Assembly: GCA_963727895.1 (NCBI GenBank)
Contig: CAVSHT010000009.1
Location: 64,001 to 128,000, forward strand
Origin: an uncultured Methanosarcinaceae archaeon
GTDB lineage: Archaea > Halobacteriota > Methanosarcinia > Methanosarcinales > Methanosarcinaceae
Length of the DNA stretch: 64,000 nt
Reading direction: 5' to 3'
In this document: positions 1 through 64,000 of the stretch, piece after piece
How positions within the stretch are numbered: position 1 is the stretch's first letter
Layout: each line of letters starts with the position of its first letter
Position numbers and translations under genes: made by a program
Notes under the pieces: generated by a model
What the model was told of the DNA's origin: nothing
The model's database searches: none
Seen by the model: the letters and a program-made list of their open reading frames with translations, nothing else

Positions 1-390
1 AAGTTTTATGAAGAGCGCCCCTCACAAACTTTCTGATCTCAAAAAAGTTCAAATTATTTGATGTAATATAAATCTAGTCTGTAGCTTATTACATAGGTTC
101 ATATATGTGAGAGATGAATAAATATATTAATCAGGGGCATTTTTTGTGGGTAAGTCATATAAGATATTTTAGATTAGCTCAGGTTATTTGAGCATGTCCA
201 GAAAGATAAGTTAAAAAATAAGAATATTGAAGTAATTAGTTTGGGGTATAAAAGAAAGATATCTCTTTTAGAATCACATGCGGTGAACTGAAAGTATAGA
301 TACTTTACCGGCAGACTTTTGAAAAAAATGGGTGTCAAAATTGAATAGAAAAGAGAGTATAAGTTAGACTTTTTAAAGGGGAAGAGTACT

Positions 391-699
391 ATGGACAGCG
401 TTGTACCGAGAATATTAAAAACTCCAATACTAGCAATGTACCATGACGATAAACACCAACAGCTCACCATGGAAGTTGAACTTCCAGACGTAGAAAGTGA
501 GAATATAACACTGATAATGCATGAAAATAGCTTTTATCTGAAAGCATTCAGTAAAACTGTAGAGTATCTGGGATCTTTTTTTCTAGATGGTCCCGTAGAT
601 CCTGAAAAAGCAATCGCAGTCAACGAAAACGGAATGCTTACTGTTACAGTTCCTTACAAAGAGTGCTTTACATGTGCAAGATATGTTCCTATTGAGTAA
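391..699 (+). CDS. Hsp20/alpha-crystallin family small heat shock protein
   Basis: 102 aa; VELPDV...A..ENGMLTVTVP resembles the alpha-crystallin signature. Confidence 0.75.
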   Translation: MDSVVPRILKTPILAMYHDDKHQQLTMEVELPDVESENITLIMHENSFYLKAFSKTVEYLGSFFLDGPVDPEKAIAVNENGMLTVTVPYKECFTCARYVPIE

Positions 700-829
700 A
701 AAGAATGAGTGGCTTATCGTAAAATATTCCTGAAAAACTTAATTTTATATCATATTAATCTTTATTATGTCTTTATTAAAATTAATAAAGATAATTTTTA
801 TTAAAATTTATTTTTGTAGAGGAGATCTT

Positions 830-1039
830 ATGAAAATAATAAAATGCAGTGATTTGGGGTTCAAGTGTAACTTTATGGCTGCTGGTAACGAACTGGAAGA
901 AGTTGAAAATGCTATGTTAGATCATATAGAAAAAGAACATAAAGAAGAGCTTCAAAGCATGTCCGAAGACGATATTCACCATCTGAAACATCGAATTTCA
1001 ACCCTTCTGGGAAGAAGTTGCGGTTGTGGAGCTCTATAA
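830..1039 (+). CDS. Small metal-binding protein (DUF1059-like)
   Basis: KCSDLGFKCNF...HIEKEH motif; GAGGAG SD before ATG 830. Confidence 0.75.
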   Translation: MKIIKCSDLGFKCNFMAAGNELEEVENAMLDHIEKEHKEELQSMSEDDIHHLKHRISTLLGRSCGCGAL

Positions 1040-1420
1040 TAAGTATACTATAAAGAATAATCCTTTGAAAAATGAAAGTTTACCCTGACCTTTAGGCAAA
1101 CTTTCTTTACATCTTTTTTAACAATTAAGATTTAATTCAGTGCCTTTACTCAAGGATAATGTCCTGAATTTTTAGGCTAAAAACGAGTAAATAAAGATTA
1201 TCCGAGATAAAATTATTAAATAAACCAATTTTGAATAGATCCGAAATTGAATAAAACGTTAAAAACATTTTGTTATGAGTTCAGAATCCAGATGGAGTAA
1301 TTAAGAAACATGGCAAAGCTGACCCATAGGATATAAGGAAATAGTAGATAAGAAGCTATTTTGGAAATTTTTCTGAATATTAATATTGTTACAAATATAG
1401 AAAGCCAGAGAAAAATAATT

Positions 1421-2099
1421 GGAATTGGTAATTAAAAATAGATATATATGCTTATAACATATATTTCTTCATGAACTGCAAAATGTAATAGTTCCAGTCA
1501 CAATAAGAACGATATAGTTGGTGGGCGTCAACGCTACAAATGCCATGATTGTGGATATAACTATGCCCTTGAAGGATTGGGCTTTCGTTCAATAGGACGA
1601 TTTTTAGGGGTGAGTCATGTTTCTGTCCAAAAATAGATAAAGAAATTTGGTCAGGAGTTAGAGAACCTAAAAAGTGAAAATGAGATATCTATTGTTGAAA
1701 TGGATGAGATGCACACTTACATCGGTAACAAAAAAAAATATTGCTGTATCTGGATTGCTGTTGATAGAGTTGGGAAAAAGTTCATCAACTGCTCTTTTGG
1801 TAGCAGAGGAACGGAAACTGGAAAACTACTCTGGGAAATATTGAAGAAAAAAGAGATTGGAGAAGTGATGACAGATCACTGGAGCGCATATGCAGAGTTT
1901 CTTCCAGAAAAGAGTCATACTCAATCAAAAGCAGAAACATCTACAGTTGAGGGATATAACAGCATATTGAGGCACTTTTTGGCAAGGTTGAGAAGAAAGA
2001 CAAAGTGTTATACGAAGAGTCTTGAAATGCTAAAGTACTCGGTTATTCTATTGATGAAATAAAGAAATAAAGAGTTAACTATGTTTAGATACCAATACC
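1421..2099 (+). mobile_element. IS1-family element, defective (copy 1)
   Basis: Ends GGAATTGGTA / TACCAATACC; InsB-like DEMHTY...TDHW...VEGYNS; about 60 bp internal deletion and stops relative to copy 4. Confidence 0.9.
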
Positions 2100-2223
2100 A
2101 AAATTTATACTAATATCTTTTTTGGGGTTTACTTTTGGAGTATAAAGAAGTCTAAACATCTAAGTTAATCAACCAAAATAGGAATTTTTTTACTTAATTC
2201 TGACTATTTTTTCCCAAAATTGA

Positions 2224-2250
2224 GATACACTTCTTGGAAGGAAGTGTATC
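2224..2250 (-). terminator. Hairpin downstream of glnA
   Basis: GATACACTTC-N7-GAAGTGTATC perfect 10-bp stem. Confidence 0.45.
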
Positions 2251-2316
2251 TTCTTAAGTGAGTTTTTAATTTTACCAAAATCACTTTGGTGTTAAGATTT
2301 AGGTTTCTTTGTGTGC

Positions 2317-3660
2317 TTACAGCATATGTAAGTATTTCTCAAGTTCCCATGGGTGAACGATTGCTTTGTACTCGTTCCATTCCATCTCTTTGGCACAGAG
2401 ATAGTTACTGAATACATGATCTCCAAGAGCTTCTTTTACGAAGGCACTGCCTGCCATTTCATCCATTGCTTCTTTAAGATCAGCAGGAAGGGAACGAATA
2501 CCTCTTTCCTTACGCTCCTCTTGTGTGAGGTGGAAAATATTTGTGTCAGTTGATTCCCCTGGATCAATCTTGTTCTTTATTCCATCCAGACCAGCTCTAA
2601 GCATTATGGCGAAAGCAAGGTATGGGTTACATGACGGATCAGGACATCTAAGTTCCACTCTTGTTCCATTTCCACGGGTTGCAGGAATACGGATCAATGA
2701 ACTCCTATTCTTTGAAGACCATGTGATATAGACCGGAGCCTCATATCCTGGTACAATCCTTTTGTAAGAGTTAACAACAGGATTTGTAACAGCTGTAAAT
2801 TCTCTGATATGCTTTAAAAGACCGCCTATGTAGTACATAGCATCCTGAGATAACTGATTTGGGGTATCTGGGTCATAAAAAGCGTTCTTTCTATCCTTGA
2901 AAAGAGACTGGTTACTGTGCATACCTGAGCCGTTTACGCCGAAAAGAGGTTTTGGCATGAAAGTGGCATAATATCCTTTATGATATGCAATTGATTTTAC
3001 CACATATTTGAAAGTTACAACATTGTCAGCCGTGTTGAGTACATCGCTGAATCTAAAGTCTATTTCATGCTGGGAAGGCGCTACTTCGTGATGGGAAGCC
3101 TCTATCTGGAATCCCATAGATTCAAGGGTATAGTCAATATCTCTGCGTACATCCTGTGCAAGGTCAAGGGGTGCAAAATCAAAGTATCCACCCTGGTCTG
3201 TAAGTTCTGTGGTTGGATTTCCGTTTTCATCCAGTTTGAAGAGGAAAAATTCCAGTTCAGGACCCACATTCATTGAGTAACCCATTTTTTCAGCTTCTGC
3301 GATTGCTCTTTTAAGAACATATCTTGGGTCTCCTTCAAATGGTCGACCATCAGGAAGATATACATCTCCAAGGATCCTGGCTACTGCACCGGTTGAAGGT
3401 CTCCATGGAAGAACTCTAAAAGTAGACGGGTCAAGCACAAGTTTCATGTCAGATTCTTCAATCTTTGTAAAGCCCTGGATTGAAGATCCATCAAACATCA
3501 CTCCATTTTCAAAAGCCTCTTCTAACTGTTCAACAGGTATTGCCCAACTTTTGATGATGCCAAGTGTATCCGTAAACTGGGTACGGATAAACTTTACGTC
3601 TCTCTCATTTACAGCCTCTAACACATCTTCTTTGGTTATACACTTTTTTGTCTGCACCAT
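2317..3660 (-). CDS. glnA: Glutamine synthetase type I
   Basis: FDGSSI, GPELEFF, HHEVAPSQHE, FMPKP, NGSGMH, ELRCPD motifs. Confidence 0.97.
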   Translation of the reverse strand: MVQTKKCITKEDVLEAVNERDVKFIRTQFTDTLGIIKSWAIPVEQLEEAFENGVMFDGSSIQGFTKIEESDMKLVLDPSTFRVLPWRPSTGAVARILGDVYLPDGRPFEGDPRYVLKRAIAEAEKMGYSMNVGPELEFFLFKLDENGNPTTELTDQGGYFDFAPLDLAQDVRRDIDYTLESMGFQIEASHHEVAPSQHEIDFRFSDVLNTADNVVTFKYVVKSIAYHKGYYATFMPKPLFGVNGSGMHSNQSLFKDRKNAFYDPDTPNQLSQDAMYYIGGLLKHIREFTAVTNPVVNSYKRIVPGYEAPVYITWSSKNRSSLIRIPATRGNGTRVELRCPDPSCNPYLAFAIMLRAGLDGIKNKIDPGESTDTNIFHLTQEERKERGIRSLPADLKEAMDEMAGSAFVKEALGDHVFSNYLCAKEMEWNEYKAIVHPWELEKYLHML

Positions 3661-3993
3661 TTCACTTCCACTCTAAATCGACACTAGGTATCTTTTTACC
3701 TATTTGCTAATATATATATCTTTTGTAGATATTACTAAAATAAAAGCTATTTACATATTAAATAAGAATAATTACTTCAAAAATAATTGCATGTCATATA
3801 TTCAATTCGCTGAACATATTTCTAATCTCTTCTATATAAAGTTCATTAAAACTCATTCTATAAGGATTGTTTCTTATCATAATTCGATTTTTTTGTCAAG
3901 TGTATGTCTACAAAATGGTATAAATAACAATTATTTAAAATTTTTTTCAATATAATATTAATAACGATTGAAATACATATAAATTCAGATCTA

Positions 3994-4329
3994 ATGGTTC
4001 AAAGAGTTAATTTCTTCAAATTTCTGGTTTCTGTATTGCTCTGCCTGTTTGCAGGAGCAATAGGTTCGACATTTACAGTATCGTCTCTTGATAATTGGTA
4101 TTTTTTGTTAGAAAAACCAACTTTTACTCCTCCATCATGGGTATTCTTTCCTGCTTGGACTATACTTTCTATACTAATGGGACTCTCATTTTATCTCGTT
4201 TGGGTAAAAGGTACTCATGAAAAATATGTTAAAGTTGGATTGCTTATTTTTGGTATTCAGTTAAGCTTTAATCTTCTATGGTCTTTTTTCTTTTTTAATC
4301 TAAGATCTCCTTACTATGCTTTTATATAA
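3994..4329 (+). pseudogene. tspO: TspO/MBR family membrane protein, C-terminally truncated
   Basis: WY..LEKP.FTPP.WVF..AW and QL..N..WS.FFF motifs; stops at 111 aa next to an IS1 end. Confidence 0.8.
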
Positions 4330-4334
4330 ATTTT

Positions 4335-5012
4335 GGTATTGGTATCTAAACATAGTTAACTCTTTATTTCTTTATTTCATCAATAGAATAACCGAGTACT
4401 TTAGCATTTCAAGACTCTTCGTATAACACTTTGTCTTTCTTCTCAATCTTGCCAGGAAATGCCTCAATATGCTGTTATATCCCTCAACTGTAAATGTTTC
4501 TGCTTTGGATTGAGTATGGATCTTTTCTGGAAGAAACTCTGCATATGCTCTCCAGTGATCTGTCATCACTTCTCCAATCTCTTTTTTCTTCAATATTTCC
4601 CAGAGTAGTTTTCCAGTTTCCGTTCCTCTGCTATCAAAAGAGCAGTTGATGAACTTTTTCCCAACTCTATCAACAGCAATTCAGATCCAGCAATATTTTT
4701 TTTGTTACCAATGTAAGTGTGCATCTCATCCATTTCAACAATAGATATCTCATTTTCACTTTTTAGGTTCTCTAACTCCTGACCAAATTTCTTTATCTAT
4801 TTTTGGACAGAAACATGACTCACCCCTAAAAATCGTCCTATTGAACGAAAGCCCAATCCTTCAAGGGCATAGTTATATCCACAATCATGGCATTTGTAGC
4901 GTTGACGCCCACCAACTATACCGTTCTTATTGTGACTGGAACTATTACATTTTGCAGTTCATGAAGAAATATATGTTATAAGCATATATATCTATTTTTA
5001 ATTACCAATGCC
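4335..5012 (-). mobile_element. IS1-family element, defective (copy 2, inverted twin of copy 1)
   Basis: Near-identical to 1421-2099 with the same deletion; flanked by 8-bp direct repeat TAAATTTT (4327-4334, 5013-5020). Confidence 0.92.
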
Positions 5013-5540
5013 TAAATTTTTTATGAAAACATTGGTTTTCAACAATACTTTTTTTATCAAAGAAAATAACACCTGTTTCAATGAGAAATAAAACTAAAAT
5101 CCTGAAAACTGCAGTATAGTAATTGGTTAATGGGAAATTCAAGATAAAAATGTAGAAGAAAGAAAATAATTAAAAGGTTAAAATATTGTTCTTATCAGAA
5201 TTACTCCAAAAACTGTTAACCTGATAAAAAGAAACATATATATATTGTCAAGCAGGTACTAAATAACTTGCTTCCCTTAGTGGTGACCTTCTTAATGCAT
5301 TTAAAGAAGCAAAAGGGTAGTTGCTGTAATTCATATTAATTAGATATTATTTAAATGAGACAAATTTATTAAAAATTCAGAAATTTTGTGAATCGATATA
5401 AAAATTACCTCTGAGCCCCCTGTATCTCAGTTGGCAAGTTTTTTGAACTAGTTCTCAAAAATGAGCCACGGAAATAATTCAGTAAATTATTAACGCATAT
5501 ATATTACATTCATTCCTATCCGATTTTTAGAGTGATCAAA

Positions 5541-6593
5541 ATGTGTGGAATAATAGGCTTCATAGACCGAAAAAAGTCCAGAATGGACGGGTCGAGCATA
5601 AAAGCTGCCCTCAGCCTCATGAAAGAAAGAGGTAGTGGAGATGGGTCAGGCTATGCTGCATATGGAATTTATCCAAAATATGCAGACTATTATGCTCTTC
5701 ATGTTTTCTTTGACAATTTAAGTGAACCAAAAAAGAAAGTTGATGAAATTCTCAAGCAAAAGGGAGAAATTGTTCACGAAGAAGAGATTCCGACATACCC
5801 TCAGCCTGGCTTAAAAAAAGTGCATATCCCATGGAGATATTTTTTTAAGCCCTCAGAAAGCATGATAGCTGGAAAAATTGCTTCTGAAAAAGATATTATT
5901 ACTTCCATAGTGATGGAAGTAAACGCCAACGTGAAAGGAGCTACAATATTTTCTTCCGGAAAAAACATGGGAGTCTTCAAAGCTTCTGGATGGCCTGAAG
6001 ACGTAGGAAATTTTTACAGAATTGAAGATTACAAGGGCTACATTTGGCTTGCTCACAACCGTTATCCTACAAACTCTCCAGGTTGGTGGGGAGGAGCACA
6101 TCCCTTTAATCTTCTTGACTGGTCAGTAGTACATAACGGAGAAATTACTTCATATGGTACAAACCAGCGTTATGTTGAAGAATACGGATACAAGTGCACT
6201 CTGTTTACTGATACTGAGGTTGTAGCATACTTGTTTGACCTACTTGGAAGACAGCACGAATTATCATACGAAATGATTGTCAAGGCACTTGCACCTCCTT
6301 TCTGGGATGATATAGACAGGATGCCTCCAAAAGAAGAAGAGTTGAATAAAGCAATCCGTCTTACCTACGGGCCTGCCCTCATGAACGGACCCTTCGCAAT
6401 TGTAGTTGGGACAGATGAAGGCATTGTCGGTTTTACTGACAGGATTAAACTGCGCCCTCTAGTAGTTGGTGAAAATGGAGATAGACTCTATATATCAAGT
6501 GAAGAAGCCGCGATAAGAGTCATTGACCCCAAAATTGAAAATATATATACTCCCAGAGCCGGAGAACCAATTATTGGGAGGTTTATTGAATGA
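5541..6593 (+). CDS. Glutamate synthase amidotransferase subunit (GltB1, class II GATase)
   Basis: N-terminal MCGI nucleophile, ERG.GDG.G, HNRYPT, AHPF, HNGEI. Confidence 0.92.
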   Translation: MCGIIGFIDRKKSRMDGSSIKAALSLMKERGSGDGSGYAAYGIYPKYADYYALHVFFDNLSEPKKKVDEILKQKGEIVHEEEIPTYPQPGLKKVHIPWRYFFKPSESMIAGKIASEKDIITSIVMEVNANVKGATIFSSGKNMGVFKASGWPEDVGNFYRIEDYKGYIWLAHNRYPTNSPGWWGGAHPFNLLDWSVVHNGEITSYGTNQRYVEEYGYKCTLFTDTEVVAYLFDLLGRQHELSYEMIVKALAPPFWDDIDRMPPKEEELNKAIRLTYGPALMNGPFAIVVGTDEGIVGFTDRIKLRPLVVGENGDRLYISSEEAAIRVIDPKIENIYTPRAGEPIIGRFIE

Positions 6594-8102
6594 CGCTAGG
6601 AAGTATACCTCCAAAATTCAAGGTCACTATTGACCGTGACCAGTGTATGGACTGCGGGCGCTGTATTGAAAACTGTTCATATGGTGTTTACAGGAGAGAA
6701 GGCGACAAAATCCTGATAGAATCAAGGAAATGTACGGGCTGCCTTCGCTGTGTTGCCATGTGTCCCAGGGACGCAATTACACTTACAGAAAAACCTATAG
6801 ATTACCGCAGCCATCCCCTCTGGACCAGAGAAGTCAGAGAAGATGTTATTAAACAGGCTCGCAGCGGAAAGATTATTCTTTCAGGAATGGGAAACGCAAG
6901 GGACTTGCCTGTTATCTATGACCGTCTTCTCCTTGACGCCTGCCAGGTTACAAATCCGAGTATTGACCCCCTGAGAGAACCAATGGAACTCAGGACTTAC
7001 ATTGGAAAGAAACCATCCAAACTCACATTCAGAAAAACAGAGAGTGGGGATGTAGAACTGGAAACCAAAATCGCTCCAAATCTCAAACTCAATACTCCCA
7101 TAATGATTGGACACATGAGTTTCGGAGCTATCAGTCTTAACTCCCAGCTCAGTATGGCAAAAGCCGTAACAGAACTTGGAACGTATATGGGAACAGGAGA
7201 AGGAGGGCTCCACAAAGCTTTATATCCTTATCAGGACCACATGATTGTTCAGGTTGCATCAGGTCGTTTCGGTGTAAACATTGATTATCTTGAAAGAGGC
7301 GCCGCCATTGAGATCAAAATTGGTCAGGGAGCAAAACCTGGTATAGGTGGGCATCTGCCTGGAGAAAAAGTAAGTGAGGAAGTTTCAAGGACTCGTATGA
7401 TCCCTGTTGGCAGTGATGCAATTAGTCCAGCACCTCACCATGATATTTACAGCATTGAAGACCTTGTTCAGCTCATTAGAAGCCTGAAAGAAGCAACTGA
7501 ATGGAAGAAACCGGTCTTCGTTAAGATTGCAGCCGTGCATAACGTAGCTCCAATTGCTGCTGGTATTGCCCGCTCTTCTGCAGATGCAGTAGTGATTGAT
7601 GGATTCCGCGGCGGAACTGGCGCAGCTCCCAAGGTCTTCAGGGATAATGTGGGAATTCCGATTGAAGTTGCAATCGCAAGCGTTGATCAGAAACTCAGGG
7701 AATAGGGCATAAGAAACGAGATATCGATTATTGCAAGTGGAGGAATAAGGAGTAGTGCAGACCTTGCTAAGTCAATTGCTCTCGGAGCAGATGCCATAAA
7801 TATCGGGACTGCTGCCCTTGTTGCTCTGGGCTGCAGGGTCTGCGGCAATTGCTACAGAAACCTTTGCCCTTGGGGTATTGCTACCCAGCGTCCAGACCTT
7901 GTGAGCAGGCTTGACCCTGAGAGAGGAGCAACTCAGGTTGCAAATCTTATTAAAAGTTGGACTCTGGAATTGAGCGAGCTTATGGGCGCTGCGGGGATTA
8001 ACAGTATAGAAAGCCTGCGCGGCAATAGAGATCGCCTGCGTGGATATATGCTGGATGAAGGAATGCTTGAAATCCTTGATGTATTGCCAGCAGGGAGCCT
8101 GA
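6590..8102 (+). CDS. gltB: Glutamate synthase FMN-binding subunit with N-terminal 2x[4Fe-4S] (GltB2); in-frame TAG at 7703-7705
   Basis: CxxCxxC x2, MSFGA, TGEGG, QVASGRFGV, EIKIGQGAKPG; the frame continues after TAG with IIASGGIR and C..C..C...CPWGIATQ; probable +1 G near 8093 before TGA 8100-8102. Confidence 0.88.
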
Positions 8103-8107
8103 TTGAG

Positions 8108-8852
8108 ATGAAGACGGTAAAAATTGATGCCAGAGGATATGCACTATACCCCTTTAAACCAGAAAATCAGAGCTGCGGTTGCGGATGGGGCAGAAGAAAT
8201 CATACTCGATAATATACTTGGACAACGCTTTATCGGAGATGGGCTAAGAGGCAATGTCCGTATAATAATCAATGGAGTTCCCGGAGGGGATCTGGGAATG
8301 TTCATGAGTGGACCGACTTGTATTATACATGGAAATGCTGAACATGCTCCGGGTAATACGATGGATAGTGGGATGCTCGTGATTCATGGAAGTGCGGGAG
8401 ATGCAGTTGCTCACAGTATGCGCGGAGGAAAAGTCTTTGTAAAGAATAATATTGGCTACCGCGGCGGCATTCACATGAAACAATATGAGGTGGAAGCCAG
8501 ACCTATACTTGTTGTTGGAGGCACAGCCCACTCCTTCCTCGGAGAGTACATGGCAGGTGGCATGGTGCTTGTTCTCGGTATCGGCAAGGATAAAGCCATG
8601 ACAGACAGGGGCATCGGTAGTGGAATTCATGGTGGAGAAATTATCATCCGTGGAGAAGTGGATGATTACCTGCTTGGAATAGGATCTAAGAAATTCAAGT
8701 TTACCGAAAGCGATCTTGAACGCATTGCCCCGATTATAAAGAGTTTCTGCGAGCAGTTCGGATATGATCCTGCAGAGTTTCTGGACACGAACTATACAAA
8801 GATCGGACCTGCAAGCAGCCGGCCGTTCGCAAGCAAATATGTCTGGGAGTGA
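8108..8852 (+). CDS. Glutamate synthase GXGXG beta-helix subunit (GltB3/FwdC-like); +1 frameshift near 8138
   Basis: MKTVKIDARG joins MHYTPLNQ if one T is removed; GQRFIG, GEYMAGG repeats. Confidence 0.85.
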
Positions 8853-8858
8853 TCAGAA

Positions 8859-9894
8859 ATGGCAGAACAGAAACCAATTAGTAAAAGTTACCTTGATCTC
8901 AAATCAAAAGTCTGGGACGAAGGCCTTTGCTCAGGCTGTGGGGCCTGCATTGCAGTCTGCCCTGCTGATGCCCTGTACTTCGAAACAGGCGGTGACTCTA
9001 CATATCCAAAAAGCAACGGCTACTGTAAAGCTGCTGTTGACGATGTTCCCTGTGGAGCCTGTTACGAGGTTTGTCCGAGACTCGAAGAACAGCCCTCAAG
9101 CCTGCTTGGAGACTACCTTGAAATTACTGCTGGAAAAGCCGAGTTTAATATTCCGAGAAAAGCAGAGTGGAGGAGCGGTCACAGCTATTCTTACAAACGC
9201 CCTTGATATAGGCCTTGTAGATGCTGTAGTTACGGTTACGGAAGATCCCTGGACCCTCAAGCCGCACTCAATGGTAATAACCAAGAGTGAAGCCCTTATT
9301 AGACAGGCAGGAAGTCGTTACAACTGGTGGGTTCCTCTTGTTTCTTCTCTCAAAGAAGCGGTTGTAAACAGGAAATACAGGAACATTGCAGTCGTTGGAG
9401 TTCCTTGTGTTGTTCAGGCAGTTCGCAAGATGCTTGAAACCGATCACCAGCTTGTGCATCCATACAAAAAATCCATCCGCTTTGTTTTAGGCCTTTTCTG
9501 TACTGAAAGCTTTGACTACGAAAAACTTATCGCAGGCAAGCTAAAAAGTGAGTACGCTCTCGAACCTATGAATGTCTGCCGCATTGACGTTAAGGGCAAA
9601 CTCGAAATAACCCTTAATGGCGGGAAGCAGTACATCATCCCCCTTACTGAACTTCAGGACACTATCCGTCCAGGCTGTAGCGTCTGTACGGACTTTACTG
9701 CTCTGAAAGCTGATATCTCAGCAGGTTCAGTCGGAAGCCCTGAAGGCTATACTACTCTTATTGTTCGCACTCTTGTAGGACAGCATATTCTTGAAAGCGC
9801 AGTTGCTAATAAGAAACTGAGCGTCGGCGGGGAAGTAAATCTCGATATAATAGAAAAGCTTGCAAAGAAAAAGATGGCAAGAAAAACTCAGTAA
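8859..9894 (+). CDS. FrhB/FdhB-family F420-binding subunit; +1 frameshift near 9157-9160
   Basis: CSGCGAC..VCP in the first frame; QSGGAVT, VGVPC, GLFC.E, C..C.DF..ADIS.GSVG in the second. Confidence 0.88.
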
Positions 9895-9914
9895 TTAACA
9901 ACTAATTTTTAAAT

Positions 9915-9960
9915 GATGGAGTTTTATGCTCCATCTTCAGTTTTATTTCAGTTTTTTTTC
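9915..9960 (+). terminator. Hairpin plus T tracts ending the glt operon
   Basis: GATGGAG-N7-CTCCATC followed by T runs. Confidence 0.5.
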
Positions 9961-9982
9961 AATTCTGTTTTTATCTCATTTA

Positions 9983-11679
9983 TTATTGTACCAAACAACC
10001 TGTTTTGACTAATTCAGCTAACTTTAGCATTGAAGAATCGCAGTTAGTGAGCAACTCCCCAAAGTGTAAACGAAGACCTCCTTTTGGCGGAGTTCCACCA
10101 TGATGCGCAACGATAGCAGAACGAAGTTGCCAAAGTTCATTAAGTGGATTAATTATTGTCTTTATATCTTCTTGAGAAATTGAGATATTTTCTAGTATTT
10201 TCCCTAATTGTTTAATTGAAGCAAGACCTTTATCACGACAACCTTTTGTTTCAGCAAGTTTGTTTATATATGAAGTATTTAAGTCTTTGACAATAATCTG
10301 AGAAAGTGATAGAATTTGATCTTCCCATTCTTTACGTGACTCTGTGACTACATAGCCTAAGGATGTCAAGTCCCGTGTTTCTGAAATATTTGGCATTTCC
10401 CATATAGGGCATGGATTTTTCTGTTCATCATGCTGTGGGAATTGTTTGATAGTTATCTTTAGTGAGCTCAGGGGATCGTAGGATGTATCCCATTGACCTT
10501 CAAAGTATGTCTTAAAAGAACGCTGGGAGATTCCAGCTTTCGGTGACTCATTAAAGGATTTCCAATATAATTGTTCTTTAAATGGGAGATGGCTCAAATC
10601 ACATATGTAAACATGGATTTGTCCTTCTTCATTGATATCATATCGTAATGACCAAGCACCTTTACTCTCAATGCAGCGATCATGTATTTTGTAACGTGAA
10701 GGGTCTTGACGATATTTAGATAGAATATCAGGCTTGAAAAAAGCTGGTGACGTCCCAAAAAGATAATCTGAATCTACAAAATAATTTCCAATTTTCTCTG
10801 GATTAGAAGTCCATTCTTGTTCGATCCCATGTTTCCAGTCCCATATGACAAAACTGGCATATTCACGAAGTTCTTTTTCCTTGAGTTTCAATAGCAGTTC
10901 CTCACGAGGTTTCTTACAACGAATGATTTGGACGCCACGAAGGAAACTTGCCAGAGGTTTGTTAGGATCTCCTCTCAGTGTACGAATTGCATAAATCTCG
11001 TGTTCTTCTTCTATCATCTTTTTTCTAGTTCATTCCCGGATAAACTAAATCCCCAATCTAATGATCTAGATACATCAAATAATCTGACTAAACAGGCATC
11101 AGCTAAGAATAAGTAAAAATCTAGTTCTTCTTCACGGAGTGTACACAAGGTAAGGTTATCTTGTTGAATCCAGTTAGCAATTGGTACGATATCTCCAAAT
11201 TAATTCAGTTTACACCAAGCATGTTTCTCCTCAACCCAATGAATATCAAGAACGTGACTAATAAATTGATTGATTTCAATATACGCTTCGTTACTTTTGT
11301 AACCGTGAAAATCTCTCCGAAAGAACAAGAGCAAGCTATCATCGAGTATTTTTGAACCCACATTTTCAATTGGATTGCAAAGGAATGGAACACACTCATC
11401 ATTTGAAAAGGAATATCCATAACCGTAACCGCTACTTACCATGAGATTCCATTTAAGAAGGTCTTCAATATATTCATCCTTCAGCTTTTCTAATGGAACA
11501 ATTAATGAGTAAATAAAAAAATTTTTTTCGCTGATGTATATGGGAAGTTCATCGTCGATGGTATTGAGCAAGAAGCTTAAGGAATCTTCTTGACTGTGCC
11601 AAATTTTAAGATTTTCCTGTGACGAATCAAGGGGCATTTGTTGCTGTTGTAAATAACTTATCTGATTCTTTAATCTCAT
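9983..11679 (-). pseudogene. Large hypothetical protein (about 560 aa) broken by TAA at 11200-11202 and a frameshift near 11017
   Basis: The frame stays open after the TAA (FGDIVPIANWIQQD...) then shifts into the 344-aa ORF; GGAG SD before ATG 11679. Confidence 0.6.
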
Positions 11680-11825
11680 ATGCTCCACTCCAAGAACTTT
11701 GCAATTTATTTCGTAGCAGCTCTCCTGAAGCCAACATAGGCAACAGCCTATAGGCATCTTTTCAACGTTTATAGGGGAACAGATCAACCAACAAATAGGA
11801 AACTTCTAAAGTTAGTTTTTACCAC

Positions 11826-13019
11826 TCAATATACCGGAATCAGTCCTGGGTTGTCGCCGGTAATGCATTCCCCACCTTGATCGGTTACTATAAATGTATT
11901 TTCGATTCCTACCATCCCAATATTTTCAATTCCTTTTTTAGGTTCAAGGGCAAATACCATTCCTTCCTGGAGGGGCTCATCAAACCCTTCTGCAATTACA
12001 GGCAGTTCATCGATTAGCAGTCCAACCGCGTGCCCGAGAAATTTGACTTTACGGTTGCCAAATCCCATGAAGTTATGTAGGAATTCCGAATCGAGATTAC
12101 TTATTATGGTATTGTAGATTTCAGAAGGAATAGATCCAGGTTTTAGCATTGAAGCTGCTTTGTTCTGTAGATCTACACATTTGTTATGGGCATCTATGGC
12201 GTATTGTGGAAGCGAAGAACCAAACATGTATGTTGTCGTTTTATCTGTGTTATAACCTTCAACTCCACATCCGATATCAATGAATACCAGATCTCCTTTT
12301 TTCAGCTTTCTGTCACGACTTCCAATAAGAGGAACCGCAGGACTCATCCCGTAAATTCCGCCAGGACCGTTAAAGTAAGAAGGATAAATCGAGCTTTCAC
12401 CAAAACAGACGTTTCCGAGGACCATTTCGGTATCAAACATCCCAAAACGACATAGTCCATGATGACCTTCTTCAACCATAACTGAATACAGTTCGGTTGA
12501 CAGGCCTACTTCACTCATTCCTTCCTTCAACATTTCAGGTACAAGATCTTCCAGCACATGCTGATGAATCCTTCCAGCTTCTCTTGTTAGCGAGAGTTCA
12601 TATTCGCTTTTTATTGCTCTGACAGCGCAAATTTGAGCGTCAACAGATTTGACATTCTTAAATAGAAAGTGTTTTTGAAACCTCTGGTATAAAGATAGAG
12701 GAACAATTTCAGTTTCAAGGTATACAGTTTCCGGAAGCTCATTTAGATTCTGTGCAGCATCACGAAAACTGCTCATAGGCTTTATATTGGAAAACAAGGA
12801 TTCATCAAGGGCTCTTTCATAGCTGCGGCGTACCCAAAAAGTTGCTTCTCCATTTTTAGGAATGATTAACATTCCATCCTGCATCGTACCTGTAAAATAA
12901 TACAGATTTATTTTGCTGAAGATAACTGCTATTTTCCAGTAGGGGTTTGATATATCCATTCGTTTTTTAAAATTGATCATGCGGTTTTTTAGTTCGGTCA
13001 AAGGTACTTTCTTAATCAT
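11826..13019 (-). CDS. Xaa-Pro peptidase family (M24)
   Basis: DIG...GY.TD.T, GHAVGL..DE.P, ALEPK, GIENT metal ligands. Confidence 0.9.
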
Positions 13020-13227
13020 GGGGATCTCTTTAGGTTATCTGTTATCAATTATAGAAATGTAACTCAGAATAGTGAAAAATGAAAACTAGAAGATCTGTCG
13101 TAGAAAACGTTACTAATAATAAATTTAATATGTAAAATAGTATTAAACCTATATCATAATAAACATTAGATTTTGTTAACAAGTTATTGTCATCAAGTTG
13201 AAGTTAAAAAATCGATGAGATAAAAGT

Positions 13228-14619
13228 ATGAGTAAATCGAAAGAACAAGACTCTCTTATACTAGATCATATTCTGAATGAAACTCAGTATAACAATGTTC
13301 CAAAAAGTTCCGGAGTCTTTATCAGTTACAGTCACGACTCTAGTAAACATGAAGAATGTGTGTTGCAACTTTCAAATCGCTTATGTAGAGAAGGAATTGA
13401 TTCTAATATAGATCAGTACGAAACCTCTCCTTCTGAAGGATGGCCCCGCTGGATGGTCAATCAAATAGATGAAGCTGATTATGTTCTTATAGTATGTACA
13501 GAGAACTATGAAAAACGATTTAAGGGTAAAGAGGAAGCTGGAAAGGGACTTGGAGCAAAGTGGGAAGGCGCGATTATTACACAAGAGCTATACTACTCTG
13601 AAGCTAACAATAAATGTATCCCTATTGTATTTTCTCTTGAAAATTCAAAATATATTCCTTCTATTCTAAAACATGTTACTTACTACAACCCTAGTACAGA
13701 GGAAGATTACATTAAGCTTTATAGCCGTCTTACAGGTCAAAAACTTATTGAAAAACCAGCTATTGGAAAATTAAGGCAGATACCACCAAAAAACATATCT
13801 TCCGTTTTAAGTGCAGAAGATAAAGAAGAAAATTTAATTGAGAGCAAAAAGAAACCTGTAATTGGGAAATTAAGGGAAATAAATAGTGAATCTCAGAGCC
13901 CCAAGATTCCTGAAACTTTCATTAGTGATATTACAGGTATGGAATTTGTTTTGATCCCTGCAGGTGAATTTATGATGGGATCACAAAAGAAAGCTGGTGT
14001 TTTAAATTTTCTAAGGAACTCTACTGAATCCCCAGCTCATGAAGTAACCATTGAGCATCATTTCTATCTCGGTAAATTTCCAGTTACTCAGAAACAGTGG
14101 ATTGCAGTAATGAGTGAAAATTCTTCTAAAATTAAAGACAATAACCGACCAGTAGAAAATATTTTATGGGAGGAAACTCAAGAATTTATTAAACAACTCA
14201 ATGAAATAGAAGGAACTGACAAGTACCGTTTGCCCTCTGAGACTGAATGGGAATACGCCTGTGGAGCTGGTACACAAACAAAGTATTCGTTTGGAGATAA
14301 TGATTCAAAGCTTAATGAATATGCGTGGTACTTTGGTTCCAGTACTACTCAACCAATCGGCAAAAAAGAACCAAATCCCTGGGGTCTTTATGACATGTAT
14401 GGTAATGTGTTCGAACGTGTTCAGGACACTTGGCATAGTAACTATATTGGTGCTCCTTCAGATGGTAGCGCACGGAAAGATAGGGATTCCTCCTGCCAAC
14501 CGATTCGTGGTGGTGCTTTTCATAGTTTTGCAAGAAATTGCAATTCAGCATATCGTTTAAGCGCTAAATTTACTTCTCGAAAAAATGATATCGGGCTTCG
14601 TCTTTTAAGAGAACTATAA
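13228..14619 (+). CDS. SEFIR/TIR domain + FGE-sulfatase (CLec-fold) domain protein
   Basis: VFISYSHDS..H...V..L..RL...GID...DQY, G..WEG (SEFIR); IPAGEF.MGS, RLPSE.EWEYAC, NPWGLYDM.GNV.E, RGG, GLRL (FGE). Confidence 0.9.
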   Translation: MSKSKEQDSLILDHILNETQYNNVPKSSGVFISYSHDSSKHEECVLQLSNRLCREGIDSNIDQYETSPSEGWPRWMVNQIDEADYVLIVCTENYEKRFKGKEEAGKGLGAKWEGAIITQELYYSEANNKCIPIVFSLENSKYIPSILKHVTYYNPSTEEDYIKLYSRLTGQKLIEKPAIGKLRQIPPKNISSVLSAEDKEENLIESKKKPVIGKLREINSESQSPKIPETFISDITGMEFVLIPAGEFMMGSQKKAGVLNFLRNSTESPAHEVTIEHHFYLGKFPVTQKQWIAVMSENSSKIKDNNRPVENILWEETQEFIKQLNEIEGTDKYRLPSETEWEYACGAGTQTKYSFGDNDSKLNEYAWYFGSSTTQPIGKKEPNPWGLYDMYGNVFERVQDTWHSNYIGAPSDGSARKDRDSSCQPIRGGAFHSFARNCNSAYRLSAKFTSRKNDIGLRLLREL

Positions 14620-14755
14620 CTTTTTTATTTCTTGTTTAGATTTCCTGAGTACAGAATTAAAACTTTCACATTTCCTATTATGTTTTAACAAAAAGCTTGA
14701 ACTTTCACCAGAAACAAAAGGTAAGAAACAAAGGAATTTTTGAAAAGGGTTAATT

Positions 14756-15295
14756 ATGTTAAGAAAATTTGAAGATCTTATTGGAACGGCTTCAGGAATG
14801 GGGCTGAAGGCATATCTCTTGGACGCAGGAGATGTCCCGGTTGAGAACAGAGTTGCTTTGAAGTGTGCCTATGGTTGCAAAGGTTATGGGTGTAGATTAA
14901 GTTGCCCACCATATATTATGTCAATTGATGATTTTAAAAAAGTTATAAAGGAATATAGTAGTGCGCTTTTACTTGTAGATGAACATGACACTTCGCAGGT
15001 TCCAGAAATCACGAAAGCCTGGGAGGAAATTCGCAAGGACTCTTTCCATAAAATGTTAGATTTTGAACATCAAGCTTTCAGGGAAGGTTTTACATTTGCT
15101 CATCTCCTCAGGCCAGGTTCCTGCAACGAATGTGATGTTTGCAACCTTGAAAAGTGCATAAAGCCGGAGATGAGGCGTTTTGCACCTGAAGCTGTAGGAA
15201 TAAACCTCCAAAAAGCGATGGAAAAAGCAGGAATTATACTTGAGTTCTGCAAGCCCAAAAAAATCGAATGTATTGGAATTTTGCTGCTTGAATAA
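14756..15295 (+). CDS. DUF2284-type metal-binding protein
   Basis: C.YGC..YG..LSCPP, GSC..C..C, C..PE..R..PEA.GI. Confidence 0.8.
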   Translation: MLRKFEDLIGTASGMGLKAYLLDAGDVPVENRVALKCAYGCKGYGCRLSCPPYIMSIDDFKKVIKEYSSALLLVDEHDTSQVPEITKAWEEIRKDSFHKMLDFEHQAFREGFTFAHLLRPGSCNECDVCNLEKCIKPEMRRFAPEAVGINLQKAMEKAGIILEFCKPKKIECIGILLLE

Positions 15296-15579
15296 AGTTA
15301 AGTGGGAATAAATCAAGCACATTAAAAAAATGTTAAAACATTTTCAGGAAAAATCGAAATTAAGAGAAATTCCAGCTTACACATAGAGAATTAATAAAAA
15401 ATGTAGTTCAATGTTACTGAAAAATATATTTGATAGTTTGATAAATTGTATAGATTTAAATTCGCCATAAATAATATTTTATTTTTGGCTACCGTAATAT
15501 GATTACCGAAGACAGAAGTTATATTAACTCCCCGATATATTTTTATGGAAAATAATAGCAAACTGGAGGTATTTTCAAA

Positions 15580-16287
15580 TTGAGTGCTGAAAAATTAAAA
15601 ATAGCTGTCTTAGGAGGAACTGGCAATATAGGAGAAGGTATGGTTCTCAGACTAGCCCTTCAAAACCTTATGGCTGAAGGCGTAAAGAACGAGATAATTA
15701 TAGGGTCAAGATCAAAGGAATCTGCCGATGAAGCTGTAAAAAAAGATTTAGCCGAACTTGAGAATTGCGGGTTTGATACCTCAGAAATAACTATTACAGG
15801 AAACGACAACCTTGAAGCTGCGAAGGCAGCCGAAATAATAATTGTTACTCTTCGTTTTGACAATGTTTTACCTTTGCTGCATGAGATTCGTGAAGCTCTT
15901 GAAAATAAAATTCTTATCACTCCTGTAGTCCCTATGATAAAGGAAGGAGACCTGTTTGTATACAAACCTCCAGTAGAAGGTTCAGCTGCTCTTGCAATTC
16001 AGAAAAACGTTCCAGCTTCAACAAAAGTTGTTGCAGCTTTCCAGAATATTCCAGCAGGAAAATTAAAAGACATTGCCAAGTGCAAAGCTGTACACAATGC
16101 ATTAGTATGCGGTGATGATGAAGAATCAAAGAAGCTGGTCATTAAGCTTACAGAGCATATGGGATGCCTGAAGCCCCTGGATGGAGGTCCACTTAAACAG
16201 GCAAATACTATGGAATCGCTTACACCATTGCTGATAAACCTTGGAAGACTTAATGGACTTAAAGATCTTGGAATAAACTTTTCATGA
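15580..16287 (+). CDS. npdG: NADPH-dependent F420 reductase
   Basis: GGTG..G.G Rossmann motif, IGSR, GSAA, AAFQN, D.G.L...E.LT. Confidence 0.88.
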   Translation: MSAEKLKIAVLGGTGNIGEGMVLRLALQNLMAEGVKNEIIIGSRSKESADEAVKKDLAELENCGFDTSEITITGNDNLEAAKAAEIIIVTLRFDNVLPLLHEIREALENKILITPVVPMIKEGDLFVYKPPVEGSAALAIQKNVPASTKVVAAFQNIPAGKLKDIAKCKAVHNALVCGDDEESKKLVIKLTEHMGCLKPLDGGPLKQANTMESLTPLLINLGRLNGLKDLGINFS

Positions 16288-16743
16288 AAATTTATAAATG
16301 AGTTATATTTATATTACACTAAATATAATATACCAATAGGCATAGGTTTTACGGAATTCCATATAAGAACCTCTGCCTGAGGTATAAGTATAAACTCATT
16401 AACAGATTATTGAAAAGATAACTCTTTTTACTCAAAGTTGCCAATTTTAATTCAAATTCTTTATCCATATTTTCAATTTCAAATAGATTTAGGTTATGTT
16501 AAATATTATGAAGGTAATAACCAGCATGAGGAAAATCTTTAAGAAAAGAGCTGACAAGTGAAAAATCTGGAAAAAGGCTTTTATGAAAAGATGTGTTGGA
16601 AAGAAGCCTGTATATTATGAAGTTTCCTGTATATTATAAAGTTTCAGAAACCATTTTCAGCTGTGGAGTTTTCTCTTAATCTATTGTTTTTTACTTTTCG
16701 TCTCTAATAAGGATGAACCAACTAAATCAGACAGTGAATCTGT

Positions 16744-17229
16744 ATGAGTGAAGAATTGCCAAAAGTGTTAAAGGCGGCAGGGCTTGATTTACTTTCCTGC
16801 ATGCAGTGTGGCATATGCACAGGGAGTTGTCCTTCAGGAAGACACACCGGGCTCAATACGCGAAGAATTCTTCGGGAAGCGCGCAAGAATAGGGCAACAG
16901 TCCTATCCGATGATGCCCTCTGGCTCTGTACAACCTGCTACACCTGCCAGGAACGCTGCCCGCGTGAAATACCAATAACTGATGCTCTCCTTGAGATCAG
17001 AAGACTTGCTGTAAAAAAAGGTTTCATGCTTCCAGAACATAAGAAGGTCTCAGAGATGGTCATGGAGTATGGGCATTCAGTCCCTCTTGATGAAGAAACA
17101 AAAATAAAGAGGGAAGAACTAGGGCTCGATCCCATACCTACGACAGTTCAAAAGTATCCTGAAGCTCTTCAAGAGGTAAGGAAGCTTCTCAAAGCATGTA
17201 AATTTGATGAGCTGGTATCTGAAAAATAA
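16744..17229 (+). CDS. hdrC: Heterodisulfide reductase subunit C
   Basis: CMQCGICTGSCP and WLCTTCYTCQERCPR. Confidence 0.93.
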   Translation: MSEELPKVLKAAGLDLLSCMQCGICTGSCPSGRHTGLNTRRILREARKNRATVLSDDALWLCTTCYTCQERCPREIPITDALLEIRRLAVKKGFMLPEHKKVSEMVMEYGHSVPLDEETKIKREELGLDPIPTTVQKYPEALQEVRKLLKACKFDELVSEK

Positions 17230-17240
17230 GGAGGCAGAAC

Positions 17241-18143
17241 ATGAAAAAATTATCACTATTTCTTGGATGCATTATACCAAATCGTTATCCTGGTATTGAA
17301 AAAGCAACTAAACTCTGCCTTCAGACTCTTGATATCGATGTATCAGATCTGCCAGAAGCCTCCTGCTGTCCTGCTCCAGGAGTCTTCAAATCCTTTGATA
17401 AAGCAACCTGGCTTGCCCTTGCCAGTCGAAATATCGTTCTTTCAGAAAAACTCGATCGAGACATTCTTACAGTATGCAACGGCTGCTACGGCTCTTTGGC
17501 AGATGCTAATTTAGAACTGAAAAAAGATCCAGAGCTGAAGGAATCCACTAACAAATGCCTTAAGGAAATAGGTATGGAATTTAGAGGCACTGTAGAGGTA
17601 AGACACATCGTAGAATTTTTGTATAAAGAATTTGGATCTGAGAAGCTTAAAGAACATATAAAAACCCATCTTGACCTTAAAGTTGCACTTCACTATGGAT
17701 GTCATCTTATTAAACCTTCAAGAGACAGGAAACTTGGAGAAACAGAAGCTCCGGTTTTTTTTGATGAACTTGTTGAAGCTACTGGTGCAAAAAGTGTAGA
17801 TTATACCGACAAAATGATGTGCTGTGGAGCAGGAGGAGGAGTTCGTTCAGGGCACGCTATTGAATCTCTTGAGATGCTCGAACATAAACTCTTCTGTATT
17901 CAACAAGCAGGAGTAGACTGTATTGTCAATGCATGTCCTTTCTGTCATCTGCAATTTGATAGGGGACAGCTTGCAGTAAATGAAAAATTTGGAAAAGAGT
18001 ACTCGATTCCGGTTCTCCATTATTCTCAGCTATTAGGTCTTGCTCTTGGTTTTTCTCCATCTGATCTTGGAATTGAGCAGAACGCAGTTCAGAATATTGA
18101 GTTTCTTGCAAAAATCTATGAGATCAGCACAGGTCTAAAATGA
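17241..18143 (+). CDS. hdrB: Heterodisulfide reductase subunit B
   Basis: FLGC, SCCPAPG, CNGC, HYGCH, CCGAGGG, CPFC.LQFD (CCG domains). Confidence 0.95.
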   Translation: MKKLSLFLGCIIPNRYPGIEKATKLCLQTLDIDVSDLPEASCCPAPGVFKSFDKATWLALASRNIVLSEKLDRDILTVCNGCYGSLADANLELKKDPELKESTNKCLKEIGMEFRGTVEVRHIVEFLYKEFGSEKLKEHIKTHLDLKVALHYGCHLIKPSRDRKLGETEAPVFFDELVEATGAKSVDYTDKMMCCGAGGGVRSGHAIESLEMLEHKLFCIQQAGVDCIVNACPFCHLQFDRGQLAVNEKFGKEYSIPVLHYSQLLGLALGFSPSDLGIEQNAVQNIEFLAKIYEISTGLK

Positions 18144-18250
18144 AAGTTTGTTGAATATCCTGTAACAAGTTCTATTGAATATTCTGTAACAGATGTTTCA
18201 ATTAACAATTAAAGATCAAAAAATATGTAAGAAATATATTTTTTGGTTTT

Positions 18251-18787
18251 TCAAAAACTCTTAAATTTTTGATTTTCATCTTGCATATACCACAGACATT
18301 TCTGTTTCCATTTGCAAGTCCCGCAGACTTCTTCAATATTGGATATATTACTCAAGTGTGAATTGATTAACCTGAAGGCTTCATCTGCCTTCATAATTGA
18401 TCCTTCTGTTATCTTCAATTTCTTCATTACGAGTAAATCCATATTTCGAATTCTATGAGATGAAACTGATTTCTGGGCAGTACATTCATTTTTGTTTGGG
18501 CAGGAAGCACAGATTACATCACATTTGGATACTAGCTCCAGATGTAGTAAAGGAGAATTCTTGATGTCCGAAATTATGGCTCGCATATTGGTTACAAAAG
18601 AAGGGCTGTATCCATATCCTTGAAAACCCTGCATACAACACAGATGATGAGCTCTGATCTTTAAAAATTTAGACTCGGTTTTAAAATCAGATTTAACTGT
18701 TTTTGTTTTTTTTGAGCATGTTTGTTTCCAAGACTTTAAGTCACGGAACAAAAAAGAAATGTTGCTAAACTCATTCAATAATGTCAA
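18251..18787 (-). CDS. DUF1284-type Cys-rich protein (start uncertain)
   Basis: IRAHH.CCMQGFQG.GYS..F..NM, D.IC..CP, C..C.W...C. Confidence 0.75.
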   Translation of the reverse strand: MTLLNEFSNISFLFRDLKSWKQTCSKKTKTVKSDFKTESKFLKIRAHHLCCMQGFQGYGYSPSFVTNMRAIISDIKNSPLLHLELVSKCDVICASCPNKNECTAQKSVSSHRIRNMDLLVMKKLKITEGSIMKADEAFRLINSHLSNISNIEEVCGTCKWKQKCLWYMQDENQKFKSF

Positions 18788-19304
18788 CTCTTGAATCAGC
18801 TAATTGAGGTAATTCCTGAATAGGCAATGCTATAGAAGGAGCTTCAGAATATTTTGCAAAGAGAATATCATAACCTGTTTTAAGTCCCAACATTATATTG
18901 AGATTAGTATGGTCGTTATTCAGGAGTAGAGCTTGACCTATAGGATTACAAGCTGCTTCAAATTCCAGGTCATTAGATTTTTTAATTCCAAGACTGGTTT
19001 TTTCGAAGCTGCAGACTTTACAACAAACTGAAAAGACCTCAAAATATTTTGAAAGGATTTCATAAACAAGCTTTGCTTCTCTCTCATACTCTATGCAGAA
19101 AGCGATTCCTATTTTTTTATAATCAAGCTTTTTTGCATAAATAGTTACTTCCTCTAATTTGGTTCTTTTTATATGATATGATTCAAGCCATGAAGATATT
19201 TGGATTGCCTTAAGATTATCTCCTGTATACTCAAGCCCAGATTTAATCACAGAACAGTTTTTACCTTCCATGCATTCCTTGATTCTGCATAACGCGCACT
19301 GCAC
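18771..19304 (-). CDS. DUF1847-type metal-binding protein
   Basis: CA.C, KKIGIAFC, SVCCKV, CNPIGQA..LN; GTG start inferred. Confidence 0.78.
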   Translation of the reverse strand: MQCALCRIKECMEGKNCSVIKSGLEYTGDNLKAIQISSWLESYHIKRTKLEEVTIYAKKLDYKKIGIAFCIEYEREAKLVYEILSKYFEVFSVCCKVCSFEKTSLGIKKSNDLEFEAACNPIGQALLLNNDHTNLNIMLGLKTGYDILFAKYSEAPSIALPIQELPQLADSRVDIIE

Positions 19305-19952
19305 ACTCTTTTTCTCCCGAATATTTAACGTAAGTAGGATAGTTATGAACACAAATAAGCTCTGAAATAATAAATATTCCTATAAAGGATATAAAAATAT
19401 AGAATTAGAGTTTTAGGCGTAAAAATAAGAAAAATTAATACAAAAATTATGAAACATCTATTTTTATGTAAGGAGGCTGTTCATATTTATGTCCAGCTTT
19501 TGTGTAGACATTTTTTGTTGTCGCTTTTTTGAAGAGTCTTGCAACACAGCCAGTTAAATCTCTAAAAATGCTTTCTGTATCTACAAACACTCAAGTTCCA
19601 TGAATCAAATATGTAAATCTACACTATTTCCCTTTTGAGCTATTTTCCACCACCACTTTTGCAGAGATTTAAAAGAAATAATCTCAAGTTTATTATATAT
19701 CATTTATATTTGTCAGATACATTTTCTACATATTTACTTATTACCATATATGCTTGTTTGTTCAAAATTCTGCTAAGTAATTATTTTAGTATATGTCATT
19801 TTGATAAACACTCATACTTTCATGAAAATAGAATAAACTTTCTGCACATATACTGCTTTAAATTTCACTCCATTTGTGCAGAAATAGTTATAATTTTCCT
19901 CTTGAACAGAGAAATTGTTATATATTTATTCTACAATGTGCATAAGTAACCT

Positions 19953-20294
19953 ATGAAAAAATGCAGAGGAAGACCAAAGTGCCCCAGGCGTGTTGAGCAG
20001 AACGCCCAGATATCACATATTTCAAACCCAGAGGAGTTCCACTATCAGATCTTGAGGTTGTATCCATCACAGTTGAAGAGCTTGAGGCTCTGAGGCTTGT
20101 AGACGTTGAAGGCCTCAAGCAGGAAGATGCAGCCATCAGGGTTGGAATCTCAAGAAGAGCTTTCTGGGAAGATCTGAAAGCTGCCAGAATGAAAATAGCT
20201 CTGGCCCTTACCACAGGAAAAGCGTATCGAAATAAAAGGCGGTAACTATATCAGCGCTGAAAACGCTGACATTAGTGAAGATGCTGACACTTGA
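19953..20294 (+). CDS. DUF134 HTH protein, interrupted by three +1 insertions
   Basis: [14 protein letters not shown]...YFKPRGVP...[22 protein letters not shown]...GKAIEIKGG; absent from the ORF track. Confidence 0.8.
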
Positions 20295-20381
20295 TGTTGA
20301 CACATTTAATGCTGACACTTAAAAGAGAAAATTGAAAACCCTGAAAGTGAAAAATGCGGAAATTTTATATAGGCGATAAAA

Positions 20382-21225
20382 ATGACAGATAAGGTTCAAC
20401 CACTTGAAAGCTTGTCGAAAAAGCCAGAGGAACCAAAAATAGTAGTCAACCTCAGGCGCATCAAACGCAAGATCATGATAATGAGCGGAAAAGGAGGAGT
20501 AGGAAAAAGTACAGTTGCAGCAAACCTAGCTGTCGGGCTGGCCCTGCGTGGATATAGAGTTGGGCTTCTTGACTGCGATATTCATGGTCCAACCATTCCC
20601 ACAATTTTCGGGTTAGAATCTCAAAGGCCTGATGTTACTGAAGAAGGTATTCTCCCAATTCAGGTACTAGCCAATCTTTCAGTAATGTCTATTGGCTTTC
20701 TGCTTGAAAATAAGGATTCTCCTATAATCTGGAGAGGGCCTGCCAAAATGGGAGCAATCAAACAATTTTTAGAAGAGGTTTACTGGGGAGACACTCGATT
20801 TTCTTATTATAGACTTGCCCCCTGGTACAGGAGACGAACCACTGAGTGTTGCCCAACTAATCCCTAATTGCGATGGTTCGGTGCTTGTTACAACTCCTCA
20901 GGATGTAGCTCTCATTAGTGTTCGAAAATCAATCAAATTTTCAGAAAAACTCAATGTACCTATTATAGGGCTTGTTGACAATATGCATGGGCTTATTTGC
21001 CCTCACTGCGGTAAGTCAATAGAGATATTCGGAACTGGAGGCGTGGAAAAAGCCTCAGCAGATTTCAATGTTCCTATTCTTGCTAGACTTCCTATTGAAC
21101 CCAAAGTAGCAGAAATGGAAGATAAAGGCACTGTTGTCCAGGGTTTACTTGAACACAATACTGAATGGCAGAAAAACTTCGAAGATGTTGTAACAGCAGT
21201 CGAAAAAACTCTGAAGGAAAATTAA
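20382..21225 (+). CDS. Mrp/NBP35 Fe-S carrier ATPase; +1 frameshift near 20791
   Basis: SGKGGVGKST, DCDIHGP, WRGP, then PPGTGD, VTTPQ, CPHC in the next frame. Confidence 0.9.
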
Positions 21226-21636
21226 GTAATGTAAAAGGCGAAAAATGTACCTATAATTCAAGGATTGCCCCGATTTTTTAAATAAGCTGGTCTTATGAAA
21301 GACTAACTTATTTTTCAATGAATTGATTTAGATTATCATATATAGTGAGTTTGAGATTTATAGTAACGTAGAGAGTTATGAAATTCAGGGATCTATTTTA
21401 AAAACAGTGAGAACTCTTTTTACTTGGCAAATATTTTCATTCCATACGGTTAATTATTTGAAGCTTATAGATAATTCTATTTCAATATTACAATAGGAAT
21501 TATAATTTTACAATAAACAGAAAACGATGATAATTTGTGAAATTCGTAAATTATTGTCACATAATATATAGTTATTATATGAGATTATTAATCACATAAT
21601 CTGTAAATATACAAATTAAAGACTAATGATGAGAAT

Positions 21637-22227
21637 ATGAAAAAACTAGTTGTATTATTGATATTCCTCGTAGCTGTCGTTTTTGCTGCTGGTTGTACGG
21701 AAGAAAGTCAGGAAAATTCTACTGCAAATTTTACTGTCCAGGAAAATTCCACGAATCTTCAGGGAACTCAAGATATAAATGGAACTGTAGAAGCAAATGA
21801 GTCTAAACAGAACACAAGCCTTACAAAAAAGAATGAAAGCAGTGTTCTTCAAGTGACCAGCCTTGAACAAATAAATGCATCCCTTAAACAAGGGCCGGTT
21901 CTTATGAAAATCGGGTCTAAACACTGCGGACCGTGTCAGGCTATGAGGCCCATGCTAAAGGAACTGGCAACGGAATACTCTGGAAGAGCCAATATTGTGT
22001 CCATAGATATAACAGAGAGCCCTGATCTTGCAACCTATTTTAATATAGCATATGTCCCTGATACCACTTTAATCATGGGTATTAAGAACGGAGAATATGT
22101 CTACCTGCAAGAAGACGGACAACTGACTACAGAGCGATTAAAAGCCAGAATTAGAGGACAAATGGAAAAAGAAGTATATGAGGAACGCATTAATCTTGCT
22201 CTTCAGAAGGAAAACAGTACATCATAA
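21637..22227 (+). CDS. Lipoprotein thioredoxin (extracellular)
   Basis: Signal peptide with lipobox FAAGC; CGPC active site; N-x-S/T-rich linker. Confidence 0.85.
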   Translation: MKKLVVLLIFLVAVVFAAGCTEESQENSTANFTVQENSTNLQGTQDINGTVEANESKQNTSLTKKNESSVLQVTSLEQINASLKQGPVLMKIGSKHCGPCQAMRPMLKELATEYSGRANIVSIDITESPDLATYFNIAYVPDTTLIMGIKNGEYVYLQEDGQLTTERLKARIRGQMEKEVYEERINLALQKENSTS

Positions 22228-22353
22228 TAAACATAAGCTTTAATGGATAGAATTAATTTCCAGCCCCATATTAAAGAAATAAAAGTTTAGGTTTATAGTA
22301 AACCCTGATTTTCGGAAGAAAAACAATCAGAGAACTACAAAAATGAAAAAACT

Positions 22354-23004
22354 ATGTATCCTGAAGCTATTTCCCCTGTGGCTGCATTTGGAGCCGGAAT
22401 TCTGAGTGTTCTGTCTCCCTGCATCCTTCCTCTTCTACCTGCTGTCCTGGCGACATCCGCAGGAAAAAATAAATTGAGACCTCTTGCGATAGTGCTTGGG
22501 GTCTCAATATCCTTCACCATAATGGGAATAGTAAGTTCTGCCTTTGGAGCAATTTTCACTGCTTACACAGAGCAGTTGAAAATTATTGCAGAGATCTTGA
22601 TTCTCATTATGGGCTTCGCACTATTACTTGACATAAGTCTTTTCAATGCATTTTCAAAGTTTCCCCTTTTAGGAAAAATGAATGAAGAAGGATCGATTTC
22701 AGGCTTCTTGCTTGGCCTTTCCCTCGGTGTTCTCTGGATCCCTTGTGTAGGACCAATTTTAGGCTCTATCCTTACCATGGTAGCTCTGGAAGGGGATGCT
22801 GCTACTGGAGCTCTTACCCTTTCAATTTATTCGCTTGGATTTGCTATACCAATGCTCTTGCTCGCGTACTCGGCTCACTTTACATCTTCTAAAATTCGGG
22901 TTATATCAAAGTGGGATAGAGTTTTCAAAAAAGGAGCAGGAATAGTACTCATTCTAGTCGGGCTTTATATGATATACCAGAATAATCTTCAATTGTTTAT
23001 TTAA
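22354..23004 (+). CDS. ccdA: CcdA/DsbD-type thiol-disulfide transporter
   Basis: G.LS.LSPC.LP and W.PC.GP.L; six hydrophobic segments. Confidence 0.9.
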   Translation: MYPEAISPVAAFGAGILSVLSPCILPLLPAVLATSAGKNKLRPLAIVLGVSISFTIMGIVSSAFGAIFTAYTEQLKIIAEILILIMGFALLLDISLFNAFSKFPLLGKMNEEGSISGFLLGLSLGVLWIPCVGPILGSILTMVALEGDAATGALTLSIYSLGFAIPMLLLAYSAHFTSSKIRVISKWDRVFKKGAGIVLILVGLYMIYQNNLQLFI

Positions 23005-23742
23005 ATAATTCAAATTAGGAGAATTAGAGAAAACAGGGCATAGAAATTAGAACGTATTCTCTATGTCCTAAAATATAATTTATATTTAGGGTCAAAAAAT
23101 ATAAGCAATGAAAATCTTCTTTTCTTATACTCAAGATATTAGTTATCAAGCCTTTTTTATAGCCACTTTTTCCTTTTTTCAAACCTATAATAAAATACAA
23201 TAAGCAAAAAAGACTGAATCTTTGTATTCATATTCTATAAAAATTAGGCATTGTTACTTAACTATAGCTAGTTCTTTATTTCTGTATTTCATCAATAGAA
23301 TAACCGAGTACTTTAGCATTTCAATACTTTTCGTATAACACTTTGTCTTTCTTCTCAACCTTGCCAAAAAGTGCCTCAATATGCTGTTATATCCTTCAAC
23401 AGTATACGTTTCTGCTTTTGATTGAGTATGACTCTTTTCTGGAAGAAACTCTGCATATGCTCTCCAGTGATCGGTCATCACTTCTCCGATCTCTTTTTTC
23501 TTCAATTTTTCCATAGTCGTTTTCCAGTTTCCGTTCCTCTGCTATCAAAAGAGCAGTTGATGAACTTTTTCCCAACTCTATCAACAGCAATCCAGATCCA
23601 GCAATATTTTTTTTGTTACCGATGTAAGTGTACATTTCATCCATTTCAACAATAGATATCTCATTTTCACTTTTTAGGTCCTCTAACTCCTGACCAAATT
23701 TCTTTATCCATCTTTGGACAGAAACATGACTCACCCCTAAAA

Positions 23743-25250
23743 CGCACATGCTTTTCTTCGAATAACAAGCACAACTAATGAAAGTACTCTCCGTTCTTTT
23801 TTTTGACTATTAAGCCCTCATTACCTTGGGCAGTAAGGTTGTCTCGATTTTGGTTTTTCAAAACCGTCCTAAAACTAATCAGTGAATTGCCATCGAAGGC
23901 TCAAGTGTGACTTTGATCACGGATGCTAAATTGGCCTTTTAGGCAATTCCACTGCCCAAATAAATTTGGTGATCTAATTTGATTGAAGTCATAAACAAAG
24001 CTTGTGGTTTAGACATTCACAAACTCTTTTTCATTGCTACAATTCTCAGTAGATCTGGTGAAAAACAACAGCAACGTTTCAACAGAGATGATGAAGGAAT
24101 TTTAGCCCTTAAAAATTGGGTAATATCAGAAAAATGTGATGTTGTTGCATGTGAATCAACCAGCGAATTTTAGGTTCCGATTCATGATTCATTGGTAAAG
24201 CATCTAACTGTGATAGTTGGAAATGCGCGAGATATGAAGGTATTTACCCATACAAAAACAGATAAGATTGACTCAGAAGTCATTGCACAACTTGCACTTA
24301 ATAATATGATTCAGCCATCAAGAGTTTTTCCAAAGGATCATATAGATTTTAGATCATATGTTCGACTTCGGTTAACACTTGTACAAAAAAGAACAGATTT
24401 AAAAAATAAAGCTCACTCAATTCTTGCATCTGAAATGCTACACCTGAATAATGTTCTGACAGACGTTTTTGGCAAGAATGACAGAATGATCTTATTAGGA
24501 ATCTCTTCAGGTAAGAGTGTTGATCAGATTATTGCAAGCCTCTCTCCAAATGTTCGGAAAAAAGCTGCTCAGATAAGAGAAATTCTTGATCGAGAAATTT
24601 CTCAAAGTGCTGCATTTAGACTTCAGATCTGTCTGATACTCATAAAAAGTCTTGATGATGAACTCGAAGCTTTAGAAACAGAAATTTTCAATTATGCTTC
24701 TCGAAATCATAAGCGAGAAATGGAGATTTTAATGTCAGTTCCAGGTATAGGGGAACTTGGTGCGGCAATTTTACTTGCTGAAATAGGCAACTTTAAGGAT
24801 TTTTCTTCTGGAAATAAGCTTGCTTCTTGGCTTGGTCTAGTTCCTAATGTGTATCAATCTGCAGATAAATACTATAACGGCAGAATCACAAAGAGGGGAT
24901 CAAAAGTAGCAAGGTGGATTCTGACACAGATTGCTCAAGCAGCAGCAAGAAAGAAGAATAGCAGGTTAAAAGAGTTTTTTAACAGAAAAAAGAAGTCGAT
25001 TGGAAATGCAAAAGCAATTATTGCCTTAGCAAGGAAAATTGCAACGATACTATGGCATCTTATTACAAACGATGAGATGGACGAAGATGAAACCGGATAT
25101 CAAAAGGGAGAAATCCAAAAGAGAAAGATTATTGAAACTGAGATTTTTTCGGTTGATGAACTGATTAAAATAATTAGTGAAATATTTACGATTATGGGGA
25201 AAAAGAATCAAGAGAGCACGTGAGGATAATCTCCTCATGTACTTTCATGC
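23743..25250 (+). mobile_element. IS110-family element
   Basis: Interrupts IS1 precisely; CTAAAA at both junctions; no long terminal inverted repeats. Confidence 0.88.
23979..25223 (+). CDS. IS110 DEDD recombinase/transposase with in-frame TAG at 24171-24173
   Basis: GLDIHK, EST, KTDKIDS, VPGIG, GL.P..YQSA, ITKRG, ALARK; the two ORFs are in the same frame. Confidence 0.88.
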
Positions 25251-25768
25251 TAAAATCTTCCTATTGAACGAAAGCCTAATCCTTCAAGGTAAAGTTGTAA
25301 AGCCTGTCTTTTTACAGAGGCGGAAAAAGCAGTTGATTTTAGCTTTACTGTATAGTTATATCCACAATCATGGCATTTGTAGCGTTGACGCCCACCAACT
25401 ATACCGTTCTTTTTGTGACTGGAACTATTGCATATGGGGCAGTTCATGAAGAAATATATGTTATAAGCATATATATCTATTTTTGATTACCGATGCCAAA
25501 AATCATTGTAAAAATTTATAAATCATATATTGGAATACTAAAATAGTTTGTGGAGAATGTAAGATTGAAAAGAAGCTTTATAGAAACATCTCTTGATGGT
25601 TATTTAATTGAAATTACGTTTGAGTTTTTAATTCTAGTAGATATTTTCGTAAATGTTGAGAATTCCACAAATCCAATTTTTAGAGATAAATAACCAGAAA
25701 AATTGAAAAATTGAAGTGAACTGAAAATAAAAACAGAATCTATGTAGGGAAAGAAAAGATAGAAAGTG

Positions 25769-26500
25769 TTATTCTTCACTTTCTCTTGCGATTGCAACAA
25801 GCTCATTCACACATGCAACAGCCATTGGAGTTCCGCCTCTTGTCCCCACACAGCTAATAGAAGGCACAGGGATTTCCAGACTTCTGACTATTTCCTTGGA
25901 TTCGGCTGCATTTACGAAGCCTACCGGAAGCCCAATAATAAGGGCCGGTCTCACGCCTTTTTCGATAAGTTTGCAGACCATAATAAGGGCAGAAGGCGCA
26001 TTTCCTATTGCAATAATACTTCCATCCAGTCGATCTCGAGAAGCAAGGAAGCCTGCTGATGTACGTGTAATTCCGTACTTGTTAGCAATTTCAGCATTAG
26101 GATCTTCATCGAGCACACAAATAATTTCGGATTTATGCCCTGCCTTCGTAATTCCGGCTTTTACCATATTAATGTCCACGAAAATCGGAGCGCCTTTTTT
26201 AATTGCTTCTACTCCTGCAGGAATAGGATTATGCATAAAGCGCATTATTTCAGCTACAGAAAGGTCTCCAGTAGCAATTACACAACGCTGGCGGAAACGA
26301 TCTTCAGGTGTTTTGTTCCCAATAATTTCTTGAATCATTGTCCGACTTTTCATGTAGATAGCTTTAGCTTCTTCAGTTCTTGCTCCAGAATCCTTACAAA
26401 TACTTACAAGTTCAGGATTGACATCAACTGTAAGCTCTGTAAACTCTTCAAGATTTTCGATGTTTACAGGCTTCTCATTATCATTCTGTTCAGTAGTCAT
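25769..26500 (-). CDS. cbiC: Cobalt-precorrin-8 methylmutase
   Basis: TRTSAG, IGNAPSAL, G.PVGFV.A.ESK, RGG. Confidence 0.92.
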   Translation of the reverse strand: MTTEQNDNEKPVNIENLEEFTELTVDVNPELVSICKDSGARTEEAKAIYMKSRTMIQEIIGNKTPEDRFRQRCVIATGDLSVAEIMRFMHNPIPAGVEAIKKGAPIFVDINMVKAGITKAGHKSEIICVLDEDPNAEIANKYGITRTSAGFLASRDRLDGSIIAIGNAPSALIMVCKLIEKGVRPALIIGLPVGFVNAAESKEIVRSLEIPVPSISCVGTRGGTPMAVACVNELVAIARESEE

Positions 26501-27290
26501 ACTTTTTTTGATACCCCCTGGGAGTGATTATGAAATCCTTCTTTTGAGAATTCCAGATTCTAGAATCTCCATTTCCAATAAGGATCGTAGTACTCATATC
26601 TACCCAATCTTCGTATTCCATAACTTTTCCTAGAGTTGTTACGATCCTGTTTTCACCTTCACCTCTGAGAGCATTTTTCACAAGCCCTACAGGTACTGAA
26701 TCTGCTTTGTACTGACGAATAATTTCTATAGCTCTGAAAAAATTGGACTGTCTCTTGCGGCTCTTCGGATTGTAAAGAGCCATTACGAAATCAGCTTCTG
26801 CAGCAAGATTGAGACGTTTTTCAATAACATCCCAGGGAGTGAGGAGGTCGCTCAGGCTGATAACTGCAAAGTCCGTTACAACAGGTGCGCCAAGCATGCT
26901 TGCACCGGCCAAAATTGCCGTAACTCCTGGAAGAACCTCTATATCAACTTCAAGTCCTTCATGTTCAGCAACCTCAAGCACAATGCCTGCCATGCCATAT
27001 ACATTTGTGTCCCCGCCGCTGACCATGGCAACATTTGCAACTTTTGCAAGCTCCACAGCCTTTCTTGCTCTATCCACCTCTTTACCCATATAACTTCTAA
27101 TAACTTCTTGAGTTCCAAGGAGGCTTGCTATCTGGTCCAGGTAAGTCCCGTTTCCGAGCACATAATCGGCTTTAAGGATTACATCTCTGGCTTTAATCGT
27201 CATCTGTTCTACAGATCCCGGCCCGATGCCTACGATGTAAAGTTTTCCTCCGGTTTCTTTATTTTGCGATTGCGATTGTGACTCTACCAT
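26490..27290 (-). CDS. cbiH: Cobalt-precorrin-3 C17-methyltransferase
   Basis: VGIGPG, SGGD..VYGMAG, ISLSDLLTPW, LYNP.S. Confidence 0.92.
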   Translation of the reverse strand: MVESQSQSQNKETGGKLYIVGIGPGSVEQMTIKARDVILKADYVLGNGTYLDQIASLLGTQEVIRSYMGKEVDRARKAVELAKVANVAMVSGGDTNVYGMAGIVLEVAEHEGLEVDIEVLPGVTAILAGASMLGAPVVTDFAVISLSDLLTPWDVIEKRLNLAAEADFVMALYNPKSRKRQSNFFRAIEIIRQYKADSVPVGLVKNALRGEGENRIVTTLGKVMEYEDWVDMSTTILIGNGDSRIWNSQKKDFIITPRGYQKKYDY

Positions 27291-27612
27291 AGATTTTCTT
27301 CCTGCAAATTAATTGTTTTTCTTCTGAAAGGGCGAGAGCTGCAGGTTCTGCAACTCCTTTTAATCCAAAACGGGAAGCCTGAGATGATGAAGGGGGATTA
27401 TATTTGTTTAACGTTTCATCCGGCAAAAAATCTAATGGAATGCCAAGCATCTCTCCTGCCTCCAGAAGCCCTTTTTCATTTTCTTTAAGTCTCGTAGAAG
27501 CTAAAGCCGTAACTTCCTTCAGGCTCAGACCACACTCGTCAAGAGCCTGGTTTACGGCTTCAATGACCTCTTCTTTTGTAATGCCCCTACGAGTTCCAAT
27601 TCCAATTATCAT
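27259..27612 (-). CDS. cbiG: CbiG C-terminal domain protein
   Basis: GIG.RRG, K..E.GL, GVAEPAAL, VTIAIA. Confidence 0.85.
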   Translation of the reverse strand: MIIGIGTRRGITKEEVIEAVNQALDECGLSLKEVTALASTRLKENEKGLLEAGEMLGIPLDFLPDETLNKYNPPSSSQASRFGLKGVAEPAALALSEEKQLICRKKIYGRVTIAIAK

Positions 27613-27676
27613 CCGTTATCGTCTCTGATTCTTAACACATTCCATTGTCAGGTTAATTAGCGTAAGTGCTGATAAG

Positions 27677-28261
27677 TTAATTTTCAGCTCTATTGGTGTT
27701 AATTTTACTATCATCTTTCACTTCTTCATTTTCCTGACGTTTTCTTACGAGCACGGATACATCTTCATCTACAACAATAATTTTAGGTCCTTTAACCTCA
27801 AGAACTTCGATTTCCTGATCAAGGAGTGCGCAATTTACAACTACAGTGGATTCTTTGTTGAAGATACTGCAGCCTAACTTATCAGCAATACCTTCTACTG
27901 AGGGTTTACCATGAACTTCAGTCGCTGTTGTAAGCACAGGAACTGCTCCAAGATCAGAAAGTTTCCGGGCAATTTCATTTGCACCGTGATGTCCTCCAAG
28001 CAGAGGAATTGCGAAATTCAAGTTTGAATCTACTACAACCACGGCAGGATCAGACCATTTATTATCAAGAAGAGGAGCAATATCTCTAACCACAATGCCT
28101 GTGGCAAAGACTGCAATTATTGCCCCATAGCTTTTAAAAGCCTTTTCGAATATTCCCTTTTTGTAAAGAAGCAAGTCTGCGTTCAGATGTTCTGCTATCC
28201 TTGACGCAATATCCTGATTTCTCTCAAAAGTAATTACAACGGCTCCTGAGCTACTCCGTAT
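27677..28261 (-). CDS. cbiG: CbiG N-terminal domain protein (possible ATA start)
   Basis: ATGIVVR.IAP...KW.DPAVVV, GGHHGAN, TTATE; frame open up to ATA 28261 with SD AGGAGGT. Confidence 0.85.
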
Positions 28262-28962
28262 AAATAGGACCTCCTGTAGTTTTTAGGGTCAACAACCCCA
28301 CCGATAATGATCATTGCTGAACGTGTAATTCCTGCATCTTTTACCTTATCTGCAATATCTTCCACAGTTCCGGTGATGACTTCCTCATCTTCCCAGGATG
28401 CATGAAACACTACTGCTACAGGCGTATCCTTAGAGCAGTGAACCTTTTCCATAATTTCTCTGATTTTCTGCGTGCCAAGGAAAATCGCCATAGTAGTATT
28501 GTAGGCAGAAAGCTCGGGAATAAGGTCTTTTTCCAGCGTTTTTCCTGCAGGACGGGTAATAATGAGAGTTTCTGAAACGCCATTAAGCGTCAACTGTGTA
28601 CCGAGAGCAGCAGCGCTTGCAAAAACCGATGAGACTCCGGCAACTCTTTCGACTTCGATATTGTACTTTCTAAGTTCTTCCATTTGTTCTATGACGGAAC
28701 CATATAGAGACGGGTCTCCACTGTGTAGACGAACAACGAATTTTCCTGCATCTACAGCATCTGCAATTATTTTAGTAGTTTCATAGAGAGTTAACCCATA
28801 ACTGTCCACTGTTTCTCCCTTAGTGTAACTAAGTACCTCAGGATTTACTAGAGAGCCTGCGTACATTACAAGGTCAGCTTTTTCAAGCATTTCACGCCCA
28901 AGTACGGTAATAAGTTTAGGATTTCCTGGACCTGCTCCCACAAAATACACTTTTCTTTCCAT
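28234..28962 (-). CDS. cbiF: Cobalt-precorrin-4 C11-methyltransferase
   Basis: [27 protein letters not shown]. Confidence 0.92.
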
Positions 28963-29036
28963 CTGACCATTCCCTTTATTATCGTGATTTGTTTCAAACT
29001 TAGTACTGAGTTCCGAAAATATTACATCGGGTATTT

Positions 29037-29645
29037 TCACTTTTTTCCATAAATAATACTGAAGTAGTTGCCTTTTTCCGGAATTTCGTCCTTGTTCTGA
29101 ATAATAAGCTCGTTGTCCGAAAAGAGTCTTTCTGCAAAGATAAATTCTGTATATCCTTCAGTTTCAAGCTGTTTAACAATGGACTTCGGTTTTGTAGCCT
29201 TCAAGTGAATCTTATATCCGATCTCAGAACCGTCACGGACCTCAAAAGAACTTTCAACTGCAACATCAGTCCTGGCAGCAAAGGAAGTGATAGAACTTAT
29301 GCCAGGCACGGTTGAAACTTCAACATCTGGATAATGTTTACACATCACTTTTTTGAGGTGGGAAAACGTAGAGAAAAAGTTAGGGTCGCCTATGAGCCCA
29401 AAAGCTACTGTGCCTTTTCTTGCCTCTTCTGCCACCCTGTCTGCATTTTCCTTCCAGAGGGAATTGAGAACTTCAATATCTCTGATCATGGGAAACTCAA
29501 GGATTTCAGCATCTGCATAAGGAGCCACAAGATCTTTTGCCATACGGCCTGGCACATATACCTTATCGCTGTTTTTCAAAACGTCCACTGCTTTGAGAGT
29601 CAGAAGTTCAGGGTCTCCAGGACCAAGTCCTACTCCTATTAACAT
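29037..29645 (-). CDS. cbiL: Cobalt-factor II C20-methyltransferase
   Basis: GVG.GPGDPEL.TLKA, FPM, GDP.FFSTF, PGISS. Confidence 0.9.
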
Positions 29646-29699
29646 ACTATCGCTCCATTAATTATAAATGTAAAACAGATTTAAATTATAAGATAATTT

Positions 29700-30254
29700 T
29701 CAGTTTTGCTTTTTTCCGACAATGATGTATACAGGGTTTTCAGGTTTGAACATTGTCTCGCCGGCAATCGGGGCACTTCTTGAAACTGAAATATGAATTA
29801 CTTCTTCAAAAATTCCAAGTTTTTTCATTGCCTCTATTGTCCTAACAACCGTTTCTATTCGAACGGCATTTACCACGATACTTCGCGTTTTTTTCGTTAC
29901 AAGTTTTTCAAGTACGGAACCAATATTTTTTGTCCCGCCTACAAAAGCACAGTCAATAATATCTATAAAATTATCATCACTTAGGAGGTCTGAGGCTTCA
30001 CCAGCTAAAATCTTAGCATTTTTTATATTAAAATTTTTAAAATTTGTTTCGGTAGCTGTAAGAGCTTCTTTTCGAGAATCTATAGCATATATGGTTAAAT
30101 TTTGGGCAATCTTTGATGCTTCAATAGATACTGATCCAGTACCGCAACCAACGTCTGCAAACCGATCTCCATCCCGCAGCCCAAGTTTGGAAAGAGATAC
30201 AGCAATGATTTCAGGTTTTGTTGGACCGCCGCTAACACTTACTATTTCGGACAT
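29700..30254 (-). CDS. cbiT: Cobalt-precorrin-6B C15-methyltransferase (decarboxylating)
   Basis: GPTK.EI, DVGCGTGSVS.E, FVGG, NPVYI. Confidence 0.9.
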   Translation of the reverse strand: MSEIVSVSGGPTKPEIIAVSLSKLGLRDGDRFADVGCGTGSVSIEASKIAQNLTIYAIDSRKEALTATETNFKNFNIKNAKILAGEASDLLSDDNFIDIIDCAFVGGTKNIGSVLEKLVTKKTRSIVVNAVRIETVVRTIEAMKKLGIFEEVIHISVSRSAPIAGETMFKPENPVYIIVGKKQN

Positions 30255-30962
30255 GTTTTTCCTCGTGAGAAAAATAAAGCAAATTAACAACCTAAATAAA
30301 TGTACACTGGTATATTTTTAATTTTATATTTGGGCCGTTGTAACATAGGCCAAAAGATACGGGTTATTAAATAATTATATAATGCACATACAAACAATTG
30401 AAATTAGACTTTTTAGATTAACCCGATTATAAATATAATTTGTTATAGATATACCTTATTACCGAGAAGAAGGGCATAATAGGAAAGTAAACTTTCATGA
30501 AAAACTCTATAAAAAGAAGGCAAACCTTCTAAAAGAATACTTGATACTAATTCTGTATATTCTTACTATTAACATAAAATAATCTTTTTTAGAAGTATGG
30601 GACTTTTCTAACGAAAAGGAAGTGGCATCTCCTATCAGTTTTAGTGCGTTAAAATTTAGTAACTATTGTGAATATGGATTAGACCGTTTGGAAGAAAGAG
30701 ATTTTAACTATGACAACATATAATAAATTAATAATTGGTATTCACAGAAGATACCGTTTTGAATAGCAAAGGTAAGTACTCCCAAAATAAATGGTTTTTT
30801 AAACAAGAAGCTGGAGTTCTTATGCCAATTACAACTTAGATTAAATAAAACTGATTTTCTGCTCTGTATACCTGAAATAGATCTTTTTCATAGGAAAACC
30901 CACAACGAAAGTCTGCTTTCTCGATGTAGGTCCCTACAGCCTGAAAAAAGGAGGAATAAGTA

Positions 30963-32282
30963 ATGAAAATTTACGAATCATATGACGATCTGCCCAAACT
31001 AAAGCTGCCTTATGGAAATGACGTATACATAAGTGATAGCACTATCCGTGATGGTTCTCAGATGCCGGGGATAGTTTTGAGCAGAGAACACAAGCTTCAA
31101 ATCTATGAGTATCTGCACGAAATAGGAATTGAAAAATTAGAGGCTTTCGTATTTAACAAAAGGGATAGAGATGCTGTAGATCGAATGTTTGATATTGGAT
31201 ATGAGTCTCCAGAAATTACAGGGTGGGCAAGAGCTTCAAGAGCCGATATAGATAAAATTCTCGAAGTAGATGGGATTAAAGAAACCGGAATTTTGATGTC
31301 TGTATCAGATACGCATATTTTTTCCAAAATGAAGCTCTCAGGCAGAGCAGAAGCCGAAGAGAAATATCTGGATGCCCTTCAATATGCAGTAGATCATGGA
31401 CTTAGAACAAGGGCTCATCTTGAAGATATGACAAGGGCAGATAACTATGGTTTTGTTTTTCCGTTAGTTGAAAAAATTATGGAAATTGATCCTGATTGTA
31501 TTATTCGGGTCTGCGACACTGTTGGATACGGTATGCCCTTCGCCAGTATAGATGAGCCTTATGGAATCCCGAAAATTGTTCAGTATCTCAAAAAAGAGAT
31601 AGGGGTAAAAAATATAGAAACCCATATCCATGATGATTATGGATTTGGGTCAGCAAGTTCTATTGCAGGTTTCTGGCATGGTGCTAATTGGACAAGTGTA
31701 ACTTTTTTGGGTATAGGAGAACGTGCAGGAAATAGCGAGATGGAAAAAATTCTGCTTTTCCTGCAAGATAGAGTAGAGGGCTTTAATAAGTATAACCTTG
31801 AACCGGTTACCCGATTTGCAGCATTCATGGAAAAAGAACTCGGATTACGGGTTCCAAGAAATAAAGCTGTTGTCGGAAAAAATATTTTTGCCCACGAATC
31901 CGGAATACATGCTGCAGGTGTCCTCAAAAATCCTTTTAACTATGAGCCCTACCCTCCAGAACTGGTAGGAGGAAAGCGGTTCTTGCTTATTGGTGACTCT
32001 TCGGGTCTGGAAGTTATCCGCTATAAAGTTCAGGAGACTTTAAATGACCTTTTAGATGTTGAAACTATTGTGGAAAAAGATGACAGTAGACTTTTAAGAA
32101 TCCAAACCGACATTCAACAACTCTACAACAACGAAGAAAGAGTTTCCTGTATATCGGATGAAGAACTTCTTGCTTATGTGGAAAAATATTTTCTTTATCA
32201 ACCAATCTGCAACCCAACACATACAGGTAGGCGAAAATTGAAAAGCAAAGGAAAAATAGTCGATTCTGATGAAAAATATTGA
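30963..32282 (+). CDS. DRE-TIM acyl-CoA condensing enzyme (homocitrate/isopropylmalate/Re-citrate synthase family)
   Basis: DSTIRDG.Q, H.HDD.G, GIGERAGN, HESGIH; no LeuA regulatory domain. Confidence 0.85.
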   Translation: MKIYESYDDLPKLKLPYGNDVYISDSTIRDGSQMPGIVLSREHKLQIYEYLHEIGIEKLEAFVFNKRDRDAVDRMFDIGYESPEITGWARASRADIDKILEVDGIKETGILMSVSDTHIFSKMKLSGRAEAEEKYLDALQYAVDHGLRTRAHLEDMTRADNYGFVFPLVEKIMEIDPDCIIRVCDTVGYGMPFASIDEPYGIPKIVQYLKKEIGVKNIETHIHDDYGFGSASSIAGFWHGANWTSVTFLGIGERAGNSEMEKILLFLQDRVEGFNKYNLEPVTRFAAFMEKELGLRVPRNKAVVGKNIFAHESGIHAAGVLKNPFNYEPYPPELVGGKRFLLIGDSSGLEVIRYKVQETLNDLLDVETIVEKDDSRLLRIQTDIQQLYNNEERVSCISDEELLAYVEKYFLYQPICNPTHTGRRKLKSKGKIVDSDEKY

Positions 32283-32308
32283 AGGAATAAAGTTCCTTCA
32301 GTAGACTC

Positions 32309-33337
32309 TTATTTAAAAATTTCTGCTGTATACTTTGCGATCTCACTGGTCATCTGACTGAGTTTTGCATTACCGCCGAGATCGTAAGTTACAAATTTAC
32401 CTTCGGAAATTACCCGCTTTGTAGCTTCAAATATCGCTTCAGACTTCTCTTTTTCACCAAAGTAATCAAGCATCCATGCGCCTGCAAGTACAGTTGCAAC
32501 AGGATTTACTTTATCTTGACCTGCATATTTTGGAGCTGAACCATGAGCAGGTTCAAACATTGCAAAATAATCCCCAATATTGGCAGAGTATATTAGCCCA
32601 ATGCTGCCTACAAGAGCTGAGCATTCTTCACTGATTACGTCCATAAACAGGTTTGTAGAAAGGAGAACCTTTTTATTGAAAATCTGCGGGTTCTTGATCA
32701 ATTGTTGAGCAATGTTATCTATGTGATAGGGCCAGATCTCGATGTCAGGATAGCCCTGTCCAACCTTTTCGACCTCTTCTAAGAAGGAACCACAGGTCAG
32801 TTTTAGAATATTGCTCTTATGGATGGGCACAACAGCATCATAGCCTCTTCTTTTAGCTTCCTCAAAAGCGTAATTGGCAATTTTATGGGATGCTGTACGT
32901 GTAATTTTACGAATTGCAATTGAGACATCGTCTGTCAGCTGAATTTCTTCTCCAATGTAGAGGCCCTCTGTACCTTCACGTACACAAACCATTTCTACAT
33001 CTCCGAGAGGCGCACTTGAATTAGGGAAAGTCTTGACTGGCCTTACATTAGCATAGAGATCATATTTTGTCCTGATAGATACAGCCACACTTCTAGGAGA
33101 GCCGATACCTCCAGGAGTAGTTGTTGGACCTTTAAAACAGGCATCTGAACTATCAAGGATTTTCCATGTTTCATCAGGAATAAGAGAATTGCCTCCTTGC
33201 TTTTTCCACCATTCAGCTCCTGCTTCACACATAACGAATTCAACATCTGTACCAGCGGCTTCTACAACTTTAAGCATTGCGTCTACAAGTTCGGGGCCTA
33301 CCCCGTCACCTTTGATTACTGCTGCGGTTTTACTCAT
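32309..33337 (-). CDS. Isocitrate/isopropylmalate dehydrogenase family protein
   Basis: GDGVGPE, LYANVRP, NLFMDVISE, EPAHGSAP. Confidence 0.9.
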   Translation of the reverse strand: MSKTAAVIKGDGVGPELVDAMLKVVEAAGTDVEFVMCEAGAEWWKKQGGNSLIPDETWKILDSSDACFKGPTTTPGGIGSPRSVAVSIRTKYDLYANVRPVKTFPNSSAPLGDVEMVCVREGTEGLYIGEEIQLTDDVSIAIRKITRTASHKIANYAFEEAKRRGYDAVVPIHKSNILKLTCGSFLEEVEKVGQGYPDIEIWPYHIDNIAQQLIKNPQIFNKKVLLSTNLFMDVISEECSALVGSIGLIYSANIGDYFAMFEPAHGSAPKYAGQDKVNPVATVLAGAWMLDYFGEKEKSEAIFEATKRVISEGKFVTYDLGGNAKLSQMTSEIAKYTAEIFK

Positions 33338-33716
33338 ATTATCACCAGATCTTAGGGTTCGTATTTAAAGAACCGTAGCGCCTGAAAACTAAGAAAGCGG
33401 AACTATTCGAAAATTCGGTATAAATAATTGGATATTCCCGCCGTACTCAACTTAAGGCCATATATTTCAAGTTTTGGGTAATTAATGATATTCTAAACAA
33501 TCTTTAAAGTGAAATCAAATTCAAAAAAATCTGATCCATTATATATACATTTGCACACTTTTTTGAAAAATCATATCTATATTTTCTGAGAATATCAATC
33601 CATACTTACCCTGAAATTTCAATAAAGAAAATAAGATCTTTAGTCAAAAACAGGAAATTTCAAAAAATGCTAACCTTAATCAAATGCAAGAAGCTTCATA
33701 CCTTTGAGGAATAAAA

Positions 33717-34559
33717 ATGCCTGCAAAAGTTCCAATTACCGATAATCACATGCACATCGACTTCAGAGCCAAAGGACTTGAAGCCGTAAGGGAATTCAAA
33801 AATTCTGGAGGAACCCATATAATTCTGGTTACCAAACCCAGTTGGTCGCTTGGAATAACGGTAAAAAAGCCGGAAGATTACCTTAAGGTTTTTGATGAAA
33901 CTATTGAGATCGCATCAAAAATTAGGGAGCTGGGAATAGGAGCTTTTCCTGTACTGGGTGTCCACCCGGCAGAAATCTCAAAGCTTACCGAATATATGGA
34001 ACTGCAGGAAGCTACAGAGATTATGAAAAAAGTTCTCAAGCTTGCTTCAGGCTATGTGGAAAAGGGACTAGCTGTGGGTATAAAATCAGGACGCCCTCAT
34101 TACCCAGTTCCTCCTGAAGTATGGGAAGCTTCAAATGATGTAATGGAATACGCTTTTTCTCTGGGAAAGGAACAGGACTGTGCGGTTCAGCTTCATACAG
34201 AAGACGTGGGAGAGCCTGAACTTAGGGATATAGCAGAGAGAGCAAGAAAAATAGGCATAAAAATGCATAGAGTTGTTAAACACTATTCTCCACCTTTAGT
34301 AAATCTCTGTGAAGAGCTTGGACTTTTCCCAGGAGTGATTTCGGTCAAAGGAGCAATTGAACACGCAATTGAAGAAGGTACCCGGTTCATGATGGAAACG
34401 GATTATATTGACGATCCTGACAGACCAGGTGCAGTACTCGGCCCGAAAACAATTCCCCGAAGAACAAAAAAACTCATGGAAATATACGGGGAAGAACCTT
34501 TCTGGATAATTCATAAGGAAAATCCTGAAAAAGTATATGATATCGAAATTGAGATTTAA
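33717..34559 (+). CDS. TatD-related metal-dependent hydrolase
   Basis: DNHMH, GVHP, GRPHY, LHTE, ETDY.DD..RPG. Confidence 0.85.
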   Translation: MPAKVPITDNHMHIDFRAKGLEAVREFKNSGGTHIILVTKPSWSLGITVKKPEDYLKVFDETIEIASKIRELGIGAFPVLGVHPAEISKLTEYMELQEATEIMKKVLKLASGYVEKGLAVGIKSGRPHYPVPPEVWEASNDVMEYAFSLGKEQDCAVQLHTEDVGEPELRDIAERARKIGIKMHRVVKHYSPPLVNLCEELGLFPGVISVKGAIEHAIEEGTRFMMETDYIDDPDRPGAVLGPKTIPRRTKKLMEIYGEEPFWIIHKENPEKVYDIEIEI

Positions 34560-34800
34560 AGCCTTTCAGAAAAAGAAAATCAGATATAAGATTAAATAAC
34601 ATAATTTCGAGAACGAATAACTACAAGAAGAATTTAAAGAAAATAATCGATTTAGAACCATAACAGCTAAGACGGAGACTATGCTCTCCATCTAAACCCT
34701 CTGTTGTTTCCGGAAAGGGAAAACTGTCGGAAACCAAAGTATTGCTGCCGGAACATAGCCTACAGTTAAGATTTCCATTTTTCATTTTCTACTTTGAAAC

Positions 34801-35286
34801 TTACTTTCTCTTTATTTTCACTATATCTCCTAGAGTTGTGTCTTTCTTTAAATGAGAAACTTCCTGCCCTGAGCCCTCCAAACGTTCGGTAAGTTTGATG
34901 TTAAGAGCGTGTTCAATTTTCTTTCGGACGGAATCTTCTGGTACGATCTCACTGCGTTCTATTTTTCTGATAAGAGATGCTTTTTCCTTGATGTTTTCAG
35001 CTAGATCCTCCTGAGACCAGCCTTTCGCTTCTCTGGCATCCCGTATGATATGATCATAGTTATCCAGGAGTTCATCTTTCAAGATGTCGAAAAAATCCTT
35101 TTTTGGCCTATTTTCTGTTCTTGTTACCACACGAGCTACCGGAGAGATTTTTCTTGATACAGGAGTTCGCTTATCGACAGGTTTACCATACGGAGCACAT
35201 TTTTGGCAGACTTGTAGTTCACTGTTATCAATTGTAATGCATATAGGATTTCCGTGAATCTCTGCACCACATATTTCGCACTGCAT
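34801..35286 (-). CDS. mbf1: Archaeal multiprotein bridging factor aMBF1
   Basis: CEICG...VC..C zinc ribbon, HTH ([13 protein letters not shown]), TLGD. Confidence 0.9.
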
Positions 35287-35343
35287 GTTGATCACTTCGA
35301 AAACGCTATATACGGTACGAACTTAAATATTATTCGGAGCTCC

Positions 35344-36642
35344 ATGACGGAAAGTACCAGAAGTAAGGATGAAATCATGCGCAGTCACCTTGGTAAGTCC
35401 GAACCTATGTATGACGGAATAGAACCTGGAGAGCTGGGGGAAGTAACTGAAAGCGCCCAGGATCGAATGAGGCAACTTGAAAGCCGAAATAGTTTTCTGG
35501 AAGAGCAATGCAGCCAGATTGAGTCCGAAAAGCGTTATCTGGAAAATCAAAAGATAAAGTATGAACGGGAAATAAGAAAGCTGCAATCTGAGCTCGATCG
35601 GATGAAGACCTCTCCGCTCATCATCGGGACGGTCATTGATGTAATTAAGAACGATAGGATAATTGTTCGGAGTAGCAACGGACCTCAGTTTCTGGTTAAT
35701 GTCTCACAATATATAGATGAGAAAAAATTGCTTCCAGGAGCAAAGGTTGCCCTGAACCAACATACGCTTGCCATTGCCGAGGTAATTCCTTCTACGGAGG
35801 AACCTTTTGTTGCTGCAATGGAGGTCCTCGAAAGTGTAGAAGTGGACTATGACCAGATAGGTGGTCTCGATGAGCAAATACAAGAACTTCAGGAAGCAGT
35901 AGAACTTCCTCTTATTGAACCCGAACGTTTTGCTCGGATAGGTATCGAGCCTCCCAAGGGAGTTCTTCTATATGGACTTCCAGGAACAGGTAAAACCCTG
36001 CTCGCAAAGGCCGTGGCTCATAGAACGAATGCAACTTTTATAAGAGTTGTAGGTTCTGAGCTAGTGCAGAAATATATCGGCGACGGTTCCAAACTTGTAA
36101 GGGAAATATTCGAAATGGCACGGAAAAAAGCCCCAAGTATCATCTTCATTGATGAACTTGATTCAATTGCTGCAAGACGTTTGAATGAGACAACTGGCGC
36201 AGATCGTGAGGTTCAGAGGACTCTCATGCAGTTGCTGGCGGAGATGGATGGATTTGATAAAAGGAAAAATATCAGAATAGTTGCAGCAACAAACCGTCCT
36301 GATGTACTTGATCCGGCAATTATGAGACCAGGTCGCTTTGACAGGCTTGTCCATGTTCCTATGCCTGGAATAGAAGCAAGAGGGAAGATTATCCAGATTC
36401 ACTGCGAAAAAATGACTCTTTCAGGAAATATAGACTTTTTGAGGCTTGCAAAGGCTACAGAGGGAATGAGTGGCGCAGATCTAAAAGCGATTGCAACTGA
36501 AGCAGGTATGTTTGCGGTTAGGAAAGACAAAGATGTGATTGAGATGGAGGATTTCCTCGAAGCAGTGGATAAGGTATCTATGGCTGCTGATACGCAGAAG
36601 ATGATGTCTACAAGTCTCCCTGAAACAACTATGTTTGTGTAA
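35344..36642 (+). CDS. pan: Proteasome-activating nucleotidase
   Basis: Coiled coil, [27 protein letters not shown]. Confidence 0.95.
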
Positions 36643-36660
36643 ATTCATAACAAATAGAGC

Positions 36661-36690
36661 GCCCCTTAAGGGGCTTATTTTTGTTTTGGG
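36661..36690 (+). terminator. Hairpin plus T tract after pan
   Basis: GCCCCTTAAGGGGC followed by T runs. Confidence 0.5.
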
Positions 36691-36790
36691 TTTTCACAGA
36701 AAGTTGATGTTTTTCCTGAAAAGTTTTTGTTAGCATGTATTGAATCGAAACCAACAAACTATTTTTGTAATTATTACCTAAAGATAACCT

Positions 36791-37375
36791 GTGAATTCAG
36801 ATTTTCATATCAAGCCTGAAATTCGAATTATGGGTATAGATGATTCAGCGCTCTTTAATGAAAAGGTAATGATAGTTGGAGCTATTTTTCGGGGTGGAGA
36901 CTGGATTGATGGGGTTCTTCGTTCAGAGATCACAAAGGATGGACTTGATGCTACTGAGATTATTTGTAATATGATAAATACGAGTAGACATCATAGCCAA
37001 ATAAGAGTGGTAATTCTTGACGGAATTACTTATGGTGGTTTTAATGTTGTAGATATACAGGTACTTTATAGGAAAACTGGAGTTCCTGTAATTGTAATTA
37101 TGCGTTCCTATCCCGATTTCGAAAAAATTAAATCCGCTCTCAAAAACTTCCCTGATGGGGATGATCGCTGGGAAATAATAAAAAGAGCCGGAGATATTGA
37201 AAAAATATCCGGTGAAAAAAACTCCGTTTATATCCAAAGAGCAGGGATTGGCCTAGAAACTGTGAAAAAAATCATTCAACTTACTTCAATAAGAAGTAAT
37301 ATTCCTGAACCTTTAAGAGTTGCCCACCTAATTGCAACAGGTATTATTATGGGAGAATCTAGAAGAAAAGCGTAA
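36791..37375 (+). CDS. DUF99 (endonuclease V-like fold) protein
   Basis: GIDDS, DG.DAT, LDGIT.GGFNVVD, PEPLRVAH. Confidence 0.85.
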   Translation: MNSDFHIKPEIRIMGIDDSALFNEKVMIVGAIFRGGDWIDGVLRSEITKDGLDATEIICNMINTSRHHSQIRVVILDGITYGGFNVVDIQVLYRKTGVPVIVIMRSYPDFEKIKSALKNFPDGDDRWEIIKRAGDIEKISGEKNSVYIQRAGIGLETVKKIIQLTSIRSNIPEPLRVAHLIATGIIMGESRRKA

Positions 37376-37795
37376 GACGTTGAATTTTATATAAAGTTGG
37401 TATAAAACAGTGTATAAATTAAGGATTCCGAAAACTAAGGAGTTAGAGTGCTTTTTTAAGTAACAGGTACAGGTTGGAGTAAAGGGAAAGGTAGAAATAT
37501 AGTGATGATTTTCAAAAAATAAAAAATTAACGATTTTTAGCCTAAAAATTAAAGAAGATTGGGACGAAGGAAATATAAAATAGGAAATAAAACCAGGCGA
37601 TAAAAGCTGTGAATACGAAAAATTTGAGGTTAGGCAGCAAATAGAAGAATTTAATTAAATTATTAAACCAATACATTATAAGTTTAAAGACTGAAACAGG
37701 AAAACTATTAAATTGGAAACTGTATATGTGGATTAAAATATACGTGTCCCTTTAACATTTATCTTTAAATTAGCCATTAAATATTACCCCATAGG

Positions 37796-38938
37796 ATGGA
37801 GGAAAACAGTATTATGAGATCCATTGTGGAAGAAGCCCTTGCTCGATCTGCCCTGGAAGGACGTACCGGGCAGAAGGAGTACTCAAACTCAGATTACTCT
37901 AATGTAGATTCAGACGTTGATGCTGAACTTGAAGAGATTCTTAGAAACCTTAAAACAACTATCAAAGTGGTAGGTTGCGGAGGCGGCGGATCAAACAGCA
38001 TCCAGCGGATGATGGGTGAAGGAATACAGGGAGCTGACCTCGTTGCCTTGAATACAGATGCTCAGCACCTTCTTCATATACGCTCCGGCAAAAAAATTCT
38101 TATCGGGAAAAAGAAAACTCGTGGACTTGGAGCCGGTAGCCTTCCTCAGATAGGAGAAGATGCTGCAGTTGAGAGTATTGACGAAATTAACAAAGTTGTC
38201 GAAGGCTCTGATATGGTCTTTATTACAGCAGGCCTTGGAGGAGGAACTGGTACTGGATCGGCACCTGTTGTAGCCGAGGCTGCTAGAGACGCAGGAGCTC
38301 TTACTATTGCAGTAGTCACTCTGCCTTTTAGTGTTGAAGGTCATGTTCGAAGAACTAATGCAGAAGCGGGTCTTGAACGCCTTAGAGATGTTGCAGACAC
38401 AGTAATAGTAGTTCCCAACGATAAACTGATAGAAGTAGTTCCAAGACTCCCGCTTCAGGCTGCCTTCAAAGTATCAGATGAAGTACTTATGAGGGCTGTA
38501 AAAGGTATAACTGAACTAATCACAAAACCCGGACTTGTAAACCTTGACTTTGCAGATATCCGAACTGTTATGCAGAATGGAGGCGTTGCAATGATAGGAC
38601 TTGGGGAGTCCGATGGAGAGAACAAAGCTGTAGAATCTGTACAGAAAGCCTTACGTAGCCCACTTCTTGATGTGGATATTTCTGGTGCTACCTCCGCTCT
38701 TGTTAATGTAGTCGGTGGCCCTGATATGACAATTTCTGAAGCTGAGTCTGTAGTTCAAGAGGTTTACAATAGAATAGACGCTAATGCCCGCCTGATATGG
38801 GGTGCCCAGGTTGACCCTGACCTCGAACAGACTGTGCGTACTATGATAGTGGTTACAGGAGTAACATCAGCCCAGATTTATGGTCATGGAAATGACAAGG
38901 AGATTACCTATAAATATGGAATTGATTTTGTAGAGTAA
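37796..38938 (+). CDS. ftsZ: Cell division protein FtsZ
   Basis: GGGGSN, NTDAQ, GGGTGTG, NLDFAD. Confidence 0.97.
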
Positions 38939-39349
38939 TCAAAGAAGAGACAAAAGGGACTGAAATCTTCGGTTGGAACAAAATACTGTTTTCCGTTCTT
39001 AAAAATAAGTATAAGGAATCGGAAAAACCAATCGAAAACTATTTTTATGGTAACTGCTGTATGATGCCGATACACTTTGGCATCAAAAAAACAAATATTG
39101 CTACTGACGCAATTAAAGATTTGGAATTAATATCGATTTCAGCATCAAAATCTCATGACGTTTTAAAGTCGTGTCAATGATATCTTCATATAATAGGAAT
39201 TAATAATATAATCCGCCCGTTCCTTCCGTAATAGAAATCTGGAAATTATATGCATAAATAAAGAGAATTTCAGGAATAAAAAGAATATAGGAAGGACTGT
39301 AGGCAAAAATTCAAGATAAATAAAAGAAATAAGAAAACCTGGATGTGAA

Positions 39350-39568
39350 TTGATGGTAGAATCCACGTTTGAACCGAAAGAAGCTGTACAAAGCGTTGGT
39401 CAGGTAATCCGGTCATACCTGAGAGTCCTGAAACTTACTAAAAAACCGTCCAGGGAAGAGTTCTTGACCATTGCCAAGGTTGCAGGTATTGGCATTCTGG
39501 CTGTGGGAGCAATAGGATTCATAATATATGTACTGTTGACAATGTTGCCCCAGTGGGTGGCCAAATGA
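39350..39568 (+). CDS. secE: Protein translocase SecE/Sec61-gamma
   Basis: RVLKL..KP..EEF plus one TM helix; conserved synteny. Confidence 0.92.
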   Translation: MMVESTFEPKEAVQSVGQVIRSYLRVLKLTKKPSREEFLTIAKVAGIGILAVGAIGFIIYVLLTMLPQWVAK

Positions 39569-40023
39569 GTGAGGATTCCCAGATATTTGTAATCAAGACC
39601 ACAGCGAATCAGGAAAGATCGGTTGCAGTAGCTCTTTCCAGAGTTTCAAAAAAAGAAAAACTGGATATAAGGGCGATTCTAGCTCCTGATGAGCTAAAAG
39701 GATATGTCCTTGTTGAGGCTCCGAAATCTGGAATCATAGAGCTGGCAATCCAGACTATTCCCCATGCACGAGCTCTTGTCAAAGGGAGCTCATCAATTGC
39801 TGAAATTGAGCACTTCCTTAAACCCAAACCGACAGTGACAGGAATAAAGGAAGGGGCTATAATTGAGGTTACTTCAGGACCCTTTAAGGGGGAGAAAGCC
39901 CGGGTTAAAAGAGTTGATGAAGGGCACGAGGAAATTACTGTGGAACTATTCGATGCTGTGGTTCCGATTCCCATCACGATTCGTGGAGACACTGTAAGAA
40001 TAATCAAAAAAGAGATAGAGTGA
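39565..40023 (+). CDS. spt5: Transcription elongation factor Spt5/NusG
   Basis: NGN domain (QE, KGYV.VE) plus KOW (GPFKG..A.V). Confidence 0.95.
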   Translation: MSEDSQIFVIKTTANQERSVAVALSRVSKKEKLDIRAILAPDELKGYVLVEAPKSGIIELAIQTIPHARALVKGSSSIAEIEHFLKPKPTVTGIKEGAIIEVTSGPFKGEKARVKRVDEGHEEITVELFDAVVPIPITIRGDTVRIIKKEIE

Positions 40024-40148
40024 CACTACGACGAGATGGAATAATACCTCAAAATTCCAGCTTATTAACAAATAAAATCACCAGTACTCAGAGTAGATTG
40101 AAACATATCTGCAATTTTTATAGTATTATTAAAATCGGTGAGACTTAA

Positions 40149-40634
40149 ATGACAAGTATTGTTGAAGCACTTGTCCCAGGAGGAAAAGCAAATCCTGGAC
40201 CACCTTTAGGTCCAGCGCTTGGTCCACTTGGGGTCAACATAAAAGAAGTAGTAGAAAAGATCAATGAGAAGACTAGGGACTACAACGGAATGCAGGTTCC
40301 TGTTAAAGTAATCGTTGATGATAAGAAGAACGTCGAGATCGAAGTGGGTACCCCACCAACTGCATCTCTTATTATGAAAGAGTTAGGGATTCAGAAAGGA
40401 TCAGGAAATGCAGGTAGCGAAGTTGTTGGAAACATCACTATTCAGCAAGTCGCAAAAATTGCTCGCATGAAAAAGGAAGATGTACTGTCCTACGATCTTA
40501 AGGCAACTATGAAAGAGGTTATGGGCACCTGCGTCCCTATGGGCGTGACTGTAGAGGGAGCTAAGGCACAAAAAAGCCAGACGGCACTTGATCAAGGCAA
40601 ATTCGACGATCAACTTGCCGGTGAGGCTTGGTAA
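40149..40634 (+). CDS. rpl11: 50S ribosomal protein L11
   Basis: GKA.PGPPLGPALG. Confidence 0.97.
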   Translation: MTSIVEALVPGGKANPGPPLGPALGPLGVNIKEVVEKINEKTRDYNGMQVPVKVIVDDKKNVEIEVGTPPTASLIMKELGIQKGSGNAGSEVVGNITIQQVAKIARMKKEDVLSYDLKATMKEVMGTCVPMGVTVEGAKAQKSQTALDQGKFDDQLAGEAW

Positions 40635-40814
40635 GCCTTCAAACTCCTTAATTTAAATCCGGGATATAATTACCACCAATAGTTTTAAATTGAATAGCAC
40701 TAATAGCTCAAAAGCCTTGCACATAGTTGCAATAAATTAAAAAAGATAGTTATTAGTAGCGGTTTATCGTTAAGAATAATATAACTCGGATTTATGGGGA
40801 AGCCCTAATACCAA

Positions 40815-40870
40815 CCGTAGTAAGCCTAAAAGGCTGCTTGAACAATTAAGTTCAAACACTACGGGGAGGA
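40815..40870 (+). promoter_or_regulatory. Structured leader (three-way junction) upstream of rpl1
   Basis: CCGTAGT/ACTACGG stem enclosing AGCCT/AGGCT and TTGAAC/GTTCAA hairpins, abutting SD GGGAGG. Confidence 0.55.
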
Positions 40871-40875
40871 ACTAT

Positions 40876-41517
40876 ATGGCAGAAAAAACTATATTGGAAG
40901 CTGTCAAGAAAGTACTTGAGGAATCACCAAAGCGCAATTTCTCTGAAAGCGTGGATATGGCGATTAACTTAAAGAATCTTGACATGAACCAACCGAAAAA
41001 CAGAGTCGATGAAGAAGTGATTCTTCCTCACGGGCTCGGAAAAGAACTAAAGATCGGTGTTTTTGCAAAAGGCGATGTAGGCTTGAAAGCAAAGGCTGCC
41101 GGTGCTGCATATGTTATTTCTGATGTTGAGCTCGATGAACTGGCCGCTGACAAAAATAAAGCCAGGATTCTTGCAAATGAATGTGACCTTTTTATCGCAG
41201 AAACCCAGTTCATGCCAATAATTGGTAAGAACCTTGGAATTGTTCTTGGACCTAGAGGGAAAATGCCTATTCCACTCTTACCTAACAAGGACATAGGCGA
41301 ACTCATTCAGAGCAAGCAAAATGCGATAAGGTTGAGGTCAAAAGACAAGCTTACTTTCCATGTGCCTGTCGGCCGAAGGAACATGAGCCCAGAAGACCTC
41401 GCCGAAAATGTCGAGACTATAGTTGCCAGACTAGAGCGTGTCTTAGATAAGGGTAAACACAACGTGAGAACAGTCTATGTAACGACAACTATGGGAAAAT
41501 CCGAAAGGGTGGTGTAA
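40876..41517 (+). CDS. rpl1: 50S ribosomal protein L1
   Basis: RNF.ESVD, LGPRGKMP, TTMG. Confidence 0.97.
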   Translation: MAEKTILEAVKKVLEESPKRNFSESVDMAINLKNLDMNQPKNRVDEEVILPHGLGKELKIGVFAKGDVGLKAKAAGAAYVISDVELDELAADKNKARILANECDLFIAETQFMPIIGKNLGIVLGPRGKMPIPLLPNKDIGELIQSKQNAIRLRSKDKLTFHVPVGRRNMSPEDLAENVETIVARLERVLDKGKHNVRTVYVTTTMGKSERVV

Positions 41518-42558
41518 ATGGCAGAGGAAAGACATCACACTGAGCATGTCCCGCAATGGAAAAAGGATGAGATCGAAAATATAAAAGAACTCATTCAGTC
41601 CCATAAGGTCTTTGGAATGGTTGGAATCGAGGGCATTCTTGCAGCCAAGATCCAAACAATTCGTCGCGACCTTAAAGACGTTGCAGTGCTCAAAGTCTCC
41701 AGGAACACCCTTACAGAGCGGGCTTTTAACCAGCTCGGAGAAAAAATTCCCGAGATGGGTAAATACCTTGATAAGCAGACTGCTCTGGTATTTACTAATG
41801 AAAGTCCTTTCAAGCTTTACAAAATACTTGAACAGACAAAAACTCCATCTCCAATTAAAGGAGGTGCAATAGCTCCTGTGGATATTATTGTCCAGAAGGG
41901 GCCTACCAGTTTCCCACCTGGACCGATTCTCGGAGAATTCCAGAGTGCAGGAATTCCCGCTGCAATAGACGCAGGGAAAGTTGCAGTAAAGGAAACTAAG
42001 ATTGTCTGTAAAGCAGGTGATGTGGTTCCACAGAAGCTCGCAACTATGCTCACAAAGCTTGAGATATACCCTCTCATTGTAGGACTGGACTTAAGAGCCG
42101 CCTATGACGATGGGATGATTTACGAGCCGGAACTCCTTGCAATTGACGAAGACCAATACTTCTCTGACATTATCAGAGCAGCTCAGAACGCTTTCAATCT
42201 CTCTGTCAACACTGCGTATCCGACAAGCGCAACAATTGACACTCTGCTGGCAAAAGCCTTTGCAGAATCAAAGAACCTTGGTGTCAATGCTGTCGTGTTT
42301 GATTCTGGAGTCATGGACACTCTGCTGGCAAAAGCTCATGTCCAGATGACATCCGTTGCATCCAAAGCCGCAGACAAAGATGCAGATGCTGTGGATGATG
42401 ACCTGAGAGATGTTCTCGGAGCAGCTGCAAATGCAGCCGCCGCAGTAGCTAAGGAACCTGAGAAGAAAGAAGAAGTAAAGGAAGAAGAGGAAGAAGAGAA
42501 AGAAGATGACCACACCGAAGAAGACGGAATGGCCGGTCTTGGAGCTCTTTTCGGATAA
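41518..42558 (+). CDS. rpl10: 50S ribosomal protein L10 (P0)
   Basis: PQWK, SRNTL, GPT.FPPGP, acidic tail GLGALFG. Confidence 0.97.
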   Translation: MAEERHHTEHVPQWKKDEIENIKELIQSHKVFGMVGIEGILAAKIQTIRRDLKDVAVLKVSRNTLTERAFNQLGEKIPEMGKYLDKQTALVFTNESPFKLYKILEQTKTPSPIKGGAIAPVDIIVQKGPTSFPPGPILGEFQSAGIPAAIDAGKVAVKETKIVCKAGDVVPQKLATMLTKLEIYPLIVGLDLRAAYDDGMIYEPELLAIDEDQYFSDIIRAAQNAFNLSVNTAYPTSATIDTLLAKAFAESKNLGVNAVVFDSGVMDTLLAKAHVQMTSVASKAADKDADAVDDDLRDVLGAAANAAAAVAKEPEKKEEVKEEEEEEKEDDHTEEDGMAGLGALFG

Positions 42559-42594
42559 AAAATATACTTACGATAATTTAAATTTAGGTGATCA

Positions 42595-42915
42595 ATGATG
42601 GAATACATATATGCAGCTCTTTTATTGCACAACGCTGGTAAAGCAATTAACGAAGAAGCAGTCACTGCCGTTCTCAAGGCAGCAGGTGTAGAAGTTAACG
42701 AAGCTAGAGTAAAAGCCCTTGTCGCAGCCCTTGAAGGCGTAGACATTGAAGAAGCAATCTCAAAGGCAGCATTTGCAGCTCCTGCAGCCGCCGCAGCTCC
42801 TGCAGCCGCCGCAGCTACCCCTGCCGCAGAAGAAGCTCCTGCCGAAGAAGAAGAGAAAGAAGATGAACATGCCGAAGAAGACGGAATGGCCGGCCTCGGT
42901 GCCCTCTTCGGATAA
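42595..42915 (+). CDS. rpl12: 50S ribosomal protein P1 (aL12)
   Basis: [11 protein letters not shown], Ala-rich hinge, GLGALFG. Confidence 0.97.
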
Positions 42916-42941
42916 ACACAAATCAAATCTTTAATAACATG

Positions 42942-42968
42942 GCTCGCCATAAGGCGAGCATTTTTTTA
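42942..42968 (+). terminator. Hairpin plus T tract ending the ribosomal operon
   Basis: GCTCGCC-ATAA-GGCGAGC-ATTTTTTT. Confidence 0.7.
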
Positions 42969-43201
42969 AATTTTAGTTACTCTTTAGTTCGAAGTTTCAG
43001 TTATCTAATTCACTTTTTCCTGAGGCTTCGTGAGAATCCTTTTAATTTGTTTTTCAAAACTTTTAAATCTTATTTTGTCACTTAACTTTTTAATGACAGG
43101 ATTTTACAAATACAAGCAGACAGGTTATATTTATTAACTATGTAGACGTTCTTTATTGAAGTATAGTAAAAGATCCTTATTCTACAAGATAAACGATTTT
43201 T

Positions 43202-44194
43202 ATGTCCCGATTTAATCCAATCCTGGCTTTAAGGGCTCTTTGGCAAATTCGAGTACAAAAACGTCCTTTTGTGATGTCACATGGCGTAAATGCTCGCTGC
43301 AATATGCGCTGTAAATTCTGTGAGTACTGGAAGGAAACTGGAGAAGAGCCGACTAAAGAAGAGATTTTTAAATTGTTAGACGACGCAAAAGAATTTGGAA
43401 TAGGAGTCTACAATGCCTGGACTGTAGAACCTCTTCTTAGAGAAGATCTACCCCAAATTATGGCACATGCCAAAGAACTTGGAATGATCACTTCCATGGT
43501 CACAAATGGAAAACTGCTCTATGAAAGAGCAGAAGAGTTGAAGGACGTGGACTTTCTTTCAGTGTCAGTAGATGGGATAGAAAGTTATAAAGAAATTCGT
43601 AAGATGGACTTTGAAACTCTGCTGAAAGGCTTAAAAAAAGCCATTGAAGTGAGAAAGATCCAAAAAAATAGGAATCCTATTTTGATGAACTGTGTACTCA
43701 CAGGAAAAAATCTGGACGATATCGAGACTCTGATATTACTTGCAAAAAAGCTGGGAGTAAAAGTTTCATTTGAACCTGTCCATGAGTTTCCAGGTATCAG
43801 TGAGGAGATCTGGAACGAAATTGGAATCCGTGATATGGAAAAATTCCGCAAAACAGTTGACCGCATAATAGAATTTAAGAAACAACATTACCCTATAATT
43901 AATTCCATAACATACCTCAAAATGGTTCGAGACGGAGAAATGGACTATAAATGCAGAGCCAGTGGAGTTATTATAAATGTGACACACGACGGCACTCTGG
44001 AAACCTGCCGTGTACATAATGAACCCCTTGGAAATGTGATATGGGACGGCTTCGAAAGTGTCTGGGAAAACTCGGAAGAACACAGAAAGGAAATTGTCAA
44101 AAATTGCAGTGGCTGCCTTTTTTTTGGATATACGGAAAACAGTTTGATGCAGAGCTTTAATCCTGAAGTTCTGATGCATTACGAGTGGATGTAA
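43202..44194 (+). CDS. Radical SAM protein with C-terminal SPASM/twitch-like Cys domain
   Basis: CNMRCKFC, EPLLR, TNG, SVDG, C-terminal C..C. Confidence 0.88.
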   Translation: MSRFNPILALRALWQIRVQKRPFVMSHGVNARCNMRCKFCEYWKETGEEPTKEEIFKLLDDAKEFGIGVYNAWTVEPLLREDLPQIMAHAKELGMITSMVTNGKLLYERAEELKDVDFLSVSVDGIESYKEIRKMDFETLLKGLKKAIEVRKIQKNRNPILMNCVLTGKNLDDIETLILLAKKLGVKVSFEPVHEFPGISEEIWNEIGIRDMEKFRKTVDRIIEFKKQHYPIINSITYLKMVRDGEMDYKCRASGVIINVTHDGTLETCRVHNEPLGNVIWDGFESVWENSEEHRKEIVKNCSGCLFFGYTENSLMQSFNPEVLMHYEWM

Positions 44195-44416
44195 ATCCCG
44201 AGTCCCGTCTCGGGAGGACGGCGCCCTTTTCGCTCACTTCGTTCGCTCAAGAGGACTGAACCCGGGGGCAAGAAAAGATATTTTTTAAATTTAGAGCGCT
44301 CAGCACCTCAGTCCCCAGCACCTCAGTCCCGGCGGCTTCGCACGCTTCGTGCCTTCGGGCTTCGCCGAAAAATTACCTACTCCCAAAGCAGTGTAAAGTG
44401 GTAAAGTCGAAAGTGG
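44195..44416. repeat. GC-rich intergenic palindrome and tandem-repeat cluster
   Basis: 15-bp tandem CAGCACCTCAGTCCC x2 (44301-44330), GCACG-CTT-CGTGC hairpin, repeated AAAGTG. Confidence 0.6.
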
Positions 44417-45675
44417 TTACAATTTCCTCAGAAGACGCAAGCCAACGAAGGCGGAGCGGTCGTCGGTGCCGACCCAGCGGTAAGCTGACCGGCAGTACCC
44501 GGCAGAGATGATCCAGCCGCCACCACGTATCACACGGGCGGGGCTATCTCCATCTTCCCAAGCACTACCATCAGAAGGAGCTCCTTCATAATTATTATAC
44601 CATCTGTCCTGAACCCACTCCCAAACAGTTCCATGCATGTCATAAAGGCCCCATAGATTTGGCATCTTTTGTCCAACTGGATGAATTTCACTTCCAGAGT
44701 TATCACTATACCATGCATAATCCCCAAGCTTCGATTCATCATCCCAGAAGAAATACCTTGTTATTGTCCCGGCACGGCACGCGTATTCTCACTCAGCTTC
44801 GGAAGGTGAGCCCATTGAAAAATTTCCGGCTGGGATCAGTACGAAGTCCATTTCTGTAAAAGGACTGGTGAAGGTTTTTGGTATTTCTTGATCTTTGAAA
44901 ACTCTTGGAGTTTCTTGTTCCCTGAATTTCACTAAAACAGGTGAGTATTCGAGTTCTTCATTTTCCAGGTAACATTGGACTGTGTTAATATATGTTTTAA
45001 CACTTATTTTACCTTTTAGAAGATCTTCTAAAGAACTATTAATTTCTTTGTCAGTATCAGTTAATTCTCCTGGTTTCTCATAACCATCAACAAGAACAAT
45101 CATGGATATATTGTAGACATCAATTGGAAGCTCTTTTCTGATTATTCTAGCCAATTTGCGTTTCTTCCTCTTGAAATCCTGCTCTTTGACCTTTAAGGGA
45201 TTCTTTCCAATGAGAACCTTTCCTTCATTATCGACGAAAATAAAAGGAACTTGTGAATATCCAATAGTTTTTTCATAAACATAATTATAAAGATCATCAA
45301 GATTTATGTCGCCGTTATTATCACCAGCAACAGCTCCGCTTTTTAGTCCTTCGACAAAATAATATGTAAAAACACCATTCTCCAGTTTTTCATCTTCTTT
45401 TGCTACATCGAACTCACTAGATGCAGAGAGTATAACAGTACCTGATCCAGAAGACTTAGAAATAATTTCTTTTAAATTATTGCCTTTTATGCTTGCAGCT
45501 CCACTGTAACAGCAATCGAGAACTACAACAGTCTTGCAGCTTGAAGCATCTATACACTTCCTGACCAATGAATAATTCAGAGACGTGGGAATTAAACTAT
45601 CCATCTTCGTATTTTTAAATAATAGACACAGATCATGTTGAGAGTCAGGTTCGCCGTGGCCTGAAAAGTAAATCA
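44417..45675 (-). pseudogene. Caspase-like (peptidase C14) + FGE-sulfatase/CLec protein, disrupted
   Basis: LIYFSGHG and LDCCYSG catalytic dyad, GVFTY; FGE motifs; 5' end cut by IS1; in-frame TGA at 44789; internal deletion. Confidence 0.85.
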
Positions 45676-46415
45676 GGTATTGTTAACTAAACATATTTAA
45701 CTCTTTATTTATGTATTTCATCAATAGAATAACCGAGTACTTTAGCATTTCAAGACTTTTTGTATAACACTTTGTCTTTCTTCTCAACCTTGCTAGAAAA
45801 TGCCTCAATATGCTGTTATATCCTTCAACTGTAAATGTTTCTGCTTTTGATTGAGTATGAATCGTTTCAGGAAGAAACTCTGCATATGCTCTCCAGTGAT
45901 CTGTCATCACTTCTCCAATCTCTTTTTTCTTCAATTTTTCCCAGAGTAGTTTTCCAGTTTCCGTTCCTCTGCTACCAAAAGAGCAGTTGATGAACTTTTT
46001 CCCAACTCTATCAACAGCAATCCAGATCCAGCAATATTTTTTTTGTTACCGATGTAAGTGTGCATTTCATCCATTTCAACAATAGATATCTCATTTTCAC
46101 TTTTTAGGTCCTCTAACTCCTGACCAAATTTCTTTATCCATCTTTAGACAGAAAACATGACTCACCCCTAAAAACCGTCCTATTGAGCGAAAGCCCAATC
46201 CTTCAAGGTAAAGTTGTAAAGCCTGTCTTTTAACAGAGGCGGAAAAATCAGTTGATTTTAGCTCGACTGTATAGTTATAGCCACAATCAGAGCATTTGTA
46301 CCGTTGACGCCCGCCAACTATACCGTTTTTTTGTGACTAGAACTATTACATTTTGGGCAATTCATGAAGAAATATATGTTATAAGCATATATATCTATTT
46401 TTTATTACCAATGCC
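45676..46415 (-). mobile_element. IS1-family element (copy 4, full length about 740 bp)
   Basis: Ends GGTATTG / CCAATGCC; InsA zinc finger, A8 slippery run, InsB. Confidence 0.92.
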
Positions 46416-46832
46416 AAAAGTAAATTTATTTGGTAGATATATGATTTACTTTTTCATATTTACCGAGAAATAGCACTTTTAACAATACTATCTTCTTCAG
46501 ATTCAATTTCATAAAGACATGTAAATTTAGTGAAACGTTAATTTTGAAGTACCAGTTTGTGAATATGAATAGATTATTTAATAGTTTTCTATAAAATAAT
46601 ATATATATTTGTTGAAAGTTTCAAATTAAAAAGATAGGATAAGAATAGAATAGAGATTTAATACTTATTCACTTACAATTATTAATAAATAAGGAAACGT
46701 AGACTTATAGTTGGATAAAAAGATAATAGTTAAAACTTAAAATTGAAAATTAATAGTTAAAATCTGGAATTCCAGAAATTAACCGTGAATAGAGTACAGA
46801 TAGCTAAATACTCTTTTTAATTCCAAATGATT

Positions 46833-48321
46833 TTAATTCAGCAACCTTAGGGCTTCGGCTATAGACCATCTGACTTCGGGATCGGGATCGTTTAAGTTTT
46901 TGAGAAAAGAGGATGTTGCTTTTGGGTCACCTATTTTTGCAAGAGCATCAGCAGCATATCGTCTTACCCAAAGTCAGCAGCATATCGTCTTACCCAAGGG
47001 TTGCTGTCGTTAAGAGCTTCAATAAGCGCATCAACTGCTTTTCGGCTGCCAATATTTCCAAGGGCATAGACTGTGGTGATTCGGAGTTCAGAATCGTTTT
47101 CGGTTAGTATTTTTAGAAGATTGTCTACCGCTTTATCAGCTTTGAGGGCTCCTAAAGAATACGCTGCGGCGTTTCTTACTTCAGGATTTTCATCACTCAG
47201 GCACTTGAGAAGTGAATCTACTAATTCTGGATCTCCCAATTTTCCAAGAGATTCGATAGCACACTGTCTAAGTTCAGGGTTTTATCTTTTAATTTATGTA
47301 CAAGGACTTCAGTTGCTTTTTTACTGCCAAAGCTTCCTATAGCCAATAAAATTTGTCTCTGCAATTCCGGAGAACTTTTATCCAATCTTGTGATTAGTGC
47401 TTCTTCAGCTTTTTCATCACCGAGAATTCCTAGAGAACGGATTGCAGCTATCCTGACTTCAGGAACTTTGTCGTCCAGGCTTTTAATTAAAGGTTCAATC
47501 GCCCGTTGATCTTTAAGGTTTCCTAGAGATTCTATTGCACATGCTCGGAATGTAGGATCTTTATCTACAGTTAACCGTTTAATTAACGGCACTACTGCAT
47601 TTTCGGTTCCAATATAACCTAGAGATCTGACTGCAGCTATTCTTACTCCAGAGTCATTGTCATCTAAAAGCTCAAATAGTGCTCCTTCTGCTTTTTTGCT
47701 TCTAACCTGTCCTAGAACCTTGGCTGCAATTTTCCTGACTTCTGGATGTTCGTCGTCCAGTGCTCTTATACAAAATTTTATATCCTTTTCATTCTGTTTT
47801 AATGAATTAACAGGATTTCCTTCCTGTTCTTTAAGAATATTTGAAATATAATAGAATTTTTCAGACGAAGTTTTCAAACCCGAAACGTTACTTAAAAGGT
47901 TCATGGAAGAGTAAACAATAGCCACAAGGGACAGAACCATTGAAATGAGAGAGGAGATCAACAAAAGTTGCATCTTGGTTTTGGAAAAAGAGCCAAGGCT
48001 AAAAACAATCAGTATCAATCCGTTAAAATAGATTGTACCTGCTGCAGTATAGGACACTATTTTAAGAGGCGGTTTTATCCTATTGGCAATCGAATTGGTA
48101 TCATCTTTTTTGCTTTGCAGGGAAATTGTAAAGATAGCAATGAATACGGCATATAATGCAGCTACAGATTGCATTACCGTTGATGGAAGCCAGAAAGTAT
48201 TCCCAGAGCTTGCAGAAGTACCTGCATTTTCATTTCCTGATAGTGTAAAATAGCTCAAAATAACCAGAGCAAATAAAAAGAAAACTTCAAGCTTGTAAGT
48301 TTTCAGATCAGTCAGTTTCAT
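46833..48321 (-). pseudogene. Membrane-anchored HEAT/PBS-lyase repeat protein, frameshifted
   Basis: N-terminal TM helices; repeated L.D..PEVR.AA..LG; frameshift near 47280 and a 26-bp duplication at 46948-46997. Confidence 0.82.
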
Positions 48322-48465
48322 TCTACAGGCTGCTTGTACTCAAAGAATTATATAATAATTCCGCTGAGTCAAGTTCCGATTCACTTTCTAAATAGAACCA
48401 TGATAAAAGCAATTAATCTTTATTAAAATGGAAGTCTATAAGTTAAAAAGTAAATGATTTAGGGT

Positions 48466-48530
48466 TCATTGCTTGTTTTATTTCATTGCTCACGTTAGTT
48501 CATTGCCTGTTTTAATTCATTGCCTGAATT
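48466..48530. repeat. Four imperfect 17-18 bp tandem units beginning TTCATTGC
   Basis: TTCATTGC recurs four times at regular spacing. Confidence 0.7.
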
Positions 48531-48544
48531 TGTATAATTATCAT

Positions 48545-49333
48545 TTATACAGTTTTTATTACGATTTGATCCCCACTTTTTAGTCCGAACTGAAGTGCAG
48601 CATTTCCTTTATTTACTGCAATTTCCAGAAAACCGTGACTGCCTATAAGAGCAAGAGGTTCTTCTCGTCCTACAAAACCATAAGTCTGAACAAAGGAAAT
48701 TCTTCTCCCATTTACTTCTATCTGCGAACCAAAAGTAGAGAACTTAAAAACTACTTCTTGCGGGATATTGGTAACTATATTTCCAAAGCTGTCTGCAAAA
48801 ATAATCTCGCCTATAAGGAAAGGTCCATCAATTCCGAAATTTTCAAAATCAAGATTCACGAAATCCGAAATTCGTGGTCCTACATCTTCTATAGGTATAC
48901 CTTTTGAGATGTGAGCTCCCACAGGCGCAAAAATGTCCCTTCCGTGGAAAGTTGAAGAAATTCCTGATTTAAGCATAAGTTCAGGATTTGTGATTTCGTA
49001 TACTTCAATTTCACCAAGTCGGCGCGCTGCAGGGATCAGAAGCCCATTGTCAGGGCCAACAAAAAATTGCTCTCTTCCTTCGTTACTTGCTTTTATAGCA
49101 AGAGCACGGCGTGAAGTCCCAACTCCGGGATCTACGACGCCAATATGTATGGTGCCCTCTGGAAAATACTGAACAAGTGAATAGAGGGCAAAAGCTCCTT
49201 CCCGGATTCCAGCCTGCCGGATGGAATGAGTGATATCAATAATCTGTACCTCTGGATTAATTCCAAGAATAACGGCTTTCATGGATGCAAGATAAAGGTC
49301 TCCAAAATCTGTAGTCAAGGAAATCACAGGCAT
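48545..49333 (-). CDS. SAM hydroxide adenosyltransferase (DUF62; chlorinase/fluorinase family)
   Basis: LTTDFG, VVDPGVGT.R, GPDNG, STFHGRDIF, D.FGN. Confidence 0.92.
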   Translation of the reverse strand: MPVISLTTDFGDLYLASMKAVILGINPEVQIIDITHSIRQAGIREGAFALYSLVQYFPEGTIHIGVVDPGVGTSRRALAIKASNEGREQFFVGPDNGLLIPAARRLGEIEVYEITNPELMLKSGISSTFHGRDIFAPVGAHISKGIPIEDVGPRISDFVNLDFENFGIDGPFLIGEIIFADSFGNIVTNIPQEVVFKFSTFGSQIEVNGRRISFVQTYGFVGREEPLALIGSHGFLEIAVNKGNAALQFGLKSGDQIVIKTV

Positions 49334-49407
49334 AAATATCACTTGTTTTTTCCTTTTTTATATATTATGCGATTATGACTTGTTCGATCATGAATTAATC
49401 GATACTG

Positions 49408-49878
49408 TTAGTTTACTTTTTCAAGCCTTAGTAAAAATTCCTTTACATCCAAGCCAGACGCATAACCTGTAAGTTTTCCGTTTGAGCCTATTACCCTGTG
49501 ACAGGGAATAATTATCGCAATTGGATTCCGGTTATTTGCAAGCCCCACAGCCCTATAAGCCTTTGGCTTTCCAATAGATACAGCTATCTCTTTATAAGTT
49601 CGAGTTTCCCCATAGGGAATTTCGCATAAAGCTTTCCAGACAGATTTTTGAAAATCCGTTCCTTCAGGAGCCAGCTTAAGGTTAAAAGATTGGAGTTTCC
49701 CGGAAAAATAAGCTTCAAGCTGCCTCGCAGCCTCCCTGAAAAATTCGTAGTTTTCTATCCAGTCAACAGGAATTTCTACTCTTTTCTTGCCTTTCAGAAA
49801 ATTAAGGTGTTTCAGACCTTTTTCATCCCCTACAAGAAGAATGAGACCGATTGGAGATTCGATTATACTGTAATACAT
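49408..49878 (-). CDS. ogt: Methylated-DNA-protein-cysteine methyltransferase
   Basis: IPYGET.TY, RAVG.A, IPCHRV. Confidence 0.95.
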   Translation of the reverse strand: MYYSIIESPIGLILLVGDEKGLKHLNFLKGKKRVEIPVDWIENYEFFREAARQLEAYFSGKLQSFNLKLAPEGTDFQKSVWKALCEIPYGETRTYKEIAVSIGKPKAYRAVGLANNRNPIAIIIPCHRVIGSNGKLTGYASGLDVKEFLLRLEKVN

Positions 49879-50160
49879 ATTTTTCGTCTCCAGAAACCCA
49901 GAAATGTTGTTGCAGATAATTAATTATCGTTTCCAGTAGAAATCTTTATTCAACGGTAAATAAGAGATATAAAACAGAATAGAGTTCACTAAATAGAGTA
50001 AAGATCGCTGAACATATTAGGTTTTAACAGATAAAAATAACTAGGGAGAAAATTCCCGCTGCAAAAAAAAATTGAAGGCTAAGGACACTTAAGTGCCCGC
50101 CAACATATTTAAAAATCTTACCTGAAGTATTTTGAATGTTTTACCTGAAAAATTTTAATT

Positions 50161-52224
50161 TCATTTGTTTTTACATCCAATTACCCAGAAAAATCCAGAT
50201 GTACTCAAATTTTTCGCGGCGGAATCAGACTCATTTGTACTTTTTTCTGCTTCCAGTTTATTGAGTTCCTGAATTCTCAACTCAACAATATCCATTGCAT
50301 CTTCAAAAAGCTGCTTGTTTATTTCGATTCCGAAATATTTTTTGAGTTTTTCTTCAGGCGGCATTGTCGAACCTGCCGAGAGGTATGCAACATAGTTTTT
50401 GTTGAAAGTTTCGGGGTCTTCCTTGTACTGTTTAAAGAGAGCAAGGGTTATTGCCTTTGAAACTGCATAGTTGAAGGTATAGTAATTGTTTGTTAAGTAA
50501 ATATGGTTAATATAATCCCATTCCGCAGAATCCTCATTATAATATTCGACCGAGTTGCTCCTATATTCTTTATAGAGATTCGTCCAGATTGCATTAAGGT
50601 CGGATCCATTGACAGTCCCATTTTCAGCACATAGCTTGTGCGCTTTGTATTCAAATTCCGTAATCATAGGCTGGAAAGTAAAGTAGTTCTGGTATTCCCC
50701 TATATGTTGGGAGAGAACATTAACTGCGGTATCTTTATCGGAGTTTTGAACTACATAATCAACAAAAAGTTCTTCGTTGAAAGTGGAAGGAACCTCCATT
50801 TCATAAGTCGTACCTGAACAGTAGACATAATCAACGGAGTTACCCATAAGGTAGAAATTAATCCCATGTCCCAGTTCATGAGTAATAGCTTTCTGGTCGC
50901 TGATTAGACCATTGTAGTTGAGAAAAACAAGGGAGGGAGACTTCAAAGAACATAAACCGTAAGTGTAACCTCCTGGCTGTTTTCCGTGTTCAGGATCAGA
51001 GTATACATCTATGAAATTTCCAGTTACCATTTTTAAAAAGATTTCATTAAAACGAGGATCCATCTTGGAATAGGATTTCTGGATTTCTTGCAAAGCTTCC
51101 AGATATGTATAATTCTTGCCAGGCTGATCTGTCAACTGCAGCGCAAGATCGTATGGCCTGAGCGTTTTAATTCCAAGTTTATTTCTTCTATATTTGTTAT
51201 ATTCCTCAAAAACACCTTTTCTCTCTTTGAAAACCGTATTCATACCTTCAACCTGAGTGCGGTTAAGATAGAGATTATACAATGTGTAATTATAATAATC
51301 CGTGTAATTCAGCTCTCTGGCAACAAGATCATCAAGTTTGGCTTTTTTGGAATAGAGAGCTGCCATTGAATCGGATTCGTTTATCAAGTGGTAAAACCTC
51401 TGGTCATAACATTTCTTTCTGTCTTCCCGGTTTGTATCTGTTGATAGTAAAGTATTGTATGACTGGGAATTAACCGAATATTCATCTCCATTTTCAAGCG
51501 TTATATTTCCTGCCATTGTGACATTATTCGTGATTTCTGAAAGTGCCTCTGTTTCCAGCTTCATGCGCTGATTTTCGAGCTCTTCAAGGTATACAGCCTG
51601 AGATTCATTCATTGCTCTATGTTCTGAAAACCTCATATAGTTAGCTTCAAAATAAGGTCTGTACTCCTCAAGTTTAGGCTCTTCGGAAAAAAGCCTGCCC
51701 CATTCATCCTTATTGAGCGAGGTCAATTTTACAGTTGCAAATGAGGTGGTTTTTCCATATTCGGTAACCAGATTCTGAGATTCCATAAGAAGAGAAGCAA
51801 AGGACGGATCACTAACATTTTTGCTGTTCTGAGTATATGCATAAACATATAAAACCTCAAGAGCCTTTGAAAATTCCTTATCAGCATCCAGATAATTCAG
51901 TAAAACAGGTCCTGACAGATTCTCAAATTTCGGACGGAAAGTTTCGTTTATTTCTTCGGATCTATTGTTTAAGATCTCAAGTTCTTTTAGAGCATCTTCC
52001 TTGCTATTGAAGAGATATGAGTTATTCCATTCAGTTGTAACCTCATTGAGATTTAGTTTTTCAAACGGTTGTTCCATGTATAATATTTCAGAAGAATTCG
52101 TAACTTCCGTAGAAGCACTGCCTTCTGAAAACGTTGCAAAGGAAAGTAGTAACCCTAAAGTAATGAGCCCTTTAACTATTCCGAGAACTAGCCCTTTACC
52201 TGATTTTTGTCTCATAAAAGCCAC
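50161..52224 (-). CDS. Secreted M3-family oligoendopeptidase (PepF-like)
   Basis: Signal-peptide-like N-terminus; HELGH, E..S..NE, YYTFNYA. Confidence 0.88.
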   Translation of the reverse strand: MAFMRQKSGKGLVLGIVKGLITLGLLLSFATFSEGSASTEVTNSSEILYMEQPFEKLNLNEVTTEWNNSYLFNSKEDALKELEILNNRSEEINETFRPKFENLSGPVLLNYLDADKEFSKALEVLYVYAYTQNSKNVSDPSFASLLMESQNLVTEYGKTTSFATVKLTSLNKDEWGRLFSEEPKLEEYRPYFEANYMRFSEHRAMNESQAVYLEELENQRMKLETEALSEITNNVTMAGNITLENGDEYSVNSQSYNTLLSTDTNREDRKKCYDQRFYHLINESDSMAALYSKKAKLDDLVARELNYTDYYNYTLYNLYLNRTQVEGMNTVFKERKGVFEEYNKYRRNKLGIKTLRPYDLALQLTDQPGKNYTYLEALQEIQKSYSKMDPRFNEIFLKMVTGNFIDVYSDPEHGKQPGGYTYGLCSLKSPSLVFLNYNGLISDQKAITHELGHGINFYLMGNSVDYVYCSGTTYEMEVPSTFNEELFVDYVVQNSDKDTAVNVLSQHIGEYQNYFTFQPMITEFEYKAHKLCAENGTVNGSDLNAIWTNLYKEYRSNSVEYYNEDSAEWDYINHIYLTNNYYTFNYAVSKAITLALFKQYKEDPETFNKNYVAYLSAGSTMPPEEKLKKYFGIEINKQLFEDAMDIVELRIQELNKLEAEKSTNESDSAAKNLSTSGFFWVIGCKNK

Positions 52225-52518
52225 CTTAACAAGTATAGGAATCGATCAATAGTATGAAGAAAATATTTCAAGATAACAATATAACAATAAGTATAACTTC
52301 TGATATTTTTAAGATATTAACATAAAAAGCTATCGATTTTAAACTGTTATAATGACAAAAATACGGATTGTATATGAAAATTAAAAATCAATTAATTAAC
52401 TGGTGTATTGGAGTTTACTGAAAAAAAGTAAAAAAATTGAGTAAGAATAAAAGTAAAAGTAGTTTAAAAAATGAGATTAGTAAAGCCCTAAGACCTTACT
52501 CTAATTTACTTTACCTGC

Positions 52519-53805
52519 TTATTTTGCAAGGTTGTAGTTCTGGTTTACGATTTTCAGGGCGCAGAAGTTACCGCACATTGTGCAGGCATCAGAGTCTTCA
52601 GGAGACCTGCTGTTCCTGACTTCTCTTGCGTGTTCAGGATCGATTGCAAGGGAGTACATCTTTTCCCAGTCGAGTTCTCTTCTGGCTCTGCCCATTGCAA
52701 GGTCCTGTTCTCTTGCCCTGTCTGGATATTTTATCATGTCACCTACGTGAGCTGCAATTCTGGAGGTTTTGACTCCTGTGATGACGTCTTCAAGGTTTGG
52801 AAGGGCAAGGTGTTCTGCAGGAGTAACGTAGCAGAGGAAGTCACAACCATAGGAGGCAGAAACAGATGCTCCGATTGCAGTTACGATGTGGTCATAACCG
52901 GGTGCAATGTCAGTTACAAGCGGACCGAGCATATAGAAGGGCTTATGACCGCTCATTTCCTTCATAAGTTTTACGTTGGTTGCGATCTGGTCTAGAGGGA
53001 CATGACCCGGACCTTCGACAATGACCTGCAGACCCTGTTTGTGGGCTTTATCGGCCAGCTCGGCATTGATAATGAGTTCCTGAATCTGGGCACGGTCAGT
53101 TGCATCGTGAACTGCACCTGCACGCATTCCATTTCCGGTAGAGAGAACTACTTCGTGCTCCTTGAGAATTTCAACGAGATAATCAAAGTTAGCATAAAGA
53201 GGATTTTCCTTTTCGTTGTGGAGCATCCAGGAAGTCATGAAAGCGCCACCACGAGAACAGAGACCGCCGTACCTTCCGTGGGCTTTGAGCCGATCCATAG
53301 TGATATTGTTGATCCCTGTATGGATTGCCATGAAATTGGTTCCGAGTTTTGCCTGATCTTCGGTCACCTTGAAGAGTTCTTCTTCAGTCATATGCACGAT
53401 TGAACCGTATTTCCTTGCAGCTTCAATGAAAGCCTGGTAAAGAGGCACTGAACCAACTGAAAGGGAAATGCTGTCAATAACCATTTTCCTGATTGCAAGG
53501 AAGTCTCCGCCAGTCCCAAGTTCCATAAGGGTGTCTGCACCTGCGGCTTCCGCAGCCTTTGCTTTCTCGACTTCCATATTTGGATCAACAATGTCTGAGG
53601 ATACACCGATGGATGCATTAACTTTGGTCCTGAGACCTTCTCCTATACCGCAGATCTTTACCTGTCTGTATGGGGAAGTTGGAATAACAATTCTTCCGGC
53701 TGCAACTCCACGACGGATGAATTCAGGGTCAAGTCCTTCATCCTTTGCAACGATCTTCATTTCTTCAGTGATAATTCCTTTTTGTGCATCTTCCACAATT
53801 GTCAT
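52519..53805 (-). CDS. thiC: Phosphomethylpyrimidine synthase ThiC family
   Basis: TKVNASIG.S, SRGG, EGPGH, YVTPAEHL, CTMCG.FCA. Confidence 0.92.
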   Translation of the reverse strand: MTIVEDAQKGIITEEMKIVAKDEGLDPEFIRRGVAAGRIVIPTSPYRQVKICGIGEGLRTKVNASIGVSSDIVDPNMEVEKAKAAEAAGADTLMELGTGGDFLAIRKMVIDSISLSVGSVPLYQAFIEAARKYGSIVHMTEEELFKVTEDQAKLGTNFMAIHTGINNITMDRLKAHGRYGGLCSRGGAFMTSWMLHNEKENPLYANFDYLVEILKEHEVVLSTGNGMRAGAVHDATDRAQIQELIINAELADKAHKQGLQVIVEGPGHVPLDQIATNVKLMKEMSGHKPFYMLGPLVTDIAPGYDHIVTAIGASVSASYGCDFLCYVTPAEHLALPNLEDVITGVKTSRIAAHVGDMIKYPDRAREQDLAMGRARRELDWEKMYSLAIDPEHAREVRNSRSPEDSDACTMCGNFCALKIVNQNYNLAK

Positions 53806-54191
53806 GTTATTAACCTCAAGCTTTCTGTGATCTGTAAAATCTGTCTATAAAATTAAGTTGTAATTAAGGTAAAAGTGAGTTAGACCATAAAAGGAGCGTA
53901 ATTATATATAATACTTTTTAAAAAATTAACTTTAACCTAAATCAATTTTACTTTACTTTAATGTCTATAGTTATTGAAAAATATAAGATATATGATTAAA
54001 ATAAATATTTTATAGATATAGAACCAAATTTCATTGAGTCAAAAACAAGTAAAACTGTTTTATGGGTCTTTGGAGAATGATTAAATAAAGTATCAAAATA
54101 AATTTTGGAGAAGGATGAATAAGAACCTATCCGAAAAATAAGTGTTAGCATGTTATGTGTCTTTGGGAGCTGAACAACTGATAGTCTCTAA

Positions 54192-54430
54192 GAGGCTGTC
54201 TTAAAATTCAAATCATTTCTACATTTGGATAGTGGGCATTGTTGATTTCAAATTCAGATCGTAAATTTATTGCATCGAGATTATTCGCGAGAGGTATGAA
54301 ATCAAATACATTAAACATCATGGTTAAAAATTACACTTTAGGCATTTAATGACTTAACGTACCGTTTTGAAGTTCAAATGCTTAAGTCCTGTTCCAATTG
54401 TATAATCAAATTTAATTTTAAGACACGCTC
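54192..54430. mobile_element. MITE (non-autonomous, IS5-like ends)
   Basis: Terminal inverted repeats GAGGCTGTCTTAAAATT / AATTTTAAGACACGCTC (15 of 17 match); TAA direct repeat on both sides; no ORF. Confidence 0.75.
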
Positions 54431-54478
54431 TAAGCAAACTGAAAAATACTCAAGGTTCCCATGACCACACATAGCCCT

Positions 54479-55330
54479 TTATTTCAAATCTTGCGGCTGC
54501 TTATGCTTAGGAACAACTGGCAATTCTGTAGTAGTTATCAAAATTGGGCTTTCAATATCTATTTCCCTCTCAATCACTAATTCTTTTCCTTTCTTAGTGA
54601 GAGCAAATAGTGGAATTGCAGCAGCTACTTGAACTATGGGTTTTGCAAGTTCCCTTATATACTTAGAAGCACAACTGGTCACTAGGTCTGAATTTTCCAG
54701 AAGACCTTGAGCTTCTTCCTTGCTGACACCTGTAACATGTACCGCAATTATTATAAGATCAAGCCCAAGTTCAGCCTCGAGTTCTCTCAGATTTTTTGCA
54801 GTTTTTGAATCAGCAGTGGTTACTGCAACCTTTTTGTAATCAAGTTCTGCAGCTTTCTTTGCTCCTCCTACAGGGTCTATTGATGCAGTTTTAGTATCAA
54901 GCACAATCCCACCGAGTTTTTGAATTCCATTTATAACATCCTCAATGGATTCAGTTTCGACCAAACCTGACATCCTGCCTCCCATACCCTGGACGAGCTC
55001 TGGATTATCGGATATAACAGTTCCTGCTCCGTCACAGGCGGTTACAGTTGCATCAAGAAAACCACTGCGTAAACCAGACATCATTATTTCTGAAGCTCCA
55101 AAAGCTACAAAAGTATCATGCCCAAGGAGATGACGCCTGGCTGTGAACATTCCATAGTCTTTTATCTTGGATTCTACATTCTTTTTGACTTATTCAGAGG
55201 TAATTTTCTGGACACCGCTTAGCTTGTCAATGAGAGGACACCATTCAAGTTCAGACTCTCCAATTTCGATTACTTCACCATCCTTTACTACTACCCTTGT
55301 TTTTCCCATTATTTCCATTATGTGAGGCAT
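54479..55330 (-). pseudogene. Methanogenesis marker 8-like protein with in-frame TAA at 55190-55192
   Basis: H.ME.MGK.RVV...CP, then GMFT..R, FGASE, CDGAGTV, VQG.GGRMSGL in the same frame across the TAA. Confidence 0.8.
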
Positions 55331-55340
55331 GATTGTACCT

Positions 55341-55772
55341 TCAATTATTGGCACTTTTAGCTTTGGCTTCTGCCTTGGAGTTAAATTTGGCAGCGTCAAT
55401 TAGAAATCTCTCATGTGTGCCCTCAGAAATCTTGTCAACGCCATCATCAGCTATAATTGAAAAAGTGAGCTTTCGTCCCTCTATTGTTTCCAATTTTGTC
55501 TTTACCGTAATGGTCAAACCGGGTGAATTAGCCGTCGAATGGCTTAATCTAACACCAGTGCCCACATTCTGCTCAGCAGGGAAGTCTAAATAGGGATTTA
55601 TTGCTTGAATACAAGTCCATTCAAATAATCCAACCATGAACCCAGTAGCAAAAACTTTTGGCATAACCTGAAATTCAGGTGATTCTGGATAAAGGAAAGG
55701 AACAGTCTTATTCTCTGATATTTTGAACTTGAATTCGTAAGCTAGACCAGGTTTCAAAGAAGAACTATCCAT
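55341..55772 (-). CDS. FlK-like hot-dog thioesterase
   Basis: VFAT.FMV...E, VG...LSH, G.HER..I; AAGGAGG SD. Confidence 0.85.
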   Translation of the reverse strand: MDSSSLKPGLAYEFKFKISENKTVPFLYPESPEFQVMPKVFATGFMVGLFEWTCIQAINPYLDFPAEQNVGTGVRLSHSTANSPGLTITVKTKLETIEGRKLTFSIIADDGVDKISEGTHERFLIDAAKFNSKAEAKAKSANN

Positions 55773-56263
55773 ATATAACCTCCTTTTAGAACATTCTACA
55801 CAAATAACTTCTTTAACTCTGGGACTTAGCAGCTGAACTGATGAAAAAGTAGCAATAAACATTAAATGTCTAAAATACAAATTAAAACAACAACTTGTAA
55901 CAACTTTTGTTTTTTAATTCAAGTACCTTAGTCTCATACTTAAGATTCTTTTAAGTTCTATTAAGTGTTTATGGTCTCAAAATAAGGAAGATGTTTAATT
56001 ACCTGATTTATAGTTAAAAATGTATAAGAGTCTATTAGATTCGTCATTTAACATGTTGTATAAATTACTTTGACCTATACCTAATATTCATTCCGGTGTG
56101 CATAGTGCCTACAACAATATAGGAAGTCACAAAACTTATCGGATAGGTTCTAGTATCAAAATAAATTTTAGAGAGGGAAAATAATGTATAAGAATATATT
56201 TTCCTTTAAATATATTTAAAGAAAAAGGTACTGGAAAATTTTGTAACTAGATTAAGAGATTTT

Positions 56264-57181
56264 TTACTTTCTCTTTTTATTTTGTTCCGTAACTAACTGG
56301 ATAGTTTCCCTGTGGAGGGTTAATATGAAATCACTCAAGGTCCCGAAAATAAACATCTGAAGGCCGAATATAATCAATAAGGTTGTAAGAATGGTAAGTG
56401 GAATATGATCGATTCTCCTGAACCACTCGATTATAACAAAAGTTCCTGTGAACAGGCCTGCCATGATTAAGATAAAACCTATAATTCCAAAGTAAAACAT
56501 GGGATTATGCATTTTTGCAAGCTTGTAAATAGTAGACCCGATTCTGAACCCATCTTTTACCGGATTTAGCTTGGTTGCACCTTTTTCACTTCTTGGGAGA
56601 TAAGTGATAGGGACTTCTTTAACCTTCTGTTTTTTAAGAATGCATTCCACAGAAATCTCGGTCTCGATTTCAAAGCCTGTCTTGTTAAGTTCAAGCTCTT
56701 TTACACTTTCAAGCGTAAATGCACGGTAGCCTGAGAGAATATCTTTTAATTTCACTTCATATGCAATGTCAAAAAACATGTTTATAAGGTGGTTGCCCAC
56801 AAGATTGAGTCTTGTAAATGCGCCAGAAGAATAGTTCTCCAGCCTGTTACCTATAACATGATCGGCGCAATTTTCCAGAATAGGTTTAAGGAGAGAATGA
56901 GCATCTTGGGCAAGATATGTACCATCTCCGTCTATTAATAATATATAAGGGCAATCTAATAACCCAAAAGCCTGAATCATTGCCTGGCCTTTACCTTTTC
57001 CAGTTTGCATGACAACTTTTGCGCCTTCAGCTTCTGCAATTTGCCCTGTGCCATCTTTGCTGTTTCCATCGATTACCAGAATGTTGGAAAAGCCTTCTTG
57101 CCTAAAGTCCTTAATAAGCTGCCCTATTGTTGCAGCTTCGTTCAGGGTGGGAATAAGAATGCAAATATCTGCGCTGTTCAC
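56264..57181 (-). CDS. aglJ: GT2 dolichol-phosphate glycosyltransferase (AglJ-like)
   Basis: IPTLNE, DG.S.DGT, GKG.A, DGDGTY, SGYRA, two C-terminal TM helices. Confidence 0.85.
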   Translation of the reverse strand: MNSADICILIPTLNEAATIGQLIKDFRQEGFSNILVIDGNSKDGTGQIAEAEGAKVVMQTGKGKGQAMIQAFGLLDCPYILLIDGDGTYLAQDAHSLLKPILENCADHVIGNRLENYSSGAFTRLNLVGNHLINMFFDIAYEVKLKDILSGYRAFTLESVKELELNKTGFEIETEISVECILKKQKVKEVPITYLPRSEKGATKLNPVKDGFRIGSTIYKLAKMHNPMFYFGIIGFILIMAGLFTGTFVIIEWFRRIDHIPLTILTTLLIIFGLQMFIFGTLSDFILTLHRETIQLVTEQNKKRK

Positions 57182-57287
57182 GTCTCACACATATCCTTTG
57201 CCGGAATCTCTACGCGCATCGCAGAATCCGTTTTATTGTAAATTAGTCTCTTTCTAGAAAAGTGGTATATTAAAATATTGAGGGTTC

Positions 57288-57839
57288 TTATAACAGTCCC
57301 ATGTTGTCGAGCTGCTGACGGACGACTTCGACACCTCTCTCACAATCATTAGGAGTCTTGCCACCTGTAACTACCAATTTTCCGGAGCTGAAAATAAGCA
57401 CAACTACTTTGGGGTCATCGATCCTGTACACAAGGCCAGGGAATTGCTCAGGCTCGTATTCAATGTTTTCAAGTCCAAGCCCTATCGCAATTGCATTCAG
57501 GTTCAAAATAGTATGCAGATCTGCGGAAGCAACAATATTCTGGACAGTAATCAGGGGGTTCTCTATCATCTTAATCCCGATGCTGCTCAGCTGTTTCGCT
57601 ATGTTACCTATAACTATGTGAACGTCGGCAACATTTTTTGCCCCTGTACAGACAACCTTGCCGGAAGTAAAGATCAGGAATGCAGCTTTAGGATCTGAAA
57701 CTCTGTATACGAGCCCAGGAAACTTCTGTTTGTTATATTCGGCTCCTTCGAACTTGGATTCAATATCATTTAAGTCGAATTCCTCAGCGAGTTTGGTGGA
57801 TGCAACCACGTTTTCGATCTTGATGCTAGATTCGCTCAT
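57288..57839 (-). CDS. tbp: TATA-binding protein
   Basis: Two repeats N.VAS...FPGLVYR..P....LIF.SGK.V.TG. Confidence 0.97.
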
Positions 57840-58028
57840 TCGTAAACCCTCAGTATATAAAGCAAAGGTAATATCCTCTATCCAGTATATAAAGCTATAG
57901 TAAAATACTTTGTATACTATATAAATACTTTATATATAGAATATAAATACGACAGAAAAACTTAAATTCAGGGCTTCCATGACTAAAAAGAAATTGATAT
58001 AGAAATCAGTGAAAAATTATATTCATTT

Positions 58029-59156
58029 TCAGGCACTTCCATCTTCAAAATTCTTAAGTCCTTCAAGAACGGAATCATACTTTGTACAGACTCTCTGGAG
58101 AAGATCGCCCTCAATACTGCGGTGTGTAGGTATAAGGATCTGAGCTCCATTTCCTATTTTAGCTCCACTTTTTGAGGTTCCATAATCAGGAGCTATAAGG
58201 ATTCCATCTGCAGAAATTCTAAGGGAAAGGTCGTTTACGATTCTTGAGACCATTTCAGTTGCAGGTCTTACCTTCTTGTCGATAAGAACAGCAGAAGAAA
58301 CATATCTTTCCCTTAATCCCTCGGATTTTCTTTATGTTACTTTCTACTGTTTTGGGATCTACTATCATCGGGAAGTTCCTCGGCAATTAACGCAATCGCT
58401 TCTATAAGGTCTTCAAAAGTTGTTGAATGCACCTCAAGGATTTCTCCGTCGCAATACTGCCTTACAGTATCGGGGTAACCAGCCGAGATCACTACCACAT
58501 CTGCCTCAAGCAGGCGGGAAATTTCCTCCTTTGATGGCGAATATGCATTAGCTACAAAGTATTCCCTGATTCCACACATGACTCATCAGAGACTCATACA
58601 TTGGAGTTACAGCAATAGTCTTCTTTCCAATCCAGAGATCTATCTCACTCTGTTCTCCCTGTGATCTCAAAAGTTCAAGGATTTTTTCTTTTATGGCTTT
58701 CGGATCGTTTCTTTTGAGCCCAAAATAATCTGCAAAAAGAGGAGTTGTGGAGAGTTCCCTGCTTCTCCCGCAAGGTATAGACTCCACAAAGCCTCGCTCT
58801 ATAAGATCCTTTATGTGGTCATAAGCTCCGCTTCCTCGCATATCAATGAGATCCGACTGGAGCAAAGGCTGATGATAGGCAATCATTGAAAGGGTACGAA
58901 GTTTAGGGGCTGAAAGCTCTTTTGGAGCAACTTCCCGCATAAGTTCAGAATATTCGGGTTTTACCTGCATGACATACCTCTCTCCAAGATCAAGAATCTC
59001 TATCCCTGATCTCCGAGAAGAATAAGCCTCTGTCAATTCTTGTACTGCCAAAGCGACGGTTTTTTTGGGTTTTCCTGTGATTTTTGTAAGCTTTTCGAGG
59101 CTTACTGCCCTTCCAGCAGCGAAAAGCGCGGCTTCGATAATTTCAAGCTCACTCAT
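58029..59156 (-). CDS. scpB: ScpB with long C-terminal extension; +1 frameshifts near 58580 and 58362
   Basis: IEAALFA, L.TLS.IAY.QP, TT..F..YFG; three ORF pieces join after removing single bases. Confidence 0.85.
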
Positions 59157-59313
59157 AAATATCACTTCCAGAAAAAAAATAAAAACATTCTTCAATCATG
59201 TTAATTGGTAATCGAATGGATTTAATAATCGAAATAACTTGAGTAATGATTATTACAGGTTTTTGTTAAGAATACTACAAAATGCAAAGAATATTCAAAA
59301 TATAAAGTAATAT

Positions 59314-60333
59314 TCAAGAAACAGTTATCTCAGGTCCTTCACCCAGATTTTCATGTGGTGGAACACCTTCTGTCGAATCTGGCTCTGAGAGATCTTTAGT
59401 GTCAGATTTTGAAATTTCGGCTTTTGATTTAATTCTCATCTCATGGAAAAATGATGGATTTGCTTCTGTGGAGAAACCGGACTCTTCTCCCGGATAGATA
59501 TATAATTCGTCAAAAAGTTCCTTCTGGAAAAGCCAGATCTTCTTATTTGAGGCAAGGAAAAGAAGAGATAAATAATCCATAATTTTATCTTCACTTGTTT
59601 TCATGAAACTAGAAAAGAATACTACAGGCTGCTCTGTAAATAGTTCAGTAAGCCTTTCCCATATTATTGTCATCCGCGAGCCAATTACTTCTTCATGCGC
59701 AATTCCCAGAATGTCTCCGGTAGTAAGTTTAGGGCGAAGATCAGATTCTTCTGAACTTCGACTGGCTTTTTTTTCATTTTTTCTTGAGAGGCTTTTTTCA
59801 GCTTTTTTTAGCTCAATAATTAGTTCGTTAAGTGTGACCGGTCTCGTGGAAATCCGCCTGACAGGAAGCTTTGGAATAGGGAATTTATCAGGTTCAGTAA
59901 ACTCGGAATCATCAGAAAAATCAGGCCCAAAATCCTTGATTTCTTCCTCCTCTACCTCAAATAATCCAGAAGATTTCATGCGCAGGAGGATTGCAGAATA
60001 AAGAAGTGTCCTTGAAGAAATTCTCAGATCCATCTTTTTGAGTTCTTCTATCCTTCCCAAAAAACTGTCAGTTAACTTTACTATATCTATATCCCAGGGA
60101 TCAATTTTTCCATCCTTCACAAGCTCAACCAGTATCCCCAATGATTCAGAGGTCTCAAACTCTGAAATTTCAAGCACGTTCCAATCGATTCCAAGATCAG
60201 AAAGAGTTGTTGGCAACTCATAAGTTTCATGGTCTGTTAATAAAGAGTCCCCTTCATCGGATTCAGAAATTAAGTTATCTTGAAGTTGCTGAACTTCAAG
60301 TGCTGCTTCTGAATTGTCAGAAAATTCAGTCAT
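59314..60333 (-). CDS. scpA: Segregation/condensation kleisin ScpA
   Basis: IDPWDIDIV, LLRMKS, L.LLFL, Q.ELF..LY. Confidence 0.9.
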   Translation of the reverse strand: MTEFSDNSEAALEVQQLQDNLISESDEGDSLLTDHETYELPTTLSDLGIDWNVLEISEFETSESLGILVELVKDGKIDPWDIDIVKLTDSFLGRIEELKKMDLRISSRTLLYSAILLRMKSSGLFEVEEEEIKDFGPDFSDDSEFTEPDKFPIPKLPVRRISTRPVTLNELIIELKKAEKSLSRKNEKKASRSSEESDLRPKLTTGDILGIAHEEVIGSRMTIIWERLTELFTEQPVVFFSSFMKTSEDKIMDYLSLLFLASNKKIWLFQKELFDELYIYPGEESGFSTEANPSFFHEMRIKSKAEISKSDTKDLSEPDSTEGVPPHENLGEGPEITVS

Positions 60334-63300
60334 TAAACTTCACCCCAGTAATGCTCGTGAGGTTATTTTCCTGCATTGTAACCCCAATTGTCCGCTTTGC
60401 AGCCTGAATCATAGGTTTTCTTAAGGAAACAACAATAAACTGAACTTTTGAGCCTGAGGTTTTAACGCGTCTTGAAACTCTTTCCACATTCCTGCCGTCC
60501 AAAAACATATCGATTTCATCAAAAGCGTAAAAAGGAGCAGGACGATATTGCTGGATAGCAAATATGAAAGCAAGAGCTGTAAGGCTTTTTTCCCCTCCGG
60601 ACATTGCTTCGATCCTCTGGAGAGTTTTTTCTTTAGGCTGCGCCTGAATAGTCATCCCTCCTGCAAAAGGGTCATCGGGATTTTCAAGCAGAAGTTCACC
60701 CATACCATCGGAAAGCTCATGGAATATTTCCATGAAGTTGGAATTAATGCCTGTATAGGATTCCATAAAAGCATCCCGCTTTAATTGCTCATACTGTTCA
60801 ATGCGTTCAAGGAGTTGCTCTCTCTCGGTAAAAAGAGTGTCACGTTTTCCCTGCAAATCCGAAAGCCTTAATTCTACCTCATTATACTCGTCAATTGCTC
60901 GCATGTTTACAGGTTCAAGCTTCTTGAGGGCTTCATCTATTGCCTGAATCCGCATGTAAACGGTTTCGTAATTCGGAACCTCATCAGTTTCTTCTATGCC
61001 TCTTTTAAGGATTTCTTCAAAAAACTGCTTTTTCTGGTCAAAAAGCGCATTCTTTGTAGCCGTGAGCGTAAGCATCTGCTGCTTTGCTTTTTCAAGCGTA
61101 GTCGAGGCAATGCTTACTCTGCGCTTGGCAACACTGTGTTCAGCCTGAACCTTTTCCCGCTCTTGCTGAAGCCCTATCAATTCATCGGAAAGTTCAATAT
61201 CTCTGGTTTTCTTTTCTTCGAGTTTCTGCTCAAATTCCTTAATCTTTTTCTTCAAAGAGTTAACTTTCTCCAGTCTTGAAGCTTTCTTCTCATCAAGTTC
61301 CCGAATAAGTTCCTTTGCTTCGGTAATTTTCTGTTCAGCGTACTCTTTTTCAAGCTGCAAGGCGTTCAGAGTAGCTTCAGTATCCCGGATACGGCCATCA
61401 AGACGGCGGAGTTCTTCATCAACAAATTCGACCTTTTTATGGATTTCAGGCAGAGGAGACTCTGCAAGTTTTGCATCCAGTCCGGAAATCTGCAATCTCA
61501 AGTTCGGAAATAGCTTTTTCTTTCTCGGTTTTTTCTGCAATTACCCTGTCCATATCAGCCTTGAGTTCGGTTCTGGACTCTTCAATTGCTTTAAGATCAG
61601 CCTGTTTTTCCTCAAGAAGTTCAGCAAGTTTTGCTTCCCTACCTGCAATTTCTTCAAGCTGACGCTCTTTTCGTGAGGTATTAGCTTCGCAGTCCCGAAT
61701 TTTCCGGCTTAACTCGAAAAGATGGCTTTCAATGTTATCCTGTTTGCTTATAGCTGCATTTCGACTTGCATCAAGAGATTTGATTTCTTCCGCAAGTTCA
61801 AGCAATTTATCTTTTTCTGAAGCCGCAAAAGAAATTCCCGATTTAGAGGAAACTGATCCTCCTACCATTGCTCCGCTCTTTTCAAGAAGTTCACCTTCAA
61901 GAGTTGCCATCCTTGCTTTTCCCATGAAACAACGGGCACTGGCAAGGTTTTCCATAACAAGAGTATCCTGAAAAACATACCAGAAAGCAAGCTCAAAATC
62001 GGGATCGAACTCAATAAGATCAATTGCGTAACCTATTACTCCGTTTTCATAACTCAGGTTTTCAAGATGTTTTGCTTCTTTCATTTTGTTAAGGGGAAGA
62101 AAAGTAGCTCGTCCTCCTTTCCTTCGCTTCAGGTATTCAATTGCTTCAGCAACATCAGCATCCGTATCCACAACAATTGCTTGCATCCTGTTTCCTGCGG
62201 CAATCTCAAGAGCTGTTGAGTGTTTCTTGTCCACTTTTCCAAGCTGAGCAATGGTCCCATGAATTCCAAAAAGGTCTTCTTGCCTTGCAGCCCCTATAAC
62301 CATCTCTACAGCCCTGGAATAACTCCCTCCTTGTTCAGAAGCCCGTACCCTTGCTTCCGTAATTGCATATTCCTGCTGAAGACTGTGAAATCGATTTTCA
62401 AGGTTCCGGATATCTTCTTTTATCCTGAAATGGCTGCTTTCGATATCATCACGGTCTCGAATAAGGGATTCCATGTTTTCGGAAAGCTTTTCAAGTTCGT
62501 ACCTGACAGAGAGAGTATCACTATCTGAAGTAGTAACCGCAGTTTCAGCATCCTTAATCTGGTTTTCGATTTCCCTGAGTTCCAAAGATTTTCTTCGAAT
62601 AGTATCAAGAAACCTATCCTCAGTTCTAATTAGCTCGTTTTTTTCGTTTTTTGCATCTTCAAGTTTCTTTCTGACCTCCATGAGCTCATCCCTTGTAGCA
62701 GCAAATTTTGCGTCTACACCCGCAATTTTACTCTGGAGCAGCATGCGCTCGGTTTTACGTTCAGAAAGCTCTGAAGAGATGCTGTCTTTTCTCAGAGTTT
62801 CAGCTTCAACTTTTTCTTCGAGTTCTCTTATTTTGCCCTTTGTAGAATCAATCTCTACAAAGGCTTTCCTGCGTCTTGAATCAGAGTCCTCAAGTTCAGA
62901 TTCCGACAGTTCGATACTATCTACACAGCGAGAGATTTCTCCTTTAGTTTCCTCAATCTCTCTTTTAATTTGAAGCTGTTCATCCTCTCCTTTTTTTCTG
63001 ATTTCAACAGAAAGTTTTTCCAGTGTTTCTTCAAGAACCTGAAGTTCCTGCGCTCTTTCACCCAGGATGATCTTGACTTTTTCAAGATGTTCTTCCTTTC
63101 CTGCAAGTTCCTTATCCACGTTCTGCAGTTCAGCTCTTGCATCCTTGAGTTTGGAAAGCAGGACATACCCTTCGAATTTGATTTTTTCAGCCTTAAGCGC
63201 CTGGTATTTTAAGGCCTGGTCTCGTTCCCCTGCAAGTTTTTCTAACTGAGTGCGTACTTCTTCAAGGATTATATCTACACGCTCGATTTGCTGTCTTACT

Positions 63301-63855
63301 ATTTCCAGTTCTCCAAGTGCCTTTTGCTTGCGTTCGTCAAATTCTGAAACCCCTGCGATTTCGTCGATAATCTTTCTTCTTTCCACAGAGGTCATGGAAA
63401 TAATCTGCGTAATATCTCCCTGCATAACTACATTGTAACCTTCAGGCGTTATTCCTGCTTTTGCAAGCTGGGAATGGATTTCCCCGAGACTTACGGATTT
63501 TCCATTGAAATAAAAATAGCTGTAGTACCCGCTTTTTGTTCGCCGAATCTTTCTTGAGACCTCAATTTCGTCAAGTTCCAGAGGTAACTTATGGTCAGAG
63601 TTGTCAAAACGAATCGTAACCTGGGCAAAATCAGGTTTTTTTGTCGGATCTCCATTGTAAATCAGATCAGTAAGTTTTTCAGCTCGAAGAGTCCTTGAAC
63701 TGGTGAGCCCCAGTGCAAAGAGAATCCCATCTATTATGTTAGACTTTCCACTACCATTAGGACCGGAAATTGTGGTAAAGTCATTATAAAAGGAAATCTT
63801 TACTTTTTTTCCCAAAGGACTTAAAATTAATAAATTCAATCTCTTTTATATACAC
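60326..63855 (-). CDS. smc: Chromosome segregation protein SMC; +1 frameshifts near 63805-63810 and 61497
   Basis: GTG start MYIKEIEFINFKSFG, GPNGSGKSN, hinge GRATFLPL, MSGGEKS, FDEID. Confidence 0.93.
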
Positions 63856-63910
63856 AGAATTCCTCTGCAATTTTACGTTTTTGAGCAAGTTTCGGTCTTT
63901 TTAAATCTTA

Positions 63911-64000
63911 TTACGCCCGAGAACTTTTTCGGCTACATGTAATGACTTCAACATCTTCATTTTCCCGCACGTCCACGGATTCTTCTATGAGATGTTTTTT
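63911..64000 (-). CDS. 3' end of an upstream gene (partial, unidentified)
   Basis: Open frame KKHLIEESVDVRENEDVEVITCSRKSSRA* running off the window edge. Confidence 0.4.
   Translation of the reverse strand, partial: KKHLIEESVDVRENEDVEVITCSRKSSRA

Follow-up and report, generated by a model that had tools for sequence, protein, structure and literature searches.

A SEFIR-FGE fusion in a Methanosarcinaceae archaeon: a candidate one-protein immune sensor on a module that DGRs diversify in related genomes

Does a methanogen gene that joins an immune-type effector domain to a lectin-fold module encode a one-protein sensor, and is the specificity of that sensor fixed or hypermutated? The question is raised by an intact gene in a 64,000-nucleotide stretch of DNA from an uncultured Methanosarcinaceae archaeon (assembly GCA_963727895.1, contig CAVSHT010000009.1, positions 64,001 to 128,000), referred to below as the window. 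An earlier note, made from the sequence alone, had described the gene as a SEFIR/TIR domain fused to an FGE domain, and had proposed that the same module is paired with different effectors and linked to DGRs. Here we examine the SEFIR-FGE gene, its locus and its relatives. Features are listed in Table 1, with positions counted from the first letter of the window.

Table 1. Features at the SEFIR-FGE locus and at the locus of its caspase-FGE paralogue
Feature	Position	Strand	Evidence
M24 peptidase gene, flank of insert	11826-13019	-	
Strain-specific single-gene insert, ~1.65 kb, approximate ends	13077..14709	.	Flank comparison with congeners
Intact SEFIR-FGE gene	13228..14619	+	463 aa, ATG start, zero internal stops; Pfam domains
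SEFIR domain, residues 29-170, predicted NAD+-cleaving effector	13312..13737	+	Pfam, PADLOC, PDB, Foldseek
Low-confidence linker, residues 171-235	13738..13932	+	pLDDT <50 for residues 173-225
FGE-sulfatase / C-type-lectin-fold domain, residues 239-461, predicted ligand-binding sensor	13942..14610	+	Pfam 6.4e-40
Tail, residues 430-455, positional equivalent of the variable repeat (VR) of DGR targets	14515..14592	+	Entropy, codon counts, comparison with template repeats (TRs)
T-rich run right behind the SEFIR-FGE stop codon	14620..14640	+	Read from sequence
DUF2284 gene, flank of insert	14756-15295	+	
Caspase-FGE paralogue, pseudogene and former DGR target	44417..45604	-	In-frame TGA 44789-44791; NF047832 caspase 5.3e-18
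IS1 transposase fragment replacing caspase N-terminus	45683..45934	-	Pfam DDE_Tnp_IS1 4.5e-10; NCBIfam IS1 1.7e-15

Domain composition of the SEFIR-FGE protein

The head of the protein is recognized as SEFIR by both sequence profiles and structure. Pfam SEFIR matches residues 30-154 with an E-value of 3.6e-17, and TIR_2 matches at 5.1e-13. The Millman preprint (10.1101/2022.05.11.491447) delimits the bSEFIR family by an N-terminal SEFIR match stronger than the TIR match, and this is what we observe (63.5 versus 50.0 bits). The PADLOC bSEFIR model aligns residues 27-235 with profile positions 38-246 of 412 (1.2e-54), while the Thoeris ThcB4 model gives only a weak match of 17 bits for a cut-off of 220. 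PDB entry 5y8e matches the domain by sequence (3.3e-12), and a Foldseek search with the SEFIR model returns the solved prokaryotic SEFIR structures 5y8e/5y8f at the top (1.7e-7), the helical SEFIR assembly of IL-17RA/RB/ACT1 at ranks three to six, and then SARM1, BtTir, PdTIR and AbTir at 4e-4 to 3e-3, which places the head within the STIR (TIR/SEFIR) fold. Confidence in the structure models is intermediate (mean pLDDT 70 and 67). The protein is the sole match to the SEFIR model in its genome; two further TIR_2 ORFs are present, both on contig C4.

Alignments identify a set of invariant SEFIR residues that includes F31, I32, S33, Y34, C90, T91 and E113. The glutamate is kept in 27 of 27 SEFIR-FGE homologues and, in an alignment that takes in more SEFIR/TIR sequences, in 30 of 30 rows; it is the candidate catalytic residue. 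In the alignment to the B. cereus SEFIR 5y8e, inspected for a counterpart of the predicted contact residue D40 of the Bacillus sp. NIO-1130 protein, D37 pairs with a serine and K40 with an aspartate. Full-length homologues of SEFIR-FGE span 87% to 39% identity. The linker, which still lies inside the bSEFIR profile match, contains a short K-P-x-I-G-K-L-R motif twice, as alignment columns show: the first copy is conserved in all homologues and the second only in the close clade. By sequence, the N-terminus has no visible hydrophobic segment, which fits a cytoplasmic protein.

The nearest solved chains to the C-terminal domain by sequence are PvdO (5hha) and TvpA, a DGR variable protein of Treponema (2y3c). 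The same two lead the Foldseek comparison (1.3e-19 and 2.5e-17, respectively), in which FGE structures match at about 1e-12 to 1e-13. Source databases name the homologues 'formylglycine-generating enzyme required for sulfatase activity' or 'SUMF1/EgtB/PvdO family nonheme iron enzyme'. Catalysis by FGE requires both cysteines of a copper-binding pair. When the domain is aligned to the C-x4-C pair of the T. curvata FGE (6s07), the first cysteine is replaced by Ser433 and the second is kept as Cys438. Scores against the NCBIfam equivalogs also fall far under the cut-offs (128.7 versus 500 for PvdO, 35 versus 360 for EgtB). We thus predict from the alignment that the domain is non-catalytic as a formylglycine-generating enzyme. 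As its closest solved relative, PvdO, is biosynthetic, an enzymatic or chaperone-like role of the sensor would be possible by fold alone.

Across the clade, no other patch evolves as fast as the tail of this domain: among 11 close sequences, its column entropy reaches 1.8, against 0.87 for the FGE core and 0.52 for the SEFIR domain. In this the tail resembles a contact surface. Of its 26 residues, 20-22 are shared with each of the three nearest orthologues, and no hypermutation is observed among close orthologues.

A single-gene insertion among housekeeping genes

Comparison with congeners indicates that the gene was inserted between two otherwise adjacent genes. Similarity to congeneric intergenic DNA ends at 13064-13081 and restarts at 14710-14737 in all nine loci compared, and the M24 peptidase and DUF2284 genes are directly adjacent, 270-404 bp apart, at 19 of the 24 congeneric loci. 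Metagenome contigs of relatives join 13025 to 14712, 13058 to 14737 and 13031 to 14756. Within a single metagenome run, one relative shares the insertion and others show an empty site. The SEFIR-FGE orthologue of another genome (G118) sits at a different locus. Inspection of the insert ends by eye revealed no convincing repeat or target duplication. The T-rich run behind the stop codon is likely an archaeal oligo-T terminator brought along by the insert. These comparisons suggest that SEFIR-FGE is an accessory gene that arrived alone, as a one-gene cassette.

The setting is not that of a defense island. Besides the two flanking genes, the neighbors are housekeeping genes for an F420 oxidoreductase, HdrCB and glutamate synthase, and nearby ORFs at 9983-11017 and 11200-11787 have no PADLOC or Pfam match. 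An RNA library contributes two low-depth 151-nt contigs, at 14525-14675 and 14691-14840, which cover the 3' end of the gene and the DNA beyond it; with these two contigs only, expression of the gene is not proven. None of the sequencing runs compared with the window contained half of its words (best 0.30); parts left uncovered by the runs carry no meaning.

Swapped heads and DGR footprints in the family

FGE modules occur in 74 of the 121 genomes of the family, always at the C-terminus, behind caspase, KAP NTPase or SEFIR heads or behind several heads with no Pfam match. Full-length SEFIR-FGE is found in 2 of these 121 genomes among the matches listed, and a locus search with the SEFIR-FGE alignment returned nearly exclusively FGE-only matches, with the full architecture at 1 of 78 loci (L036). 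A tree of the module combined with an AU test indicates that heads were swapped repeatedly on closely related FGE domains: the test rejects a monophyletic grouping of those FGE domains that carry a SEFIR head (delta lnL 199.95, p-AU 5e-61). The proposal that one C-terminal module serves different immune-type effectors is thus supported, and the wider family that it called for does exist.

The suspected link between FGE modules and DGRs is real in relatives. There we found TR/VR pairs with adenine-only changes, together with one Avd-RT-TR cassette. In true or recent VRs, 1-9 of about 90 non-A sites differ from the TR; one genome (G028) has fresh VRs with 1 of 91 non-A sites changed, and a search of its complete genome retrieved no Avd and no DGR-type RT. 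The TR/VR test had positive controls in 5 of 78 bacterial loci and in genomes G007, G028 and G067. As an observation in its own right, congeners and sister genera contain genuine template/variable repeat pairs of DGRs on sensors with caspase or KAP-NTPase heads, and the RT of one DGR cassette carries an in-frame TAG. Archaeal DGRs have been described as rare, and methanogens are not named in the main texts of the literature searched, whose supplements may list them. Several candidate components were discarded. A 183-aa ORF beside FGE genes in four loci is not a conserved partner, since the proteins are unrelated but for one orthologous pair; a 392-aa ORF following the TR in G104 and G013 is an AAA/ATPase_2 protein rather than an RT; and the 404-445-aa RTs of G000, G028 and G116 score as group II RT/maturases (TIGR04416, 290-334 bits) rather than DGR RTs, the one in G000 being next to a CRISPR array.

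The window itself carries a former DGR target. The earlier note had compared SEFIR-FGE with an FGE paralogue at 44417-44900; the shared motif pairs are all present and the homology is genuine, but the paralogue is a pseudogene, not an intact second member. Some 85 residues, equivalent to residues 257-341 of SEFIR-FGE, are deleted. BLASTP aligns the FGE part of SEFIR-FGE with a C-terminal piece (55% identity over 124 columns) and an N-terminal piece (47% over 53 columns) of the paralogue, and at the DNA level the two are 69% identical over 278 nt. Of the 35 codons in the pseudogene's tail, 20 have C in third position, at a GC content of 0.67, against 11 of 83 and 0.45 in the remainder; relative to the TR of G028, 22 of 33 A sites are changed, against just 9 of 90 non-A sites. 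The pseudogene adjoins radical-SAM/rpl12/rpl10/rpl1 genes, as live DGR targets do in relatives, and about 660 bp that carry the TR in G028 are missing at its locus. The tail retains the DGR footprint of a former target. Other caspase-FGE copies of the genome are or may be pseudogenes as well. Of the repertoire of antigen-sensor-like proteins that had been envisaged, the family stands, and this genome retains one intact effector fusion plus wrecks.

The tail of SEFIR-FGE has none of these marks. Three of its 35 codons end in C (GC 0.38), compared with 58 of 423 in the rest of the gene (GC 0.36), whereas NNC codons number 12-24 of 35 in 22 other FGE genes of the family examined. It aligns with the TR scaffold of relatives codon for codon; differences from that TR affect 19 of the 35 A sites and, among the non-A sites, 49 of 91. 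Its third codon positions have drifted to the AT-rich usage of the genome. The footprint is missing from the G118 orthologue too. A TR-like second copy of the tail was not found in the genome assembly, where Avd (NF033474) also had zero matches. RVT_1 gave five matches at three loci: two loci are broken ORFs that we read by eye as group II intron RTs, and the third, which lies beside a CRISPR array, scores as a group II RT/maturase (TIGR04416, 1.7e-87). The assembly thus has only group-II-like RTs and no DGR-type RT; being 84% complete, it limits the negative results for TR, Avd and RT accordingly. The absence of an NNC bias noticed initially is borne out by these counts, while the AT-richness noticed along with it is merely the norm in a genome whose contigs have 34-40% GC. 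The suggestion that the tail is 'frozen or ameliorated' agrees with the lack of a footprint, but is just one option: the tail may be either an old, drifted VR or part of a module that was never DGR-fed.

A possible mechanism and its alternatives

We consider it probable, with some reserve, that SEFIR-FGE is a single-polypeptide sensor-effector of the bSEFIR type that acts by NAD+-depleting abortive infection and whose lectin-fold sensor is fixed in the germline. For such a protein we infer NADase activity, ligand-driven oligomerization, the nature of the ligand and an antiviral role. The FGE/C-type-lectin domain would be the binding module, with the final 30 or so residues as a ligand-contact surface of germline-fixed specificity; its ligand would most likely be a protein or glycan of a virus or other mobile element. 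Binding would cluster the protein and bring about assembly of the N-terminal SEFIR domains, which would then cleave NAD+ into ADP-ribose and nicotinamide, probably through E113. Loss of NAD+ would stall or kill the infected cell ahead of the multiplication of the invader. The FGE module would have been drawn from the archaeal pool that DGRs diversify on caspase or KAP-NTPase heads in relatives, this copy being DGR-free.

Comparison with known systems delimits what is shared. As in bSEFIR (Bacillus sp. NIO-1130; PADLOC PDLC03957), SEFIR prevails over TIR at the N-terminus, the next 80 or so profile residues are present, and head and C-terminal module form a single polypeptide. In contrast, profile positions 247-412 are replaced by the FGE/CLec domain, and the host is an archaeon. 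The full-profile match, C-terminal region included, is thus absent, whereas relatives of canonical length cover more of the profile (32-380 in P0072; 35-318 in a 337-aa protein of a congener). The presumed phage-sensing part would therefore have been lost and replaced. The Millman preprint (10.1101/2022.05.11.491447) mentions bSEFIR homologues in Methanosarcina; the Osterman preprint presents bSEFIR as a single-protein system in which the SEFIR domain at the N-terminus depletes NAD+; and bSEFIR appears among the NADase domains listed in 10.64898/2026.09.04.749371. The TIR NADases (SARM1, bacterial TIRs, Thoeris ThsB, TIR-APAZ/SPARTA) share the flavodoxin-like fold, several of them being among the Foldseek matches, and by analogy may share the proposed chemistry and activation by assembly; however, SEFIR structures match SEFIR-FGE better than any TIR, and the catalytic role of E113 is proposed from alignments. 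TvpA (2y3c), the CLec targets that bear TIR or peptidase heads in multicellular bacteria (PMC10907252) and the FGS of PMC7159879 have the same FGE-type CLec fold, always C-terminal to an effector head. DGR variable proteins likewise keep just the second cysteine of the FGE pair and have a variable tail; unlike them, SEFIR-FGE lacks a TR, shows neither an adenine-specific pattern nor an excess of NNC codons or GC, and has a SEFIR head; searches of this assembly retrieved no Avd or DGR RT. With FGE itself (SUMF1; T. curvata 6s07) it shares the fold and the Pfam family, and differs by the serine at the first copper-binding position.

Other readings of the gene have to be weighed against these likenesses. 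SEFIR-FGE could be, or recently have been, a DGR target with a hypermutated specificity, its TR and RT being encoded by a virus or plasmid or by the 16% of the genome that the assembly lacks. Its module does belong to an archaeal clade in which DGRs target the other members, its tail keeps the TR scaffold, the genome is incomplete, and the fresh VRs of G028 make a trans-acting machinery conceivable. We nevertheless judge this very unlikely, given how far the tail exceeds true and recent VRs in non-A differences and falls short of other family genes in NNC codons, its drifted third positions, its conservation in orthologues, the footprint-free G118 orthologue, and the assembly searches for a TR-like copy, Avd and DGR-type RTs. 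We give still less credence to an FGE/PvdO/EgtB-type enzyme of metabolism or maturation that bears a protein-interaction domain: source annotations and the match to PvdO speak for it, but one FGE cysteine is missing, the equivalog scores are far too low, the protein has an immune effector domain and no EgtB-type domain at its N-terminus, and the gene is a patchy accessory insert without biosynthetic neighbors.

Two further readings retain the immune-type head and are, in our view, unlikely to a similar degree. In animals, SEFIR domains signal through homotypic assembly. The domain could accordingly be a non-catalytic adaptor, as in IL-17R/Act1, that recruits another TIR/SEFIR protein or effector, which would agree with the high rank of the IL-17RA/RB/ACT1 assembly in the fold comparison and with the TIR_2 ORFs elsewhere in the genome. 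In the Millman preprint (10.1101/2022.05.11.491447), moreover, defense is abolished by D40A, a change in a residue predicted to contribute to SEFIR-SEFIR contact. Yet the genome contains no second SEFIR-model match, the other TIR genes lie on a different contig and the gene came alone, the glutamate E113 is retained, and bSEFIR is reported to deplete NAD+ through its own SEFIR domain. Alternatively, the protein could recognize self, non-self or damage in cell aggregates, in programmed death or kin discrimination, rather than viruses: PMC7159879 and PMC10907252 tie FGS/CLec-effector systems to multicellular or aggregating prokaryotes, with Methanosarcina mazei among the few archaeal cases, and sister modules bear caspase heads. 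This idea, which we find improbable as well, has against it a sensor that would face the cytoplasm, as neither a signal peptide nor a membrane segment can be seen, and a patchy distribution that suits an accessory defense gene better than a developmental one.

Beyond the single-gene reading of a bSEFIR-type sensor-effector, a broader scenario seems possible but remains doubtful to us: Methanosarcina-type methanogens may have possessed chromosomal, DGR-fed lectin-fold 'antigen sensors' on caspase or KAP-NTPase death effectors, now mostly fossils. SEFIR-FGE would have branched off when a bSEFIR NADase head recombined onto the module and the hypermutable tail became fixed, passing from 'adaptive-like' to 'innate-like'; in this genome it would have outlived the DGR, the TR and all targets.

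In kind the design has precedents, as FGS/CLec sensors that bear effectors at the N-terminus have already been published (PMC7159879 and PMC10907252). Our literature search retrieved no paper joining 'SEFIR' with 'formylglycine' or 'FGE-sulfatase'. Regarding annotation, the analysis corrects the routine naming of these proteins as formylglycine-generating enzymes. The DGR pairs of congeners and sister genera may be the more valuable lead. Together with SEFIR-FGE they would offer a natural comparison of fixed and hypermutated sensors on one scaffold, in a group where Methanosarcina is genetically tractable. If our reading is correct, SEFIR-FGE would be an archaeal one-protein, NAD+-depleting immune sensor made of two swappable parts, whose binding part has the lectin fold that, in sister genes, is subject to hypermutation by retroelements.

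The SEFIR-FGE protein and its two domains

The N-terminal half of the SEFIR-FGE protein matches SEFIR in Pfam (residues 30-154, 3.6e-17), with TIR_2 also matched (5.1e-13). In PADLOC, residues 27-235 match the bSEFIR anti-phage model (1.2e-54) over profile positions 38-246 of 412; the likeness to bSEFIR is one of the head, and the full-length profile is not matched. By sequence, the head also matches the Bacillus cereus SEFIR crystal structure 5y8e (3.3e-12). Modelled over residues 1-235, with a mean pLDDT of 67 and values of 80-92 in its core blocks, the head has 5y8e and 5y8f as top fold matches (1.7e-7), followed by chains of the IL-17RA/RB/ACT1 SEFIR assembly and then by SARM1, BtTir, PdTIR, SPARTA and AbTir. 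The SEFIR/TIR nature of the N-terminus, on which the earlier note had made its reading depend, is thus borne out by HMMs and by fold. Seven residues (F31, I32, S33, Y34, C90, T91 and E113) never vary among 27 SEFIR-FGE homologues, nor do they in a wider alignment of 30 rows that includes distant SEFIR/TIR proteins of the archaeal family. No N-terminal hydrophobic segment is visible, and the protein is therefore probably cytoplasmic. SEFIR occurs once in the source genome. Two more TIR_2 ORFs lie about 10 kb apart on contig C4 (421982-422338, minus strand, and 432702-433052, plus strand; frames of 544 and 233 aa), in a region that may be a defence island.

Linker residues 173-225 are predicted to be disordered. 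A K-P-x-I-G-K-L-R motif is present in two copies in the linker (window 13738-13932, residues 171-235): the first is kept in 27/27 SEFIR-FGE homologues, with G180 invariant, and the second is limited to a close, probably archaeal clade.

Residues 239-461 match FGE-sulfatase in Pfam (6.4e-40). By both sequence and fold, the nearest solved relatives of this domain are PvdO (5hha, fold score 1.3e-19) and the Treponema denticola DGR variable protein TvpA (2y3c, 2.5e-17), with true FGEs behind at about 1e-12. FGE catalysis requires both cysteines of a C-x4-C motif; in alignment with the T. curvata FGE 6s07, the first is replaced by Ser433 and only Cys438 is kept, a one-cysteine pattern also seen in TvpA. 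Every NCBIfam equivalog model scores well under its cut-off. Because of the lost active-site cysteine, the sub-cut-off equivalog scores and the nearness to PvdO and TvpA, we read the domain as a probable binding module rather than an enzyme.

Genomic setting and other FGE copies

The source assembly comprises 3.67 Mb in 19 contigs, is 84% complete and has contig GC contents of 34-40%. The window also encodes Hdr, F420-dependent, glutamine/glutamate and ribosomal genes, and contig C13 is syntenic with a 20-kb stretch of Methanosarcina sp. Mfa9 at 73-78% DNA identity; we therefore call the organism a Methanosarcina-like methanogen. Its genome holds six FGE-sulfatase matches at five loci, among which the SEFIR-FGE gene is the one intact effector fusion, the others being broken, head-less or FGE-only.

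Coordinates of the features discussed
Feature	Location	Strand	Remarks
SEFIR-FGE gene (FGE locus)	window 13228-14619	+	single unbroken ORF, 463 aa
M24 peptidase gene	window 11826-13019	-	flank of the SEFIR-FGE gene
DUF2284 gene	window 14756-15295	+	other flank
Caspase-FGE pseudogene (FGE locus)	window 44417-45604	-	
FGE locus	C7		301-aa ORF, linker and FGE only; IS1 pieces adjoin
FGE locus	C7		caspase-FGE split into several ORFs
FGE locus	C16		240-aa FGE-only ORF, diverged tail
G007 DGR cassette	L207 (G007:C2:1-9000), 374-5196	-	complete cassette

The second FGE gene of the window, with which the earlier note had compared the fusion, is indeed a paralogue: the FGE part shares 55% identity with its C-terminal piece over 124 columns, and the quoted motif pairs are found in both sequences. 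However, it is not intact but a pseudogene. Its truncated caspase domain starts mid-domain, directly after an IS1 transposase fragment (45683-45934), a TGA stands in frame at 44789-44791, and its FGE domain lacks the equivalents of residues 257-341. Further IS1-family pieces are found on C7 (426-677 and 2788-3180 of locus L001; 2982-3167 of L005) and C4 (2981-3415 of L008). Such pieces adjoin each broken caspase-FGE copy and also a group II intron RT that is itself broken. It seems to have been IS1 activity that drove the sensor genes of this genome into decay.

The M24 and DUF2284 genes that flank the fusion are 270-404 bp apart in 19/24 congeneric loci; three others carry a repeat-protein gene between them, and two end before the spacing can be judged. 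The repeat-protein inserts (L126, L133 and L135, at the site equivalent to window 13020-14755) encode a protein made of ~20-residue repeats with a K-P-R-Y-I-P-G-F-W motif. This intergenic space looks like a recurrent landing site. In the window, likeness to the intergenic DNA of nine relatives ends at 13064-13081 and returns at 14710-14737, so that about 1.65 kb is specific to the source genome. On this segment, the gene is preceded by ~150 bp of AT-rich DNA, and its stop codon is followed by a run of T. A 1267-nt metagenome contig from a relative, with 82 differences, extends from 13003 to within the gene. Others, collected at an 85% likeness threshold and hence from other organisms, join 13025 to 14712, 13058 to 14737 and 13031 to 14756. 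Among the matches listed from the 121 family genomes, the only other full-length SEFIR-FGE protein (G118, 64% identity) is encoded at another locus, beside LPG synthase, DUF7286, SDR and transposase genes. The insert and this different location together argue that the gene is a patchy, mobile accessory gene; its neighbourhood in the window is not a defence island.

Between the FrhB-like and M24 genes, two ORFs of 344 and 195 aa (9983-11017 and 11200-11787, both minus strand) occupy a low-GC stretch (0.33-0.39). Neither is matched in Pfam or PADLOC, and the two may represent another insert of foreign DNA. Two 151-nt contigs from one metatranscriptome library match window 14525-14840 with 1 difference each. 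Between them they take in the 3' end of SEFIR-FGE and the first part of the DUF2284 gene, at best a weak hint of transcription of this region.

DGR signatures in the family and in the SEFIR-FGE tail

The tail of the FGE module, the positional equivalent of a DGR variable region (VR), was compared in 24 family genes. In 22 of these, C is the last base of 12-24 of its 35 codons, and its GC content stands at 0.49-0.74, against 0.38-0.53 in the remainder of each gene. The aligned tails share a common DNA scaffold with NNC codons at fixed places. Such GC/NNC-rich tails span several genera (L138-L144, L093-L095, L101, L102). The family FGE genes often form tandem arrays of up to six, adjoined by ATPase_2/DUF234, TPR-kinase and AAA genes.

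G028, a complete genome of another genus, carries a non-coding copy of the tail (L142:8037-8162; G028:C1:403036-403161) ~320 bp downstream of a caspase-FGE gene. The copy differs from the caspase-FGE tail at 21/35 adenines and 1/91 other sites, and from the tail of a neighbouring KAP-FGE gene at 14/35 adenines and 5/91 other sites; this pattern marks it as a DGR template repeat (TR). Comparable TR/VR pairs are found in G007, of the window's own genus (25/36 adenines, 2/90 other sites), in G067 (17/33 and 1/91) and, eroding, in G013 (26/36 and 20/90). TR-like copies with 10-11 AAC codons occur in 5/121 family genomes. The G007 cassette is whole, with a KAP NTPase, FGE target, HRDC protein, the accessory gene Avd (NF033474, 3.3e-29, above cut-off), reverse transcriptase (RT) and then the TR. 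A single in-frame TAG interrupts the RT frame at 1140-1142; relatives of the organism carry pyrrolysine genes, and pyrrolysine, read-through and a fresh nonsense mutation are all possible.

Avd is found in only 2/121 family genomes. Because rich tails characterize 22/24 genes whereas Avd is this rare, we suggest that many DGR targets in the family are fossil or served in trans. Avd is not matched anywhere in G028, a complete genome, despite very fresh VRs on two neighbouring targets; of its two RVT_1 matches, one scores as a group II RT/maturase and the other is a 592-aa frame. Either the DGR machinery disappeared from this genome only very recently, or an extrachromosomal element supplies it in trans. 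In G104 and G013, a 392-aa AAA/ATPase_2 gene (L204:10757-11935 and L205:9923-11101) stands ~330 bp past the TR-like repeat, in the expected place of the RT; no VR partner was found within 19 kb around the G104 repeat. Another locus (L208, G076:C101:4132-6337) carries Avd, a small GIY-YIG-like ORF, an RT whose frame is uninterrupted up to the contig end, where it is cut off, and a target whose CLec tail is of another kind; it shows that these archaea have more than one DGR lineage.

The window's pseudogene lies in a region syntenic with the G028 locus (KAP-FGE, caspase-FGE, TR, radical SAM, rpl10, rpl1). Its tail (44417-44560, minus strand) has 20/35 NNC codons and a GC of 0.67, and differs from the G028 TR at 22/33 adenines and 9/90 other sites; to judge from its sequence, the pseudogene is a former DGR target. 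The ~660 bp that hold the TR in G028 are absent between the radical-SAM gene and the pseudogene (43202-44416).

The SEFIR-FGE genes are the two exceptions among the 24: the one in the window, for which the earlier note had observed an AT-rich tail without NNC bias, has 3/35 NNC codons (GC 0.38), and the second has 5/35 (GC 0.44). Retrohoming returns non-adenine sites to the template state; the window's SEFIR-FGE tail differs from the G028 TR at 19/35 adenines and 49/91 other sites. This loss of scaffold, together with third codon positions that follow the AT-rich usage of the genome, indicates that the tail has long been free of DGR input or was never fed. The former description of the tail as frozen or ameliorated is one option only; an old, drifted VR and a tail never fed by a DGR fit the data equally. 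In the three closest orthologues, 20-22 of 26 tail residues are kept, a degree of conservation equal to that of the remaining protein, and across an 11-sequence clade the tail is the most variable patch (entropy 1.8 versus 0.87 in the FGE core). Ordinary diversifying evolution of a contact surface would leave such a pattern.

Swapped heads and a proposed role in defence

The earlier note had expected a wider family of swapped effectors, and this family exists: FGE modules (E <= 1e-10) occur in 74/121 family genomes, up to 13 per genome and often in tandem arrays. The same module is joined to different immune-type effectors, sampled heads being caspase, KAP NTPase or long N-termini without a Pfam match, in addition to SEFIR. 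Caspase-FGE genes encode about 590 aa and adjoin an NFACT gene, as does the broken C7 copy. SEFIR is found in 10/121 family genomes, its C-terminal partners including FGE (source genome and G118), NB-ARC/STAND and an S-layer-like region; one Ras/Roc protein has SEFIR at its C-terminus. In a large protein collection, 54 of the best 120 hits combine SEFIR and FGE-sulfatase by our own count, cyanobacterial and acidobacterial proteins among them, and the same SEFIR head (66-69% identity) is also found on other C-termini.

In a quick IQ-TREE phylogeny of 75 FGE domains with SH-aLRT support, one clade (support 98) unites 26/26 family modules, 12/12 close SEFIR-FGE proteins and 10 other-headed proteins, and 15 bacterial SEFIR-FGE proteins fall outside it. 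Within the clade, the SEFIR label changes 5 times, at least 3 of these changes being forced by starred branches. Constraining the 27 SEFIR-bearing rows to one group costs 199.95 log-likelihood units (p-AU 5e-61; groups were named beforehand and the test was run after the tree was seen). One homologue, P0005, shares 124/142 SEFIR residues with the window's protein but 111/191 FGE-core residues. These comparisons argue for repeated recombination of heads and sensors.

We consider it moderately probable that the SEFIR-FGE protein acts on its own as an abortive-infection sensor of the bSEFIR type. Its lectin-fold tail would bind an invader's molecule in the cytoplasm, binding would cluster the proteins, and the clustered SEFIR heads would assemble and then cleave NAD+. 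Precedent for this mechanism comes from the Millman (10.1101/2022.05.11.491447) and Osterman preprints. The former reports that a SEFIR system made of one gene acts against phi29, and that M. barkeri and M. mazei have homologues of it. A less probable rival reading is that SEFIR acts as an adaptor only; the IL-17RA/RB/ACT1 chains among the fold matches speak for it, and the invariant E113, a candidate catalytic glutamate, speaks against it. Equally less probable is that the protein would serve self-recognition or death within aggregates, a role close to the aggregate-forming growth that the earlier note had proposed. Overall, the observation in that note is confirmed, and its interpretation is partly supported.

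Two further rivals, both improbable, concern the C-terminal module. A hidden DGR might feed the tail, as the fold shared with DGR targets would allow; the TR and RT searches gave no such result. In the 84% complete source assembly, neither a TR copy nor Avd was found, nor was a DGR-type RT: all of its RTs are group-II-like, two being broken and, read by eye, of the intron type, and the third lying next to a CRISPR array. Measured from its first start codon, this third RT (L007, G000 C11:157271-160906) is 364 aa long, in an open frame of 404 aa; it adjoins an ORF of 227 aa and CRISPR-like 36-nt repeats in an array. G028 has the same pair of RT and 227-aa ORF, and in G116 a similar RT adjoins a 258-aa ORF. 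Alternatively, the protein might be an enzyme; its active site departs from that of FGE.

In two papers (PMC7159879, PMC10907252), an FGS/CLec sensor that is always C-terminal, with swappable N-terminal effectors and often DGR-fed, is described for multicellular bacteria, with M. mazei among the rare archaeal cases of such conflict systems. We found no publication on the pairing of SEFIR with formylglycine/FGE-sulfatase and, in main texts, no description of DGR targets in methanogens; supplements may list cases of both. The main text of Roux 2021 does not mention Methanosarcina relatives or methanogens, and PMC11661182 reports DGRs in 20/3,038 archaeal MAGs with methanogens unnamed in its text. 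What we have not found in print is thus the SEFIR head on an FGE sensor, the overall design being already described. We regard the gene as a misannotated defence-type fusion, a testable reading; the context that it exposes, in which Methanosarcina-type archaea have both live and fossil repertoires of DGR sensors, is notable in its own right.

What the first reader, a model, noticed from the sequence alone, without database searches (positions are those of the whole stretch)
44330..44545. DGR variable-region signature at the 3' end of a caspase-CLec gene (remote target, no RT in window)
Seen: the end of the FGE-sulfatase domain (SPARVIRGGGWIISAGYCRSAYRWVGTDDRSAFVG, 44441-44545) turns abruptly GC-rich in an AT-rich gene. 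22 of these 35 codons end in C, including nine in a row (GTC GGC ACC GAC GAC CGC TCC GCC TTC), concentrated at the non-conserved positions between RGG.W, CRSA.R and G.R. After the stop come pyrimidine-rich repeats (CCACTTTCGACTTTACCACTTTACACT) and a GC hairpin cluster. Known: DGRs mutate template adenines, so AAC codons become NNC in the C-terminal CLec/FGE region, and targets often carry an IMH and a downstream hairpin. Inference: this is, or recently was, a hypermutated target served in trans by an RT/template repeat elsewhere, i.e. a diversified ligand sensor fused to a caspase-like protease in a methanogen.
Basis: partly seen in the sequence, partly recalled or inferred. Interest (0 to 1): 0.88.

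Follow-up and report, generated by a model that had tools for sequence, protein, structure and literature searches.

The report
Fossil hypermutation cassette in broken Methanosarcina gene
The GC-rich tail of this broken caspase-lectin gene was once rewritten by a diversity-generating retroelement, but this archaeon's genome no longer holds that retroelement, so the tail is a frozen relic, not a working sensor.

Summary
On the minus strand, 44441-44545 encodes the quoted peptide; 22 of 35 codons end in C against 59 of 379 in the rest of the gene, with a run of nine.

It is a true DGR variable region (VR, 44427-44547). One congener (G030) carries target-HRDC-Avd-RT-template repeat at the syntenic locus, and two other Methanosarcinales genomes carry the same cassette. 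Against sites invariant in all three templates, the window VR differs at 20 of 26 adenines but 5 of 64 other bases. Across 23 homologues, template AAY codons are near-saturated at positions 1-2, while position 3 stays C or T.

The "served in trans" reading is not supported. No DGR-type RT, Avd or template was found in this 84%-complete genome. The gene is dead: an IS1 element borders a 5' truncation, 231 nt of the lectin domain are deleted, and an in-frame TGA replaces a Trp codon.

In the genus, 43 of 59 genomes match this tail region, 24 across the whole VR. Only 1 of 59 has the cognate cassette.

Verdict: an orphaned, frozen VR in a pseudogene, and a new archaeal member of a known kind. This scan has noted orphan VRs before on other DNA.

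The parts
44427..44547 (-).
   Evidence: Alignments. 20 of 26 invariant template adenines are changed against 5 of 64 other sites. Composition is A 0.107, GC 0.65.
44417..45675 (-). Remnant of a caspase (Peptidase_C14) + FGE-sulfatase/C-type-lectin-fold gene; a pseudogene
   Evidence: Translation, Pfam, and 95% nt identity to the ortholog in G017, whose ORF is intact up to its contig end, over 44801-45675.
44426..44806 (-). C-terminal part of the FGE-sulfatase (C-type lectin fold) domain; the N-terminal 112 profile positions are missing
   Evidence: PF03781, E 8.1e-29, residues 293-419 matching profile 113-255 of 255.
44789..44791 (-). In-frame TGA at the Trp codon of the conserved AEWEYA motif
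   Evidence: One search gives PSEAE*EYACRAG; the orthologs read PSEAEWEYACRAG.
44801..44806 (-). Junction of a 231-nt (77-codon) internal deletion in the lectin domain, with about 6 nt of overlap between the two flanking alignments
   Evidence: blastn against the G017 ortholog: L135 1502-2379 and 2611-2724 map to adjacent window positions.
45239..45676 (-). Caspase-domain remnant. SGHG and DCCYSG are present; about the first 94 codons of the ortholog are missing
   Evidence: PF00656, 22.2 bits, profile 74-223 of 233. tblastn with the G017 protein starts at its residue 95.
45676..46417 (.). IS1-family insertion sequence (about 740 bp) abutting the truncated 5' end of the gene; the transposase fragment ORF is 45683-45934 (-)
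   Evidence: PF03400, E 4.5e-10. 48 matches in the genome, 43 of them near full length beyond the window's own copy, 91-96% identical.
44396..44416 (-). Pyrimidine-rich ACTTT-repeat element directly after the stop codon, co-conserved with the VR
   Evidence: Occurs only twice in the genome, each time after a VR-bearing gene. Visible in most of 22 homologues and after the VRs of G154 and G230.
44301..44367 (-). Conserved GC-rich 3' element (core CGAAGCGTGCGAAGCCGCC at 44331-44349); 44301-44330 is a 15-nt tandem duplication that the relatives carry as a single copy
   Evidence: Core occurs only after the two VR genes in the genome. 90% identical over 48 nt to the spacer between target and HRDC gene in G030. 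The fold is not exceptional.

Best explanation
The segment is an orphaned, frozen DGR variable region at the 3' end of a dead caspase-lectin gene. Shown: the lineage of this locus once carried a DGR of the type still seen in G030, G154 and G230, in the order target, HRDC gene, avd, RT, template repeat. Established for DGRs in general: the template RNA is reverse-transcribed with random misincorporation opposite adenines, and the cDNA replaces the last ~120 nt of the target. [quoted passage not shown] That accounts for the adenine-poor, GC-rich, C-ending codons in an AT-rich gene. Inferred: the cassette was then lost from this lineage, as from nearly all congeners, which froze the last-written sequence. 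The gene later decayed through IS1 insertion with 5' loss, a 231-nt deletion and a TGG-to-TGA change. Also inferred, by analogy with published bacterial systems: the intact protein was an immune-like sensor, with a lectin tip binding a ligand and a caspase-like protease as effector. The two conserved elements after the stop codon may be the target-side docking or termination signals of this DGR lineage.
For: (1) The G030 cassette lies at the syntenic locus, marked by the HEAT-repeat gene upstream. It has Avd (NF033474, 101.4 bits against a cut-off of 80), an HRDC domain (E 1.5e-20) and an RT with IGSLTSQ. Its template translates as SSNRVIRGGSWNNNARNCRSANRNRNDPGNRNNNLGFRLL. Against its own VR, 24 of 35 template adenines differ but only 1 of 89 other sites.
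(2) The window VR against sites invariant in all three templates: 20 of 26 adenines changed, 5 of 64 others, Fisher P 1.5e-10.
(3) Across 23 homologous tails, column entropy is 1.57 bits at 35 template-A columns and 0.63 at 89 other columns. In the 93 columns upstream there is no adenine effect (0.41).
(4) At 12 template AAY codons, entropy is 1.78 and 1.64 bits at positions 1 and 2 and 0.75 at position 3. Position 3 is C or T in 270 of 275 cells. Upstream codons show the opposite pattern (0.29 and 0.71). The window's own codons at these sites end in C in 10 of 11 cases.
(5) Against the syntenic ortholog in G017, 9 of 93 upstream sites, 7 of 88 VR non-A sites and 19 of 33 VR template-A sites differ.
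(6) Nothing cognate was found in this genome. VR DNA finds only the VR of a broken paralogue. G030 cassette DNA finds only the VR and the 48-nt 3' element. RVT_1 finds three RT loci, all with QGG(I/M)ISP, which I recall as a group-II-like motif. The G030 RT scores at best E 1.4e-5 on those same loci. Avd gives 0 matches.
(7) Pseudogene lesions.
(8) Internal controls: two other FGE genes of this genome have AT-rich tails and no adenine bias (19 of 37 against 50 of 98, and 22 of 37 against 41 of 98).
(9) Freezing elsewhere: two species-level genomes (G018, G004) share the same VR, with 0 of 35 template-A and 1 of 89 other columns differing.
Against: The assembly is only 84% complete, so absence of an RT and template is 'not found', not proven. 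The templates used are heterologous. The window VR is one codon shorter than all three, and 13 of 88 non-A sites differ from the G030 template, so its true template is unknown. One of 23 tails (L029) shows no significant adenine bias (13 of 35 against 22 of 89, P 0.19). VR non-A columns diverge somewhat more than upstream columns over all 253 pairs (0.254 against 0.178). The only cognate cassette in the genus may itself be impaired: it has an in-frame TAG in the RT and a 3-nt indel between VR and template. The non-coding 3' elements are still well conserved beside a dead gene, which could mean recent loss or some continuing role. There are no population data.
Confidence: 0.85

Rival explanations
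1. Live remote target: a DGR (RT, Avd, template) sits in the unassembled ~16% of the genome or on a virus or plasmid, and still rewrites this VR in trans even though the gene is broken.
For: The assembly is 84% complete. The VR's 3' flanking elements are intact and 90% identical to those beside the G030 cassette. Remote targets are documented for DGRs: Roux 2021 notes its approach would miss them (passage seen), and Wu 2018 describes seven scattered Treponema targets (passage seen).
Against: No RT, Avd or template was found with four kinds of query. Only 1 of 59 congeners has the cognate cassette, including 0 of the other 38 genomes that are at least 90% complete. The syntenic slot where G030 keeps its cassette is empty here, and equally so in G003, G017 and G057. 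5 of 64 invariant non-adenine sites have drifted.
Confidence: 0.07
2. No DGR involved: the GC-rich, variable tail reflects ordinary evolution of surface loops on a conserved lectin scaffold, through diversifying selection, gene conversion among paralogues or foreign origin of the 3' end.
For: RGG.W / CRSA.R / G.R is a general FGE-sulfatase scaffold. Template-A columns coincide with codon positions 1-2 of loop residues, so selection alone could inflate variability there.
Against: Third positions of the variable codons stay C or T in 270 of 275 cells, while positions 1-2 are near-saturated. This is the reverse of the upstream codons, in a gene where only 15.6% of codons end in C. A matching template with RT and Avd exists at the same locus in a congener. 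Two other FGE tails in this genome lack both the composition and the bias.
Confidence: 0.03
3. The VR module (tail plus 3' elements) was imported recently by recombination from another Methanosarcina that had an active DGR, so this lineage never hosted a DGR of its own.
For: The same locus carries different N-terminal domains in different species: caspase in G000 and G017, KAP NTPase in G003 and G030. This shows modular exchange. Roux 2021 proposes intragenic recombination for targets (passage seen).
Against: Upstream, VR non-A and downstream divergence from the G017 ortholog are similar (9 of 93, 7 of 88, 7 of 34). That gives no sign of a recent foreign block. The paralogue on C7 also carries the module.
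Confidence: 0.05

Closest known systems
Treponema denticola TvpA and its HRDC-type DGR (PDB 2Y3C; 'architecture C' of Wu et al. 2018, PMC5758913)
   Same: The FGE-sulfatase-type C-type-lectin fold carries the VR at the extreme C-terminus. The lectin domain of an intact homologue (G023) matches 2Y3C at E 1.5e-31. The cognate cassette in G030 has an HRDC gene as well as avd. That combination is rare: 14 of 372 DGRs have HRDC genes, and about half of those also have avd (passage seen).
   Different: Archaeal host. The targets carry cytoplasmic-type effector domains (caspase, KAP NTPase) and are not lipoproteins (TvpA's lipoprotein nature is recalled). In this window the retroelement is gone and the gene is broken.
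DGR-diversified lectin 'antigen sensors' and conflict systems of multicellular bacteria (Kaur et al. 2020, PMC7159879; Dore et al. 2023, bioRxiv 10.1101/2023.09.22.558884; Vallota-Eastman et al. 2020, PMC7517822)
   Same: A C-terminal FGS/CLec domain sits behind N-terminal caspase-like, TIR, KAP or STAND NTPase domains, always in the order effector then lectin. The link to aggregate-forming organisms also holds. Dore et al. raise the question of inactive remnants and describe IS-driven decay of DGR loci (passages seen). Of Vallota-Eastman I saw only the search listing and the start of the abstract.
   Different: Those papers describe bacteria. Kaur et al. mention Methanosarcina mazei only as one of few archaeal hosts of the conflict systems (passage seen), without a DGR. 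I did not test for the partner genes (MoxR-vWA, alpha/beta hydrolase, EACC1) that define their systems.
Bordetella phage BPP-1 Mtd DGR (prototype)
   Same: Adenine-specific template-to-VR information transfer into a C-type-lectin fold, with Avd as accessory (described in passages seen).
   Different: That is a phage tail-fibre target. Its defined IMH and downstream cruciform (Guo et al. 2011, PMC3240598; I saw only the listing and abstract start, the details are recalled) have no demonstrated counterpart here. The conserved 3' elements here are different sequences with no exceptional fold.
Previously reported archaeal DGRs (Nanoarchaeota/DPANN and an ANME virus; Paul et al. 2015 and 2017, known to me only through citations seen)
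   Same: DGRs do occur in archaea.
   Different: Those are DPANN or viral, with targets mostly lacking recognisable domains (Roux 2021 passage). Here the host is a cultivable-genus methanogen and the targets have caspase or KAP NTPase domains.

Membership tests
DGR variable region (target side) | VR at the 3' end of an ORF inside a C-type-lectin / FGE-sulfatase fold | tested here: met
   PF03781, E 8.1e-29, ending 2 residues before the C-terminus. The lectin domain of an intact homologue matches TvpA 2Y3C at E 1.5e-31.
DGR variable region (target side) | Differences from a template repeat fall at template adenines | tested here: met
   20 of 26 adenines against 5 of 64 other sites, using sites invariant in three heterologous templates. 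22 of 33 against 13 of 88 with the G030 template alone.
DGR variable region (target side) | AAY-to-NNY codon signature (positions 1-2 randomised, position 3 kept) | tested here: met
   Entropy 1.78, 1.64 and 0.75 bits at 12 AAY codons in 23 tails. The window has 10 of 11 such codons ending in C.
Complete/active DGR in this genome | Cognate template repeat in the same genome | tested here: not met
   VR DNA and G030 template DNA find only VRs in the 3.67-Mb, 84%-complete assembly.
Complete/active DGR in this genome | DGR-type reverse transcriptase ([I/L]GxxxSQ motif, recalled) | tested here: not met
   RVT_1 hits fall at three loci, all with QGG(I/M)ISP. The G030 RT scores at best E 1.4e-5. 0 matches at E <= 1e-10.
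Complete/active DGR in this genome | Accessory protein Avd | tested here: not met
   NF033474: no match in G000; 1 of 59 genomes in the genus, G030.
Complete/active DGR in this genome | Ongoing diversification (VR polymorphism among reads or strains) | not testable with these tools
   Two exact-pattern scans of metagenome contigs found 0 stretches. No reads are available.
DGR variable region (target side) | IMH-like 3' boundary and a downstream recognition structure | tested here: inconclusive
   In G030, VR/template identity ends at ...CGTCTTTTGAG, just before the stop. Two lineage-specific elements follow the stop and occur only after VR genes. The fold has z = -0.04, and only 1 of 21 predicted pairs shows a compensatory change in 3 sequences.
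Caspase (Peptidase_C14) protease | Full domain with the His/Cys catalytic dyad | tested here: inconclusive
   The match is marginal and partial (22.2 bits, profile 74-223 of 233). SGHG and DCCYSG are visible, but that these are the catalytic motifs is recalled. About the first 94 codons are lost.
Kaur et al. 2020 conflict systems (VMAP/iSTAND ternary, EACC1-caspase) | Defining partner genes (MoxR-vWA pair, alpha/beta hydrolase next to the caspase, or EACC1) | not tested
   The neighbours here are a radical-SAM gene, IS1 and a HEAT-repeat protein. I made no search for the partner families.

The most novel reading that the evidence does not exclude
The two strongly conserved non-coding elements after the stop codon, kept even beside dead genes and in RT-less genomes, are docking signals. 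A rare, horizontally roaming HRDC-Avd-RT-template cassette (chromosomal in 1 of 59 congeners, also present in two other Methanosarcinales genera) episodically rewrites lectin tips on caspase, KAP-NTPase and similar immune-like proteins across the genus. The 'orphan' VRs would then be dormant rather than fossil: a shared, mobile hypermutation service for an aggregate-forming archaeon.
Probability: 0.1. Interest if true: 0.72.

Novelty: new member of a known kind. Interest (0 to 1): 0.42.

Why it matters
For this window alone it matters little, because the feature is a relic in a pseudogene. The wider picture is of some interest. A non-DPANN, cultivable-genus archaeon (Methanosarcina, known for aggregates) turns out to have a DGR lineage whose targets are lectin-tipped caspase and KAP-NTPase proteins. 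That architecture has been proposed as hypermutating antigen sensors in multicellular bacteria.

In the genus, the written tails persist widely. 43 of 59 genomes match the tail region, and 24 match across the whole VR. The writer survives in only one. This is a clean natural series for asking what happens to a hypervariable receptor repertoire after the mutator is lost.

I found no report of a DGR in Methanosarcina in the texts searched: full-text searches, the Wu 2018 supplement, and 11 of 13 Roux 2021 supplement files. Unsearched supplements and subscription papers may hold one.

Tried and rejected
1. A template repeat in the own genome. I searched with VR DNA and with 2.2 kb of the G030 cassette including its template. 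Only VRs and the 48-nt 3' element were found.

2. The three RT loci of the own genome as DGR candidates. C11 is an RT next to a CRISPR-like array and a RAMP-like gene. C4 and C5 are group-II-intron-type and frameshifted. All have QGG(I/M)ISP, and none has SQ.

3. G049's DGR-type RT (32% identical to the G030 RT, NYTSQ motif). No repeat of 40 nt or more in its 3.5-kb locus, and no template-like match in 15.8 kb. It is unrelated to this VR family as far as I looked.

4. The hairpin claim. The DNA fold has z = -0.04. A 3-sequence consensus fold had a positive covariation term of 1.22 and 1 of 21 pairs compensatory. No structural claim is made.

5. A population-level test. Exact-pattern scans of metagenome contigs with the deletion-junction sequence and with the stop/3'-element sequence both gave 0 hits.

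6. Other FGE tails of this genome as further VRs (window 13228-14619; C7:66814). They are AT-rich with no adenine bias, so I used them as negative controls. C16:14976 has a truncated tail.

7. Earlier notes of this scan for this genome: none.

8. Not analysed: the 8 further full-length VR matches that had no stored locus (second copies in G018, G005, G023 x2, G027, G058, G014, G045). They were left out of the 23-sequence alignment.

Full report
**What is at the coordinates**

The feature lies on the minus strand. Translating 44417-45700 (-) gives a reading frame that ends ...DGDSPARVIRGGGWIISAGYCRSAYRWVGTDDRSAFVGLRLLRKL*. Pfam assigns its last 127 residues to FGE-sulfatase, the C-type-lectin fold used by many DGR targets, at E 8.1e-29. 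An upstream part matches Peptidase_C14 marginally.

- 22 of the 35 codons at 44441-44545 end in C, against 59 of 379 in the rest of the remnant (P about 3e-10).
- There is a run of nine C-ending codons, against a maximum of three elsewhere.
- Adenine is 10.5% against 33%.

GC reaches 0.68 at 44450-44549, while windows further into the gene mostly read 0.27-0.46.

**The gene is dead**

Three lesions are visible against the syntenic ortholog in G017. That ortholog is 95% identical in nucleotides over the caspase part, and its ORF is intact up to its contig end.

- Homology starts only at residue 95 of the ortholog and ends at window 45675. There a ~740-bp IS1-family element begins (45676-46417). 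Its transposase fragment matches PF03400, and the genome holds 43 further near-full-length copies. The first ~94 codons are not found anywhere in 43001-49000.
- 231 nt (77 codons) are missing between MGSPS and EAEWEYA. This is why Pfam sees only profile positions 113-255 of the lectin domain.
- The Trp codon of AEWEYA is TGA (44789-44791).

A second caspase-lectin paralogue on contig C7 is also fragmented.

**Is the tail a DGR variable region?**

Searching the genus with the tail DNA found matches in 43 of 59 genomes. By my reading of the table, 24 of those span the whole VR.

One extra hit was decisive. In G030, a 124-nt stretch lies ~2 kb downstream of the homologous gene and covers exactly the variable part at 69% identity. 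That locus reads:
- target (KAP-NTPase + lectin);
- an HRDC-domain gene (PF00570, E 1.5e-20);
- avd (NF033474, 101.4 bits against a cut-off of 80);
- an RT with IGSLTSQ;
- a non-coding repeat translating as SSNRVIRGGSWNNNARNCRSANRNRNDPGNRNNNLGFRLL.

Against its own VR, 24 of 35 template adenines differ but only 1 of 89 other bases. This is a textbook DGR.

G030 shares the upstream HEAT-repeat gene with the window. G003 and G017 show the same locus next to the radical-SAM gene and the ribosomal-protein operon. The G030 cassette therefore sits in the slot that is empty in the window.

Two further Methanosarcinales genomes of other genera, G154 and G230, carry the same gene order. Their RTs are 69% and 59% identical to the G030 RT, and their template/VR mismatches fall overwhelmingly at adenines (28 of 35 against 6 of 104, and 18 of 44 against 2 of 92). 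The few others lie at the ends of the alignments.

**Tests on the window VR**

- At sites invariant in all three templates, the window VR is changed at 20 of 26 adenines and 5 of 64 other bases (Fisher P 1.5e-10).
- I aligned 23 tails: the window, its C7 paralogue and 21 congeners. Eight further full-length matches had no stored locus and were left out. Column entropy is 1.57 bits at the 35 template-A columns and 0.63 at the 89 others. The 93 columns upstream show no adenine effect.
- 22 of the 23 tails show the bias at P < 0.05. L029 does not (13 of 35 against 22 of 89).

Template adenines coincide with codon positions 1-2 of loop residues, so selection alone could mimic part of this. I therefore looked at codon positions directly:
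- At the 12 template AAY codons, positions 1 and 2 are nearly saturated (1.78 and 1.64 bits).
- Position 3 has 0.75 bits and is C or T in 270 of 275 cells.
- Upstream codons show the normal opposite pattern (0.29 at positions 1-2, 0.71 at position 3).

Ordinary diversifying selection does not hold third positions at C in a gene where 15.6% of codons end in C.

Two other FGE-domain genes of this genome serve as negative controls. One is a SEFIR/TIR-lectin gene at window 13228-14619. Both have AT-rich tails and no adenine bias.

**Timing (inference)**

Against the G017 ortholog, the window differs at 9 of 93 upstream sites, 7 of 88 VR non-adenine sites and 19 of 33 VR template-adenine sites. The two VRs were therefore written independently. 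The non-adenine drift is about as large as the flank divergence, so the last writing was not recent on that scale.

Two species-level genomes (G018, G004) share an identical VR. This is what freezing looks like.

**Is anything still writing it?**

Nothing was found in this genome.
- VR DNA finds only the C7 paralogue's VR.
- G030 cassette DNA finds only the VR and a 48-nt 3' element.
- RVT_1 finds three RT loci, all of which read QGG(I/M)ISP, a motif I recall as group-II-like. One sits beside a CRISPR-like array, and two are frameshifted intron RTs.
- The G030 RT scores at best E 1.4e-5 on those same loci.
- Avd gives no match.

The assembly is 84% complete, so this is 'not found', not proof of absence. 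But the genus-wide picture agrees. The cognate RT and Avd occur in 1 of 59 genomes. One other genome (G049) has an unrelated DGR-type RT. In the order, 7 of 284 genomes have a DGR-type RT.

**The elements after the stop codon**

Both CCACTTTCGACTTTACCACTT (44396-44416) and the GC-rich block with core CGAAGCGTGCGAAGCCGCC (44331-44349) occur in this genome only after the two VR-bearing genes. They recur after most of the 22 homologues. The first also follows the VRs of G154 and G230.

They belong to the VR module. Whether they are recognition signals, terminators or neither is open. The predicted fold is unexceptional, and covariation is lacking.

**Comparison with what is known**

Lectin-tipped proteins with caspase-like, TIR, KAP or STAND NTPase domains are published as DGR targets or conflict systems in multicellular bacteria. 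So are IS-driven decay and possible inactive remnants of such loci (Kaur 2020 and Dore 2023, passages seen). HRDC-containing cassettes are a rare but described architecture (Wu 2018).

The genus is Methanosarcina, going by the record title of the locus identical to G030.

I found no report of a DGR in this genus in the texts and supplements searched. Two Roux 2021 supplement files were not searched, and subscription papers are not held. Earlier notes of this scan describe orphan or frozen VRs in other, bacterial genomes, so the state itself is not new.

**Verdict**

'Served in trans' is unsupported, and the functional claim is wrong for this copy because it is a pseudogene. The feature is a new, archaeal member of a known kind. 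It is of modest interest in itself and of more interest as part of a genus-wide set of orphaned VRs.

Noticed in passing
L044 (G030:C2) about 1140-1142, minus strand: The only cognate DGR RT in the genus has a single in-frame TAG between its two halves (...QVQAFS*KYRYFLKCD...). Methanosarcina decodes some TAG codons as pyrrolysine (recalled). This could be a nonsense mutation or a read-through point. The G230 RT has no internal stop and the G154 RT has one TGA.
   Followed up: partly
window 13228-14619 (+): An intact 463-aa SEFIR/TIR + FGE-sulfatase protein (PF08357, E 3.6e-17; PF13676, E 5.1e-13; PF03781, E 6.4e-40). It has the same effector-then-lectin syntax, but its tail is AT-rich (GC 0.38) and shows no template-adenine bias.
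   Followed up: partly
window 45676-46417 and genome-wide: A ~740-bp IS1-family element is present in 43 further near-full-length copies (91-96% identical) in a 3.67-Mb assembly, an unusually heavy IS load.
   Followed up: partly
L009 (G000:C11:157271-160906): A 364-aa RT (motif QGGIISP) lies next to a RAMP/Cas6-like gene and a repeat array that reads like a CRISPR when translated (FNPCFSGSCSRI repeated). This may be a CRISPR-associated RT.
   Followed up: no
locus A in G000, G017, G003, G030 (window 44417-48321; L057; L058; L044): The same chromosomal slot, between a HEAT-repeat gene and a radical-SAM gene, holds a caspase-lectin gene in two species and a KAP-NTPase-lectin gene in two others. 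The VR module is shared, so the effector domain has been swapped in front of a constant lectin tip.
   Followed up: partly
window 44301-44330: A perfect 15-nt tandem duplication (CAGCACCTCAGTCCC x2 on the + strand) lies inside the conserved 3' element. The relatives listed carry one copy.
   Followed up: no
L044 2566-2700 against 375-498: G030's own VR has one extra codon relative to its template near the 3' boundary (AAC TTC GTT against AAC CTT). The neighbouring VR is therefore not a perfect product of the present template.
   Followed up: partly
L045 (G001:C1, about 5203016-5203089), L046 (G038:C50:2391-2448), L047 (G010:C1:365089-365140): Isolated 50-75-nt matches (77-88% identity) to only the last part of the VR plus the post-stop element. 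These may be stubs of former targets.
   Followed up: no
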